Assembly (NCBI GenBank): GCA_963717525.1
Contig: OY970343.1
Coordinates: forward strand, 1,376,001 to 1,440,000
DNA length: 64,000 nt
DNA from: an uncultured Methanoregulaceae archaeon
GTDB lineage: Archaea > Halobacteriota > Methanomicrobia > Methanomicrobiales > Methanospirillaceae
Direction of reading: 5' to 3'
Part shown: positions 1 to 64,000 of the stretch, piece by piece
How positions within the stretch are numbered: the stretch's first letter is position 1
Layout: every line of letters begins with the position of its first letter
Notes under the pieces: model-generated
Told to the model about the DNA's origin: nothing
Databases searched by the model: none
The model's input: only the letters and a program-made list of their open reading frames with translations
Made by a program: the position numbers and the translations under genes

Positions 1-778
1 CTTCACCTATGGAAACGTGAGTGTTTCATCGGTCACTGTGGTCAACAACTCCCTGCCGACCATCGAATTCTCGAACAATCCTTCGGACTCATGGAAGGCC
101 AGCACGTCGGATTTCGTGCAGGCACTTATTAACCTGGGGACCGTCAAAGGCTATGTCGCGAACAGTTCCAACCAGGATGCCGTCCTCTACAACTTCCAGC
201 CGTACACCAGTGCAACAGCCATCCTCGCTTCAAAGAACGTAACCAAACCTGCACCCGTGCAGAACACGGTTGGAGTCGGGTACCTCCTGGCAGTCGACCA
301 CTCCGCACTCTTTGTCGCGGTCAAGGACTGGCAGTACTTCAATGATACTTATGGTATCGCCCTCAAGCCCGAAGACCTGACAGCAGCAAAACCGGCTGTC
401 GCGGACTTCCTTGTGAACGGCCAGAAAATCGCCACGGTCAACCTTGTGCCGGCAAACGCCGGGCCCAACCTGATGCAGCTTGCAGCCACCAACTCGATCC
501 AGATGTCCTATGTCGGTGTCCCGCCGGCGATCAGCGCTATTGACATAGGCACCCCGATCACGATTGCGTACCCGATCGACAACCTGGGAAGCGGGCTTGT
601 CGTCGCAAACGGCGCACCTGCACAGGACTGGCAGAGTTTCGCCGCATGGGCAAAGGAGCGCTCGGATGCAGGAAAACCGCTGGTGATTGCAGCGCCCGGC
701 AAGGGATCCATTCAGGATGTCATGATCCGCAGCGCCCTGCAGAGCAGCGGAATTGCCGTCACCGAAGTGAAAGTTTGA
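1..778 (+). CDS. ABC transporter substrate-binding protein (SsuA/NrtA/TauA-like), probably 5'-truncated by window edge
   Basis: SBP-like C-terminal part (YVGVPPAI, PGKGSIQD); upstream of permease and ATPase. Confidence 0.7.
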   Translation, partial: FTYGNVSVSSVTVVNNSLPTIEFSNNPSDSWKASTSDFVQALINLGTVKGYVANSSNQDAVLYNFQPYTSATAILASKNVTKPAPVQNTVGVGYLLAVDHSALFVAVKDWQYFNDTYGIALKPEDLTAAKPAVADFLVNGQKIATVNLVPANAGPNLMQLAATNSIQMSYVGVPPAISAIDIGTPITIAYPIDNLGSGLVVANGAPAQDWQSFAAWAKERSDAGKPLVIAAPGKGSIQDVMIRSALQSSGIAVTEVKV

Positions 779-809
779 TGAGGATAGCGTGTCATTATAA
801 TCAGGAACA

Positions 810-1571
810 ATGACACGGCGTCTCGGATTGGTATTGCCCGTACTTCTCATCATCGGGTGGGAGGTCGCGGCAATTATCGTCAACAACCCTTTTTTCCTGC
901 CGAAACTTGAGACGGTAATCCCGGTGCTGCTTTCCCCGTTTTCAGATATCCTCGGCACCGGCAGTCTTGTCGAAAACGCCCTGGTGAGTATCGAACGTGT
1001 GGTCTTAGGGTTCGCTCTTGCCGCAGCCGTGGCCATCCCCCTTGGGATAGGCATGGGCAGGTTTGCCGTGCTCAATGATTTTTTTGATGTCACGCTGGAG
1101 CTCCTCCGCCCGGTTCCTCCTCTTGCGTGGGTGCCTCTTGCACTGGCTTGGTTCAAGATCGGGATTGTCTCTATCGTATTCATCATCTTTATCGGGGCAA
1201 TATTCCCTATTCTGCTCAATACGGTAGACGGGGTACGGGGAATCAAGAATACCTGGGTCGAAGTGAGCACGACTCTTGGGGCGAGCGAACGCCAGATCCT
1301 CACGAAGGTTGTTCTGCCGGGCGCCGCCCCGACCATCTGGACCGGCCTCCGGGTTGGCTTTGGGATCTCGTGGATGTGCGTGGTGGCCGCAGAGATCCTG
1401 CCGGGTCCGACATCAGGTCTCGGTTACCTGATCATGTACGCCTACAATCTGGGGCAGATCAACGTGATCATTGCCGGCATCATCGTGATCGGCCTGATCG
1501 GCCTCGCGGTTGACCAGGGCTTCAAAGCAGTGGAGAAACGCTGGTTCGGGTGGAGGGGGCTGGAACGATGA
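810..1571 (+). CDS. ABC transporter permease (nitrate/sulfonate family)
   Basis: LRPVPPLAWVP, EAA-like loop, VVAAE...SGLG motifs. Confidence 0.9.
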   Translation: MTRRLGLVLPVLLIIGWEVAAIIVNNPFFLPKLETVIPVLLSPFSDILGTGSLVENALVSIERVVLGFALAAAVAIPLGIGMGRFAVLNDFFDVTLELLRPVPPLAWVPLALAWFKIGIVSIVFIIFIGAIFPILLNTVDGVRGIKNTWVEVSTTLGASERQILTKVVLPGAAPTIWTGLRVGFGISWMCVVAAEILPGPTSGLGYLIMYAYNLGQINVIIAGIIVIGLIGLAVDQGFKAVEKRWFGWRGLER

Positions 1572-2329
1572 CGCTGGTCATCAGTGATCTATCAAGGACA
1601 TTTTCTTCAGAGAATGCAGAGACGATCGAAGCACTCTCCCATATCTCGCTTTCCGTCAATAACGAGGAGTTCATCTGCATTCTCGGGCCGTCGGGATGTG
1701 GCAAGACCACCTTACTCCGCATCGTTGCCGGGCTTGAATCCGCGTCATCCGGGTCGGTATCTGTTGACGGGATGCCGGTGACCCGCCCGAGCCCGAAAAT
1801 GGCAATGATCTTCCAGGAGTATTCCCTCTACCCGTGGCGGACGGTAGAGGAGAACGTGATGCTCGGCCTTGAACTACGGGGGATGAATAAACCGGACCGC
1901 ATGACAGCTGCGGAGAAGTACCTCGATCTCGTGGGCCTCAAAGGGTTCGAAAAGAGGTACCCCCACGAGCTCTCCGGGGGGATGAGGCAGAGGGTGGCCG
2001 TGGCACGGGCACTTGCCATCGAGCCATCCATCCTACTCATGGATGAGCCATTCGGGGCGCTCGATGCCCAGACCCGTAACCGGATGCAACATGAACTGCT
2101 CCGGATCTGGGAGAAGACAAAAAAGACGATCCTCTTTGTGACCCACAGCGTTGACGAAGCCGTGTTCCTTGCTGACCGCATCGTCGTTCTTACGCAGCGC
2201 CCGGGCAGGATCAAGGAAACTGTCACCATCCCGGGCGCCCGTCCCCGCGAGCGTACAAGTGAAGAATTCGGCCAGGTCCGGCGTCACCTGCTCGATATGA
2301 TCCGGGAAGAGTCGGATCTCATCCAGTAA
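1568..2329 (+). CDS. ABC transporter ATP-binding protein (nitrate/sulfonate family)
   Basis: GPSGCGKT, LSGGMRQR, LLMDEPFGALD. Confidence 0.95.
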   Translation: MTLVISDLSRTFSSENAETIEALSHISLSVNNEEFICILGPSGCGKTTLLRIVAGLESASSGSVSVDGMPVTRPSPKMAMIFQEYSLYPWRTVEENVMLGLELRGMNKPDRMTAAEKYLDLVGLKGFEKRYPHELSGGMRQRVAVARALAIEPSILLMDEPFGALDAQTRNRMQHELLRIWEKTKKTILFVTHSVDEAVFLADRIVVLTQRPGRIKETVTIPGARPRERTSEEFGQVRRHLLDMIREESDLIQ

Positions 2330-2451
2330 GGTTTAATACGCTCAATCTCTATTTTATAAAAGCAGTTTGTGAAGTGTGCCGGCACGACAGCCTTGTATTA
2401 TCTGTGTTTTCGTGCCTGCTTTTACGATTCATACACTAGGAGTAGGACGCA

Positions 2452-3226
2452 ATGGTAAGAAAACCGGGGAAGATGTACAGGAACCTTGCAAAGAAGGCCT
2501 ATACACGGCGTGAGTACATGGGCGGGGTTCCCGGCAACAAGATTGTACAGTTTGAGATGGGAAACCTCTCCCAGGAATTCCCGACAGAGATTGACCTGAT
2601 TGTCGAGGAGACCTGCCAGATCCGGCATAGCGCCCTTGAGGCATCCCGTATCTCGATCAACAGGAAGCTCTTGAAGGATGTCGGAAGGACAAACTTTCAC
2701 TTCAAGGTCCGTGTCTTCCCGCACCACGTGCTCCGCGAGAACAAGCAGGCAACCGGTGCAGGGGCAGACCGTGTCTCGGAAGGTATGCGCCTTGCATTCG
2801 GCAAGGCGGTAGGGACGGCAGCACGGGTCGAGGCCGGGCAGATCATATTCACGGTTTATTCAAATGCCCAGTACCCTGGACAAGATCAAGGCCGCAATGA
2901 GAAACGGGGCCCACAAGCTCCCGACCCCATCCCATCTCAAGGTCCACACCATCAAGGTGAGCGGCAGGATCGTCGCAGCTCCGAAGATCGCCGGTGATAA
3001 GATCGCAGCACCGGTCAAGGTCGAGGCTGAAACCGAAGCAGTGGCAGCAGAACCGGCAGCGAAGGGTGCAGAGGCTGCAAAGGGCGCAGACCACAAGGGT
3101 GGTGCGCACAAGGGTGCTGAACCCGCCAAGGCAGAACCGGCAGCGAAGGGTGCAGAGGCTGCAAAGGGCGCAGACCACAAGGGTGGAAAGGCTGCCCCGG
3201 CCAAGGGTGGCAAGGACAAGAAATAA
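2452..3226 (+). CDS. rpl10e: 50S ribosomal protein uL16 (L10e) with Ala/Lys-rich C-terminal tail; one apparent +1 indel near 2875
   Basis: [11 protein letters not shown] and [17 protein letters not shown]; continues in ORF 2864..3226 (HKLPTP). Confidence 0.9.
3047..3186 (+). repeat. 56-bp exact direct repeat (3047-3102 and 3131-3186) within the uL16 tail
   Basis: gcagaaccggcagcgaagggtgcagaggctgcaaagggcgcagaccacaagggtgg occurs twice. Confidence 0.9.
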
Positions 3227-3256
3227 CCGGATCCCCCGGTCTTTTCTTTCCTTTTT
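3226..3256 (+). terminator. Hairpin plus T-tract after rpl10e
   Basis: ACCGG-atccc-CCGGT followed by cttttctttccttttt. Confidence 0.5.
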
Positions 3257-3411
3257 GAGACTCTGGAAAGCGGGATCGTCCGGCAGCACGCTTCTTTTTT
3301 TAGACTTTTTTTATCTTCTCAAAAGACCGTCTGATAACCCGGCCCCGGCATACTGCATCCCTGCCGCCAGTCGCACAGTATATAACCTCCCTGCCGCCTA
3401 ACTATGGATAA

Positions 3412-4248
3412 ATGCAGCGAGGGGAGACAGCGGGTCTGCGGGAGGCACTGGCAACCGCAACGTGCAGGGCCATGAGGGATGCGGTCATATACCTGCCCGC
3501 TGATGTAAAACAGGCGATTGAACGAGCTGCCGCCTCCGAGACAAATGCAGTGGCTGTAGGGGAATATGAAAATATAACAAAGAATATTGTTGCAGCCGAG
3601 CACCTGGGCGTACCACTCTGCCAAGACACCGGTGTGCCGGTTGTCTACCTCACCATGCCCCCAGGTGTGCCGTTCTCCCGGGTTCTTTTTGATGCTATCG
3701 CAGATGGCATCCGCCGGGCAACAAACGAGGTTCCGTTGCGCCCCAACGTTGTCAATCCCCTCACCCGTCACAATTCAGGGGATAATACCGGGGTTGGGAT
3801 GCCTGCAATCCATGTACGGCCCGGTGAGCGGTTTGCAGTGACCGTGATGCCCAAGGGCGCCGGGGCAGAGAATGTGTCCCGGGTGGTGATGCTCCTGCCA
3901 TCACAGGTTGGGAAGATCGAAGAGGTCGTGGTCGGGACGATGCTGATTGCCGAAGGACGGCCCTGCCCGCCGGTTGTGCTGGGGGTGGGGATCGGGGGCA
4001 CGTTCGATTCCGCCCCGGCACTTGCCAAGGAGGCTCTGCTCCAGCCGATCGACCGGATGGACGCATTCGAACAGAAACTCTGCGACGCAGTGAACCGTCT
4101 TGGGATCGGCCCGATGGGGCTTGGCGGAAATACCACGGCGCTTGCCGTCAAGATAAAGACCGCGGCATGCCATACCGCCTCACTCCCTGTCGCCGTGAAC
4201 GTGCAGTGCTGGGCAAACCGGCATGCAACCGTGGAGGTGGACTGGTGA
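3412..4248 (+). CDS. Fe-S hydro-lyase (class I fumarate hydratase) alpha subunit
   Basis: PLCQDTG, KGAGAEN, GIGPMGLGG, CHTASLPVAVNVQCWA. Confidence 0.92.
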   Translation: MQRGETAGLREALATATCRAMRDAVIYLPADVKQAIERAAASETNAVAVGEYENITKNIVAAEHLGVPLCQDTGVPVVYLTMPPGVPFSRVLFDAIADGIRRATNEVPLRPNVVNPLTRHNSGDNTGVGMPAIHVRPGERFAVTVMPKGAGAENVSRVVMLLPSQVGKIEEVVVGTMLIAEGRPCPPVVLGVGIGGTFDSAPALAKEALLQPIDRMDAFEQKLCDAVNRLGIGPMGLGGNTTALAVKIKTAACHTASLPVAVNVQCWANRHATVEVDW

Positions 4249-4807
4249 GCAAAAAGCTGTCAGGCTGACGACGCCCCTTGGGGATGAGATCCTCGCCCTC
4301 CACGCGGGGGACAGGGTCGAGCTTTCAGGCCTCGTCTACACTGCACGCGACGAGGCACATCTCCGTATGGAAAAAGAGGGGATCCCGTTTGACCCGAAGG
4401 GGGCCGTGATCTACCATTGCGGCCCGGTAATAAAAGACGACAGGATCGTGGCCGCAGGGCCGACCACCTCGGCCCGGATGAACACCCTCTCCGGCTTCCT
4501 GCTCGACCGGGGGGTCAGGGGACTCATCGGGAAAGGCGGAATGAATGCCACCGTGCGTGAGCAGCTCCGGGGACGAGGCGTCTATTTTGCCTTTACCGGG
4601 GGCTGTGCGGCGCTTGCTGCATCGCACATGACGCTGAAAGGCGTCCACTTCCCGGATCTTGGCATGGCAGAAGCGGTCTGGGTAATCGAGCTTGACCGGC
4701 TGCCCCTCGTGGTTGGGATCGATACACACGGCAACGATCTCTTCGAGGCCGTGCGGGAACATGCACAACATGCATCAGGGCCGGGACAGAGACGGGAATG
4801 CACGTAA
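4223..4807 (+). CDS. Fe-S hydro-lyase (fumarate hydratase) beta subunit; start uncertain
   Basis: TARDEAH, YHCGP, GPTTSARM, IGKGG, LGMAEAVW. Confidence 0.9.
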   Translation: MQPWRWTGEQKAVRLTTPLGDEILALHAGDRVELSGLVYTARDEAHLRMEKEGIPFDPKGAVIYHCGPVIKDDRIVAAGPTTSARMNTLSGFLLDRGVRGLIGKGGMNATVREQLRGRGVYFAFTGGCAALAASHMTLKGVHFPDLGMAEAVWVIELDRLPLVVGIDTHGNDLFEAVREHAQHASGPGQRRECT

Positions 4808-4856
4808 CACATAGATTTTTTTCACCTCACTGGCTACATAGATAGGACAGATCCAG

Positions 4857-5129
4857 ATGAAACTCGCCATTGACGAGACCCGGTGCAAGGGCTGCAATCT
4901 CTGTACAAAGGTCTGCCCGTACCGGATTTTCAAAGAGGGGAAAAACCCTAACCGGCGGGGGATCATCGTGCCGGAACTTGACCGGCCGGAGCGCTGCACC
5001 AACTGCAGGCTCCGCCATCTCTACGGACGGCAGCTCTGCGGCGTCTGCCAGCTCACTTGTCCCGACCAGGCTATTCACTGGGTAGAGGAAGAACCGTACG
5101 AACCCCATAAGGTGGCGATTGAATATTGA
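4857..5129 (+). CDS. korD: 2-oxoglutarate:ferredoxin oxidoreductase delta (4Fe-4S) subunit
   Basis: CKGCNLCTKVCP and CGVCQLTCPDQAI; leads the kor operon. Confidence 0.8.
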   Translation: MKLAIDETRCKGCNLCTKVCPYRIFKEGKNPNRRGIIVPELDRPERCTNCRLRHLYGRQLCGVCQLTCPDQAIHWVEEEPYEPHKVAIEY

Positions 5130-6229
5130 CGTCGAGACTTGAATTCTGGCAGGGAAACATTGCGTCCGCAGAAGGTGCCCTTGCGGCAGGATGCCGGTTC
5201 TTCGGGGGATACCCGATAACCCCCTCGACGGAGGTGGCTGAGCATATGGCCGTGAAGCTGCCGAAAAAGGGCGGGGTCTTTATCCAGATGGAGGACGAAC
5301 TGGCGAGTATCGCCTCCGTCATCGGTGCTGCATGGACCGGCGCCCGGGCGATGACGGCGACGAGCGGCCCGGGATTTTCCCTGATGATGGAAAATATCGG
5401 GTACGCGGCGATGACCGAGACTCCCTGCGTGATCGTGAACGTGCAGCGGGGCGGCCCCTCCACCGGCCAGCCCACGATGGCTGCACAGGGGGATATGATG
5501 CAGTGCCGGTTCGGGTCACATGGCGATTATGCAATTATTGCGCTTTGTCCCGCAAGCGTACAGGAAATGTACGATCTCACGGTAAAGGCGTTCAACCTTG
5601 CAGACCGGTTCCGGGTGCCGGTTTTTCTGATGGCTGACGAGGTGATCGGGCACATGCGGGAACGCATAATCGTACCAGAAACTGTAGAGAATACCGGCCG
5701 GCGTTTGTCCCCGGCACCCCGCCGTTTAAACCGGGCAGCGGGGAGCCTCATTCCCGGGTTCCCCGAATTCGGGAAAGGCTACGAGACACATGTGACCGGG
5801 CTCACTCATGATGAGCGGGGATACCCGTGCGCAACAAACCCCGGCCTGCACGCAACACTCGTAAAAAGACTCGTGGACAAGATCGAATCGGCAACAGAGG
5901 AACTCGCGGATTTCGATGTGATCAATCCCGATGCAGAGCAGGTGTTTATCGCATACGGCGCACCCGTCCGCACCGTCCAGCAGGTGATCGCCGATCACAC
6001 GGGGAAGAATATCGGCTTTTTGCGGATCCGTACGGTCTGGCCGTTCCCCTCCCACGCACTGGCACTCTTTCGGCACGCCCGGCGGTTTATCGTCCCTGAA
6101 CTTAATCTCGGCCAGATCGCCCGGGAGATCGAGCGGCACACGGAGGTGCCGGTCATATCCGTTCCGAAGCTTGGCGGGGACCTGCATACACCGGCAGAAC
6201 TCTCTGGTATCTGGGAGGCAAAGGCATGA
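5126..6229 (+). CDS. korA: 2-oxoglutarate:ferredoxin oxidoreductase alpha subunit
   Basis: GYPITPSTE, QMEDE, TATSGPGFSLM, QRGGPSTG. Confidence 0.9.
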   Translation: MTSRLEFWQGNIASAEGALAAGCRFFGGYPITPSTEVAEHMAVKLPKKGGVFIQMEDELASIASVIGAAWTGARAMTATSGPGFSLMMENIGYAAMTETPCVIVNVQRGGPSTGQPTMAAQGDMMQCRFGSHGDYAIIALCPASVQEMYDLTVKAFNLADRFRVPVFLMADEVIGHMRERIIVPETVENTGRRLSPAPRRLNRAAGSLIPGFPEFGKGYETHVTGLTHDERGYPCATNPGLHATLVKRLVDKIESATEELADFDVINPDAEQVFIAYGAPVRTVQQVIADHTGKNIGFLRIRTVWPFPSHALALFRHARRFIVPELNLGQIAREIERHTEVPVISVPKLGGDLHTPAELSGIWEAKA

Positions 6230-7029
6230 GTTTTGAGGACTGGTTCCGGCAGGACCGGCTGCCCCATATCTATTGCGCCGGCTGCGGGAACGGCACGATC
6301 ATCAACTGCACGCTTGCAGCCGTAGATTCCATGGGCTGGAGGAAAGAGGATACGGTCTTTGTGTCCGGCATCGGTTGCTCATCACGGGCACCGGGCTATA
6401 TCGTCACCGATTCGCTCCACACGACCCACGGGCGGGCGCTTGCCTTTGCCACCGGCGTCAAGATGGCAAACCCGAAACTCCATGTTGTTGTCTTTACCGG
6501 GGACGGGGATCTTGCGGCCATTGGCGGTAACCATTTTATCCACGCCTGCCGCCGGAACATCGATCTCACCGTAGTCTGTATGAACAACCAGATCTATGGC
6601 ATGACCGGCGGCCAGGGCAGCCCAACCACCCCCCGGGGATGCCTCTCGACCACCACACCGTACGGGTGCGCCGAGCCGGCCTTCGATCTCTCGGAGCTCG
6701 CAATTGCCGCGGGTGCAAACTATGTCTCCCGATGGACCTCCTATCACGTTAAGGAACTCGAGCGGGCGGTGAAAGCGGGTCTTGAGACACCCGGGTTCTC
6801 GTTTATCGAGGCGCTGGTCCAGTGCCCGACAAATTTCGGGCGCCGGAACAAGTTCCGTCAGGTGGCTGACCAGATCGAGTATCTTAAGGCGCACTCACTT
6901 TTAAAGGCAAAACGGGACCGGATGCTTGAACAGGGCGAGGCGATCCCGGAGGATATGTATATTGTCGGGGAACTGATGCGGCGCAATAGGCCCGCAATGG
7001 GGCTGCCACCCCCGGAGGCAAAGCCATGA
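6226..7029 (+). CDS. korB: 2-oxoglutarate:ferredoxin oxidoreductase beta subunit
   Basis: CAGCG, SGIGCS, GDGD, NNQIYGMTGGQ. Confidence 0.92.
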   Translation: MSFEDWFRQDRLPHIYCAGCGNGTIINCTLAAVDSMGWRKEDTVFVSGIGCSSRAPGYIVTDSLHTTHGRALAFATGVKMANPKLHVVVFTGDGDLAAIGGNHFIHACRRNIDLTVVCMNNQIYGMTGGQGSPTTPRGCLSTTTPYGCAEPAFDLSELAIAAGANYVSRWTSYHVKELERAVKAGLETPGFSFIEALVQCPTNFGRRNKFRQVADQIEYLKAHSLLKAKRDRMLEQGEAIPEDMYIVGELMRRNRPAMGLPPPEAKP

Positions 7030-7565
7030 GGCGCGAGGTCAGGTTCTCCGGGTTTGGCGGGCAGGGAATCATCCTCTCCGCGGTCATTCTCGGGCGTGCG
7101 GCGGTGATGTACGACCACAAGTTCGCGGTGCAGACACAGGTCTACGGACCCGAGGCCCGGGGCGGGGCCTCAATGAGCGCGTTGATCATCGACGATGAGG
7201 AGATCCTTTACCCCAAGGTGGCAAATCCCGATCTCTTTGTGATCATGTCCCAGGAAGGATTCGAGAAGTACGGTGCCGCCACCCGGCCCGATGCCATCAT
7301 GATTCTCGACTCCTCTCTCGTCCATTCACGCCCGGACTGCACGTTTTATGAGATCCCGGCGACGGCAGAGGCGAAAAAAACGCTTGGCCGGGATATTGTC
7401 GCAAATATCGTGATGCTCGGGGCGCTTGTCAGGTATACACACGTCGTCAGTGAAGAGGCGCTCAAGAAAGCAATCCTCGATTCCGTGCCAAAAGGCACAG
7501 AGGCGCTCAACACGAAAGCCATGGAGCTCGGGATAGCTCTTGCAGGAGGGGAAAAACAGCCATGA
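7026..7565 (+). CDS. korC: 2-oxoglutarate:ferredoxin oxidoreductase gamma subunit
   Basis: GFGGQG, YGPEARGG. Confidence 0.9.
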   Translation: MRREVRFSGFGGQGIILSAVILGRAAVMYDHKFAVQTQVYGPEARGGASMSALIIDDEEILYPKVANPDLFVIMSQEGFEKYGAATRPDAIMILDSSLVHSRPDCTFYEIPATAEAKKTLGRDIVANIVMLGALVRYTHVVSEEALKKAILDSVPKGTEALNTKAMELGIALAGGEKQP

Positions 7566-8648
7566 AACTCCGTGAATACGAGGCAAAGAATGTGATAAAG
7601 GCAGCCGGGATCCCGGTCCCGGCGGGATTCCTGATACGCTCTCCGGATGAACTTACTCCGCACCTTGCGGAGCTTGGCGATGCGTTTGTTCTCAAGGCAC
7701 AGGTGGACGTCGGCGGGAGGGGTAAGGCCGGCGGCATCCTGATGGCTGACAAGGCCTCGGGCGTGATAGTCGCAAAGGAGCTTTTCGGAAAGCAGATCAA
7801 GGGCCTGCCCGTGAAGGAGATCCTGAGCTGAGCAGAAGCTCGGGATCCAGCACGAGTACTACCTCTCGATCACCGTAGACCGCTCGAACCGGCAGCCGCT
7901 TATCCTCTTCACCGAAGCAGGGGGGGTTGAGATTGAGATCACTGCAAAGGAACACCCGGAGTTGATCCGGAAGGTTGTCGCAAACCCTCTCATGAAAGAC
8001 CTCCCACCCTTCATGATCCGGGAACTTCTCGGTACGGCCCCAAAGGAGATCGGGCCGATCATCAACAGGCTTTACCGGGTCTTCATCGAGAAGGACGCGC
8101 TGCTTGCCGAGATCAACCCGCTGGTCATAACGCCGTCCGGCGTCTTTGCCGCGGATGCGAAGATCATCGTGGACGACAATGCGCTGGGCAGGCAGGGGAT
8201 CACGGTTAACCGCGATCTCTCGGAGCGGGAGCGGGAGGCCGAGAAGCACGGCTTCTCCTACGTGGAGCTTGACGGAAAGATCGGCGTGATCGGCAATGGT
8301 GCCGGTCTCACGATGGCGACGCTTGACCTTATCGAGTATTACGGGGGGAAGGCGGCAAACTTCCTTGACGTAGGCGGCGGGGCCGAGAGCGAACGGGTGA
8401 AAAACGCGGTCCGGCTCGTGGCGAGCGTCCCGACCGTCAGGGTCATCGTGGTGAATCTGCTCGGCGGCATCACAAAGTGTGACGAGGTGGCCAAGGGAAT
8501 CATCGCGGCAGGTATCTCCCAGAAGGTGATCGTCAGGCTCGCGGGAACGAACGAGGATGAAGGGAGGCGGCTTCTCTCCGAAAAGGGTTACGAAATGCTG
8601 GACACCATGGACCTCGTGGTGAAGAAGGCTGTGGAGGTGACCGCATGA
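7562..8648 (+). CDS. sucC: Succinyl-CoA synthetase beta subunit; apparent +1 indel near 7827
   Basis: KAQV..GGRGKAGG in ORF 7562..7831; EINPL, GNGAGL, NFLDVGGG in ORF 7962..8648. Confidence 0.9.
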
Positions 8649-9523
8649 TCTACGGTGACAGGAACACCGGCCTCCTTGTGCAGGGTGCGACCGGCAAGCA
8701 GGGCGAGTTCCACATCGGCCTGATGAACGCGTACGCGAAGCAGGTCGGCGGCAATGGCGTCGTTGCCGGTGTGACGCCCGGCAAGGGTGGGCAACAGGTG
8801 CACGGGGTTCCCGTGTACAATACTGTGAAGGAGGCCATGAAGGAGCACGACATCGGTGCAGCGGTCATCTTCGTTCCCGCGGGGGCGGCTGCAGACGCCA
8901 TCATGGAGGAGGCGAACGCCGGCATCACAACTATTGTCTGCATTACCGAGCATATCCCGGTGCAGGACACCATGAAGGCGATCGCGTACGCGAGGATGGA
9001 GGGCGCCAGCGTGATCGGTCCCAACTGTCCCGGACTCCTTTCGCCCGGAGAAGTAAAGATGGGGATCATGCCCGCCGGGCTCTTCTCGCGGGGCAACGTG
9101 GGGGTCATCTCGCGGAGTGGCACGCTCACCTACGAGGTTGTGGACGAGCTCTCCCGGGCCGGCATCGGCCAGAGTACCGTGGTCGGCATCGGAGGCGACC
9201 CGGTCATCGGGCAGACGTTCGTGGACGTCCTGGGGCGGTTCGAGAAGGATCCGCAGACCAAGGCGGTCGTCCTGATTGGGGAGGTCGGAGGGAATCTGGA
9301 AGAGGAGGGTGCAACATCCACCAACCTGCCGATCGTCTCCTACATTGCCGGTGTCTCTGCCCCACCGGATAAGCGGATGGGACATGCGGGAGCGATCGTT
9401 GAGGGGGGCGAGGGCGATGCGAAATCCAAGATCGCACGCCTTAAGAAGCACGGCGTGCCGGTAGCCTCCCGCGTTTCGGAGATCCCGGACTTGGTCCGGG
9501 ATCTCTTCCGCTGCCACTGCTGA
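8645..9523 (+). CDS. sucD: Succinyl-CoA synthetase alpha subunit
   Basis: [26 protein letters not shown]. Confidence 0.95.
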
Positions 9524-9634
9524 TGGCACGGCAATACACCCCCTCTTTTTACCCGCTAAACGGAGAGTCTTTGTCAACAGTTGTGGGGCACTGAAATCCC
9601 AAAAAAAAGGATACTGAACATGGAACCCGCGGCA

Positions 9635-10456
9635 TTACCGCACAACCGCCGACGCATGCGCATCGAACGGGTTTGTCCGCATCGCAAGGGAGAACAAGTA
9701 GGGATAGTGCATCTTCAAATGGCGCATGTAGGTCAGCCATTCCATGATCAGCAGGCCGTAGACCCGGTTAATATCTCCTGAAAGATGGGCGAAATCCGAT
9801 GCCGGGAGGTCAGTGAGCTGATCGCGTGCCGCCAGCTCTTCAGTGAGGTGAAAAACTGCCTGGAGGAGAGGGGTGAAGCCTTCGTTTTCGATAATCTGCG
9901 AGTTCTCGAAGAGCGTGAGCAGGATACTCTTGTGTTCGCGCAGGAATCTGTCCAGTCCGGGAAGGTCAAGAGTCCTGCTGTCCAGCATATTCCTGTGATG
10001 CTGAAGGTTACCGGAAGCGCGGGAAAAGTCTTCCTCAGTCCACCTGTCTGACACGACAAGTGCAGATCGTACCTGGTCAGATTTAGGGTCTTTCTCAGAG
10101 AAGCGCCGCAGCAGGCCGTTACCTACTTCGGAAAAAAAGACCCCGACCAGCAAGTTGAGATTCCGCAACCGCACAGACCGCTCCCTGTTCTCGATCATCA
10201 GGTCAAGGCTTGATGCAGCAAGGCCCACAAAACAGCCGACCCCGACAAGGATAATTCCGATCGTGAGCAGTTTACCGGCATCTGTCACCGGGTGGATATC
10301 CCCAAAACCTACCGTTGAAATGGTCACGACGACAAAATAGAATGCGTCAAGTGGGGTCCGGTTTTCAAAGGTCATCATCCCGAACATACCTACGAGAATG
10401 ACGACGATAAGTATCGAGAGGTAGATACGCAAACGGAGATGGATGGTTTTGGTCAC
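9635..10456 (-). CDS. Potassium channel family protein (two TM + pore)
   Basis: DAFYFVVVTISTVGFGDIHP pore signature; start moved to GTG 10456 to avoid the tRNA. Confidence 0.8.
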   Translation of the reverse strand: MTKTIHLRLRIYLSILIVVILVGMFGMMTFENRTPLDAFYFVVVTISTVGFGDIHPVTDAGKLLTIGIILVGVGCFVGLAASSLDLMIENRERSVRLRNLNLLVGVFFSEVGNGLLRRFSEKDPKSDQVRSALVVSDRWTEEDFSRASGNLQHHRNMLDSRTLDLPGLDRFLREHKSILLTLFENSQIIENEGFTPLLQAVFHLTEELAARDQLTDLPASDFAHLSGDINRVYGLLIMEWLTYMRHLKMHYPYLFSLAMRTNPFDAHASAVVR

Positions 10457-10510
10457 GTACGAGATTATATACACCCGGATATATAGGGATTCGTCTGCCG
10501 GGAACAATGA

Positions 10511-10583
10511 TACCCCCGACCAGATTCGAACTGGTGTCGCCGGATCCAAAGTCCTGCATGATTGACCGCTACACTACGGGGGT
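10511..10583 (-). tRNA. tRNA-Gln (TTG)
   Basis: ACCCCCG/CGGGGGT acceptor stem, CTTTGGA anticodon loop, ACCAG-TTCGAAT-CTGGT T arm; one mismatch in anticodon stem. Confidence 0.92.
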
Positions 10584-11162
10584 CCTCGACGATAAGACCA
10601 CTAATCTAACAATTTTCAGATTTCGTGGCTATGTCCCTGTTATATCATTCTCTGATCTCAAAAAAGCATTGATAACCAGACAGGTTATGGGAAATCCGGG
10701 ATGATGGCCGGATCGAATGGAGACCTTGCCAAGTATTTTCGGTCTGAAAGGGGGATGAGATTATTTTCCCACCTGTTTCCCTATTCAGGAAGGCAGGTTT
10801 CACTGGGATACGGTTGGGCACCGCTTGCGAAATTATGCAGCGGAAAAAGGGGAATGGATCCCTGGTTTTTGTAAAAAGAGGAAAAATGGGAAATTTTTGG
10901 AAAATGGAAAATAAAATTCCGCTGCTCCACGAGATAAATACATTATTTATCGTTCCCATTAATTTCGGAAAAATGTGGAAAATCCGGATTTTTTTATCAT
11001 AAAAAACAGCCGGATTTTTTGAGATTGAGCGCACGAAAAACAGGCAGCAGGATCACCCACAAAACCAGAATTCATGAAAACGGAAATGGAAAAAATCCGC
11101 CATTTGTCCGGATCCGGTCTAATTCGGAAAAATATTAAGAAAAACCGGGCCAAAAAACCCCA

Positions 11163-11192
11163 ATTTAGTGTATAGCATCATACGGTTTATAT
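11163..11192 (+). repeat. Left copy of 30-bp inverted repeat (partner 13962-13991)
   Basis: ATTTAGTGTATAGCATCATACGGTTTATAT; 29/30 identical to reverse complement of 13962-13991. Confidence 0.9.
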
Positions 11193-11398
11193 ATAGTTAC
11201 TATAATTCTCAAACAAGGGAGAAAAACCCTAGATAAATGCAGTATTCCGGGAAAAGAACCCCAATATAAGGATTTTTAAGAAATTGCGAAATAGTGTAGG
11301 AATGAGGAACCGTTACGTATTCGTACATCTTTTCCCGTGGGAAAATCTGACGGGCGCAAGTGAACCTGGCTTATCAGGAAGAGAGGATAGGAGAATTT

Positions 11399-12320
11399 TC
11401 ACGAGTTTTCGTTATCGCTGGAGAGCGGGAAGAACTGCTGGTAGACCTGGCGGCGTTCATCGATATCTGTATGCAGGTAAATTTCCGTCGTCTTTATGGA
11501 GGTATGGCCAAGATTCTCCTGCACAACCCGGAGATTCTTGGACCGGCGGTACAGTTCGCTTGCATAGCTGTGACGGATCTTGTGTGGGGTGATACCAGGA
11601 GGGGCATAATATTTGAAAATATGCTGGATAGCCCTCGGAGAGATGTGCTTACCCTGCTGACCGATAAACAGGGGACCATCGATCCTGTTGCCCGCAAAAG
11701 TTCGGATCCCGGAGAGTGTCTCATCATCGACGAAAACAATCCGGATCTTGTCCCCTTTCCCGCGGATACGAATGGTATGTTCATCGAAATCGATATCTTC
11801 GATATTCATGTTACAGAGCTCGAGATACCCGGACGCCAGTCGAGTAGATCGTTCTTACGATCAGTTTATCCCTCGGATCCTCGATAGAATCGATCAGGCG
11901 GAGTACCTGGTTATGCTTGAGGTATTTTACCTCCTGTTGTTTGATCCGGGGACGTTCAATACCGCTGAGAGGGTTTGCCACAACAGCTCCTTGGGTTGAG
12001 AGAAACCGGTAAAATGAGCTGAGGGTAGAAATAATCCGATGAAACGTTTTGGGTTTATAGGTGCGCATCGTGGAGACAAACGAGAGAAAATCGGTTATCA
12101 TGGATGGCGGCACGTCAACGCTTGTATCAAGCCGGGCATTCTCAAAGTCCTTCCAGAAGAAGACCAGCTTGGTTACTTCGGTATGCCTGCGGAGCCAGAC
12201 ATAATAGCCGAAATGCTTGATCACCTGTTCATAGCTGTCAAGGGTCCGGGAAGAATAGTTGCGCATCCGCAGGTAATTTCGGTAACTTTTGAGCCAGTCC
12301 GAAAAATACCCGCTTCCCAT
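11399..12320 (-). CDS. xerA: XerA-like tyrosine recombinase; apparent +1 indel near 11822
   Basis: N-terminal YSSRTLDSY; catalytic R (TGVRVS), K (GKGDK), HKIRH, LGH, TEIY across ORFs 11811..12320 and 11399..11809. Confidence 0.85.
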
Positions 12321-12353
12321 GGTCTAATCTTTTTTATCTCAAATTAATAAAGG

Positions 12354-12381
12354 TTTGCGCAGAATACCTATTCTGCGCAAT
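12354..12381. other. dif-like recombination site / operator (11-6-11 palindrome)
   Basis: TTTGCGCAGAA-TACCTA-TTCTGCGCAAT directly upstream of xerA. Confidence 0.65.
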
Positions 12382-12880
12382 CCTGAAATTCCAAAAGAGG
12401 GGCAGATTCACGGTATTTGGAAGTTGCAATTCAGTGAATTGATCATCTCATTATTCCATTCAATCATGAAGTTTTGGGGGACATACCCATATGCAACGGC
12501 CATCTACTCAACGGTATGCTGGTTTCTTTATTCATTCTCATCTTAAGAGCAAAAAGGGCGTTTTTTTCATTTTCACCATACTTTTGCTCATTCAGTCGTA
12601 CTAATGGGCTGGAAACGCTGCTATTGCAATCTACCGTCGAACGTGGTCTCCGAGGAGGCCTTTGTAACCCAGCCTGATAAAAATTACCTGATAACCGGAA
12701 TCAGGTATACAACGGGATGCTGAAAACCATTATAGCAGAAACCGGATATTATGCACTACAATTTTCCAAAATGTGGATTATTCCAGAATTTCCAAAATTT
12801 CTCCGCCGAGGATATCTGGATTTCCCTTATTTTTCCCAATGTGAACTGTCCAGAACCTGGCCTACAATTCCGATATTTTT

Positions 12881-13507
12881 TCATGATTTACCCATCTCCT
12901 CACGTTGCGAATTATGCCGGTACAGCGTTGTATAATGGATATCCAGAATCCGGAAAATTGCCGCAATGAGGATATTTTTCCCCTGTAATTCCTGTATACG
13001 TTTCCACGGGATGACCCTTTTTTGCCTGCCGAGCGTTACCCCTTCCGCTTTCGCCCGGGCGATACCACGTGTTGTGCGTTCGATCAGATTTTTCCGTTCA
13101 TGGTCAGCAATCCACGAGAAGATCGAGAGCATAAGATTCCATAGTTTTTTATCTTCAATTCTGCTCCAGGATTCGGCTCGAGATAACGACCAGCCCCGGG
13201 TCCCGGATTCTCCGAGAGAAAGAAGCATATTCAATGTGTTAAGAAAGGACCGCCCCATCCGCGAAATTTCAAAAAAATACAACATGATTGGTTTCCCGGG
13301 ATGCGCCCTTATGAACTGGATCATGAGGGAACATCCTTCACGGTTCTGCATGGTGGAGATTCCCGACACAGGATCTACATAGATTAAATCCCGTGAGAGC
13401 CCTTCCTCAAGCAGAATCCTGATCTGATTCTCGACATTCTGATTTTCCCGGGAAACGCGGACATGGTCAAAAGGGGGATAAACATTTGGGTATCTTAAAT
13501 CGCTCAT
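12881..13507 (-). CDS. Serine recombinase (resolvase/invertase family)
   Basis: VRVS..Q..ENQ catalytic motif, EISRMGRS, ERKNLIERTTRGIARAKAEGVTLGR, C-terminal HTH (YTTLYR). Confidence 0.85.
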   Translation of the reverse strand: MSDLRYPNVYPPFDHVRVSRENQNVENQIRILLEEGLSRDLIYVDPVSGISTMQNREGCSLMIQFIRAHPGKPIMLYFFEISRMGRSFLNTLNMLLSLGESGTRGWSLSRAESWSRIEDKKLWNLMLSIFSWIADHERKNLIERTTRGIARAKAEGVTLGRQKRVIPWKRIQELQGKNILIAAIFRILDIHYTTLYRHNSQREEMGKS

Positions 13508-13961
13508 TTTTGATTAATAAAACCGGGAAAAACATGCCCTAAAATGGAAAAATAAACATCGCATCGACGATTTGTATTTGGAAAATCTGGATTTATCCGG
13601 ATAGTGATCGATTCAAGTTCGCTCGATTGTTAGCCAAGAAAACAGGGGGGGCGTTAGTTTAAAAGAAATGAAGGGGTTCCACAGACAGTAACCAGAAACT
13701 GTCTCACTGAACACAAAAAAAGACAATAAAACGCCGCATCTGCCAATTACAGACTCAAAAAGTTTCCTGTTTTTCTATCGTAAACGCGCCAGATAAGCCA
13801 CAAATAGCCATAAATTCGCAATAGAAATCTCTTCCCAAGAGAGACGTTGAGGGTGTTTGCCTGGGAAAACGGCAAATTCCATATCATCCGAACCAGTCAA
13901 AAATTCCGAAATGCAAAAGAATTTTCTATAAATCCCCCGATAAATTGAAGATTTTTTATTG

Positions 13962-13991
13962 ATATAAACCATATGATGCTATACACTAAAT
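13962..13991 (-). repeat. Right copy of 30-bp inverted repeat
   Basis: ATATAAACCATATGATGCTATACACTAAAT on + strand. Confidence 0.9.
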
Positions 13992-14275
13992 GAACAGATA
14001 TTATCTTAAACTAAGGAAAAAGATTAACGGGAAAAACCGGAGGGGATATGCTCGAAGGCACATATTTTTCATAATGAGAGTAAGAGCTACAACAAAAGAG
14101 AAGATATGGAAATATGCAAAGTGGCCTCTGGTTTTGATCAGAACATCTGCAACCATTGACATTTAATAAGCAGCATCAGATCGCGAAAAGATCCGTTTAT
14201 CCTCAATTCAAACTTTAGGTAGAGAATACGAAGCCAAACAATTATGGTATTAAAGGGAACCATTGGTAATGTAGT

Positions 14276-14632
14276 ATGACAACGGACAACCAGTTCTTAA
14301 GTACAAACGAGGTGGCGAAGATCCTTGGTGTTCACCAGAAAACCGTCCACCACTGGCTCCGTACCGGAAGGCTTGTCGGCACAAAAATCTCCTATCGCGC
14401 CTGGCGGATCTCTCGTTCGGCATTGGAAGATTTCATCGAACAGAACAGTAATGTACATTCAGGAAATACAATCCCGGCATCACGTGAATCTGACAAAAAA
14501 ACACCCCATACTAAAAATCAGGGAGACAGTGATCTCCCTGGAACTTCTGGAACCCGTCCCGGAACAGAGATGAAACACTATATCCGGGATATCATGGGAG
14601 AAGATAGCAACATGCAAAAAAACAATGGGTAG
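14276..14632 (+). CDS. Excisionase-family (HTH_17 / MerR-like) DNA-binding protein
   Basis: FLSTNEVAKILGVHQKTVHHWLRTGRL...WRISRSALEDFIE. Confidence 0.85.
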   Translation: MTTDNQFLSTNEVAKILGVHQKTVHHWLRTGRLVGTKISYRAWRISRSALEDFIEQNSNVHSGNTIPASRESDKKTPHTKNQGDSDLPGTSGTRPGTEMKHYIRDIMGEDSNMQKNNG

Positions 14633-15100
14633 CCGAATCGGCCGTTTTGATTCAATTTTTGATTCAATAATAGAATAATACTAACGGTTAACGATAACAA
14701 AACAATACAAAAAGATACAATATTCCTGAATCAATAAAAGGCGGGTAAATTCCTGGTAAAACACAATCCTCATACAGGGGTGGCTTTTAGGAGAGTCCAA
14801 TCCAGAGCATTACTCCATCTCCCCCACATGCATCATTGTCGATATCCCCCCACTTTACAGATTCACAGCGAACAGGGATTGGAGAACAGATAAAACGCCT
14901 GAAACGCATTTATTTCCTAGCCGCACCGGAAGCCAAGAGAGAATTGATTCGAACACTTCTGAATTCAGAACATATTCATAATTGTCCCCCCTTTTTCCCC
15001 GTGGATAAACCGCATACTGCTATATACAAATGGGATCTAACTAGTAACCAGAACAGAAAGACAACAGTCGTTCATTTTACGTTTCACCGACAAAAACAGG

Positions 15101-15898
15101 ATGATCTTCATGGACGATGACAGCCAGAATGAGATTAACAAATATAAGAAATTCAAAAAAGTAGACGGGGCTACCTACCGGAAAGTCAACCAGTTCCTGC
15201 GTAAACGCACCTATATCACTGCGAGAGAATGGGCGCTTGCACGGCTGTGTACTGATTTCAGGACATCCGGCGGCGCCGAGATGACCTTTATCGGAAAGCA
15301 TCTCCCGGAACTGGTTCCCTTCATGGAGGAGCCGTATTCTCCTCAGGCCGTCAACCAGGCCCGCCATTCGTTCAAGAAAAAAGTTCGAAAAGCAAGCGCT
15401 ACCTTCTTCTATGGGGCGATGTGCGGTTTTTTTACCACAGATGAACTTGATGACCTTCTTTTTGAAGCAAGCGAGGTCTCGCGTTTTCTTCTGGAGGTTG
15501 AGGGTACATCTCTCGATATTGACGAAGAGATTGATATCGAAGACCGCATCACCAAGGTGATGCGGAGCGTGGGAGAGACCGCAAAGACCATACTCACCCA
15601 AAGGACTGACAACACACCGCCAGATGAGATGAAACCCCAAAAACGAGCCGGTGAAGGTACCAGCCCTTCTCCAGAAACTTCATCAGAGATAACCCATGCT
15701 CTCCCGCTGCATATCCAAGCAGAAGATACCTCCATTCTCTCGGGCTCTTCAAATGAGGAACATCCAGACCATGAAACTCAAAAAAATTTGTTAAAGATTC
15801 CGATCGCATCCGAACTAGTGGACACATCTTCATCAGGGAAAAATAATTCAAATCTGGATGATACAAACCGTTCCCATAACCCTGAAGAGGGACAGTAA
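15101..15898 (+). CDS. Conserved euryarchaeal hypothetical protein (recalled as DUF5806-like) with disordered C-tail
   Basis: Long ORF; RTYITAREWALARLC motif; family assignment from memory. Confidence 0.55.
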   Translation: MIFMDDDSQNEINKYKKFKKVDGATYRKVNQFLRKRTYITAREWALARLCTDFRTSGGAEMTFIGKHLPELVPFMEEPYSPQAVNQARHSFKKKVRKASATFFYGAMCGFFTTDELDDLLFEASEVSRFLLEVEGTSLDIDEEIDIEDRITKVMRSVGETAKTILTQRTDNTPPDEMKPQKRAGEGTSPSPETSSEITHALPLHIQAEDTSILSGSSNEEHPDHETQKNLLKIPIASELVDTSSSGKNNSNLDDTNRSHNPEEGQ

Positions 15899-15900
15899 TC

Positions 15901-16311
15901 ATGAAAATTATCCCGGTTACCGGTCTTGCGAACTCAGGGAAGACCTCGTTCATCCGGAATCTCATCCCCGTGCTGAAATCTTATGGAAGCGTGGGCGTGA
16001 TCAAGCATCTCGGGGATCATGAGTACCGTCAGGAAGAGGGGAAGGATACAACCGTGTTTTTTGAGAACGGGGCTGATATCTCGGCGGGCATCGACTCCGG
16101 TAAATCCGTCGTTGCCCTCCGCACAATCGATCTGGATGTAATACTCCTTCTATTCAAACAGCAGGGGATCGATTTTGCAGTTATTGAAGGGTTCAAAACG
16201 CGCGATTTCCCGAAGATCATTATAGGGGATCTCCCCAGTGATACCTGCATCCTGCGAAACCCAACCGCTGATCAGGTTGTTTCCTCACTCACCCGGTTCG
16301 AAGATTATTAA
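15901..16311 (+). CDS. mobB: Molybdopterin-guanine dinucleotide biosynthesis protein B
   Basis: GLANSGKT, VGVIKH, GKDT, IEGFK. Confidence 0.85.
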   Translation: MKIIPVTGLANSGKTSFIRNLIPVLKSYGSVGVIKHLGDHEYRQEEGKDTTVFFENGADISAGIDSGKSVVALRTIDLDVILLLFKQQGIDFAVIEGFKTRDFPKIIIGDLPSDTCILRNPTADQVVSSLTRFEDY

Positions 16312-16341
16312 AATGCAAAAACCCGATGAATCTTAACGAAA

Positions 16342-17715
16342 ATGGCAATAAAAAAGATCCAGAAACAGCTCTTTGGAACAAACGGGGTCCGGGGAATCGC
16401 AGGAAAAGAGATTACTCCGGAGCTCACTCTCCATATTGGTAAAGCGCTTGGCACGATGCGACCAGGACAGATCGCGGTCGGCCGGGATACCCGGACCACC
16501 GGCCCGGTCCTTGCCAATGCGCTCAAGGCAGGACTTCTTGCAACCGGGTGCGAGGTTATTGATTGTGGCATATTACCGACGCCTGCCCTTCAGTACATCG
16601 TAAAAGAACACTATGACGGAGGGGCGATGATCACAGCCTCTCACAATCCTCCGGAGTATAATGGAGTGAAAATTATCGAACCTGACGGGACCGAGATGGG
16701 TGATGAAGAGACCATCCGGCTCGAAGAGCTGCTGTCAGATCATTCAATACCGGTCAGACCCTGGAATCAGGTTGGAACAGAGGTGACAGCTCTCCATCTG
16801 GTCGACGAATATATTCATGCTGTTGCCAGCCAGTTTGAAGAAAATATTGGAAGAGGAATGACGATCGTGGTTGATCCCGGATCCGGCCCGGCCTGCCAGA
16901 CCACCCCGGCAATCCTCCAGGCGCTGGGATGCCGCGTGCTTACCATCAATGGAGTTATGGATGGGACGTTTCCGGGGCGTTTACCGGAGCCTTCCCCGGA
17001 AGGCCTCGAAGGGCTTGCCGCACTGGTTCTGGCAAGTCACGCGGCATTCGGTGTCGCCCATGACGGTGATGCGGACCGGGCCGTGTTCATCGATAACAAA
17101 GGCGTTTTTGTGGAAGAGAATGATGAATTTGCACTCATTGTACAGCATATCTGCAAAAACGCGAAAGGCATAATTGTCACACCGGTCAGTACCTCCCAGG
17201 TAGTCGAACTGGTTGCCGTTGCCGCAGGATGTACTGTGCAGTACACCCCGGTCGGAAGTATCTATGTCGCCCGGACCATGCGTCAACTCGTAGAAACCGG
17301 AAATCCAGTGATATTCGGAGGAGAAGGCAATGGAGGTCTGATCTTCCCGAACCATCAGTTCTGCCGCGATGGTGGAATGACCGCTGCAGCGATGGTCTCG
17401 CTTCTTGCTGAAACCGGCAAGAGTCTGTCATCACTCATCGGGCAGTTGCCGAAGCGGTATATGATAAAGGAAAAGATCTCAACAACCCATGGAGCACAAC
17501 TTATCGAAGGACTCGGAAAATACTATGAAGGGGAGTCTGTTGATCATACAGATGGCCTGAAAATCAAAAGGCACAAAAAGTGGGCATTAATCAGAGCTTC
17601 TGGAACAGAACCACTTGTCCGCATCATGGTGGACGCCGCTGAGCGCGATGCAGGACTGGATCTGCTTTCTGAAATAAAAACATCGGTCTCTGAGATCCTT
17701 GACGAACTCCCGTGA
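16342..17715 (+). CDS. glmM: Phosphoglucosamine mutase / phosphohexomutase
   Basis: FGTNGVRG, TASHNP, DGDADR, GEGNGG, RASGTEP. Confidence 0.88.
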   Translation: MAIKKIQKQLFGTNGVRGIAGKEITPELTLHIGKALGTMRPGQIAVGRDTRTTGPVLANALKAGLLATGCEVIDCGILPTPALQYIVKEHYDGGAMITASHNPPEYNGVKIIEPDGTEMGDEETIRLEELLSDHSIPVRPWNQVGTEVTALHLVDEYIHAVASQFEENIGRGMTIVVDPGSGPACQTTPAILQALGCRVLTINGVMDGTFPGRLPEPSPEGLEGLAALVLASHAAFGVAHDGDADRAVFIDNKGVFVEENDEFALIVQHICKNAKGIIVTPVSTSQVVELVAVAAGCTVQYTPVGSIYVARTMRQLVETGNPVIFGGEGNGGLIFPNHQFCRDGGMTAAAMVSLLAETGKSLSSLIGQLPKRYMIKEKISTTHGAQLIEGLGKYYEGESVDHTDGLKIKRHKKWALIRASGTEPLVRIMVDAAERDAGLDLLSEIKTSVSEILDELP

Positions 17716-17950
17716 GCAGGGGGCATTTCCTTCTGGTATCAGGATGATGGAGATAATCAATTTTTTTATAATTATAATATGTTCGATGGGGGATGTTTTA
17801 ATAGAACGTAACAAATAGACCGAAAAATCATTAAAATACAGATTTTGCAAAAATTTCAATGGAAATTCAAAAACAGAACTAATTTATGATTTATTGAAAA
17901 CACAAATTATATAAACTATTTGAGTTAATGTCACTTTGCTTCAATGATAA

Positions 17951-20900
17951 ATGCAACAACAGAGTGGCGTAATGATCCTATCTGCAACAGTTACAGAAAA
18001 AATACGACAGGCTCTCCTTAAGAAAGACTGGGGAGGGATCGATACAATTGTTGCCGACTCATTGCGGTTTAAGGAAAAACGGGCCCGGGCGCTGATGCAG
18101 CGAACCGTAAATGAGGTCATCCTTGATAGTGCAATTCAGAACAATATACCTGAAACACTCCTGGCAATTCGTACTATCCCTCCAGAAGGTGTGGATGATT
18201 TTTTCTTGATGGTTTTAAAACAGTATATAAAAACGGGAAATAAAAAATGGTTTGACATACTCTTCGTTCTCTCGGAAAAACTGGGAAAAAAAAGTTTGCA
18301 ATCAAAGATTGTCGCTCGCGTCGTGCAGGAACTCATCTCAGAAGGGATCACTGAATCTGATCCCTCATATATCGAACGTGGATTGGCAGTTTTGAATAAA
18401 ATCACGTTCAGGAAGTACCGGTCGGATTGTATTGTTGAATCTGCATTCAAAATCACCAGGTGGACAATTCTCAGTGGTAATAGTAAGCTTCTCTTCCAGG
18501 TCCGTGACCTTATCAGCGGGATTAAGGATGTATCAAAACGGGCGGCATTGCATGCAGAGATAGCACAAGCACTGGCCGCAATAGCAATTAAAAACGGAGA
18601 TTTCCACCTCTTTCTTGAAAGCATTCAATTCACGGCAGAAATTCACCAGAAACTCCGAAGGAGAGACTGCCTTAACCATATTATCAGCACGGGAATGAGA
18701 TCATCTTTTGGAAAAGATCTTCTTGATGTCCGTGCACTTATTACCCATTTTGAAGAACTCCCTCGTGATATTCAGGAGGAACTGATCAACTCCCTGACGG
18801 AACAACTTCTGGAACGGGTAAAAAATAAAAATCAGATCCATGATGATTTCCATTTTCTCAATAAGAAACTGCCCTTTGTTCGTGACCGCCTTATACAGAA
18901 TCTCTTGAAAATGGCAGAGCGATCCGGTGATCCGTGGTATCTTACAACTGCCGTTGACTTCCTCAAGGACAACCTGTCAGAAGAGAAGTCCGGGGTCAAA
19001 GATATCGTTCGGACGGGGATTGCCGTAGCCAGACATACCCACTCAACTCAGGTTCTTGTTAATCTTATACCGTTTGTGGAAAAAGCATGCAGCCGTCATG
19101 AAACCCCGGCGATCTATCTGCAGTTTTCGCAAATTATGCTGGAACTGGGAGATTTTGACCGTGCCACCACCTTGTTTTCCCAGATAATACCTCCTTATGA
19201 AAGTTCACCCCAGTATTGCGTCTGCCTTGCAAAATTACTCGAAGAGGGGATATCACATGACCAAGGATCGTCACAATTTGAGGAGATGCTGGGGAAAAAT
19301 AATCCTGCGGTCATTTCAAATGCCATATCCCAGACGATTCACCAGATCGGTCATGTTTCACGGTTTGGAGATATTGTAAAACACAGTGGTTCGTTAAAAC
19401 AGCTCCTGACCCTGCATACAGGATATGACGCCGATATCGTAGATTTTATCACAGCCCTGACAAACCGGGGATTTCTTGATTCCTGTGATTCTTTTATCCT
19501 GGTAGATCTTGCAAAATTAATCCAGAACCCATCGGTCAGGGAACAGGCAATATCAACCGTGGTGATGAAACTCGCGGAAATTGGCGTGAGAACCGGAAAC
19601 CGTGATTTTCTCCAGCAAGCCGTGGGGATCACCTGTCTGATTGAGAGGAGGGAAATCCGCTCTTCAACCCTGAGCAGCATCATTGACGACGCAGCTCTTC
19701 TTGCTGCTACCCAGGGGGACCTCGATCTCCTGTTACGAATGCGAATATGGAGCAGTTCCTTTCTGGACGCCGGCCTTGTAGCGTATGCAATTAAAAACAT
19801 TATAGAAGGAGTGATAAAATACGCAACCAGCAAACAGGATCCTGATGCCCTTGATGAAGCGTACCGCATCGCTCAGGATATAGAGGATCCATCGTTGCGC
19901 TTACAGATGTGCGAGCGCATCGCTGAGTCGTTTGTCAAGATAGGTTGCGACCTTATACAGGATCTCTCCATTACACAGACGAACCAGGTGAATACCACTA
20001 TCTTGTTAAAACCTTTTAAAAGAAGCCTTCAATTGTTAAAGGCCGAGGTGAAAAAGCCCCAGATCTCTTTGAAAATTGCCGGAATGATTGACATAATACT
20101 CTTCTCCTCAAAAAAGAGCACCGGGCGAGATTACATTCTTCCTTTGGCATTGTATTCCCTAGAGATAGAGAAACCCCTGGAACGCAATGCCATGATGTCG
20201 CGGATAATCGCCAAACTCAGCGAGGATATTGTTTATCCGGACTCCGCAGATCCCTACGAAGTCCTTGCGTACATTCTCCAGAACTGCTATCGCCTGAAAT
20301 CAACTCCTGAAACTATTGACCTTATTCATCGACTTCTTGATCTCATGCATGATCCCTTTATACGCCTCAGGGAATTGTGCACCCTTGCAGATTCAGCCTT
20401 CCGGATAAACGATCTCGTTCTATGCCAGAAAATTCTCGACGAGGTTTATCTGGCTCTCCCAAGTCTTCCCGCAGAATACCAGAAAATCCTGATTCTCGCG
20501 GATTTGACCACCGGATTTCGCGAGATCGACATGGAAAAATCAAGACTCTGTTTACATGAAGGGCTGGATATATTGCGGTTTGTGGAGCCTGACCGGAATA
20601 CCCTCGTACGCCGGCAGTTGGTATCCGCAATTGTCCGTACGGGCACCCTGCTTCCTGAAAAAATCAGGATGGATCTTATTTTAGAGATAATAGAAAAAAT
20701 CTCCGATCCGATAGAATATGTAACAGCACTCATTTCTGCATACTCCCTGGAGCGCGAATACAGGGGTGAAAATACCCTGCATCACATTTCAGAAGCAATC
20801 GCGCGAATTGACTCTCCGTACGACCGGGCCATACTTATTTTAAAAATCGTACCTCTGGCACTACAGAACGGCGAGGACGATTTTGCCCTTGACCTGTTGG

Positions 20901-21532
20901 ACAAAGCAGAAAAATTATCAAAATCCATAAACATCCAGCATGTGGCTGATTCAATACGCGATGAAATTGCAGGAATTCTGGTGGATTTTTCCAGAAGGCA
21001 GGGGGATTCAAAATATCTGAAAAAATCAGCGGAAATTATTGCACTTATAGAAGATGATTATTTACGTCAGTATCGTCTGGCCCAGATAGGTTTTGAGGAT
21101 GCACTGGAAAATAGCGTCCCCCATACAAAAATCATGTCAATCCTGACACGGATTAATAACGGGGGAGCGCCCGGGCAGATTATGACACTTGAACAGACCG
21201 TCCGTTCCATTACCGATCGGGGGAAAAGGGCACTTATCTATTGCAGGCTCTCCATTCTTTCCCGGGATAAGGCGGATCTGAAGACAGCAAAACGGATGTT
21301 AAATAATGCAATAAAAGAATCGGATATAATCAGACCCCTTTCAAAAAGGGCATACATACGATGTGATATCGCGATAAAGATGTATACTGCAGGTTATGAG
21401 AGCGTTGCACAGGATATCCTTGACGATGCAATAGATGCAGCTACAAACATCAGGCAGTCCATTCTCCGGGACGAGGTCTTTAATGAATTAAGGCTTGCCA
21501 TGAGAGTAATGCAGGGAGGCGGGCAGGAATGA
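17951..21532 (+). CDS. Large (1193 aa) predicted alpha-helical repeat (TPR/HEAT-like) protein
   Basis: Uninterrupted AT-rich ORF; recurring 'A..I.DP..R...L..IA' helical units; no enzyme motif seen. Confidence 0.7.
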   Translation: MQQQSGVMILSATVTEKIRQALLKKDWGGIDTIVADSLRFKEKRARALMQRTVNEVILDSAIQNNIPETLLAIRTIPPEGVDDFFLMVLKQYIKTGNKKWFDILFVLSEKLGKKSLQSKIVARVVQELISEGITESDPSYIERGLAVLNKITFRKYRSDCIVESAFKITRWTILSGNSKLLFQVRDLISGIKDVSKRAALHAEIAQALAAIAIKNGDFHLFLESIQFTAEIHQKLRRRDCLNHIISTGMRSSFGKDLLDVRALITHFEELPRDIQEELINSLTEQLLERVKNKNQIHDDFHFLNKKLPFVRDRLIQNLLKMAERSGDPWYLTTAVDFLKDNLSEEKSGVKDIVRTGIAVARHTHSTQVLVNLIPFVEKACSRHETPAIYLQFSQIMLELGDFDRATTLFSQIIPPYESSPQYCVCLAKLLEEGISHDQGSSQFEEMLGKNNPAVISNAISQTIHQIGHVSRFGDIVKHSGSLKQLLTLHTGYDADIVDFITALTNRGFLDSCDSFILVDLAKLIQNPSVREQAISTVVMKLAEIGVRTGNRDFLQQAVGITCLIERREIRSSTLSSIIDDAALLAATQGDLDLLLRMRIWSSSFLDAGLVAYAIKNIIEGVIKYATSKQDPDALDEAYRIAQDIEDPSLRLQMCERIAESFVKIGCDLIQDLSITQTNQVNTTILLKPFKRSLQLLKAEVKKPQISLKIAGMIDIILFSSKKSTGRDYILPLALYSLEIEKPLERNAMMSRIIAKLSEDIVYPDSADPYEVLAYILQNCYRLKSTPETIDLIHRLLDLMHDPFIRLRELCTLADSAFRINDLVLCQKILDEVYLALPSLPAEYQKILILADLTTGFREIDMEKSRLCLHEGLDILRFVEPDRNTLVRRQLVSAIVRTGTLLPEKIRMDLILEIIEKISDPIEYVTALISAYSLEREYRGENTLHHISEAIARIDSPYDRAILILKIVPLALQNGEDDFALDLLDKAEKLSKSINIQHVADSIRDEIAGILVDFSRRQGDSKYLKKSAEIIALIEDDYLRQYRLAQIGFEDALENSVPHTKIMSILTRINNGGAPGQIMTLEQTVRSITDRGKRALIYCRLSILSRDKADLKTAKRMLNNAIKESDIIRPLSKRAYIRCDIAIKMYTAGYESVAQDILDDAIDAATNIRQSILRDEVFNELRLAMRVMQGGGQE

Positions 21533-21822
21533 AAACCCTTGAGATTATAATAACCGGCAGAGTACAGAAGGTAGGTTTTCGTGCCTGTGCAAGAAAGATC
21601 GCCATAGATCTCAATGTTACCGGTACGGTTATGAATCTCGCTGACGGGAAAGTTCAGATCTATGCATCCGCAGACCCAATTATTCTTGAAAAATTCATTT
21701 CAATGCTCTATAGTTGCCCACGAGCGGTGATAAGGGATATGCACGCAACGGAAATTCTGCCAAGAACCTATGCAGAATTTTCTATCATCAAAAATAATGG
21801 AAGAATCAGTACATTACTGTAA
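21529..21822 (+). CDS. Acylphosphatase-family protein
   Basis: TGRVQKVGFR and GTVMNLADGKV; ATGA overlap with upstream gene. Confidence 0.85.
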   Translation: MKTLEIIITGRVQKVGFRACARKIAIDLNVTGTVMNLADGKVQIYASADPIILEKFISMLYSCPRAVIRDMHATEILPRTYAEFSIIKNNGRISTLL

Positions 21823-22738
21823 AGTCTTCCATTTTTTGAATAACTTTTAAAAAATTATTCACCTGGTTATCGAGTTTTTGATTGTCGATAGATTTTCTAA
21901 ACGCAGAGATCAGATTTTTTATTAAGTTATCCGAGAGCATGCACCGTGAAGAGGTTTGTTCAAAGTCCCCAGGTTTGAGGGAATCCCGGGCGATGCTGCA
22001 TACAACGTGATCGATCATCTCCGCCTTGAAAGGTCCGATAAAATCCCGTACAAGCGATCCTGGGCCCTCATGCAAAAGGCCGAGATCGGGATCCAGCCGG
22101 GCGCCAATGACAGAGACGCAGCAATTCCCAAAGAGCATCGCATAGCCAAACGAGAAAATAGCATTGATAGGATCGCATTGCGGCTGCATCGTTCGCCTCC
22201 TGAAATCGAAACATTTGGGGATATCCCTTGACAGGATCTCATAATACATATTTGCCGTAAGGTCAGATAACCGGCGGAGTTCATCCGGTTTTTCCAGATT
22301 CTCGAGATCATGGAGGGCATTATGCAGGATCTGCTGTTCACCCTCGTAAAAAAGATGTGATCCACGCTGCTCCTGAAGAGTCTCGATCGCGATCAGCCGG
22401 GATTTAAGAGAAGCCTGTGCAATGGTTCTCGCGTACCGATGCCGGGGCAAGTCCTCCTGCAGGTGTTGAATTTGTTTGTCATGAGCATTTCCAAAGGGTT
22501 TTAGGATTCCGACGGGAGTGCCATCAGGTTCAAAAAATGAGATATACGACCCGTTTCTCAGCAGATGAGAGATGGTTGTCGAGCTCAGGTGATGTCCCCC
22601 CACAATGAGGAGATTCTTTATCTCATCAAGCGGGTATTCTTCGACACTTCCATTATGGAGGACAATTAATTTTTTTTGCGTGGACTTGATGTGAGCCCCA
22701 AACCCATACACTGCCAGCCAAGGGATCGTTCGTGACAT
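21806..22738 (-). CDS. cas1: Solo Cas1 homologue, apparently catalytically degenerate
   Basis: N-terminal beta domain, FRRR...DPINAIFSFGYAML, LDPDLGLLH, SLVRD; no cas2 or array nearby. Confidence 0.85.
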   Translation of the reverse strand: MSRTIPWLAVYGFGAHIKSTQKKLIVLHNGSVEEYPLDEIKNLLIVGGHHLSSTTISHLLRNGSYISFFEPDGTPVGILKPFGNAHDKQIQHLQEDLPRHRYARTIAQASLKSRLIAIETLQEQRGSHLFYEGEQQILHNALHDLENLEKPDELRRLSDLTANMYYEILSRDIPKCFDFRRRTMQPQCDPINAIFSFGYAMLFGNCCVSVIGARLDPDLGLLHEGPGSLVRDFIGPFKAEMIDHVVCSIARDSLKPGDFEQTSSRCMLSDNLIKNLISAFRKSIDNQKLDNQVNNFLKVIQKMEDFTVMY

Positions 22739-22935
22739 AAATGCCCGTGTGAAAAAGATTGATTTAATCTACATAGTGCCCTTTTTTTCCTGATTAAGGC
22801 ATCGCTTTTGGTCATTAAATCCACATAAACAATAGTTCATTGTTAATTTCTGCAGATTATGTTCACCTGTGAACGAAGAAGTATAAAGGATATAAGAAGC
22901 CATACGTACAGTGTCATGCAATAGCATAACAGGTG

Positions 22936-24232
22936 ATGCGGATGTTCTGGGATAAAAAAATGGAGACGCTGAAACCTGCGGCTCTCAAGGCTCTTCAGCT
23001 GAAGCGTCTGAAAAAAACCCTTCACGCAGTACAAAATGTTGAATTTTACCGGAAACAGTTTGAAAGCGCCGGGGTATCTGCTGCAGATATCAAGACTCTT
23101 GAGGATGTCAGGAAATTACCCTTCACTAAAAAACAGGACCTCCGCGATGGCTATCCTTTCGGGTTCTTTGCGGTCCCGATGCAAAAAATTGTTCGGATCC
23201 ATACAACCTCCGGGACGACCGGGAAACCCACCGTAGTCGGATATACCCGCGGGGATCTGGATACATGGGCAAATCTTATCGCCCGGAACATGACCATGAT
23301 CGGCATTGGTGAGAACGACATCTTCCAGAATATGGTCAATTACGGGATGTTCACCGGCGGACTGGGGTTTCATTACGGCGCAGAACTGATAGGGATGACC
23401 GTGATCCCAAGTGCAACAGGGAATAGCCGACGCCAGATTGAGATGATTCGCGATTTTGGCGTTACTGCCATCCATTGCACACCCAGTTATGCGATGCATC
23501 TGTCCGAGGTTGCCGAAGAGATGGGCGAAACCCTTGAGAGCCTGAAGACCGGTATTTTCGGGGCTGAACCCTGGTCGGATACCATGAGGCATACCCTCGA
23601 AGAACGTCTTGGTGTTACAGCATTCGATTCATACGGTATGAGCGAACTTTTTGGCCCGGGTGTCGCATTTGAATGCCCCGAGCGGGACGGCCTCCATATA
23701 TGGCACGACAGCTTCCTGGTAGAAATCATCGATCCAAAAACCGGCGAATGTCTCCCCGACGGGGAACGGGGCGAGATGGTGGTGACACCGCTGGTAAAAG
23801 AGGCCATGCCGCTCGGTACGCTACCGGACCGGTGATGTCACCATGCTCATGGAAGACGGGTGCCTCTGCGGCCGGGGGAAAAAGATCGCACGGCTGCGTG
23901 GAAGAAGCGACGATATGCTGATTATTCGTGGCATCAACGTTTTCCCATCCCAGATTGAACATGTCCTGCTCAGGATTCCGGAAGTCGGCAATCAGTTTAT
24001 GGTATATATAGACAGAATCAATCATCTGGATGAGATGACCGTGGAAGTCGAGATAAACAGGAGCTATTTCAGCGGGGAACTAGCAGAGCTTGCCAAGATC
24101 CAGAAAAAAGTGGTAAAAGAACTGCACGATACCCTTGAACTGAGGACAACTGTAAATCTGGTAGAACCGGGTTCGCTACCCAGGTTCGAGGGGAAAGCCA
24201 AACGGGTCATCGACCGGCGGGGTGATATCTGA
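22936..24232 (+). CDS. paaK: Phenylacetate-CoA ligase family protein; indel(s) near 23810-23825
   Basis: TSGTTGKP, YGMSE, GRSDDMLIIRGINVFP. Confidence 0.88.
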
Positions 24233-25534
24233 TGCAGGTACTGGGATCCAAGAGTGGAAGAGATGCCAGCGGCGGATCTCCGGAAAGTCCAGTATAAATT
24301 ATTAAAAAGCCTGGTCTGCCGGCTCTACAGCTTCTCACCCTTTTACCATGACCGTATGAAAGAGCAGAAGGTCCATCCGGATGATATCCGGGAGTTATCC
24401 GATATCGGAAAACTCCCCTTCATGTTCAAGCGGGATCTCCGGGATAATTATCCCAACAGGATCTTCACGGCTTCACAGGACGAACTCGTACGGTATCATG
24501 TCTCCTCCGGGACCACAGGAAAGCCAACGGTAGTGGGCTATACGCAGAGAGATCTCGATCTCTGGACCTCCTCACTTGCCCGGGCGCTCACCTCCATCGG
24601 TCTGGGGAGAGGCGACGTTATCCAGGTCAGTTACGGTTACGGCCTGTTCACCGGAGGTCTTGGCGTGCACTACGGGGCCGAGCGAATCGGCGCAACCGTT
24701 CTCCCGACCAGCGTCGGGAACACCGAGCGCCAGATTGAATTGATGCAGGATCTCAACGTAACCGCCATTGCCTGCACTCCTTCCTACCTTCTCCATATCG
24801 GGGAGGTTGCGGAAAAGATGGGCTTCGATATCAAAAAGGACTCCTGCCTCAAAACAGGAATTCTTGGCGCCGAACCCTGGACTGAAGGGATGCGTACCAG
24901 GATAGAAAACTGGCTGGGTATCAAGGCGTACGACATTTACGGAACAAGCGAACTCTCCGGGCCGATGTTTACCGAATGCGCCCAACAGAACGGTTTTCAT
25001 ATCTGGTCGGATATCGCTTATGCAGAGATCATCGATCCAAAGACCGGTGAATCGCTCGAAGCGGGAGAGAAGGGTGAATTAACCATCACGATGCTCCAGA
25101 AAGAAGCGCTCCCGATGATCCGTTACCGGATTGGTGATATAGCATCTATAGATGAGGATGTATGCCCCTGCGGCAGAACGAGCCCAAGGATCAACAGGAT
25201 CCAGGGAAGAGTGGACGATATGCTGATCATCAGGGGAATCAATGTATTCCCTTCACAGGTAGAATACACCCTGATGTCAATTCCCGAAGTCGGGCAGCAT
25301 TTCCAGATCGTTGTCGAGCGGTCAGGTGCGCTTGATGATATGCTGGTGAGGGTCGAATTGACAAAAGAGTCATTCAGTGACAAGATCACTGACCTCATGA
25401 AGATCCGACAGAGCGTAGAACACCGGCTCCGAAACGCGCTGAGCGTAGCCGTGGATGTTGAACTGGTGGAGCCGGGATCACTGCCACGGTTTGAAGGTAA
25501 GTCAAAAAAAGTGATCGATAAGAGGGTGTTGTAA
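24232..25534 (+). CDS. paaK: Second phenylacetate-CoA ligase family protein (possible indel just after start)
   Basis: SSGTTGKP, YGTSE, RYRIGD, GRVDDM. Confidence 0.9.
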
Positions 25535-25535
25535 G

Positions 25536-25970
25536 ATGGACAGGAAAAAGTATGTAATTAAACAGATCTCGATATTCTCGGAAAACCGCCCGGGCAGGCT
25601 GGCCTCGGTCGCCCAGGCACTGGGGGAAGAGAAGGTCAATATCCTTGCGTTCAGCATTGCAGAGGCAAGCGGGTTTGGCGTTATCCGGGCACTGGTTGAT
25701 CACCCGCAAAAAGCATATGAAAAACTCTCGTCGCTGGGATTCAATGTTGCCTTCACCGATGTTATCGCTGTCCAGATGAAAGACCAGCCCGGGGGGCTTT
25801 TTGAAATAGCAAAAGTTCTGGGTGACGCCGGCATCAACATTGAATATTCCTATGCCTATTCAGGGAAAAAGGCCGCGGTGCTCATCCTCCGCGTGGATCA
25901 GGTAGACGATGCAATAGAGAAAATACTGGCATCCGGGGCGACACTGCTGGAATATTCAGTCTTCCATTAG
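25536..25970 (+). CDS. ACT domain-containing protein
   Basis: QISIFSENRPGRL and DQPGGL...INIEYSY; typical paaK neighbour. Confidence 0.85.
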   Translation: MDRKKYVIKQISIFSENRPGRLASVAQALGEEKVNILAFSIAEASGFGVIRALVDHPQKAYEKLSSLGFNVAFTDVIAVQMKDQPGGLFEIAKVLGDAGINIEYSYAYSGKKAAVLILRVDQVDDAIEKILASGATLLEYSVFH

Positions 25971-25978
25971 TTCCAGTT

Positions 25979-27265
25979 TCACTTCTTTTCCCATTTTATC
26001 AGTTCGGCCACCGCTGAGAGCGTGCTGCCCCGGCGGATCTCCTCGCGGATCCTCGCCTCGGTTTTTTTGACCTCGAGTGCTCTTCGGGCAACTTCATAGG
26101 CCCGCTCGCCAGGGATTACAACAACACCGCTTTCATCCCCGACAATCCAGTCACCGGGCCGGATGTATTGTCCGCAACACTGGATCTCGGCGTTGATCTC
26201 CCCGAATCCCTTGGGCTCACCGGCATTGGGTACGACAGCACGGGCAAAAAGAGGGAAATTCATCGCACGGATGTCATCGATGTCGCGGGCTGCCCCGTCG
26301 ATCACGACTCCGGCAATGCCTCTTTGTATACAACTCAATGTTGCAAGTTCACCCCAGGGGGCGACATGGACGCAGCCATCGTTGTTGATCACAAGAACGC
26401 TGCCGGGTGCCGCAGCTTCTATGGCCTCCACGGGTTTGGCCCAATCACCGGCTACAGTGCGTACGGTTACCGCTTTTCCCGCCATCTTCACATTTCCACA
26501 AAGTGAGACCAGTCCCGGGAGCGCACCCTTCCGGTGCATCGCGTCGCTGATATTGGGGGTGGATACCTGCATCAGAAGCGAATGGATCTCCTCATCCGGG
26601 TTCATTTTTTCAGGAGCCACGAGGGATGGCGAATCAAGGGACTGGCGGATCGTGCGGGCCGATCCCGTGACATCGGCAGAACGGGCAATCCACCCGCCGA
26701 CAATTACGATATCCGCACCCTCCTTCGCAGCCTCTCCTGCAGTAGCAGCATCAAGACCTCCCGCAACTGCAACCGGAATGTGGATTTGGCCTTGGAGAGC
26801 CCGGAGAAGGTCCAGGGAGTTCTTCCCGATCATCTGCTGATCGATACCAACATGGGCGGCGATGATATCTACCCCCAGAGATTCAAGTTCCCGGGCACGT
26901 ACCACAGGATCCCGGACATTGATAAGATCTGCCATCAGCTTGGTCCCGTATAACCGGCTGGCCCGCACTGCTTCTGAGATAACTGCATCGTCCGCATCGG
27001 CAAGGATACAGACAATACTGGCCCCGGCTTTTGCAGCCATCTCGACTTCCATGGTGCCAGTATCGGCAATCTTCATATCTGCAACAATCACTGCATCCGG
27101 GAACTGCCCGCGTAACGTACGGATAGCCTGCATCCCCTCGCTTTTGATAAGCGGTGTACCGGCTTCAATCCAGTCTGCCCCACCGGCGAGTGCCTCTCTT
27201 GCGATGTGCACAGCCCGTTTTAATTCGAGAAGGTCCAGTGCAACCTGCAGGACTATCTTTTTCAT
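25979..27265 (-). CDS. 3-hexulose-6-phosphate synthase fused to RraA-like domain
   Basis: [23 protein letters not shown]-terminal [23 protein letters not shown]. Confidence 0.9.
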
Positions 27266-27371
27266 AAATTATGATTGGGGTGTAAGGGATGTTTAAGCAT
27301 TGTGAGGGTAGATCCCGAACGGATCATCAGGAAAAAAGGCAAAAAACAAGAATAGGAGGTTTTGGTAATAA

Positions 27372-27878
27372 TTACTCTTTCCTGAAGACATCAGAAAATA
27401 CCATATTCTTCGTCTCTTTCTTTGGAGATGGAGTAATCTCAAGGGGCAACCCTGCAGGAACCAGTACGACAAGGGTGTATTTCTCCGGAACATTCAGGAG
27501 CTTCCTGATTTCCTCTGCGTACTCCTTCTTTTCACCTGCCACCCAGCAGGAGCCCACACCATAGGCCTGCAGGCCGAGGATCAGATTCTCTGTCGCTGCG
27601 CAGCAGTCTTCCAGGTAATATTTTGCATTACGCTCCCCGAAAACTAAAAAACAGAGTGGGGCATCGGCGATAAATTTCCCATGATCGGTCACCGCACCAA
27701 TTTTTTTGAGCAGGTCCCCGGAACGTATGATACCGATCAGCCACGGTTGCAGGTTCATGGCAGTCGGGGCATGAACCGCACACTCGATGGCATCATGGAT
27801 AAAGGATTCATCGATCGGATCCGGCTTGAATTTCCGGACACTATGTCGTCCTTTGATGACTGCAGTTATAACATTCAT
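27372..27878 (-). CDS. Nitroreductase family protein
   Basis: RHSVRKF, APTAMNLQPW, GVGSCWV. Confidence 0.9.
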   Translation of the reverse strand: MNVITAVIKGRHSVRKFKPDPIDESFIHDAIECAVHAPTAMNLQPWLIGIIRSGDLLKKIGAVTDHGKFIADAPLCFLVFGERNAKYYLEDCCAATENLILGLQAYGVGSCWVAGEKKEYAEEIRKLLNVPEKYTLVVLVPAGLPLEITPSPKKETKNMVFSDVFRKE

Positions 27879-27926
27879 ACCGGGATATGGAGAAACGGCA
27901 GATAAAAAGTTTATGGAGGGGGGTGA

Positions 27927-28982
27927 TCAGTGCTGTTTTTTAAGCACAATAATCGCGAGGGAACCGAGAGAAACCAACGTCAGGAGGGTACCGAACCCGG
28001 GAGATCCGGCAGTGGTTGTCTCCACCGGGATGGGCGTAGTGGGAACGGTAGAGGCCGTAGCAGATGCCGTCGTAACAACGGGAACCGGGGTACTGGGAGT
28101 TATCGTTGGTATTGTTGTGGGCACAGCGGTACTCTGTGTCGTGGGCAGGAGGGAAGGAGGTGTTTGTACAGTGCCCCCCGGTGTCGTTGTTACTGCTGTG
28201 GGAACATTCACCGAGATCAGCGGGTTCTGTTCCTGATCAAGGAGGGTGTTTTGCTGGCTTATTGTCTTACCAGGTATTCCATAGTTATCATACATATTGT
28301 TTATATCGCACTTGGCCCAGATGGTATACGTTCCCGTAACGTACTGGGAGTTCCCGGTGTCCCAGCTCCAAGGAGTTGTATAGTCCGCTTGTGAAATCAC
28401 GAGGTTTTCAAGAGATTGCGGAGTCCCCGAGCTGTCGAGAAGTGCGGAGTAAGTACCTCCTACAGGAGATTGGACATAGATAGTAATACCTTCAGGTGTC
28501 GATCCACCCGATGGTCTCGAGAAAATTTGGTTCAGGTTGGTATCTATCCTGAAAGCAGCCTGATCTCCCCGGGGGATCCATTTGTTTGTCACATCAATAT
28601 TGACCGTTGTGTCGATGACTCTGATAGCCAGTGAAGGATCGGCGACAACGAAAGCTATACCATCCGGTTTTCCTTGCGAATTAAGCCGGTACCATGTACC
28701 GACATATTGTCCGAATGCTGAAGATGACACATAAAAATTCGAAGGTGAGGTAATCGGCATCTGGCTGTCAGGAGAACTCGTCGCGATGGCCGCCCCGGAC
28801 GCCCACCATCCTATAGAGGAATCACTCCCTATTGCAGCAGTAACATCAAGACCCTGCTCCCCAATGTAAACGGTTCCTCCCTGCTGGATGGTTGTATATG
28901 CTCCTGCTGCCATTGCCGGAACGGCAAGTAAGCACAGGCATATAAGAACAATCCCAAGCCGGACTTTTGATACAGCTCGCAT
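27927..28982 (-). CDS. Secreted surface glycoprotein (DUF3821-like) with PGF-CTERM sorting signal
   Basis: Signal peptide, GGTVYIGEQGLDVT, Thr/Pro linker, SPGF + TM + KK. Confidence 0.75.
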   Translation of the reverse strand: MRAVSKVRLGIVLICLCLLAVPAMAAGAYTTIQQGGTVYIGEQGLDVTAAIGSDSSIGWWASGAAIATSSPDSQMPITSPSNFYVSSSAFGQYVGTWYRLNSQGKPDGIAFVVADPSLAIRVIDTTVNIDVTNKWIPRGDQAAFRIDTNLNQIFSRPSGGSTPEGITIYVQSPVGGTYSALLDSSGTPQSLENLVISQADYTTPWSWDTGNSQYVTGTYTIWAKCDINNMYDNYGIPGKTISQQNTLLDQEQNPLISVNVPTAVTTTPGGTVQTPPSLLPTTQSTAVPTTIPTITPSTPVPVVTTASATASTVPTTPIPVETTTAGSPGFGTLLTLVSLGSLAIIVLKKQH

Positions 28983-29563
28983 AGTCTTCAATGCTGCTTT
29001 GGTCTTAAAAAACGTGACGCTTCTCAAAGTAATATTAGTGAGGAGAGCTGGAGGGTAGACCATAGCCGATAATTCCAGGAGAGGATAAAAGGCGGATAAC
29101 ACTATCGCGAAATAGGTTATGGGCAACGTGGGGATCCCTGTGTATTGAAAGAAAAAGAATCGGTACGGGATCAGCCCGGGACATTTTTCTTTCTTTGCCG
29201 GTCCGGGACTCCGAACAAAAACACGCGATCTGGTGATGAGGTCACCCCGGAGCCGGAAAAATTGAGTTGGATGTACATGCAACTGTTGAATGTACATGTG
29301 ACATCGCGTTTTCGGGACAGAAATTTGGCCGGATCAGCTGGACCATTAAGAGACCCCGGGCTGATCGTAGTAGTGCAGCCGCTTCCAATTTCATAATAAC
29401 AGGACTAGGTACAATCGGTCCCGTACACGATGATCCGGTTCTCTTCTCCCAAAGGTACGGGAACAACGGTCATTTTTTTATTGTTCCGGTGCCCGGTGAG
29501 ATCCAGAAATATGCCCTCTCCCCGGACTGAGGCAGATAACGCTAATCCAAAATCCGGTGATAG

Positions 29564-30118
29564 TTATTCTCTGCAAATCGCATCGAAATTTTCGTAAACC
29601 CGTTTCCCGTCAACCGTGTGGCTGACCTCAGGATGCCACTGAAGCCCGTAAACCCGTTTCTCCGGGCACGCAACAGCCTCAATGCCGCAGATACCGGAGC
29701 TGGCTAAGAGGGTAAATCCATCTGGCACCCTGCAGACCTCATCCGCATGTGACGCCCAGACCGGAATCTTCTCAGGATACCCTGCCAGGATATCGTCATG
29801 ATCACGTATAGTGACCTCAACCGATCCGTATCCCCCGGATTTTCCCGGATGAACACCGCCGCCAAACTTACTCGCGATGATATGAAGCCCGAGGCAGATC
29901 CCAAGAACCGGGAGCCCGAGATCCAGGTACTCAGCGCACACCCCGGCACGCTCGATTGCCGGCCCGCCACCAAGAATAATGCCCCGGTACGCTGCAGCGA
30001 CCTCCTCTTTAGGGGTCGTATTGGGGATCAGCATCACATCGATATCCAGATCTCTCAGGGCACGGTGTATCAGATGGTTGAACTGCCCATAGTTGTTGAC
30101 CACGCAGATGGGGAGCAT
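29564..30118 (-). CDS. guaAA: GMP synthase subunit A (glutamine amidotransferase)
   Basis: GQFNHLIHR, LGICLG, QWHPEV. Confidence 0.92.
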   Translation of the reverse strand: MLPICVVNNYGQFNHLIHRALRDLDIDVMLIPNTTPKEEVAAAYRGIILGGGPAIERAGVCAEYLDLGLPVLGICLGLHIIASKFGGGVHPGKSGGYGSVEVTIRDHDDILAGYPEKIPVWASHADEVCRVPDGFTLLASSGICGIEAVACPEKRVYGLQWHPEVSHTVDGKRVYENFDAICRE

Positions 30119-30157
30119 TGTTACAGATCCTTATGATAAAAGGGCTATTAAGCCTGA

Positions 30158-31168
30158 TCAGCTGTACTCCTGGACCGTCCTAAAGATCTTCTCTTTGATC
30201 TGGGGCGGGGTAAAGCCCATGACCGAGGCCATGAACATGGCTCCCCCGGCGCCGGTTCCTTCCTTGACCTCCCCGGTACAGTAGCAGGCAAGGCCATCGT
30301 GGCCGAGTTCGCCAAACCCGGGGTCGACGTAATACATGGTTACGCCAATCATCGCGGCAAGATCCTGTACATTTGCCGTTCGGTCGTCACGGACATACAC
30401 GGTCGTGGCGATGGCAGGCAGGAGACCCTTTAGCGCCTTGATCACACCGCATACCGCAAGCATCTGGGTTCCCCCGGCAAGCACCAGCGTCCCGGAATAC
30501 GTACGGGCAATACCCGCCGCCACCGGGATCATCGGATCTCCGACACACCTGATTATTGCAAGGGGATCCTTGAGGGTATCAGGTGCGATACCAGCGAGAA
30601 CATCCCGGCAGATCGCTTCTTTCTGAGAAAGAGGGTTTCGGACGAAACTGCTGCTGACCATGGCAGGATACCCGAGAGCCCGGAGCACGCAGAGCGCGGT
30701 CGTCGTCCCGCCCGGCACGCACTCGCCAAGGACGAGCAGGTCCCCGGTGCCTGACATGATCTTACCGATCTCCTGCCCATGGGTGAAGAGTTGGTGCGCG
30801 AGAGGCACGGCATCCCCGGTCCGCGGATCGTTTCCCACGCCCCCAAGGGCATCCAGGTACGGGACGGTCAGCGGGTACTTCAGCCCGGCATTGATAAAGA
30901 GCGGGGCAACACCGGTCAGCTCCATCATCGCACGTGTAATAGTGGCCGGGGTTGGGCAGCCGGTGGGGGTATTGGGCTTGAGATTCAGGCTGGTGATCCG
31001 GCCGGTCGCGACCAGTTCGGCGTCAAGGTTCGGAGTCAGGAGCGTTTTTTCGGGTGTCGGGCCGGCGCCGGAGATACCGGGAATGGTGGAGACCAGGGTA
31101 TTCCCGAGAATGACGCAAAATGCCGGTTTTTTGCAGGAAAATGGGGGCACACCGGTAAGGAACGGCAT
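30158..31168 (-). CDS. cobT: Archaeal nicotinate-nucleotide:base phosphoribosyltransferase
   Basis: IPGISGAG, ECVPGGTTTA, LAGGTQM, VKEGTGAGG. Confidence 0.85.
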   Translation of the reverse strand: MPFLTGVPPFSCKKPAFCVILGNTLVSTIPGISGAGPTPEKTLLTPNLDAELVATGRITSLNLKPNTPTGCPTPATITRAMMELTGVAPLFINAGLKYPLTVPYLDALGGVGNDPRTGDAVPLAHQLFTHGQEIGKIMSGTGDLLVLGECVPGGTTTALCVLRALGYPAMVSSSFVRNPLSQKEAICRDVLAGIAPDTLKDPLAIIRCVGDPMIPVAAGIARTYSGTLVLAGGTQMLAVCGVIKALKGLLPAIATTVYVRDDRTANVQDLAAMIGVTMYYVDPGFGELGHDGLACYCTGEVKEGTGAGGAMFMASVMGFTPPQIKEKIFRTVQEYS

Positions 31169-31260
31169 GAGTACTCAGGATAAGAACATCTTTTGTCCAT
31201 CTGGTTTGAAGATATCGGCTTGTCGTTTCATAACCCTCTAATAGAAGCGTCCCCCAGTAC

Positions 31261-31705
31261 ATGTCTGAAATGTTTGAGATAGAGGCCCGGCTGGAAAAAA
31301 AGGGAATTACCCTTGATGCTATGGTCGAAGCGGCCATGGGGCTCTATATCTCCCACGGTATGCCAGACGATCAGGCGGCTGAAAATATCAGAGGAAAGAT
31401 GCAGAAATACCTCGCGGATCCCAATGTCGCCTCCCTGCTCCTTGGCGCCGTGCTGCTTGAAGAAGAGCTCTGATGAGAACCGGAAAGACTCTGAAATCGC
31501 TGAGGATCCGGTTTTTTTGCTCAGCGATGAGATCATCGGCATGGCTATCGCCGAATGTATCGGAGGAACCTACGCACGGTTCGAGTTTACCCGGTACGAC
31601 CAGAAAAAGCCCGGCATCCTTGCTACGCTCGGACCCTTTCTCGACGATGCCGTGGCAGGCCTGATCGCCGGATGCACCTCCCGCCTGTACAGTGAATGCA
31701 TATGA
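31261..31705 (+). CDS. cobZ: Alpha-ribazole phosphatase CobZ; apparent +1 indel near 31471
   Basis: DPNVASLL then DPVFLLSDE, YDQKKPGIL, PFLDD in the next frame; upstream of cobS. Confidence 0.8.
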
Positions 31706-32412
31706 GACCGGTCCTGTCGCTTTTACAGTTTACCACCATTATCCCTTTGGGAAAACCACAGGATTTCGATCTTTTTGCACGGCATTCCTGGATATTTCCT
31801 GTTGCCGGATATATAATAGCCCTGCTGGTCGCCGTGCCGGTATTTTTTATTGTAGATAAGATTCTTGCCGCGGCCGTTGCTGTTGCGGGTGTCATCCTCC
31901 TCTCAGGTGCCCACCATTTCGATGGCCTTCTCGATTTTGGCGACGGCCTGATGGCACAGGGAGATCGGGAGAAACGGACACGCGCTCTCACGGACCGGTA
32001 CGTCGGTGCCGGGGGCATAGCCGCCGGGATTGTCATCACCCTCCTGCTCTTTGCCGGCCTGCACGCAGCCGCATCCATGATATCAGCCCTGATCATTGGA
32101 GAGGTCACTGCAAAATTTTCAATGGCCTTTCTTACCGCATACGGGACGCCGTTCAAAGAGGGAATGCACAGCTACCTCCACCGGTTTGCAAAGCCCTATT
32201 TCCCCTTCCTCTCGCTCCTTCTGTGCATCCCCCTTGTTCTTCTCCCGGTATCCCTCTTCCACCTCGCGGTCGCAGCCACCGTCATGATCCTCTGCCCGGT
32301 AATGCTCCTTGTCCTATCAGAACGATTTTTTGGGGGCGTCAATGGCGATGTGGTCGGAGCGGCAAACGAGATTACCCGGGCACTTGTTATTGTTGCACTG
32401 GCGCTGGCCTGA
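31702..32412 (+). CDS. cobS: Adenosylcobinamide-GDP ribazoletransferase
   Basis: HHFDGLLDFGDG, FGGVNGDVVGAANE. Confidence 0.92.
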   Translation: MRPVLSLLQFTTIIPLGKPQDFDLFARHSWIFPVAGYIIALLVAVPVFFIVDKILAAAVAVAGVILLSGAHHFDGLLDFGDGLMAQGDREKRTRALTDRYVGAGGIAAGIVITLLLFAGLHAAASMISALIIGEVTAKFSMAFLTAYGTPFKEGMHSYLHRFAKPYFPFLSLLLCIPLVLLPVSLFHLAVAATVMILCPVMLLVLSERFFGGVNGDVVGAANEITRALVIVALALA

Positions 32413-32652
32413 ATAGCTCATATTTTTCCAAGGAGTGCGGAGCCCTCCAATATTCCCTGCCCACAAGGCAGATATCAAAAAATGAACGCTCATACGTCTT
32501 GTGGCAACGGTATAGCCCTTGGGTACTGGAAGCGACAGCCGGCTTCCGGATGAGCAGATGGCAGGCATCAGATCTGACAAACGATCTGCAATTTGAAAAA
32601 TTCATGGGATATAAAAAGAACTATCACAACTTTCCCGTTCGAACAGCGATTT

Positions 32653-32949
32653 TCAATATAATTTTTGAAAACCCTCATTGTTATCGTCGTCACACTCTAT
32701 TGCAGTGCCGTCCCGGACCAGTGCATTGAACATCAGTGCAGCGTTCATGAGCGTTTCATCAGCGACACTAAGATGCCGCAGATCGCTGAGCGCTTTTACC
32801 TGAGGAGATTGGGTCAGCCGGGTTCCCACGCGGACACCCTGACAGTGCCTGCAGTAAGCACAGTTACTGTATACGGATACACTGCCCGCGGCGCATGAAA
32901 CAGTAACCCGGTTTTTGGAGGTATCCCGCTGGAACGGTAGTGTCTTCAT
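32653..32949 (-). CDS. Small Cys-rich hypothetical protein
   Basis: CAYCRHC motif; divergent from tuf. Confidence 0.5.
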   Translation of the reverse strand: MKTLPFQRDTSKNRVTVSCAAGSVSVYSNCAYCRHCQGVRVGTRLTQSPQVKALSDLRHLSVADETLMNAALMFNALVRDGTAIECDDDNNEGFQKLY

Positions 32950-33112
32950 ACACAAAACAATAATCAAACAAACGATATGAGAATATCGATATGAATTATC
33001 ACCTGAAAAAAAGGTATGGGGAATCAAAACACTTTAAATAGATGCGTCTCATATATGTAATACTCGCATAGACAGACGGTATGCGTATATCCCACTTTGG
33101 GAGGAACAATTA

Positions 33113-34390
33113 ATGGCATCTGAGAAGCCCCATATGAATCTGGCTGTCATCGGACACATCGACCACGGAAAGTCAACCACCGTCGGGCGAATGATGTTCG
33201 AGACTGGTGCAGTACCTGCACATATTATCGAAGCCTACCGCAAGGAGGCTGAATCGAAAGGTAAGGCGACTTTTGAATTTGCATGGGTCATGGATAACCT
33301 CAAGGAAGAGCGTGAGAGAGGTATCACCATTGATATTGCGCACAAGCGGTTCGACACACCCAAGTACTACTTCACAGTCGTAGATTGCCCGGGACACAGA
33401 GACTTCGTCAAGAACATGATCACCGGCGCGTCACAGGCCGATGCCGCAATCCTTGTCGTGGCAGCACCCGACGGTGTCATGGAACAGACCAAGGAACACG
33501 TATTCCTTGCCCGTACCCTTGGCATTACCCAAATCATCATCGCCATCAACAAGATGGACGCAGTAAAATATGATGAGAAGCGCTACAACGAAGTCAAAAA
33601 GGATCTCTCCGACCTTATCAAAATGGTAGGGTACAAGCCGGAAGAAACCCTCTTTATCCCGGTCAGCTCGCTTCAGGGTGCCAACATCAAGGTAAACAGC
33701 CCTGAAACCCCGTGGTACAAAGGCCCTGCATTGATTACCGCTCTTGACACCTTCAAAGAGCCGTCAAAACCAACTGACAAGCCACTTCGCCTCCCGATCC
33801 AGGATGTTTACAGCATCAGCGGTATCGGAACTGTACCGGTCGGCCGGGTCGAGACCGGGATTATGAAGAAAGGCATGAAGGTTTCATTCATGCCGGCAAA
33901 CAAGGATGGAGAAATCAAGTCCATCGAGATGCACCACGAGGAAATTCCCCAGGCAGTCCCCGGTGATAACGTCGGATTTAACGTCCGCGGTATTGCAAAG
34001 GGAGACATCCGCCGCGGAGATGTCTGTGGCCCCGCCGACCAGCCCCCGACAGTAGCAGATGAGTTCACTGCACAGGTCGTCGTGCTCCAGCACCCAAGCG
34101 CAATCACGGTCGGTTATACGCCGGTCTTCCATTGCCACACCACACAGACTGCATGTACCTTTATCGAGCTCAAGAAGAAACTCGACCCGCGCTCCGGCCA
34201 GACCAAGGAAGAGAACCCCACATTCTTAAAAACCGGTGATGCGGCTATTGTCCAGATCAAGCCGACCAAACCCATGGTTATCGAGAACGTCAAGGAACTT
34301 CCGCAGCTGGGCAGGTTTGCCGTCCGTGATATGGGATCAACGATCGCTGCCGGAATGTGCATTGCGATCCAGCCGAAACAGATGAGATAA
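33113..34390 (+). CDS. tuf: Translation elongation factor EF-1 alpha
   Basis: [30 protein letters not shown]. Confidence 0.98.
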
Positions 34391-34408
34391 TATTTTTTGG
34401 TGATAGTG

Positions 34409-34717
34409 ATGCAAAAAGCCAGAATTCGCCTGACAGGAACAGATTTCAACAAAGTAGAAACGGTCTGTGACAGGATCCGCGAGATAGCCGAACGCACAGG
34501 AGTAAATCTGGCTGGACCCATCCCACTCCCGACAAAAAGGCTTGTTGTGCCCATCCGCAAAAGCCCCGACGGGGAGGGAACCGCAACTTTTGATCGCTGG
34601 CAGATGCGTGTGCACAAGAGACTGATTGATATTGATGCAGATGAGCGTGCACTCCGCCAGCTGATGCGGATTCAGGTGCCAAAAGATATCGGAATAGAAA
34701 TTGTACTGGAAAGTTGA
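34409..34717 (+). CDS. rps10: 30S ribosomal protein uS10
   Basis: [25 protein letters not shown]. Confidence 0.97.
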
Positions 34718-36360
34718 AGGTGCGGCACGTGGAGAAGGCCGCTTTCTTTTCCGATAAAATAAAGAAAATTTTTACTTTCGAGAGAGTTTTTCTTTTAATT
34801 TTTCTGGTTGCCATTATCCTCCGATTCTGGCACCTTGATCTCAAATTATTCCATCACGACGAAGCCATCCATTCCTGGTTTTCCTTTACCCTCCTGACAA
34901 AAGGTACCTGGGTCTACGATCCCAGTTATCATGGCCCGTTCCTTTACTATGTCACCGCCGGGATGTTCTCGCTCTTTGGCGCCTCAGACCTGGTTGCACG
35001 CCTGCTTCCCGCATTGTTCGGCACCATGCTTATCCCGCTGGTGTACTGCATCCACCGCCTTGGGTATATCACCAAAACGCAGACGCTGGTGGTCGCGCTG
35101 TTCCTTGCCATCTCCCCTGACATGGTATACTTCTCCCGGTTCCTCCGTCATGACATTTTCATGCTTTTCTTCACGATGCTCCTTCTTGTTGCCCTGCTCT
35201 ATTACTTCGAGCGGGGGCAGCTGCGGTACGTGATCATCGCAGCATTGGCAGCAGGCGGGGCACTGTGCTGCAAGGAAGAGATGCCATTCATCCTGTTGAT
35301 CTTTATCTCATTTTTCGGGTTTGCCATCTGGAGAAAAAGGATCAGCCTGCCCCCGCAATGGAAAAATGATCTCATTATCGGAGTGTTGATTATTATAGGG
35401 GTTATGGTCGCCCTCTATTCGGCATTCGGGATGCATCCGGAAACCCTGATCGGGCAGAATTTCCAGATAAATACCACCGGATGGTACCAGGCCGTTGATC
35501 ACTGGGTTTCCATGTCTGACGAACAGCGTCTTGGAGGCCCCTTCTATTTCTATATCCCCCTGTACCTGCTGTACGAAGTACCGATCTTCCTTCTGGCCAT
35601 CGTTGGGACACTCCAGTTCATAGCCACAGATGCCAGCCTGATCCTTGCCGGTAAACGCCTGAAGAACTGGCTGACAACGAAACGTTTCGCACTTTCGACA
35701 GCGGATCTTGCAGCAACAAGCCTGAACCAGCTCAAAACAGCAAAATCTGGCTCGGAAAAATCTGACCTTTTCTTCCAGCTCTGTATCTACTGGATGATCC
35801 TGACGATGGCATTTTACGGTTATGTCGGAGAAAAGGTGCCGTGGCTTATCATTCACCAGCTGCTCCCGATGTGTTTTGTTGCCGTGTACAAACTGAACTG
35901 GCAGAAGGTTGCATTTGCCCTCATTGGATGCCTGTTTTTGGCCCTGATGACATGGCATGTCGCATTCATTCCCGCAGACATCAATGAACCGATTGTCCAG
36001 GTCCAGAACTCAGAGGATCTCAGAACAGTCATGGGTATCATAGATAATTCGAGTAATGTCGTCCTTGCATCGCAGGATTACTGGCCGTTACCGTGGTATT
36101 ACCGGGGTGATTTGTGGGATAAGTTCACCTTCTACGGCCAGAAGGAAGATATTGCGACACTTACAGCGGAGCATCCGGACACGATCATCCTCCACGATAC
36201 CGAAAGTTATGATTCAATACCGGGGTATAGTAAACAGACCTACAAACTGGATTACTGGTTCTCATACTATGATAACGAGAACCGGCTGCCGGATTATTAT
36301 TTCCACCGGGATGGGACCATGGGGAGTATCAATCTCGATCTGTTCACCCTGCAGCACTAA
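34714..36360 (+). CDS. GT-C-like membrane protein (Agl23 / TIGR03663-like)
   Basis: [36 protein letters not shown]. Confidence 0.75.
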
Positions 36361-36846
36361 ATATCTTTTTTGCTCCGGGGAAATCTGATGTAATCAGATA
36401 AAACAACGAATAAAGATCTCATGCCCTCTTTTTATCGCAATTTTTTTGTTCAAACCTGGGGCTATCATTACAATATCCTTGCCCCGAGATATCGGATGTT
36501 TGTCCAGGCAGCGCAGAAATGCCAGAGTATTAACCCAGATTGCATCATCCCGCACATCCAATCGAAAAATATCCGCCAAAAAATACTTTCGTGCCTGATT
36601 CTCAAAAATTATCTGGAAACCGGCACTAACGGGACTTCATGGGAGATGCCGGAGACATGGATCCGGACCCCGAAATCATGTCGTGGTGAAAATATCTTTG
36701 TGCTACTGGAAAATCAGTGGTGCTCCTCCAAAGGATATCCTGACGATCAGAAAAAGGGAACTGCCAAAGGATGGGGATGTAATGAGCCTGATGTTTGCTA
36801 TTTTCGTCCCTGATGAAGTTTTTCCATGTAAAAAAATATGATAAAC

Positions 36847-37998
36847 TTATCCGAGCTCATCCCATCGAGAGCGTTTACGGTATATGATGATACCGACGAT
36901 AATTAACACGACAGCTACCACACCAACGACGATGACTAAGACACTGGAACTGAAGATTGAGCCGACCGAGCCAAGCCCTGCAAAGGGATTCCATGTTGCT
37001 TCTACTGCAGCCTGAAATGTGAGTGCATCATTGTAGGACTGATTTGCTTCCGTATATGCCTGCTCGGCTTTTGAACGGGCCGATGCATAGTTGCCATTGG
37101 TCACGAAATCGTTTGCTGACGATATATAACTCACTGCAATTTCCCGCTCGGTGATAACCGTCGACAATCGCGGATCGTTTGCAGTACTTGAATTGCCCTG
37201 GAAATACGCGATAAGGGCATCGACATTATTTACCGGTCCCTGAGCAGTAGCGATCTCAGATTCTGCCCATGCCTTATCGAGGAGAGTCTCGCCATTCGTA
37301 ATTGATGTTGTAGCAGTGGTGATAGCATTTAACGCATCGGTATACGAACTCGATGGTAACGCCTGGGCTTGGGTGATCTGACTCTGGGCAGTATTGTATT
37401 GTGCTTCTGCCGCAGAGGTATCAATACCCAGTGCAGATTTTTCATCGATGTCCGTCTTCAGCTGACTGAGCTGGGTATTTGCATTTGAGATCGCTGTGGT
37501 AATATCATTGGTATTGACCACCATGGCGGTCTGGGTATAGGGTGTCCCAATCTGATTGCCGTTGGAATCATCCTCGTAAATCTGGACTAACGTCTGGTTT
37601 GATGTCTGCGTTACCGTGGGAGCAACCCCGGACAACGTTACACCGATCGAAACATCATCGCTGGATTTATAGGTCAGTAAAAAACCGCTGATGGTAAGCG
37701 TCTTTGACTGAGACTGTGTCGGTGCAGTCGGGTTTCCATTCACGTAAATAATATACGACCATTGTGGTGATCCCAATTGAGTATACATTACAAGATCGTT
37801 TGTCGTCGATTGCCCGCTGGGCTCCTGTACGGTATATGAAAGATCTACTGTGGTCCCGGGAGTCAGTGCCCCGCTACTCGGGTTTATCGCCATTGAATTC
37901 ACTGTATACGCTACAGAGACTGCCGGTACGATGAGTGCCAACAGTGCCACAATCAAGATTAACCGTTTCAATCCCTTTCCCTTCATCATCAACCTCAC
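36847..37998 (-). CDS. Secreted/membrane-anchored hypothetical protein (beta-rich N domain, helical stalk, C-terminal TM)
   Basis: Signal peptide; C-terminal TM followed by RKRSRWDELG; overlaps cetZ stop. Confidence 0.7.
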   Translation of the reverse strand: MRLMMKGKGLKRLILIVALLALIVPAVSVAYTVNSMAINPSSGALTPGTTVDLSYTVQEPSGQSTTNDLVMYTQLGSPQWSYIIYVNGNPTAPTQSQSKTLTISGFLLTYKSSDDVSIGVTLSGVAPTVTQTSNQTLVQIYEDDSNGNQIGTPYTQTAMVVNTNDITTAISNANTQLSQLKTDIDEKSALGIDTSAAEAQYNTAQSQITQAQALPSSSYTDALNAITTATTSITNGETLLDKAWAESEIATAQGPVNNVDALIAYFQGNSSTANDPRLSTVITEREIAVSYISSANDFVTNGNYASARSKAEQAYTEANQSYNDALTFQAAVEATWNPFAGLGSVGSIFSSSVLVIVVGVVAVVLIIVGIIIYRKRSRWDELG

Positions 37999-39185
37999 TC
38001 GAACAGCGGTTCGATACTTTCCTCAAACATAGTTGATTTCTTATCTTTGGATTTTATAACCTCTTCTTTTGTTTCCTTTGCAATATCAAGGAGTTCCTTG
38101 ATGCGGGGTGCATTGCCGACCGTCGCAAGCATGACAACAGCGGCGACGTACTCGCTGTTTACCGGGTAATCCCCTCCTCTCACTTCAACGCCTGCAATAT
38201 TCTCTTCCACCCAGCTCTTGGCCTTTTCAACGCCTTTCCGGTCCATCTCATCCGGGGGTCCTGCGATAAGAACAAGCGCACGCTCAGCTGTTGAATAATC
38301 ACAGGGCAGCGTAAGGCGGCCGAGCATTGCTCTTCGGACAAGGGCGACAATCTTCGCTGATCTGTCCTCTCCCATAAGCACTTCCTCATTTGCCTCCTTC
38401 TTACCCCCGAAGGTATCCTTGATGTTCTCCCTGATACCCCCCAATATCCCCCGCTGCTGCTTGGTACGGGTGCTGATAACTTCACTGATGGCATAGCCCA
38501 CAGAGGTGATGCCACCCCCGCGGAGAGTGTTGATGATCTCACTTGAATCCACGACCATCTCACCAACTCCCATCCGGCTTACTTCACCTGCACGGAAGAG
38601 TATGGCAAATCTCCTGACAACCTCGTTATTGAGTCGCTGGAATGCACTCTTGACACTCTCGCCCTCGTTTTTCCACGCACTGTTATCGAAAATGAAAGTA
38701 TTATCCGCCTCGTTGACAAGCGTGGTCAAACTGCGTGCTGCGTTATATGAATAAAGCCGTCCCTCTTCCGGCGCCGGAATGATACCCAGTGCGTAGACAG
38801 GTTCCCGGTAGATCCGCTTGAGATGGCGTGCAAGCACCGGGGAGCCGCCGGAGCCCGTTCCCCCGCCAAGTCCCGCAACTATTACAAACGCATCAATATC
38901 ATGGGTTCCGCGGGAATCTACTGCATTAATGATGCTGTCTATCTCATCAGCGGTTACCCTCGCCCCCGTCACGTTATCGGTACCGACACCATGACCTTTT
39001 ACCAAGGTCTGCCCGATAAGAATGCGATCTTTCATCTCGATGTGTTTGAGGCCCATCAGGTCGGTCCGTGCGGTATTAACGGCAATACCCCGGAAACTGT
39101 TGGTCCCGAGCTTCTTGTCCTGTTCAATGAACATGTCGACAATTTTGCCCCCCGCTTGACCAAAACCAATGAAAAAGACCCGCAT
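37995..39185 (-). CDS. cetZ: Tubulin/FtsZ-family protein CetZ
   Basis: IGFGQAGGKI, GHGVG, GLGGGTGSGG, VVDSSEIINTL. Confidence 0.88.
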   Translation of the reverse strand: MRVFFIGFGQAGGKIVDMFIEQDKKLGTNSFRGIAVNTARTDLMGLKHIEMKDRILIGQTLVKGHGVGTDNVTGARVTADEIDSIINAVDSRGTHDIDAFVIVAGLGGGTGSGGSPVLARHLKRIYREPVYALGIIPAPEEGRLYSYNAARSLTTLVNEADNTFIFDNSAWKNEGESVKSAFQRLNNEVVRRFAILFRAGEVSRMGVGEMVVDSSEIINTLRGGGITSVGYAISEVISTRTKQQRGILGGIRENIKDTFGGKKEANEEVLMGEDRSAKIVALVRRAMLGRLTLPCDYSTAERALVLIAGPPDEMDRKGVEKAKSWVEENIAGVEVRGGDYPVNSEYVAAVVMLATVGNAPRIKELLDIAKETKEEVIKSKDKKSTMFEESIEPLFE

Positions 39186-39376
39186 CTGGTTACACCCTCC
39201 AATGGGCTGACGAGTTAGTATTTTCTTTTAATTCTTTTAAGTTCTTTGTTTTAAGAACTTTAAATTCAACAATACAAAAACTTTCTTACAAATATCGTCA
39301 GGTTTCGTCGCTTTTTTCAGAATGGTTACGGAGCCTTTTTCATTTGATCCCGAACAAATAATACCGGTAATACATC

Positions 39377-40603
39377 ATGAAACTCGGGATACTCGGGGGG
39401 GGTCTGTGCGGGCTTGTTGCCGCCAATGCATTGGCCGAAAAGCATGACGTTGTATTATTCGAGAAGATGCCTTACCTGGGCGGGTGTCTCTCGTCATACC
39501 ATATCGATGACTACTGGATTGAGCGATATTACCATCACTGTTTCTCCGGGGATTCCCAGTTGTTTGCCCTCATCCGGGAGCTCGGTTTGTCGGACAAACT
39601 TGAATGGAGGGAGGGAAGCACCGGTTACTTTTCAGGAGATACACTCTACCCGCTTACAACCCCCCTGGAGATCCTGCGCTGGCCTGAACTGTCGCTTATC
39701 GATAAAGCAAAACTTGCCCTGCTGACCCGCAAAGCTAAAAAAACAGATCCCCTCACGCTCGATGATATACCGGCTGAGACCTACATCCTCGAACATCTCG
39801 GTCCCCGTATCTATGCCTCGTTCTTTGAACCCCTGCTGAGAAGCAAATTCGGGAAGAACCGAAGCAAGGTGTCTGCGGCCTGGCTTATCAGCCGCATTGC
39901 GATCCGATCAAACAGGGGCGTCGGCGGAGAACATCTTGGTTATCTGAACGGTGGATTTCACCAGATTATTGACAGGCTCGAAAAATCCATCGTGAGCAAG
40001 GGGGGGAAAATCAACCTGCAGACACCAGTTACCTCACTCTCCGGAAATGGCCGATCGTGGCAGGTCAATGGCGAGAGCGTGGATGTAGTTATATCAACCA
40101 TCCCCCCGCAGGAGCTGGGAAATTTATCCGGGATTGCGATGCCGGAGATTCCCTACCAGGGAGCTGCCTGTATGACCATGGGAATCGAACGCGACGTCTG
40201 TAAAGGTGTGTACTGGACCAACATGAAAGCCGAAGGACCATACGGAGCGGTCGTGGCTCATACCAATTTCATCCCGCATGAACGATATGGTGAACATATC
40301 GTCTATTTAGCTTCCTATTTCACTGGTACCGTTCCTGCGCGGCTTGACCAGAAAATGAAGGAGGATTTCTGTTTACGGTTTGACCTCAAGGAGAATGAGA
40401 TTCACTGGAGCCGGATGACCGTCGACCCCTGGGCCGGACCGATCTACACAACCGGGTACCACTCATTGATCCCTGCGTACGAAAAACATGGCATCTATCT
40501 TGCCGGGATGTTTTCAGAGGAGAACTACCCGGAAAGAAGCATGGAAGGTTCTATCAGGGCGGGCAACCGGATTGCCGGTTGCATCCGGGAGAAGGAACAC
40601 TGA
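39377..40603 (+). CDS. FAD-dependent oxidoreductase (amine oxidase/PPOX-like)
   Basis: GGGLCG Rossmann motif, ERYYHH, YPERSMEGS. Confidence 0.85.
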   Translation: MKLGILGGGLCGLVAANALAEKHDVVLFEKMPYLGGCLSSYHIDDYWIERYYHHCFSGDSQLFALIRELGLSDKLEWREGSTGYFSGDTLYPLTTPLEILRWPELSLIDKAKLALLTRKAKKTDPLTLDDIPAETYILEHLGPRIYASFFEPLLRSKFGKNRSKVSAAWLISRIAIRSNRGVGGEHLGYLNGGFHQIIDRLEKSIVSKGGKINLQTPVTSLSGNGRSWQVNGESVDVVISTIPPQELGNLSGIAMPEIPYQGAACMTMGIERDVCKGVYWTNMKAEGPYGAVVAHTNFIPHERYGEHIVYLASYFTGTVPARLDQKMKEDFCLRFDLKENEIHWSRMTVDPWAGPIYTTGYHSLIPAYEKHGIYLAGMFSEENYPERSMEGSIRAGNRIAGCIREKEH

Positions 40604-41319
40604 TGGCAGTACCCGAAATCACTGCAATTATCCCGGTGTATAACGACCGGCCTGCACTTGAACACGCAATTCCGGAATCTCTCAGAGTACTTTCCACGAT
40701 CACGGAACATTTTGAGGTGATCGTTGCCGAAGATGGGAGTTCTGATGGAAGTGCAGAGCTTGTCCAGGAGTATGAAACAAAATCGACCTTCGTGAAACTG
40801 CTGCACTGCGACAGCCGTCAGGGAAGGGGGAAGGCCCTCAACAGGGCAATACAACAATCACAGGGCTCGATTGTCTGTTACTATGATGTTGATCTTGCGA
40901 CCGATATGCAGCACCTTCCCGAGCTCATCGACGCAATACGAAAAGGAGCGGATATTTCCACGGGATCCCGCCTTCTTCCGGAAAGTGACATCCGACGAAC
41001 TGAAGGCCGCGAAATCGCAAGCCGAACGTACAATTTCCTTGTCAGGTTGATGCTCGGCAGCAGGATCTTCGATCACCAGTGTGGATTCAAGGCGTTTAAC
41101 AAGGCAAAAATTCTCCCCGTCCTTTCCACGGTTCGATCTGATCACTGGTTCTGGGACACCGAACTCCTCGTCAGGGCACAGCTGAAAGGATATAAGGTCA
41201 CAGAATTTCCCGTCCGCTGGCGCGCGGGTAAAGGAACAACCGTCCGGATGAAGGATGTATTAGGGATGGGATTATCCATCCTGCGTCTCTGGTGGCAGAT
41301 TCATGTATCGAAAAATTAG
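40603..41319 (+). CDS. Glycosyltransferase family 2 (dolichyl-phosphate hexose synthase-like)
   Basis: IIPVYN, EDGSSDG, DVD, DHQCGFKAF, WFWDTE. Confidence 0.9.
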   Translation: MAVPEITAIIPVYNDRPALEHAIPESLRVLSTITEHFEVIVAEDGSSDGSAELVQEYETKSTFVKLLHCDSRQGRGKALNRAIQQSQGSIVCYYDVDLATDMQHLPELIDAIRKGADISTGSRLLPESDIRRTEGREIASRTYNFLVRLMLGSRIFDHQCGFKAFNKAKILPVLSTVRSDHWFWDTELLVRAQLKGYKVTEFPVRWRAGKGTTVRMKDVLGMGLSILRLWWQIHVSKN

Positions 41320-42283
41320 TGCAATCCTGATCCCCAGCCTGATAGCGGTCGGGATCATCGTCTATATGCTCTACCGTGTCTGGGACGATCTGCTCACTGC
41401 ACTCCAGCACATCGTTCCCGCCTACCTGGGAATGGCGATCATCATCTGTCTTACGGCCTGGTGGCTGCGCGGATGGCGGTACAACCGGATCCTTCTTGGC
41501 CTGAATTACCATGTCGGTATCATATTCTCCACGGCATGCGTTTTCGTGAGCCAGACCGTTAACCTCATTGTCCCGGCACGGCTGGGAGATTTTGTCAGAA
41601 TTTTTATCCTGAAACATGATTACAATGCAACCTATTCAGAGGGAATCTCATCTCTCGTGGTGGAGCGGGTCTTTGATATTGTTGCTATTGCCGTGCTTGG
41701 GGCAGCTTCCCTTTTCTTTATCCCCAACATCCCGGGTTGGCTCAATGTTTACATCTCTATCATGATCGTCATTCTCGCGATCGCAGTTGCCTTCTTTATC
41801 TTCCTGATCTTTGTGGGGGAGCTGACCACCACGAACAAGTATGTCAGGTACATCCTGACCATGCTCGATGAGATCAGGAGGGCCTCACTCTCCCTTCGGT
41901 CTATTCTGATTCTCGGGGTCTCATCCCTCATCATCTGGATGCTTGACATCCTCGTCACCTACTCGGTTGCGACGATGTTTGAACAACAGATCCCGTTTGC
42001 CGTGATCGTTCTTGCCATTGTGCTCGGGAACCTGGTCAAGGCAGTACCGATAACACCTGGCGGGATCGGGACCTACGAACTGATCGTATCGGCAACGTTT
42101 GCGATAACCGGTGTCTCACCCGGAGTGGCCTTCCTGATCGCCGTGGTCGATGACCTGATCAAGAATCTGGTCACCCTTGCCGGGGGCGTTGTCTCGATCG
42201 AATATCTCGGAGACTGGGTGATCCCGACCATCAAGTCGGCCCTCTGGTCAAAACTGGACGGAGGGGATAAACCTGACACCTGA
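41303..42283 (+). CDS. Flippase-like membrane protein (LPG-synthase TM domain)
   Basis: PARLGD, ERVFD, PITPGGIGTYE. Confidence 0.82.
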   Translation: MYRKISAILIPSLIAVGIIVYMLYRVWDDLLTALQHIVPAYLGMAIIICLTAWWLRGWRYNRILLGLNYHVGIIFSTACVFVSQTVNLIVPARLGDFVRIFILKHDYNATYSEGISSLVVERVFDIVAIAVLGAASLFFIPNIPGWLNVYISIMIVILAIAVAFFIFLIFVGELTTTNKYVRYILTMLDEIRRASLSLRSILILGVSSLIIWMLDILVTYSVATMFEQQIPFAVIVLAIVLGNLVKAVPITPGGIGTYELIVSATFAITGVSPGVAFLIAVVDDLIKNLVTLAGGVVSIEYLGDWVIPTIKSALWSKLDGGDKPDT

Positions 42284-42299
42284 GTTCCAGTTCCTGTCC

Positions 42300-44274
42300 G
42301 TGGCAAGCTGGCTGCTCGTGGTGACATTTCTACAGTTCGCGCTCTACCCGTCTCTCAAAAAATGCCTGAGACAGTATGCTTTCCCGGCCTCGTTTGCCGC
42401 ATCGCTCCTCCTCTTTACCCTCATTACCTGGTACTGCGGTCTTGCCCGTGTTCCGGTGCAGCTTGCGCTCGTGCCCTTTATCCTGCTCTTCGGGTATCAC
42501 ATTTACCGGCGTGATTACGCGTGGAGCGAGCTGAAGAAAGAGTGGCACTGGGAGCTCGATTTTTCTGATCTTCTTCTTTTTGATGCTCACGGTCAGGTTT
42601 GTCAACCCGACGATCTCCTATGCAGAAAAGTTCATGGACCACGCGTTCCTCGCATCCATCATGCGAAGCCCTGTTGTACCTCCTCTCGATCCTTGGTTTG
42701 CCGGGGGCACGATGGATGTGTACTATTACCTGGGCTACTGGATTTTTGGCTGCCTTGGTATCGTGAGCGGCGTTCCCTCGAACATTGCGTTCAATCTGTC
42801 CCTGCCGACCGTTCTTGGTGTCGCGGCGGTAACCGTCTATGCGATCGGTACGCTCCTGCTTGACCGGTTCCGCTGGCTGCCACTGCTCCTCTTCTTCATC
42901 CCCAATCCTTCGCTCTTTTACCAGCTCTTCACCGGAAGCAGTATCAGCTCTGCGCTCTGGAACAGCACCCGCACGATTACCAATACCATCAACGAGTATC
43001 CCCTTTTCTCGTTTACCTGGGGAGATCTCCACGCCCATGTCATCTCGATCTTTAACCAGGCCTTTTTGATCTTCCTGCTGATCTATGTGTACAAATACTG
43101 GGATTCTCTCGAATCGCGGGGAAGATGGCTGGTATGCGGGCTTGCTGCACTCAGCCTCGGTTCCATGCCCCTGATTAACACTTGGGATGTTCTCATCTAC
43201 GCCCCGATCACGGTCATCGTCGCAGCATTAATCATTCTGCGGGGCTGGAAACAGGGACAGGGCATGTCATCGTGGGGCCAGCTGATCGCAATTCCCCCCC
43301 TTTCTATCCTCATTTATCTGCCCTTTTACCTGATGCTCAAAACAAGCACCGGAGGGATTGGAATCGTAAAAACACCCTCCGATCCCATCCAGTTCCTGCT
43401 CGTGAACGGCTGGTTCATCGCCATCTTCCTGCTGTTCCTCATAAAAGACATCCAGGAGCGGCCGTACCTCCTGCTCATCGCGGTACCGTTTGTGCTCGCC
43501 GGGTATACGGCAGCGGCAATTGCTGCCGTCCCTCTCATCTATTTCCTTGCAAAAAAGGAGCGCAGCATCCCCGATCTTCTCGCCATCTTCGGGTTGTTGA
43601 TCCTTATCCTCGTAGAACTATTCTACCTCAAAGATAACATGGGCGACACCTATTTCCGGATGAATACGGTCTTTAAGTGTTACGTGCCCGCGTGGATTAT
43701 CCTGGGGATCAGTTCCTTTGCCATGGTGGGAACGTGGCTTGCCCGGCCGGGACGCGTGCCGGTGATGCCGGTAAGGAAAAGTGCCGCACTTGCCGTACTC
43801 GTCATTGGCTTCCTCTTTGTCGTGCCGTTCCTTGTTCCCCTTGATCTCAATTACGGGGGCCGGACGCTTGACGGACTGGCTTATCTCGATTCCTCACACC
43901 CGGGAGACGCCGGGGGTGTCGCTTATCTCAGGAACCTGACCGGGGACGAGCGCATCGTCGAGGCTGTGGGTGGGGACTATACGTATTCTTCCCGGATCTC
44001 CTCGTTCACTGGTATCCCCGGGATCCTTGGCGAGCCGTTCCACGAGTATATGTGGCGCGGGGATACCACGGGCTGGTACAGCGCCCGCCCTGCGGACGTC
44101 AGGTCCATCTATGAAAATCCCGACCAGACCGTGGCTCTCATGAAAAAATACAACGCAACCCTACTCTATGTCGGGGATCTGGAGAGGGAGACGTACAACG
44201 TAAGCCTCCCGGCCACCGGACTCGAACAGGTGTACTCCGGGCAGGGTACCGACATTTATCGTATCGCCGGGTGA
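42300..44274 (+). CDS. DUF2298-like polytopic membrane protein; apparent indel near 42558, start uncertain
   Basis: EKFMD, PPLDPWFAG, YYYLGY, TINEYP, GDLHAH, RMNTVFK. Confidence 0.75.
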
Positions 44275-44363
44275 CGCGCACCTTCTTGGATTTGTGAGAT
44301 ACCGGGCCGGAGATACCTCCATCGCTCACAAACCTTTATTTCTCCTCCTGATGAAATGATATG

Positions 44364-44425
44364 GCTGCATCACTGCTGACTGATGAGTAATGAAGGGGCA
44401 AACTGGCTCCTGAATGAGGTGAGTT
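44364..44425 (+). promoter_or_regulatory. Kink-turn-like leader of rpl7ae (candidate autoregulatory site)
   Basis: TGA-AGGGGC/GCTCCT-GA hairpin flanked by GA pairs, CTGA and TGATGA boxes, next to GAGGTGA SD. Confidence 0.5.
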
Positions 44426-44794
44426 ATGGCAAAAGGATACGTAAAAACCGAGGCTCCTGAGGAGCTCCAGAACAAGGCGCTCGAAGCCCTTGAAGTTGCA
44501 AGAGACACCGGGAAGATCAAGAAGGGTTCAAACGAGGCAACAAAAGCCATCGAACGCAGCGCTGCACTGCTTGTTTTAATCGGCGCTGATGTCGAACCCG
44601 CAGAGATCGTTATGCACCTGGCTCCGCTGTGCGATGAGAAAAAGATCCCTTACATCTTCATCAACAAACAAAACGACATCGGTGCCGCCAGTGGCCTTGA
44701 CGTCGGTTCTGCCGCTGCGGCGATCGTCAAGCCCGGCAAGGCAAAAGAAGTGATTGAGGATCTTGGGAAGCAGCTGGTTGCCTTAAAGGCATAA
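44426..44794 (+). CDS. rpl7ae: 50S ribosomal protein L7Ae
   Basis: [24 protein letters not shown]. Confidence 0.96.
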
Positions 44795-44803
44795 GGTGCG
44801 CTC

Positions 44804-45013
44804 ATGGCAGACGACGCAACGCCCGCAGAAGTCATCGAGGTTGTCGGTTCCACCGGTATGCATGGGGAAGCGATGCAGGTCAAGTGCCGGATCCTTGATG
44901 GCAATAACAAAGGTCGCATTATCACCCGCAACACGGTCGGGCCCATCCGGGAAGGAGATGTTATCATGCTCCTCGAGACCGAACGCGAGGCAAAAAAACT
45001 GTCGAGGCGGTGA
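44804..45013 (+). CDS. rps28e: 30S ribosomal protein S28e
   Basis: [20 protein letters not shown]. Confidence 0.96.
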
Positions 45014-45018
45014 CCCTC

Positions 45019-45210
45019 ATGGTTGAACAGCACATCTGCAATTTCTGTGGTGCACAGCTCGAGCCGGGCACTGGCAAGATGTTCATCAAGAAAGATGGCA
45101 CGATCTTCTATTTCTGCAGCACCAAGTGCCAGAATAACCACAAACTGGGCAGGGTTCCCCGCCGGGTTGAGTGGACGGCTGCAGGACAGAAGGGTACAAA
45201 CAAGGAGTGA
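45019..45210 (+). CDS. rpl24e: 50S ribosomal protein L24e
   Basis: CNFCG..LEPGTG, FCSTKC, PRRVEWT. Confidence 0.95.
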
Positions 45211-45218
45211 TCTCCCGT

Positions 45219-45671
45219 ATGGATCGCACCTTTGTGATGGTCAAGCCGGACGGTGTCCAGCGCGGACTTGTCGGTGAGATCGTCACCCGGCTTGAGGCAA
45301 AAGGCCTCAAACTTGTGGCAGCCCGTTTCGAGGTACTGCCCGAGGCCCGGGTCACCGAACAGTACCGGGAACACCTTTCGAAAGCGTTCTTCCCGTCCCT
45401 GAAATCCTATATCATGGGAGGTCCCTGCTTCCTGATGGTCTGGGAAGGCAGGAATGTGGTCGCGATCGTCAGGAAGATCATCGGCGCCACAAACCCGCAG
45501 GAAGCGGGGCCCGGCACCATCCGGGGCGATTTCGGGATCGATATCGGCAGGAATGTGATCCACGCCTCCGATTCTCCCGAGAGTGCCGCACGGGAGATTG
45601 GCATCCATTTCAAACCCGCCGAACTATTCGCATATACCCGGATTGACGAATCCGTGCTATACGAATATTGA
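45219..45671 (+). CDS. ndk: Nucleoside diphosphate kinase
   Basis: [26 protein letters not shown]. Confidence 0.97.
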
Positions 45672-45721
45672 AATTCTTTTTTACCAGAACCTCTATTATC
45701 CATAAGGACTGTCTTTTCATT

Positions 45722-46372
45722 ATGACCGATGACCTGCTCAGTTTCTCCCTGCTGTGCTTATCCTCCATCATTATCATTGTTAACCCGCTGGGCGCGACAC
45801 TGACCTACATTGCCCTGACGGAGAACCTGGAAAAGCAGGTAAAGGAGCAGATCATCAGGGATGCCTGTACCATCGCGCTTGCGATCCTCATTCTTGTGGG
45901 CATTGCCGGGACGATCATCCTTCAAATCCTGGGGATTTCCCTTGAAGCGTTCCAGATCGCCGGCGGCATCCTGCTCTTTGGGATCGGTATGGAAATGGTC
46001 TATGCAAAGACCTCACGCACCAATCTTACGGCAACCGAGAAATATGAATCGCGGGAAAACGAAGATGTCGCAGTGATGCCGTTAGCCATCCCTATGATTG
46101 CCGGCCCCGGGGCGATCACCACAACCATCGTCTTCACAGACGATGTAATAGCGGGATCCATCGTTGAGCGGCTCGTGATCTTTGTATCGATCGGGATAGC
46201 GATCGCAATCACCTATTTTATGATGCGGAACGCTGAATATATCATACGCAAGATAGGCCAGCGGCAGTACCGGGTAATCAACCGGTTGCTGGGGATGCTG
46301 CTTATTGCTATCGCCGTGCAGTTCGTGATCACGGGGATAAAAATTGCGTTTCCGCTGACCGGAGCAACATAA
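45722..46372 (+). CDS. MarC family membrane protein
   Basis: NPLG, AFQIAGGILLF, PLAIPMIAGPGAI. Confidence 0.9.
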   Translation: MTDDLLSFSLLCLSSIIIIVNPLGATLTYIALTENLEKQVKEQIIRDACTIALAILILVGIAGTIILQILGISLEAFQIAGGILLFGIGMEMVYAKTSRTNLTATEKYESRENEDVAVMPLAIPMIAGPGAITTTIVFTDDVIAGSIVERLVIFVSIGIAIAITYFMMRNAEYIIRKIGQRQYRVINRLLGMLLIAIAVQFVITGIKIAFPLTGAT

Positions 46373-46563
46373 TGTCTGACTGGGATTTTGCAACCGTGGC
46401 CCTGATACTTGTCGGTTGCAGTATCATTGCGGCAGGGATTATCATAGCCGCCATGCTCCTTGGCTTTCTCCGTTCATCCTCCCAGTTCCTTTTGCTCACT
46501 ACAATTATTCTCATTGTAATGGGAGCTGCAGTGGTCCTGTATGTTGACCGGAGAAGCACCTGA
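46372..46563 (+). CDS. Small two-TM hypothetical protein
   Basis: Hydrophobic ORF filling the gap, coupled to marC. Confidence 0.5.
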   Translation: MSDWDFATVALILVGCSIIAAGIIIAAMLLGFLRSSSQFLLLTTIILIVMGAAVVLYVDRRST

Positions 46564-46583
46564 TCTTTTCTGGAGATGGCCCG

Positions 46584-47384
46584 ATGCGATGCTGCAGCGC
46601 CCAGGTAAGTGGCGTATGGGAATCTCCGGACCAGACGCTTGAAAAAGCAGAGGAGTGTTTTTCACGTGCTGCCCGATCCGGGGCAGCACTGATCTCGTTT
46701 CCCGAGCAGTTTACGACCGGCTGGGATCCCCGTTCTACAAAAAACACCGAAGATCTCACTGGCGAAATCGTGGCCGGGTTCAAAAAACTGGCTAAGAAGC
46801 ATGCGATCGCCGTCATCGGATCGTTCCGGGAGACATTCTCCCCAAAACCAAGGAACACTGCTATTGCGATCAGCCGCAACGGCGAGATCCTGGCCACGTA
46901 CGCAAAAATCCATCTCTTTACCCCCGGGAACGAGGATCAGGCTTTTACTCCGGGTAACGAGCTTGCGACATTTACTCTTGAGGGTGTGCATATGGGCCTT
47001 GCCATCTGTTACGATCTCCGTTTCCCGGAGATCTTCCGGTTGTACCGGCGCGAAGGGGTGCATGCGGTGATCGTCCCCGCGGCATGGCCACAGAGCCGGC
47101 TCCGGCACTGGGAACTCTTCATCCAGTCCCGGGCGGCGGAGAACCAGATGTATGTCGCAGGCGTGAATACGACCGGGACAAATCCTGTCGACCAGTATGC
47201 CGGGGTGTCCATGACCGCCGATCCGCACGGGACGATCATCGCACGGGCGGGCGCAGGAAACGAACTTTTGTTTTATGAGATCGATCCCCGGTTCGTGGAG
47301 CGGGTCCGCCGGGAGTTTCCTGTGGATAATGACCGCAGGGACGCATTGTACGGTTCTCTCATGGAAAAACGTCAGGAGAAGTAG
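46584..47384 (+). CDS. Carbon-nitrogen hydrolase (nitrilase family)
   Basis: FPE, YAKIHLF, ICYDLRFPE. Confidence 0.92.
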   Translation: MRCCSAQVSGVWESPDQTLEKAEECFSRAARSGAALISFPEQFTTGWDPRSTKNTEDLTGEIVAGFKKLAKKHAIAVIGSFRETFSPKPRNTAIAISRNGEILATYAKIHLFTPGNEDQAFTPGNELATFTLEGVHMGLAICYDLRFPEIFRLYRREGVHAVIVPAAWPQSRLRHWELFIQSRAAENQMYVAGVNTTGTNPVDQYAGVSMTADPHGTIIARAGAGNELLFYEIDPRFVERVRREFPVDNDRRDALYGSLMEKRQEK

Positions 47385-47434
47385 CCATCTCTTTAACGCT
47401 CGCCTATATGTACCCGGAAAACCAATAACTCACC

Positions 47435-48640
47435 ATGTACCATCTCGTATGCGTTCACTGCGGTGCCACGTATCCCGCTGACGAGATCCTCTACAACTGT
47501 AAAAAATGCGGCCACCTGCTGGCGGTGAAATACCCCCTCGATACTATCACCGTAAAGCGTACAACCTGGGACGCCCGCCCGCTCTCGGTCTGGCGCTACA
47601 AGGAACTCCTGCCGGTGCATATCAAGCCGGTGTCCCTGCACGAAGGGGGCACACCCCTCTACCACTTAAAACGTCTCGGAAAAGAGATGGGCCTCCCTCA
47701 TCTTTACGCCAAGCACGAAGGCATGAATCCTTCGGGTTCTTTCAAGGACCGCGGGATGACCGTGGGTGTCTCGATGGCGCTCCAGCTCAATAAAAAGAGT
47801 GTTGCCTGCGCAAGCACGGGAAATACCTCGGCCAGCCTCGCGGTATATGCCGCAAAGGCAGGGATTCCGGCTGTCGTGCTCCTCCCGGCAGGGCATGTCG
47901 CAGTCGGGAAGATTGCGCAGGCACTGATGCACGGTGCAAAGGTCATCTCCATCAGGGGCAACTTCGATCGTGCGCTCGAAATGGTTCACGACCTTTGCCT
48001 CACGCACGGCCTGTACCTCCTGAACTCTATTAATCCCTACCGACTGGAGGGCCAGAAAACGATCGGGTTTGAGGCGATCGACCAGCTGGGATGCGTGCCC
48101 GACCGCATCGTTCTCCCGGTAGGCAATGCAGGAAATATCTCTGCCGTGTACAAGGGGCTGCTGGAACTCGAAGCACTCGATTTTATCGACCAGCTGCCAA
48201 AGATGACGGGTATCCAAGCCGCCGGCTCAAGCCCGGTGGTCAGGGCAATCAAGGAGAACCTGCCCACGGTACTGACTGAAGAGCATCCCGAAACCATCGC
48301 ATCGGCCATACGGATCGGCGCCCCGGTGAACGCCGAGAAGGCCCTTGTCGCGATCCGGATGACCGGCGGGACTGCGGAGTCAGTGACCGACGAAGAGATC
48401 CTTGCAATGCAGCGCGATCTCGCACGCAAGGAAGGTATTGGCGTAGAGCCGGCATCTGCCGCTTCCGTTGCCGGCATCCGCAAGCTTTGCGAAATGGGTG
48501 CGATCGATCGCGATGAGAAGATCGTGTGTGTAGTGACCGGCCACCTCTTAAAAGACCCGGATACGGTGATCAGGCAATGCGAACCTCCTGTCGAGATCGA
48601 AGCGGACCTGCCCTCGCTGCTCTCTGCGCTGCACTTGTAA
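47435..48640 (+). CDS. thrC: Threonine synthase
   Basis: NPSGSFKDRG, CASTGNTS, PVGNAGN, VTGHLLKD. Confidence 0.95.
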   Translation: MYHLVCVHCGATYPADEILYNCKKCGHLLAVKYPLDTITVKRTTWDARPLSVWRYKELLPVHIKPVSLHEGGTPLYHLKRLGKEMGLPHLYAKHEGMNPSGSFKDRGMTVGVSMALQLNKKSVACASTGNTSASLAVYAAKAGIPAVVLLPAGHVAVGKIAQALMHGAKVISIRGNFDRALEMVHDLCLTHGLYLLNSINPYRLEGQKTIGFEAIDQLGCVPDRIVLPVGNAGNISAVYKGLLELEALDFIDQLPKMTGIQAAGSSPVVRAIKENLPTVLTEEHPETIASAIRIGAPVNAEKALVAIRMTGGTAESVTDEEILAMQRDLARKEGIGVEPASAASVAGIRKLCEMGAIDRDEKIVCVVTGHLLKDPDTVIRQCEPPVEIEADLPSLLSALHL

Positions 48641-49215
48641 TCGCATTGATCGCCCCCTCCGCATGGGCGCTCGATGCCACGTACCAGGTGCTGCCCAACG
48701 CTACCTCGTATGCCGCCCGGGTGGACATCGAAGATACGTCGAGCTACATGTTTGCCGACACCGACCTGCTGGGAGAGAATGTCCCGATCACCGTCACGAA
48801 TGTAAGCCTGATAGCAGAGAATGGCACAGCGGTGGATTTTAACTGGACAACCCAGTGGAGCGCGCCCTCGTCAATTACCTTCCCCCAAGGGAACTACACC
48901 GTTACCTATGTCGCCCCCCTGCATGACAACCAGTTCCAGGGTTCATTCCTCTCACCCTACAACGTGAGCGTGACCCTGCCCGGGGAGTACGATGTCCGTA
49001 ACCCACTTCTTGCCGGGCTCAGCCCGGGAGCAAACGTGACCCGGTTTTCGGATAATACCACACAGGTAACGTGGAACCAAACGCAGTCGTTCAATCTCCG
49101 GTTCTATGATCAGGCACGGGAAGATCTGCTGTACCTGTTCGCCGAGTTCATGATCATCCTCGCCGTCATCCTGTTAATGCCGTTTTTACTAATGCGAAAG
49201 CCGCCTGAAGGATAA
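48577..49215 (+). CDS. Membrane-anchored hypothetical protein
   Basis: Signal peptide, beta-rich body, C-terminal TM. Confidence 0.6.
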   Translation: MRTSCRDRSGPALAALCAALVIALIAPSAWALDATYQVLPNATSYAARVDIEDTSSYMFADTDLLGENVPITVTNVSLIAENGTAVDFNWTTQWSAPSSITFPQGNYTVTYVAPLHDNQFQGSFLSPYNVSVTLPGEYDVRNPLLAGLSPGANVTRFSDNTTQVTWNQTQSFNLRFYDQAREDLLYLFAEFMIILAVILLMPFLLMRKPPEG

Positions 49216-49343
49216 CGGGATCCTGATCACGGGGAGATTCAGATTTTTTGGTATTATCTCATGAGCCGGCCAATTCCAAAAGAGGGCTGGCTCCCTGAAC
49301 AAAACAGCAATGCTTATAGCAAGGTCTACCCAGCTCAGGTGAG

Positions 49344-49748
49344 ATGAAACGGGTTACCGCGATGGCAACCGGTAAAGTGCAGGGTGTAGGGTACCGGCAG
49401 TACGTGTCCGACTGCGCCCACCGGCTCGGGCTGCATGGCTCGGTGCAGAACATGCGTGACGGTTCGGTGTACATGATTGCGGAAGGGTCTCCTGCTGCAC
49501 TTGAAGATTTCATCCGGCAGGTTTGGGCCAGGGAAGAGTCTTTGATACATGTCGAGAACCTTCTGGTAACCGAGGGTGGCGCCACCGGGGAGTTCAAGGA
49601 GTTTCTGGGTGGAGTGGTAACTGCGGGCGCCTTTGAGATGCGTCATGATCCCCGACTAAAGCCAGACAAGAACCGAAAAAAGGAGAATAATTACTGCAGC
49701 CCGAATGACTTCAGGGTCACATCGTTATTGACTGCACCGACATGGTAA
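49344..49748 (+). CDS. acyP: Acylphosphatase (3' end uncertain, ORF runs into mch)
   Basis: TGKVQGVGYR, GSVQNMRDGSV. Confidence 0.75.
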   Translation: MKRVTAMATGKVQGVGYRQYVSDCAHRLGLHGSVQNMRDGSVYMIAEGSPAALEDFIRQVWAREESLIHVENLLVTEGGATGEFKEFLGGVVTAGAFEMRHDPRLKPDKNRKKENNYCSPNDFRVTSLLTAPTW

Positions 49749-50635
49749 ACGCTGCCATCAGAGAGCTCGTTGATGACAACCTCGGCCGGGGAGAAGAGCG
49801 ATGTATCGATCTTGTAGAAGTCATACCCTGCTTCCTTGAAGATGTCGTTGAAGGGCTTACCGTAGCCCTTGGACTTGCTGCTGGGGATCTTCTCGAGATA
49901 ATCCTTGATCTCCGGCGCATTCATCGTGAGCTGGATCTGGCCGTGGTAAATGGTCGCATCGTTGGTAACTCCCATCGCACGTTTGGCCCCCCTGACCGGC
50001 GGAATCGGGGCCGTTCCGATAGCTGCCGTAATCTTTCTCGTGTCAAACCCAAGCTCGTTTAATTTGTAGATCGCCGTCTCCACGCAGCGCCCCGAGACCT
50101 GGATCGAACCGACAATCGAGGAAGTCGGCGCAACCACGGCACAGGTATTTGCCACATCGATGTGGCATTCCTCGGCAATCTTCTCCATGACCTCGCCGTT
50201 TGGCAGGTGATCGGACTCGAGGCAGATCACCGCGCAGTCGTAGTCATCCTCGTAGTCAATCACTTCAAAGGTGTGCTTGGGCTTGAGGGAGAGCGCCCGG
50301 GCCGGGCCACTGCCCATCGCAAAGTAGTTCCCCACCTTGACCGTCCAGCCGGCCTTCTGGGCCCCGAGGCAGGCAATCGAAGGAAAATCGGTATTCACAT
50401 CGATGAATGGCTGGGGGAACTCCTTTATCTGCCCCATCCTGAAGTTGACCTCTCCAAGACCGCCCATACAGATCTCGGTAAATGCCCTCCCTGCCGCATA
50501 CCCTCCCCGGGTACTTACACCACAGTCGACGATGCGTGCGCCATTGTCGAGTTCATGGTATGCTGCGTTAAACTCCTCGGCCAGATCGGCGAGGTTGTCA
50601 AATATTTCAAGTGCCAGTTCGTTAACACTTAACAT
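49691..50635 (-). CDS. mch: Methenyltetrahydromethanopterin cyclohydrolase
   Basis: EICMGGLG, QKAGW, GSGPARAL, TNDATIY, FYKID..LFSPA. Confidence 0.96.
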   Translation of the reverse strand: MLSVNELALEIFDNLADLAEEFNAAYHELDNGARIVDCGVSTRGGYAAGRAFTEICMGGLGEVNFRMGQIKEFPQPFIDVNTDFPSIACLGAQKAGWTVKVGNYFAMGSGPARALSLKPKHTFEVIDYEDDYDCAVICLESDHLPNGEVMEKIAEECHIDVANTCAVVAPTSSIVGSIQVSGRCVETAIYKLNELGFDTRKITAAIGTAPIPPVRGAKRAMGVTNDATIYHGQIQLTMNAPEIKDYLEKIPSSKSKGYGKPFNDIFKEAGYDFYKIDTSLFSPAEVVINELSDGSVYHVGAVNNDVTLKSFGLQ

Positions 50636-50704
50636 AGAAAGACCCCTGTCTCATAAGAAGAGGGTTCACAAATAGATAAGATTTTTGAAAATATTCCGTC
50701 GGCC

Positions 50705-51829
50705 TTATAAAAGATATTCCAGCACCCTGGCCGGTTCGTAACGGAGCGTGATCACCCTGGTCCTGCCTTTCCCTCCCCGGTACTGGAGGTTGACCAGCCG
50801 CATCGCATCCATCTTTTTGACAATTTCATAGAAGCGGGTGTACCCGATGGGCACCTTCTCTTTGATGGTTTTGTAGACCTCGCCGGCGTTCATCTCTGCT
50901 CCCGTGGCGCTTATCGTGGCAAGTTCCCGGAGGATCCTGCTCTCTTCGTCCTTAAGCGTCTTCAGCGTATATTCGAGATGCAGGTACTTTGAGACCGCGT
51001 ATGCTCCGCAGATATCCTCGCGCCCGATGCTGCGCCGTGCGGCCCTTTCTGCGTTGAAGGCTGCCCGTTTGAGGAGATCGATACCCACCCGCAGGTCTCC
51101 GCTCTTCTGTGTCTGCTCCACGACGAGATCCAGCATCTCGTCGCTCAAAACCCCACTGAAAAAACCCTGCATCACGCGGGCCGTCATAATCTCCCTCACC
51201 TCGGCATTCCCATAGGGAGGAAAATAGATCTCGGTGGGGCGGAAGACCGAGGAGACCCGGGCATCCACCGCACGGGAGAGATCCACATCCGGGTCGCTGA
51301 TGATCACAATAACCCCGATGCGGACGCCGTCGTAGGATTCATGGGCCCGGAGCAGCGTGTACAGCACCTTGTTGAGTTCATTCTCGTAGAGAAGGTAATT
51401 GGCATCATCAAGTGCGACGAGCAATACACACTCCTCTTTCTGGAGGATGCGGGCGACCGCGTCAAAGACCTGCTTGAAGGAAGTTCCCGAAGAAGGCGGG
51501 AGATGGCCGGAGAGTTTCCGGTAGATCTGGGAGAGAATGGCAAACTTGGTATTGTCGATCTGGCAGTTGATATGGACCGGCACCAGTTTTTTTGTTGTCT
51601 CTTCGATCTCCTGAAAGAGTTTTTTGACACTGGTCGTTTTGCCGGAACCGGGCAGGCCTTTGCAGATCGTATTGAGGGGTCGTCCGCCCCGGAGCCCCGG
51701 CCGTATCTGGAACGCGAGTTCGCGCATCTGGGTGTCACGGAACTCAAACTGCTCGGGGACATAATCGATCTCGAATACATCGGGGTCGCGGAACAACGAC
51801 TCGTCCCACATCAGCAGGTTCTTTTTCAT
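50705..51829 (-). CDS. cdc6: ORC1/Cdc6-type replication protein
   Basis: DYVPE..FRD, GLPGSGKT, VALDD, FPPY, GDLRVGIDLL. Confidence 0.93.
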   Translation of the reverse strand: MKKNLLMWDESLFRDPDVFEIDYVPEQFEFRDTQMRELAFQIRPGLRGGRPLNTICKGLPGSGKTTSVKKLFQEIEETTKKLVPVHINCQIDNTKFAILSQIYRKLSGHLPPSSGTSFKQVFDAVARILQKEECVLLVALDDANYLLYENELNKVLYTLLRAHESYDGVRIGVIVIISDPDVDLSRAVDARVSSVFRPTEIYFPPYGNAEVREIMTARVMQGFFSGVLSDEMLDLVVEQTQKSGDLRVGIDLLKRAAFNAERAARRSIGREDICGAYAVSKYLHLEYTLKTLKDEESRILRELATISATGAEMNAGEVYKTIKEKVPIGYTRFYEIVKKMDAMRLVNLQYRGGKGRTRVITLRYEPARVLEYLL

Positions 51830-52155
51830 CGTTAGTACTCCATCTACGTTGCAAATAATAACAGCTCTGGTGACCGGTACCGGAGCGGACCGCGTAAAGA
51901 TCTGACCGGGGACCCCTTATCGCTCTGGAAGGATGAAAAAAAAAGAATATTTCGGAGGATAAAACGAAGATCTTCACTCAGGGCCTGGAGAAACGGACGG
52001 ATCTTGGTTTCTCCCTCTCGCAGGATATCCCCTCGATTATCAGGCTTGTCATTATCGAGAATAAAAAGCCGGGTCGGGTTCACAGGGTGAGCGGGGAAGC
52101 CTGAAGATCTGTTAAGATCTGACACCCCACAACGGTTAGCAAGCCGTATTCCTGA

Positions 52156-52353
52156 CTATCGATCCGTATAGGGCGTCAGTACGTTCAGGCGTGTCCCGCA
52201 GTGCCGGCAGGAGACCACCCTGGCATTGCGGAAATGATCCTGCGGCATCTTGTTGACAATTGTGCTCTCAGCGGCGCATGAGGGACAGGTGAACCGGATC
52301 ACGTATCCGGCTCTGGTGCCCTTGATCTCGGGATAGGATTTCTGGGCAGGCAT
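52156..52353 (-). CDS. Small zinc-ribbon hypothetical protein
   Basis: CPSC and CRHC pairs. Confidence 0.5.
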   Translation of the reverse strand: MPAQKSYPEIKGTRAGYVIRFTCPSCAAESTIVNKMPQDHFRNARVVSCRHCGTRLNVLTPYTDR

Positions 52354-52779
52354 TATCAGGATAATTGGTTTTGTTCTTTTGACCGGCCTCTCCTTTCTGC
52401 AGGAGATCCGGGCTGCGATCAAAAAAAGTCTTGCAGGGTACCTGGATGAGGACATTTCCCCGGCCAATTAAGGATGGCAAAACCGTTGATGAGATAGTAC
52501 TCTTGGTGCCATAGCAGATAGTAGTATGGAATTACTCCCTGAAGCACGATCGTGCAGCAAGATTCCCTATTCGAGGTGGCTCTGAGGAAAAGGGGATCTC
52601 CGTATGTCTTGCCCGTGGAACATTCCCGCGAGGATCCCCGTCAGGTAAGCCTGATGTTCCGCATTATCCCGAAAAGTACGGAGTGGGAAATTTCGCCGGA
52701 AAAATTTTCCGGAAAGGGTATACATTTTTTAACAATGCACAATTGTCATTCAATAAAAAACGGGACTTGGATCAGGGGG

Positions 52780-53049
52780 TCCCGGTGGGTTGGAGGAGAA
52801 GACGGCCACGGGATGTCAGCCGGAGAACAATCTCGCTGCTGGATTTCCCCCCATCAAGATAACGCTTGGAAAGAAGGACGCGGACCCGGACCGGATAGTG
52901 CTCTCGCTTCGGGCAGGATACAACGTGTGCACGACATGATTTATATGGCACCCTTGTTTATCAGCAACTGCCTGGAGGATATCAATTTGGATTGGGGTGG
53001 GCACAAATAGTTCGGGAGTTTCAAAGCTGATTTTTTCCATGGTTTCCAT
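52780..53049 (-). CDS. Small winged-helix-like hypothetical protein (possibly frameshifted near 52885)
   Basis: TPIQIDILQAV...SESTIRSG; alternative frame continues LSKRYL...LRLTSRG. Confidence 0.4.
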
Positions 53050-53306
53050 AAATTGTCCTGGTGATTTTTTTATTAAAAGCGCAGATGGTAGAGGATATTT
53101 GATCCGCCCCGGCGAATCACCATAATATTATAGGGCGTATGAGATGAAGTAACCATGCATGGCACGATCGATTTTTCCGCAGAGAACGTGAGCGCAGAGC
53201 GATGATCGGCATTGAGGAATTGCCGGAGATGGTGGAGCGCCTCATTTTCAGGAGAAACAAAATTTATCACTATGGCAATTTAACAATTAAAATTAAACCA
53301 TCTCCT

Positions 53307-53326
53307 GGCAGATGATGAAAGTTACC
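53307..53326 (+). repeat. attL core, 20 bp
   Basis: GGCAGATGATGAAAGTTACC, identical to 62126-62145. Confidence 0.92.
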
Positions 53327-53814
53327 GTATAATTTTAGTTGCAGATACTATGTATTTTAAGGCTTGATTTGAGCCCGAAATATTTACGAACTTTTCCTGT
53401 ATGACGGTGGAGATACTAAAACCGGCCTTTCTTTCACTTACCGCATACTTTTACCCATCGGCAGGGACTTTTGCCAAAAGAAGTGCCTTGGTGGGGCTTT
53501 ATTGACGGATAATTGCGGTTACAAAACGGCACGATCCCCGGGGGTTGTAATTGCTCCCCCAGGGAGTGTAAAAAATGCAGTAACGGTGGCGAAGCAGGGG
53601 TTCATCGCGGGAAGGTACCGGCCCGCTCGCCCCCGGTTACTGTTTGGCTGGCTTGCCGGTGCAAGGGAGATGGTTCCGGAAGTCTATCCGGTTCCGCATG
53701 ACTAAAACAAGACTCTTATAAACTTTAAGCACTTTAAGGGGAGGTTTTTCCCGTCAGTAAAAAACGGGTACCGCGGGCTCTGGCGTTCGTTACAGAACCA
53801 AGTCGTTCCCCTCA

Positions 53815-53864
53815 AAACATCCCACAACTAAAGTTCGTGGGCTTTCTGCCTGCTCTGATCGTAA
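53815..53864 (-). mobile_element. IS200/IS605-family end-like palindrome (remnant)
   Basis: TTAC-GATCAGAGCAGGCAGAAAGCCCACGAACTTTAGTTGTGGGATG hairpin resembles IS605/IS1341 ends; no tnpA/tnpB seen. Confidence 0.5.
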
Positions 53865-53996
53865 ACAGCCTGAACAGTCTGAACAACCGTTTTCAGATGT
53901 GGGCCCATTGAGAAAATAAGACTGGAAAGCCCGAAGGTCAATTAGGAAAGTTGAATAATATAACAGTATATATGAGGTGAATTAAGATGATGCCAT

Positions 53997-55157
53997 GTGA
54001 AGAAAATCGTTTTGGTTCTTCTATTATTGATAATTGGAATCGTTCAGATCGTTGGGGCATCCCCGGCCCCTGTTGTTGCGGATTTTACTTACACAACGGT
54101 ATGTGGATACACTTTTCAATTTAGTGATACATCCACCGGCAACCCAATCACATGGTATTGGAGTTTTATGGGGGGTAGCCAAGCTTCACCCGATCAAAAT
54201 CCTTACGTTTCCATAAATCAGGGTACGCAAACTGTAAGTTTAACAGTAGGTAATGGAACCCAGTATACGTCAACAATTAGTAAAACTGTCGTATCAACAC
54301 CCCCATCAGTTCCGACTGCAAGTTTTACTACAACTCCTTCATCCGGTACAGTACCCTTAACAGTCCAGTTTACAGATACATCATCGTCTCTTAATTGTCC
54401 CATAAACCGCTGGTCATGGTCTTTCGGCGATGGCTCGGGTAGTTCGATAAATCAAAAACCAACATATACATTCACTAAAACCTGTAATCCTAATACCGGT
54501 AATAGAACATTTCCTGTAACACTAATCGTTTATACGGGTGGTGGAACCCAAGCCACGACCACAAATAACGTCATAATAACTGCCCCTCCCGATCCAGTTT
54601 CTTCTTTTACTGCAAATCAGACCAGTGGGCCAGCTCCTTTAACAGTACAATTTACAGATACATCGAAGAATAATCCAACAACATGGGGCTGGAATTTTGG
54701 TGATGGGACTGGATCAAATTTACAGAATCCCCCCACACACGCCTATACCATTTCTGGCGTATATACCGTCACAATGCAGGCTTCGAGTTCCACTACATGT
54801 AATCCAACAAATCCTGCTACCTCAACAATTACTGTTCTCTCCCCACTTGCACCCGGAACAACAACCTCCCCGACACCCTCCCTTAATCAAACCGCGACGA
54901 TCACCACCTCAACGACTCTTCCACCGACAACGGTAACCGAACAAACAACCCTTCCATCTGTAACTATGGCTCAAACTGTAACCGCCACACCCTCGGGATT
55001 TTATTATACCCCAAAACCGACCGTCACGACAATGAAGGTATTCACGTCAATTCCAACCAGTACACCGACCCAAAAGTCTCCATTTGGAATAGAGTTTAGT
55101 ATTTTGGCGATTAGTGCCGCGATTCTAATAGTAAGGAGCCAATACCGGAAGCCATGA
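53997..55157 (+). CDS. PKD-domain cell-surface protein with C-terminal anchor
   Basis: Signal peptide, three PKD-like repeats (PLTVQFTDTS...WNFGDG), Thr-rich linker, TQKSP + TM + basic tail. Confidence 0.88.
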   Translation: MKKIVLVLLLLIIGIVQIVGASPAPVVADFTYTTVCGYTFQFSDTSTGNPITWYWSFMGGSQASPDQNPYVSINQGTQTVSLTVGNGTQYTSTISKTVVSTPPSVPTASFTTTPSSGTVPLTVQFTDTSSSLNCPINRWSWSFGDGSGSSINQKPTYTFTKTCNPNTGNRTFPVTLIVYTGGGTQATTTNNVIITAPPDPVSSFTANQTSGPAPLTVQFTDTSKNNPTTWGWNFGDGTGSNLQNPPTHAYTISGVYTVTMQASSSTTCNPTNPATSTITVLSPLAPGTTTSPTPSLNQTATITTSTTLPPTTVTEQTTLPSVTMAQTVTATPSGFYYTPKPTVTTMKVFTSIPTSTPTQKSPFGIEFSILAISAAILIVRSQYRKP

Positions 55158-55297
55158 GGATCGGGAAATGTCGTTCTTTTCGTTTTGCGGAAAATTTGCT
55201 GCCGGGATATCGGTTACGAACATGCTGCCGTAGAGCGACATAAATCACTCACATAAAAAAGGAAATTATTATAGTATACCCAAGAGAAGTATCACTT

Positions 55298-55660
55298 ATG
55301 TTTTGCCCGAATTGTGGTGCCGAGCTTCAATATGCAGACGCGGAAATCTGCCCCAAGTGCGGAATACGGATCAAGAGCCCCCCGGCGCCTGTCGGAATGA
55401 ATAAAGGTCCCCGTGTTGAGGGCGAAGAAATTAAAAGTACAGGGATCGCCGCAATTGCTTCTTTCATCATCCCGGGCCTCGGGCAAATTTATTGTGGTGC
55501 GATTGGTCGGGGAATCATGATTTTGATTGGCTTTATCATCGCATGTTTGATGATCCTTATTGTTATAGGGATTATAATTGCCCCGATCGTATGGGTCTGG
55601 AATATTTACGATGCGTACACAATGGCAAAAAAGATCAATGCCGGGGAGATCACAATTTAA
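55298..55660 (+). CDS. Zinc-ribbon plus TM2-domain membrane protein
   Basis: FCPNCG...CPKCG; SFIIPGLGQIYCG. Confidence 0.85.
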   Translation: MFCPNCGAELQYADAEICPKCGIRIKSPPAPVGMNKGPRVEGEEIKSTGIAAIASFIIPGLGQIYCGAIGRGIMILIGFIIACLMILIVIGIIIAPIVWVWNIYDAYTMAKKINAGEITI

Positions 55661-56116
55661 TTTTTAGAGGACTTGCGCCGGTTGGAGTGAGAAAAACGGA
55701 CCTTACCAGTTTTGCCGGGAAAGTAGTTGTTGGCGTATCCATAGCGATCGTACTGGCTTTTATCGCTCTGATTGCCTTGGCGGTCTTCTGTGTGGGCCTC
55801 GGGGCCGTTTCGTCAGTAACAAACCCTCATGTAGCGCAGGACACCCAGCAAGAGGTACCAACAATTACAGGAGAATATCAGCCACGCGCAGGTCGGGATC
55901 TCCGGTGCAGTCCAGAATATTACCGGCGGTTGACATCCTAAAACCCCATTTTTCTCAGATTTTTGTGGGAACGGGTAGGCCTAAAAAGGTGAAAATTCCC
56001 GGATTTTTATCTGGCCTCCCTGGCAGTATATAAAAATCGTTTTTCGCCTGTGAATCTAGATTATACGGGCTCCGATTTGGCAAATACTCTATGATATTGG
56101 CGTTATTTTATGCCCC

Positions 56117-56713
56117 TTACGAGGTGCAGCCCCATCCTTTCACTTGTTCCTTGATGGCTTCCCGCTCTGCCTGCGTCCATGAGATGTTAAAATAATGCCG
56201 CAGCGCCGTTGTTTCTGTGTGTCCCTGTGAGAGAACGATGTTGATTACCTTATCCGGGTAGGCTGCGAGTAGCCAGCTCTCCCACGTCTTCCGGCTCGTG
56301 CGGACCGTGATCCCGGTTGGGTTGCTGCTCTCCTCATTCCCTGGTAGTGCCTGAATACGTGCCCGCTGTGCCCACCGGATAAGGTTTGATTGCCAGACAT
56401 GGGGGGAGCTCGGGACAGAGGGATTTTTCAGATATTCCTCAACTGCGAGAAGCCCTTTATCGGACAGACATACATTCCGGGATATCTGGGAGGCCTTCGC
56501 TTTGCCGCTCTTGATCGTGATGGTCTTGCGATCCTGGTCGAATATCCCGGGGTTGTTTGTCAGCTGTTGAACTTCCGCTAATCGCAGACCGGTATAGAGC
56601 ATAAGGTTAAAGAGTGCCTTGCTTGACGGTTTCTCAATGACATCCCGGATCTTGTCCGCTTCAATGGGAGTAAATACCCGGCTTGAATTGCATGTGAGAG
56701 CGCTGCTTGCCAT
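56117..56713 (-). CDS. Short tyrosine recombinase (catalytic domain only)
   Basis: YTGLRLAE, TSRKTWESWL, SQGH, LRHY. Confidence 0.8.
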   Translation of the reverse strand: MASSALTCNSSRVFTPIEADKIRDVIEKPSSKALFNLMLYTGLRLAEVQQLTNNPGIFDQDRKTITIKSGKAKASQISRNVCLSDKGLLAVEEYLKNPSVPSSPHVWQSNLIRWAQRARIQALPGNEESSNPTGITVRTSRKTWESWLLAAYPDKVINIVLSQGHTETTALRHYFNISWTQAEREAIKEQVKGWGCTS

Positions 56714-57270
56714 AATAGATAATGGGTTTGTTAGTATTTAAAAGAGTATACTTTAAGATAGAACTATACCCAATATCTCTTCTATTTCTCTTTACTTTGG
56801 GAATAATCCAGTTTTGTAACACCGAGTAACACGAAAATGAAAAAGCGTATGCGTGAATAGTCAGGTTTCGTTTCTTGTGATCGAGTCTCGGGACCCTTGG
56901 CAGTATTACTTGTTTTAACAAAAGTATGCTTGATGTAAGAATATAATGCGCCGTTTTCATACTTCGGATAGGTACGATGATCCTGGTCATCAGTCGTTGT
57001 CAGAAGCGAGTTGTCGGAGGATTTTATGTATCTGAATGAAAAAGTTTCCGGTGATTAAAGAGGGTATTTGTTATTACCTCGATACTATCCTCGTGGTCAG
57101 GTACAGGGGGAATCACTGCATAGGGCACAGTACAGAGGGTAGGTCTTCAATTTACCGTTCTTTTCTGTATTATCACCCATTACCTGTCTGTTACCCTTAC
57201 CCATTCAGAGGCTATTACCTCTATTAATACCTTTTTTTATTATTATAAGAGAGAGAAGGGAAATGCTAAT

Positions 57271-57297
57271 GCATGGTTGCTTGCGCATGGTTGCTTG
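57271..57297 (+). repeat. Tandem 13-bp repeat in non-coding region downstream of rep
   Basis: GCATGGTTGCTTG at 57271 and 57285. Confidence 0.8.
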
Positions 57298-57386
57298 TAT
57301 ATACGGTTTTGGAAAATAGGGGTAATGGGGTATTAGCGTCGGAGAGGGGGGAAATATTAGGGGTATTGGGGGGGGATTGATGGCCC

Positions 57387-59714
57387 TCACTTCCTCAGCC
57401 AAAAGGTGTGTATGTCGTTTATGCCCGGGATGCTTTCCCGGGAGTATTCTAGTCTTGGTTCGTTCCCCATGAGTCCACCTTTGGGGTTTTGGAAAGTCCC
57501 TGCTTTCCCGCGAAGGGCTTTGTAGACGGCTTGTATTGTAAGCCCGGTGCTGTCTTGGATTTCCTGTGCGGTCTTATGTTTTCCATCCGCAAGACACTGC
57601 ATTACAACAGTCTCGTTCCTTAAGAAGCCCGGTGTTGTACTGTTAATCATCGGTTTGGAGTATGTCAGGAACTGGTCAATAGCGAGAAAATCGGCATCAG
57701 TGGTTGTGGTCCTGTTGCATAAGATTGCGTGCGCTTGTACCAGTGTCAAATACCGTTTAAATTCTCGAATTGGGATCTCATTGTCAATCGATTTATGGAG
57801 GGTCACGACATCAGGGGCGATCAAAGACCACGCAGCATAGATAATATCAAGGTCCGGCCCGATATCCGGGTGAGGTTCTTGGATAAAAGCGCGGATCTTC
57901 GTCATCTGTTCCGGGGTCCTGCGTACTTCAAGCGTCAAGAACCGGGACTCATCCTGCCCTTCGTCAGTCTCTTGTACCACGCTCTCGACAGCCGTGAGGA
58001 TCAGACTTATCCTGGCGGGGATATGCAGGTTTTTGGGGTCGTGGTTTACGACAGTTCCCCGGTCTACGCCGGTGAACCACGATGTAAGCATATTCCTGTA
58101 CAGCGCCGCAACGTTCTCAGAAAGAACCGTATCATCCGAAAAAACCAACATGCCTTCATGCAGATCCCCGATTTTACTGGCATGATACAGATACATATCC
58201 GAGAATGTCTTGGTTAAACGATCGGCCAGGGGAATAAATAGCAAGGACTTTTTTACACTGTCACTCTTGCCGCTCTGCGTCTGTCCGTTGACAAACAGGT
58301 GTATCCCGTCGCTGGCATTTAGAACGCGGATGTTGGCTGCCGTAAGGAGGATCCCCATGAGAATGTGTGTGTCGCCAAACCATACTTTCCCGAAGGTATC
58401 GTTACAATATTTCAAGAATCCCCCGCTCTCGTAGATCTTCCGGGCGGTTGTTATAGTCTCTGGGGACAGTTCCGGTGCCGGTGCCTGCTGATTGATAACA
58501 TCGGCCTTTTTAATGAGTGCCGCTGCTTTTTTCCCCTATATCTATATCCTTCATTGCGGCGGGTGCCGCCCCGGTACATTCACAGGAGTGTGCTCCCCTT
58601 TCACCTTCTCGACAGGAAAACCCGGCCGCACATGGCGGGCGGCCCTCCTGGAGAGTTGCGTGAGTTCCTCAACATCATCACGGTTGTTCTGCTTGTGCGG
58701 GGGCTTGCAATGCTCCCGGGAGAACTGCCATAGTTCGGCGAGGATGTCCTTTTCCTCATACCCGCACCGGCGCAAGGTGCAGGACATACATAAACAGTGT
58801 GTGGTTTCCGTTGGCCTGCCGGGACAGTTGTGTACTTCTTGCAGAATGCCGCAAGGATTGCCGCCGCTCTCTTCTCGGTCGGGATCTCCAGCTCGCTCTC
58901 TGGAAGGTTTGAATATTTTTTGATCTCCCTCTGGCGTTCCTGAGTTAAGGAAGACAGGTATTCCGTCAGGGCGTCTGGCTCGGCATTAACGACAGCGAGA
59001 TTGTGGAGGCCTCATAGAGGCTTGATTCCTGGGGCACTTTTCACGGGTGTTGCTGTAGGTTTGGGCACTGCTGACGACTTGGGGATTTCTGAAGCATTCT
59101 GACAGCCTCCTGGCTTATCAGGTCAAAGTCATCACAGCACAAGATGGATATGCCTCGGCTTGATGGATTTTTCCGCTGCCGCTGTCACGTAAGCGCCTCC
59201 CGGTATGCCAATTGGCGATTGAATTCCGGATCGCTGGTTGGGAGCGGGTTCCACAGGTCCCCGGTCATGATTATGAATCTCGGGGCACCGCCATAAATTT
59301 CCAGGCCCGGTACTGGGTTTGTCGGGTATTCTCTTCCTGATGCCCAGATCAAGGATATGTAGACCCGTCCCCGGATACAGACTTTTCGATGTATGCCCCC
59401 TCGCACCGTGAGACGATCCGCACTGCCAGCGGGGTTAGGTTCCCCCGTGGATCGATGCAGTGGTCAAGATCCAGAACCCGGAGCGGATAATCTGCGCCGA
59501 GCACGAACGCCGGGTGTGTTCCGATGCAGAACTCAATTGCCGTCAGAACTTCGGGTAAGGTCGCCCAGTCAATCGGATTGTCGCACCGGGCAAGCGTCCC
59601 CCGGACGGTCAGCGGGATCTTTTTCACCGATCCGTCTGGCTGGGGGGTGCACCGGAAGACGACCCACCGGCGAGCGCCCTTTAAGGGCTCCGGGATATTA
59701 TCAGAGTGGATCAT
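57387..59714 (-). CDS. Primase-polymerase + P-loop helicase + wHTH replication protein, broken by several frameshifts
   Basis: LDLDHC, YIEKSVSGDG, LEIY...RFIIMTG in consecutive frames; Walker A GQTQSGKS, Walker B VFSDD; C-terminal HTH. Confidence 0.7.
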
Positions 59715-59986
59715 GCCTCTTCCTCCCGCTGGAATTTGTTGATCGCGGCGGTCTCGTCCTCCATACCGGCGGTGATATCCCCGTTTTGGATACGCTCGGC
59801 GACGGTCCGGTCATCGTCAAGGAGATACAACCGCCGGATAGCGGCAAGTTGTGTGGGAGAGAGCCGGTCGAGGTCATCGTCTTCCCGTCGAAGAAGAGAG
59901 AGCATTTCGGTGCGAGTGGTCGGAATATCACCCGCGAACGGCGTGTAGGGCTTATCAGGCGTCCGTTCTTGTAACATGTCCAACAC
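59711..59986 (-). CDS. Hypothetical protein in rep operon
   Basis: Stop overlaps rep ATG (ATGA). Confidence 0.5.
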   Translation of the reverse strand: MLDMLQERTPDKPYTPFAGDIPTTRTEMLSLLRREDDDLDRLSPTQLAAIRRLYLLDDDRTVAERIQNGDITAGMEDETAAINKFQREEEA

Positions 59987-60149
59987 CTACCGGGGCCTGC
60001 CGCCCATCGTCGATTATGACCACTCCTTCTTCGCGCATGAACGCAAGCGCGACGCCATCAGGAATCCCGATTGAACGGCCCCAGCTGATGACGGCCCCGC
60101 GATGGAACATCGTCATTCCGGTGCCGTGGCTCTGAACTCCGGCGGTCAT
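59955..60149 (-). CDS. Small hypothetical protein in rep operon
   Basis: ATGA overlap with RHH gene, GAGGAGG SD. Confidence 0.45.
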   Translation of the reverse strand: MTAGVQSHGTGMTMFHRGAVISWGRSIGIPDGVALAFMREEGVVIIDDGRQAPVGVGHVTRTDA

Positions 60150-60298
60150 TCTGCGTCCTCCTCGCCGGGGCTCCTGAATTTTTCAATTAAACGGGTCACA
60201 ACGTCGTCGTACGTTTCATTGAACCGCCCGAGTTCGCCAAGGCGTTGCACTGTGCTTCTCTGAAGCGCGATCGTGGTTTTTGATCGTGTGTCCTTCAT
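60146..60298 (-). CDS. Ribbon-helix-helix (CopG-like) regulator, 50 aa, absent from ORF track
   Basis: Manual translation MKDTRSKTTIALQRSTVQRLGELGRFNETYDDVVTRLIEKFRSPGEEDAE. Confidence 0.7.
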   Translation of the reverse strand: MKDTRSKTTIALQRSTVQRLGELGRFNETYDDVVTRLIEKFRSPGEEDAE

Positions 60299-60427
60299 AC
60301 AGACTATAATTTCTCATTCCGCTTATAGGGCGGTTAAGATATAAGATAACTTAATCAAAAAAGGTATGTTTTAAAATAACCTTTTTGTGCAGGAAGTTAT
60401 ATCATATCATAATTCAAAGATATTAGT

Positions 60428-60892
60428 ATGAAACCCGATGCCCGTAAACGCAACTATGGATGTCTGACCCCCCTCATGCGTGAACATCTACAAACGAGAA
60501 ACAAGACAGAGCCAATCGACGAGAAAGAAAGGGACAACCGCAAACAATCTGATTTTGTAATAACACGTCACGCAAAACAAGCCTTGAAAGATCTTGCGCT
60601 TGTAGCTGCTGCATATCCGGAAAAAAGAACCCAAGATATTTTTTCAATCGATGATCTAACAACTTTGGTAAGTGCAATCATCTTTAAGAATGGAAGTGAT
60701 GTCACCAATCACGGCCCGTATTACCATGTTCTGATTGACGCCATTATTGCTGCAATGAATTCATCCCCCAACGGAGAGATCACACATCTGAAATTCCATA
60801 TTGAACCCCAGTTGTACGGTTCGAAGAGCGGCAGACCACTGGATTTAACCAACACACTCACAAAACGGATTTCTGACCCTGTGAAAAAATAG
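60428..60892 (+). CDS. Hypothetical protein, divergent from rep operon
   Basis: 154-aa AT-rich ORF convergent with integrase. Confidence 0.6.
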   Translation: MKPDARKRNYGCLTPLMREHLQTRNKTEPIDEKERDNRKQSDFVITRHAKQALKDLALVAAAYPEKRTQDIFSIDDLTTLVSAIIFKNGSDVTNHGPYYHVLIDAIIAAMNSSPNGEITHLKFHIEPQLYGSKSGRPLDLTNTLTKRISDPVKK

Positions 60893-60902
60893 GTTATATT
60901 TT

Positions 60903-62076
60903 TCATTTTTGTATCTGTCTTTGGGGAGTTGTACGGGCACTTTCTAATAAATCCGCCAACCTCCGGAGTTTTGCCGGGTCGGATGCAAAGCGCCGGACAT
61001 CGTCTTCTTCGTTCGCTGCCTCTTCAGTAAGAGACCTGCCGCACCTGATACAGAATTGAGCCCCGGGTACATTGACGGTTGAACAGTGGGGACATTGTAC
61101 CGGCTTCATGCTCGGACCTTTTGGCCGTCCTACACGCGCCACTCCCGCTTTCCCGAGAAGGATATCATCAACCCGATCATTGGACAGATGGGTATAGGTT
61201 GCCATCATGGGCGTTGCGATATTGCCCCATGCCTGTAATTTAATCACGCTCTCGGGGATCTCTTGTGCAACCATAGCAGTTATCCGGCTATGCCTGAGGA
61301 TGTACGGGAACACTCCTTTAAGGCCCGTTGCCTCTGCTGCGGTCATTATAATTTTGTCAAAATACTGACGGGACAGTATTTTACCCGTACCCGTGACGAA
61401 TACCCGCGCGTCCCCTTCCGGAGTCCCCGGGTGATAGTCCGCTTTCCATGCTGCCAGATATGGGGCGTACTGGATAAACCGAATGTACCGGGGTTTGCCG
61501 GTTTTCTTTGACGTATTGAAAACCGCGCCGTACTGGTCGAACTTTAACTGTTCCCATGTGGCCTCCCTTACTTCGATGGGTCTTAATGCCCCCTCATACA
61601 TGAACGCAATGAGAGCCCGGTCCCGGGGGTTCCGACAGGACCGGATCATCTGGTCTATTTTTTCCTCCGGGATCATCTGCGATGCAGTCTTTGTTGCCTT
61701 GTCTGCCGCCGGCGGTTTGATGCTGTCCAGTTTCTTAACGCTGATGGTAGTGTTGTATTTCTCATCTATGAGCCAATGGCAGAACTCTTTGAGGTAATAG
61801 ACCCTTAACCGCCGGGTGTTTTGCTTCCATAGAGGTTCCACGGCATTGATCGCTTTGATAATGTCCTGAGTCGTACATTGTTTGAAGGGGCCGGTCAAAT
61901 GAGCAAACTTTGAGAGACCCTTTGAGGTTACCAGGGCGGTGGATTCGGATATGTGCTTTGTCGCTTTCCGCTCTTCGCAGAACTCACAGATGAGATCAGC
62001 ATTCTCCCGGGCAGAGGATCCCGGCCTTTACCTGGCTATCCAGATATGAACCGGCATTGATGACCTTGTAAGGCAT
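60903..62076 (-). CDS. int: Site-specific tyrosine integrase with C-terminal zinc ribbon; apparent indel near 62007
   Basis: RDRAL..YEGALRPIE, KKTGKPR, PYILRHSR, AWG, TYTHL, CPHC..CIRC; N-terminus MPYKVINAG...ENADLICEF. Confidence 0.9.
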
Positions 62077-62125
62077 GAATGATAATTGGGAGTAAAAGAA
62101 TACATAGTTACCCCCTCCAAAATTC

Positions 62126-62145
62126 GGCAGATGATGAAAGTTACC
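62126..62145 (+). repeat. attR core, 20 bp (5' end of the sRNA)
   Basis: Identical to 53307-53326. Confidence 0.92.
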
Positions 62146-62182
62146 CCCACTGAAGACCGTGATGATGCAGGGGACTGATGCC
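62126..62182 (+). ncRNA. Box C/D 2'-O-methylation guide sRNA
   Basis: GGCA/TGCC terminal stem; C ATGATGA 62131-37, D' CTGA 62150-53, C' GTGATGA 62159-65, D CTGA 62175-78. Confidence 0.9.
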
Positions 62183-62200
62183 ACCTTACTTTTAAAAAAT

Positions 62201-63352
62201 TCATTTGAACAGGAACGACAGGAATTCTGTTGCTTCCATCGTTCCGAACATCCCGGATTGTGCTTCTTTCTCGGTGAAATGCATGCACCCATCTGTGCCC
62301 TTTCCGGTCACCACAAAAGGCACCGGTTCACGGGAATGCGTCTTGATCCGGATTGGCGTCGGGTGATCCGGGAGGACGGCTACGATTCCGTCAAACTTTT
62401 CCCGTATTGCACCCACAACCCGGTCTACATTCTCGATGGCCCGCACTTTTTCCTCAACGCTCCCAAGGTGCCCTGCCTCATCCGGGGCCTCGATGTGGAC
62501 ATAGACAAAGTCCAGACGTTTGATCGCATCGAGAGCATACCGTGCCTTTGCCATGTAATCCGTATCCAGGTATCCCGTGGCGCCGGGGACTTTGATGACC
62601 TCCATCCCGGCACAGCGGGCGATGCCGTTCAGGAGATCGACAGCCGATATCATTCCCCCCGTGCGGTTATATTTTTGGGAGAACAGGGGAAATGCCGGCC
62701 GCCGCCCACCGCTCCACGGCCAGATCTGCGTCGCCGGGGGCTTGCCCACTTTTACCCGTGCCACGTTTACAGGGTGCCCGCTGAACACTTCGCGGCTCTT
62801 TTCCATGCAGGACAAAAGGAGATCCGCATCCCCGTTCCTCGGCAGGTAACCTGCGATCGGTTGTCCCACGATATCATGGGGAGGTGTCGAATCCGCTGCC
62901 GACCCCCGGGGAACGACAACGAGGTTACGGTAGCTGACCCCGGCTTTTACGACAACTTCAGGCACTTTTGGGGCGAGCGATTCAAAGAGCGCGGCACCTT
63001 CGACGCTGGAGATGTGACCTGCGGAAAAATCCGCCATGATCCCGTCCCTGACGGTCACAATATTGCACCGGTATGCAATATCGGCTGGTGCAAGGTCGAT
63101 TCCCATGCTCAGCGCCTCGAGAGGTCCCCGGCCGGTATAGTACTTCTCCGGGGCGTAACCGAGGATGGACATATTTGCGATATCGCTTCCTGCCTCGAAA
63201 CCGTCGGGGATCGTGTGCAGCATGCCGCACGCGCCTTCCCTCGCCATCCGGTCCATGTGCGGGGTCCTGGCATATTCAAGGGGAGTTTTTCCCCCCAGGT
63301 GCGGGATCGGCTCATCCGCCATGCCGTCCCCGAGAATCAGGATACATTTCAT
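62201..63352 (-). CDS. apgM: Cofactor-independent phosphoglycerate mutase (archaeal type)
   Basis: GDGMAD, KTPLE, GSDIAN, YTGRGPLEA, APDEAGH, DHPTP. Confidence 0.93.
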   Translation of the reverse strand: MKCILILGDGMADEPIPHLGGKTPLEYARTPHMDRMAREGACGMLHTIPDGFEAGSDIANMSILGYAPEKYYTGRGPLEALSMGIDLAPADIAYRCNIVTVRDGIMADFSAGHISSVEGAALFESLAPKVPEVVVKAGVSYRNLVVVPRGSAADSTPPHDIVGQPIAGYLPRNGDADLLLSCMEKSREVFSGHPVNVARVKVGKPPATQIWPWSGGRRPAFPLFSQKYNRTGGMISAVDLLNGIARCAGMEVIKVPGATGYLDTDYMAKARYALDAIKRLDFVYVHIEAPDEAGHLGSVEEKVRAIENVDRVVGAIREKFDGIVAVLPDHPTPIRIKTHSREPVPFVVTGKGTDGCMHFTEKEAQSGMFGTMEATEFLSFLFK

Positions 63353-63373
63353 GATAGTGTGTCCCGGAAACCC

Positions 63374-64000
63374 TTACGCTCCGTCAAGCATTGCCCTGAC
63401 GGCAATCCTGACGCTTTCCCGTGAACCGACCTGAGGTTTCCAGCGCAGCGCCTTTATCTTATCAATCGCGAGCAGCATCTTTGGCACATCGCCGACCCAC
63501 CCGCGTTCGCCCCCGGTAAACCGGAATTTTGTATGGGGGAGGTGCATCTCCTCCGTGACGATCTCCGCTATGCTCTTTACATCGATCCAGTCCTCGGATC
63601 CAATATTGAATATGTTGACCCTGCCCCGGGCGTGCCCGACGGCAAAGAGCATGGCCGCCACGCACTCGTGCACTTCAAGGTAGGATTTTGTCTGTTTTCC
63701 GTCGCCAAGGATCTCAAGTTCAGCGGGGTTCGTTTCAAGTTTATGGATAAAATCGGTGATCACCCCGTGACCGCTCCGGGATCCGATGATATTGGCAAAC
63801 CGGAACATCCATGCGCTCATGCCAAACGAGTGGCAGTACGCGGAGATCAGTGCCTCACAAGCGAGTTTGCTCGCGCCGTAGACAGAAATAGGTTCAAGCG
63901 GAGTATAACTTTCAGGTGTCGGGATAACCTTCGCATCACCATAAACTGTCGAGGTCGAGGTGAACACCATCTCGGGAATGTTGCAGTGGCGCATCGCTTC
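63374..64000 (-). CDS. NAD-dependent epimerase/dehydratase (5'-truncated by window edge)
   Basis: TSTSTVYG, YGASK, RFANIIG, GWVGDV. Confidence 0.9.
   Translation of the reverse strand, partial: EAMRHCNIPEMVFTSTSTVYGDAKVIPTPESYTPLEPISVYGASKLACEALISAYCHSFGMSAWMFRFANIIGSRSGHGVITDFIHKLETNPAELEILGDGKQTKSYLEVHECVAAMLFAVGHARGRVNIFNIGSEDWIDVKSIAEIVTEEMHLPHTKFRFTGGERGWVGDVPKMLLAIDKIKALRWKPQVGSRESVRIAVRAMLDGA

Follow-up and report, generated by a model that had tools for sequence, protein, structure and literature searches.

The classical tRNA-targeting tyrosine integrases of archaea are represented by the SNJ2, pNOB8, and Met26-2 types (PMC8371274; PMC5861418); members of the SNJ2 family share 30% identity or more across 60% of the length and have hosts in the Halobacteria (PMC8371274). 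In the pTN3-like integrases of Thermococcales attB is the 5′ portion of an RNA gene (PMC8371274), with the consequence that expression of the gene, once restored, comes from the DNA of the element. Bacterial prophages also occupy RNA genes other than tRNA genes, and the available text of the sources names ryeB and ryeE (PMC3603311), ffs and csRNA (PMC12540744), and, from ProBord, a 13.5% share of ncRNA among RNA targets (PMC13626063); the genes named there are regulatory or SRP RNAs, with no archaeal modification guide among them. A guide for Gm1950/Gm1909 is known from Haloferax and, as sR41, from Pyrococcus, and no role as an integration site is described for it (PMC2584109). No C/D sRNA serving as attB was found in the literature searched.

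The locus considered here lies in a window of 64,000 nucleotides from an uncultured Methanoregulaceae archaeon (contig OY970343.1; Table 1). It holds an 8819-bp plasmid-like element that very probably (about 90%) entered, by site-specific tyrosine recombination, the 5′ end of a C/D guide gene for 23S helix 69; the element has defined boundaries, an empty counterpart in near-identical strains, and an integrase from a clade dedicated to this sRNA. As the sequence-only reading had noted, two exactly identical copies of GGCAGATGATGAAAGTTACC lie 8819 bp apart. That reading would have been undone by a dispersed repeat, and a search of the 2,288,003-bp genome with up to three mismatches allowed returned these two copies only. 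The GC content of the element is 48.8%, compared with 54.5% for the genome. The right copy does form, as first read, the beginning of a canonical C/D sRNA, with all boxes in order and a terminal stem. The locus shares with the bacterial ncRNA prophages named above a small non-coding RNA gene as attB, and with the pTN3-like integrases an attB at the 5′ end of a gene for an RNA.

Table 1. Features of the element and its surroundings (positions in the window).
Feature	Position	Strand	Remarks
cdc6/orc1 host gene	50705..51829	-	left landmark; Pfam Cdc6_lid/Cdc6_C
Extra DNA outside element, ~1.3 kb	52030..53260 (approximate bounds)		unmatched in relative loci
AT-rich promoter-like flank	53261..53306	+	before sRNA in empty state; putative promoter
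attL core	53307..53326	+	first 20 nt of sRNA copied: 5′ stem, box C, 8 nt of D′ guide
Left inverted arm (P′)	53331..53356		inverted repeat; ends with ACTATGTATT at 53347-53356
Secreted 3xPKD-domain protein (cargo)	53997..55157	+	Thr/Pro-rich tail
Zinc-ribbon membrane protein (cargo)	55298..55660	+
Second tyrosine recombinase, short (198 aa)	56117..56713	-	catalytic domain only; PF00589 E 6e-8
Primase-helicase replication region	57387..59714	-	three frames in assembly; PHROGs primase matches
Four small ORFs	59711..60892		91, 64, 50 aa on -; 154 aa on +
Zinc-ribbon tyrosine integrase	60903..62076	-	~390 aa in intact relatives
Right inverted arm (P)	62099..62124		starts with AATACATAGT at 62099; between integrase start and sRNA
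attR core	62126..62145	+	exact repeat; junctions in short-read contigs
Box C/D sRNA, 57 nt	62126..62182	+	order C-D′-C′-D; GGCA/TGCC terminal stem
sRNA boxes	C 62131-62137; D′ 62150-62153; C′ 62159-62165; D 62175-62178
sRNA guides	D′ 62138-62149; D 62166-62174
apgM phosphoglycerate mutase host gene	62201..63352	-	right landmark

If the element is mobile, strains without it should join the left flank directly to the sRNA, and this predicted join is present in two of the four runs compared (two studies): in near-identical strains, position 53306 is followed directly by 62126, with 20 bases shared. In run X10 the empty join lies on one 8778-nt contig with no substitution over 890 nt on the left and 1475 nt on the right, it recurs in run X6, and the occupied state is seen in run X1 (the depths of the two empty-join contigs, 24.3 and 6.1, are not read as copy numbers). 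Near-identical flanks with differing occupancy point to a recent gain or loss of the element. Excision had been proposed to yield an 8819-bp circle and to restore the locus between the cdc6 region and apgM. The empty join supports the chromosomal half of this proposal, whereas no circle junction was found in the contigs of the four runs, in which rare forms are dropped. What is restored is moreover the site of this strain rather than the ancestral one, since the left repeat copy lies 1478 bp from the start of cdc6, compared with 99-231 bp for the sRNA in 16 of 28 relative loci. The extra DNA to the left of the element would stay behind after excision; it is covered in the empty-site run X10 too and is thus an older insertion than the element.

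A reading that we consider unlikely, though with a real chance of being right, is that of a genuine element without activity: an island in decay, its integrase and replication gene broken, and its absence from other strains a matter of history only. It bears on activity alone and is compatible with the sRNA gene as target. On a point about which the sequence-only reading was silent, as it was about the inverted arms, the sRNA's loss of its upstream DNA, and the cassettes lacking an integrase, the integrase is frameshifted in this assembly, its frame from the ATG at 62076 running into a stop at 61996-61998; the primase-helicase region is also frameshifted, the integrases of G099, G120, G022, and L153 are frameshifted or remnants, and the missing circle junction fits the same account. 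The window carries one extra base near 62006-62011 relative to all eight aligned relatives. Against a dead element, the X1 contig (record 7) over 60332-63600 lacks one base of the window and differs from it by 1 substitution in 3.3 kb, as an assembly error would give, the gap being placed no more finely than that interval. Two to three gaps in the primase-helicase region relative to the X1 and X6 contigs are likewise what assembly errors would give, several of the same relatives are frameshifted in cdc6 or apgM too, and occupancy differs between strains. Both frameshifts are probably assembly errors.

The zinc-ribbon tyrosine integrase that had been read 50 bp inside the right copy is confirmed by its ATG and by matches to the Phage_integrase and C-terminal zinc-ribbon domains. 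Of the catalytic set R-K-H-R-W/H-Y expected in such enzymes, R164, K190, R260, W282, and Y293 are invariant in 10 aligned integrases. The protein belongs to a clade of 12 entries from three genera and two families (support 99/95), 11 of which start 50-53 bp from the same sRNA core, the twelfth ending at a contig edge; a complete sRNA stands at attR in all 11 entries with upstream DNA. None of the other 33 tree entries flanks this sRNA, and 23 flank tRNAs. The suggestions that attB is the sRNA gene and that homologues would adjoin the same sRNA have accordingly held, the former through the empty join as well. Relatives of the clade integrase (30-44% identical) mostly adjoin tRNAs, and the nearest ones in Methanomicrobiales (33-41% identity) flank tRNA genes. 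A change of target, away from the tRNA genes used by relatives, is the probable origin of the clade, a direction read from an unrooted tree; the kin genomes counted here are not independent of one another. Matches at E<=1e-45 occur in 39 of 67 genomes of the same order and in 1 of 333 others. Near related integrases lacking a tRNA, no other C/D RNA was found by regular expression or by Rfam (11 loci, 0 matches).

Like the classical archaeal systems, this one has an integrase gene left unsplit by integration beside one att site, a short direct repeat, a restored target gene, and an integrase subgroup tied to one target. It differs in the box C/D sRNA target, in insertion at the 5′ end with the integrase gene divergent, and in a Tyr where the HxxR motif should have its first His (12 of 12 clade loci), a change that counts against the integration model. 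Its best matches among the annotated virus integrases compared are 23-28% identical. The pTN3 integrase is suicidal, as are those of SSV and pT26-2, with the att site inside a gene that integration splits, and targets a tRNA, whereas here the integrase gene lies wholly on one side of the core. With tRNA-targeting relatives at 35-44% identity, the clade would be a natural case of integrase target switching. Island finders keyed to tRNAs would miss such elements, and guide RNAs that lack annotation may lie concealed at 'intergenic' att sites of other archaea.

Examination of the locus in other genomes, which had been recommended, revealed the same att-integrase-sRNA layout in three genera. A single contig carries the integrase and both att copies in G084 (5818 bp), G099 (10068 bp), G120 (11565 bp), G170 (12950 bp), G145 (17170 bp), and G029 (about 37.6 kb). 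In G099, G063, and G023 attL directly follows cdc6 and native upstream DNA, and in G029 the attL flank and the sRNA 3′ end complete a 6-bp terminal stem, as expected of a displaced native sRNA 5′ end. In G064 the integrase adjoins the sRNA, and there is no attL within five mismatches. In all nine integrase-bearing pairs the core has inverted arms, one at -26 to -30 and the other at +50 to +55, with their centre at position 12-13, and the P′ arm is kept after attL in an alignment of 24 attL sites. Core positions 7-19 are alike in attL and attR by construction of the search patterns, and their invariance therefore does not map the crossover.

The integrase might instead recognise a DNA site that merely overlaps the sRNA, such as a conserved site beside cdc6, the RNA gene being incidental. 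The closeness of cdc6 in those 16 relative loci would suit this account, as would attL-like sites with a P′ arm and foreign left flanks in L095, L098/L159, L120, and L210, which indicate that secondary sites occur. The duplicated 20 nt nevertheless match exactly the stretch of the RNA that runs from its 5′ stem through box C into the guide, insertion is also found where cdc6 is 0.8-3 kb away (the window, G084, G145, and G170), and the sRNA at attR is complete in all 11 clade entries with upstream DNA; we regard an incidental RNA gene as improbable. The repeat might also be a partial copy of the sRNA gene made by chance or by the assembly, and partial sRNA duplications in archaea offer a precedent (available text of bioRxiv 10.1101/121921). 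This is refuted by independent short-read contigs, in which both junctions and the exact empty join are found, and by the layout in three genera.

The pattern scans gave 56 matches in genome contigs, mostly chance matches in bacteria, of which 23 had a near-full core (4 non-archaeal; 8 of the remainder re-read by hand). Metagenomes gave 25 matches, six of them chance-like and none with a P arm before the core. Viral contigs gave nine attL-pattern matches, none with a full core, and no integrase relative either, so that no free virus form was found there. No site with P arm, core, and P′ arm was present among the loci read from the three scans. Second copies in G089, G270, G240, G348, and G204 were rejected as att sites for want of an arm, and those in G301 and G371 look like contig overlaps.

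The best Rfam match of the sRNA, to snoPyro_CD, falls short of the gathering score at 34.3 bits (E 5e-6); at gathering scores only a tRNA is found in the window. The boxes and D′ guide of the sRNA are nearly invariant in 46 distinct, pattern-selected copies, and in the terminal stem 83% of cells are paired and three of six pairs have changed on both sides, a level reached by 2 of 500 shuffles. The D′ guide can form 10 bp with 23S helix 69, the target predicted by the fifth-nucleotide rule being G1909 (C1:2247907; Gm1909, E. coli numbering). This nucleotide precedes the first loop U by six bases, in agreement with the Gm1950/1909 placement of PMC2584109; a second 10-nt rRNA match also exists for this guide. 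For the D guide, no convincing rRNA or tRNA target was found. The predicted target nucleotide is identical to that of sR41, although the sRNA scores only 9.2 bits (E 4.3) against the sR41 model (RF01126; threshold 54). A fibrillarin gene is present in the genome, and the sRNA probably directs methylation of helix 69, judging from its pairing.

In the circular element, attP would be a 77-bp dyad in which the first 20 nt of the sRNA stand between inverted arms with box C at the centre. The integrase would bind half-sites to the left and right of core position 12-13, placing strand exchange in or just after box C. The copy brought by the element would then take the place of the sRNA 5′ end, attR ending up with the whole sRNA and attL with a 20-nt stub next to the upstream DNA of the host. 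By duplicating the 5′ end, integration would separate the sRNA from its upstream DNA, and transcription of the sRNA would have to come from the DNA of the element; after insertion the sRNA probably relies on an element promoter. The likeliest source, favoured by a slight balance of probability, is the AT-rich P arm, a candidate two-way TATA box whose spacing would suit both the sRNA and a leaderless integrase mRNA. Such promoter replacement would tie mobile DNA to rRNA modification. The appeal of the target may be that it has the merits of a tRNA gene, being an RNA gene that is short, invariant, present in a single copy, and quasi-palindromic at its 5′ end. For genetic tools in Methanomicrobiales, the site could serve as a landing site that is both short and conserved.

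Tandem integration arrays, integron cassettes, and tycheposon-like cargo elements are marked by repeated use of a single site, integrase-free units, and nutrient or stress cargo. Integrase-free cargo cassettes (Kdp, Amt/GlnA, ferritin) are likewise stacked at the sRNA site; in sequence layout they resemble such tandem arrays, and they differ in that they end, immediately ahead of the sRNA core, in a common promoter-like motif that is AT-rich. The flank before attL is a weak member of this motif (leave-one-out profile score 8.0 against a shuffle mean of -26, p 0.0005; under genome background, 50 genome sites score as high), which has no likeness by eye to the DNA upstream of the 53 tRNA calls of the genome. 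Tentatively, and with doubt prevailing, the sRNA gene could anchor a two-tier system of autonomous integrase suppliers and tandem cassettes moved in trans, each cassette having a P′ arm on the left and a promoter module with the sRNA 5′ end on the right, and carrying a Kdp potassium pump, Amt/GlnK/GlnA, ferritin/peroxidase, or sulfate permease. Each insertion would swap the promoter of one of few methylation guides, so that mobile DNA would set the helix-69 methylation of the ribosome, possibly also through integrase bound on the P arm.

The plasmid-type genes reported inside the element were recovered as a primase N-terminus (PHROGs primase match, E 2e-14) with a helicase-like ORF alongside, and as the short second tyrosine recombinase, possibly a multimer resolvase, which has a homologue in the G120 element. 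In X16, the single RNA run compared, no contig covers the sRNA or integrase; short contigs cover the PKD cargo only and are not counted as expression, given possible DNA carry-over. The 50-aa small ORF is a DUF7557 protein, and the PKD cargo protein has a 72% paralog at C1:401485-402667.

Integration of this element into a box C/D sRNA gene is judged real and well supported: the element is of a known kind, its target class was not found in print, and its integrase belongs to a clade of its own. The sequence-only reading had bounded the element by a 20-bp repeat, which does occur as two exact copies spaced 8819 bp apart; the dispersed repeat that would have spoken against it was not seen, as no third copy turned up in the genome (2.29 Mb, one contig) with as many as three mismatches allowed. 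It had also predicted that strains lacking the element would join 53306 directly to 62126. Contigs of four sequencing runs of the 21 listed (X1, X6, X10, and X16, the last an RNA run) were compared with the window, and this empty join is present in X10 on one 8778-nt contig (depth 24.3, 20 bases shared), with no substitutions over 890 nt to its left and 1475 nt to its right, and again in X6 at a depth of 6.1. The contigs of X1, possibly the sample from which the window came, contain both occupied junctions, those of X16 cover neither, and no circle join is among the joins listed for the contigs of the four runs. The attL site lies 1478 bp from the left host gene cdc6, compared with an sRNA-cdc6 distance of 99-231 bp in 16 of 28 relative loci; the extra DNA is older than the element, because the empty strain has it too.

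Coordinates of the integrated element, its target and other features (window numbering; C1, the single contig of the genome)
Feature	Position	Strand	Remark
attL core	53307-53326		exact 20-bp copy
attR core	62126-62145		exact 20-bp copy
Box C/D sRNA	62126-62182	+	C, D', C' and D boxes, terminal stem
Integrase start ATG	62076
Integrase frame end	61996
Complement of 23S helix 69, in P arm	62103-62115		C1:2247904-2247916; perfect, 13 nt
116-bp match	55818-55933		C1:1267786-1267900; 78%, just downstream of tRNA-Phe
Contig loose ends and joints	53440-53700, 55850-56060		all three DNA runs
Wider-family integrase	C1:56351-57406		by tRNA-Thr
Wider-family integrase	C1:311717-312634		by tRNA-Asp (with stops)
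Wider-family integrase	C1:1319539-1320582		no tRNA nearby
Tandem repeat	3047-3190		exact, 84-bp period
tRNA-Gln(TTG)	10511-10583	minus	no relation to element

The GC content of the element is 48.8% versus 54.5% for the whole genome, and is equally low in 101 of 1140 genome windows of the same size. Its coding content comprises a secreted PKD protein, a zinc-ribbon membrane protein, a short second tyrosine recombinase, a primase-helicase region, four small ORFs, and the integrase; capsid or conjugation families were not matched among the ORFs scanned. The integrase frame terminates where it does because the window has one extra base near 62006-62011 relative to all eight aligned relatives, and the X1 contig that spans 60332-63600 lacks one base of the window; if the missing base falls in the integrase, this would be in keeping with an assembly error there. 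The primase-helicase is likewise broken, into three frames. The 116-bp match near tRNA-Phe is possibly a remnant of a related element, and the many loose ends and joints of other contigs at two places within the element suggest short non-coding modules common to related elements.

A strict C/D pattern has two matches genome-wide, the sRNA and the tRNA-Trp intron, and the Rfam model snoPyro_CD scores the sRNA at 34.3 bits, below gathering; a fibrillarin gene is present in the genome. Within the genus, 94 of 102 genomes contain a 14-nt piece of the core; for the order the figure is 198 of 401. The boxes and D' guide hardly vary across 46 distinct copies, parts of which are fixed by the search pattern; the D guide is variable. 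Pairing in the terminal stem reaches 83%, and three of its six pairs show changes on both sides. The D' guide can form a 10-nt pairing with helix 69 of 23S rRNA, from which the fifth-nucleotide rule gives C1:2247907, six bases ahead of the first loop U, as the predicted target nucleotide; this nucleotide corresponds to Gm1950 (E. coli 1909), to which PMC2584109 assigns a predicted C/D guide that has homologues in 25 genomes, naming Pyrococcus sR41. Another 10-nt match of the D' guide lies elsewhere in 23S rRNA, and no clear target was found for the D guide. The inverted arm beside attR (the P arm) holds a helix 69 complement that exceeds the guide's own match by 3 nt, which may be chance, because the arm copies the guide, or a clue to the arm's origin.

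Integrase matches at E ≤ 1e-80 occur in 13 of 228 family genomes, 11 of them with a match of at least 68% identity. In a 45-row tree these 11, together with G145 from another family, form one branch of 12 rows (support 99/95). The sRNA core lies 50-53 bp from the integrase start in 11 of the 12; the twelfth (G023) is at a contig edge, and the integrase N-terminus adjoins the sRNA on another contig of that genome. The remaining 33 rows follow a tRNA 3' end (21), precede a tRNA 5' end (2), or have no called target (10), and the sRNA adjoins none of them. The tree is midpoint-rooted, and the probable direction of the target switch is from tRNA genes to the sRNA. All 12 clade loci have the first His of HxxR replaced by Tyr, as do two sister lineages. 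Among 1.84 billion representatives at 50% identity, a full-length protein (75%) and a fragment (76%) are set apart from all others, which reach at most 49%. Long-branch sisters of the clade were seen at four loci (L185, L068, L055, and L111), two with the His-to-Tyr change; no tRNA lies near any of the four, nor an Rfam RNA near the first three. A second small clade (L060 and L152; 100/100) occupies, in divergent orientation, a further 5'-type site, the 5' end of tRNA-Arg(CCG), and the L152 integrase is less than 5 kb from cdc6 and an sRNA attL. The genome itself holds three further wider-family integrases, at about 38%.

In all nine integrase-bearing pairs, the P arm begins 26-30 nt before attR, its inverse (the P' arm) ends 50-55 nt after the attL start, and the dyad centre is at core position 12-13; in the window element, a centre at 12 lets 23 of the 41 outer positions pair, and the next-best centre 18 of them. 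Each arm reproduces one half of the core, either the guide-like or the 5'-stem-like one, and eight of ten pairs have one of each. The arms and core halves are thus predicted integrase sites, and strand exchange would take place around core positions 9-15, within box C and immediately past it. Mismatches between attL and attR, at core positions 1-6 and 20, are present in 8 of 20 pairs; the agreement at positions 7-19 is uninformative because the search patterns largely fixed these. The P arm opens with an AT-rich stretch 27 nt before the sRNA; on the opposite strand this stretch is 30 nt ahead of the integrase ATG. These distances are TATA-like, so that a single candidate site in the P arm could serve both genes and be occupied by the integrase. 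A promoter swap at the sRNA on integration is probable. As integration duplicates the 5' end, the full sRNA is parted from its upstream DNA, and the available sections of PMC8371274 describe the same loss at pTN3-type tRNA sites.

Integration targets are given as tRNA, intergenic, and coding, with the term sRNA absent, in the part of PMC8371274 available, and as 39 tRNA, 15 intergenic, and 14 coding among 68 in that of PMC6563490. No C/D sRNA is named as attB in the accessible portions of these two, PMC5861418, PMC7994747, bioRxiv 10.1101/121921, PMC13626063, PMC12540744, PMC3603311, or PMC2584109, and PMC2841640, as far as available, is unrelated to such sites. Such a target was thus not found in the literature searched, mostly open-access in its accessible parts; the supplements of PMC2584109 and the ProBord site tables may bear on priority.

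The core occurs in 88 of 108 genus genomes, in 13 of them as two or three copies. Ten att-bounded units of 1.1-7.0 kb have no clade-integrase match (G108, G116 with two, G117, G009, G120, G021, G363, G360, and locus L147); ORFs picked from seven include Kdp, Amt/P-II/GlnA, ferritin/peroxidase, flavin reductases, sulfate permease, and phosphatases. These units begin with the P' arm, and most close with an AT-rich motif of 46 nt in which a TATA-like run stands 40 nt ahead of the core; against base shuffles with leave-one-out, all ten members chosen for this motif, which are kin picked by eye, score p ≤ 0.001. The units could represent decayed elements in which the promoter was repaired, or else cassettes that are mobilised in trans; the latter may be the likelier, because two such ends stand in tandem in G116 and G360 and G363 have a common end.

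Complete single-contig elements (G084, G099, G120, G170, G145, and G029) range from 5.8 to about 37.6 kb, with unrelated backbones that include a D5-type primase-helicase (G120), ArdC (G099 and G029), and a terminase (G170). In G099, G063, and G023, attL is directly behind cdc6 and its native upstream DNA, and the sequence records that contain these attL sites carry Methanoregula or Methanoregulaceae in their titles. Sites that resemble attL, with a P' arm and foreign left flanks (L095/L212, L098/L159, L120, and L210) are probably secondary integration sites; L210 has the opposite orientation and lies on one contig with the sRNA, 100 kb away from it. The 37.6-kb att-bounded stretch of G029 (contig C60, loci L048 and L196) holds, amid element genes, a host-type sulfur/cofactor block (thiI, metX/metY-like, SepSecS-family, nadA, thiF, and thiC), which is captured host DNA, a rearrangement, or a misassembly.
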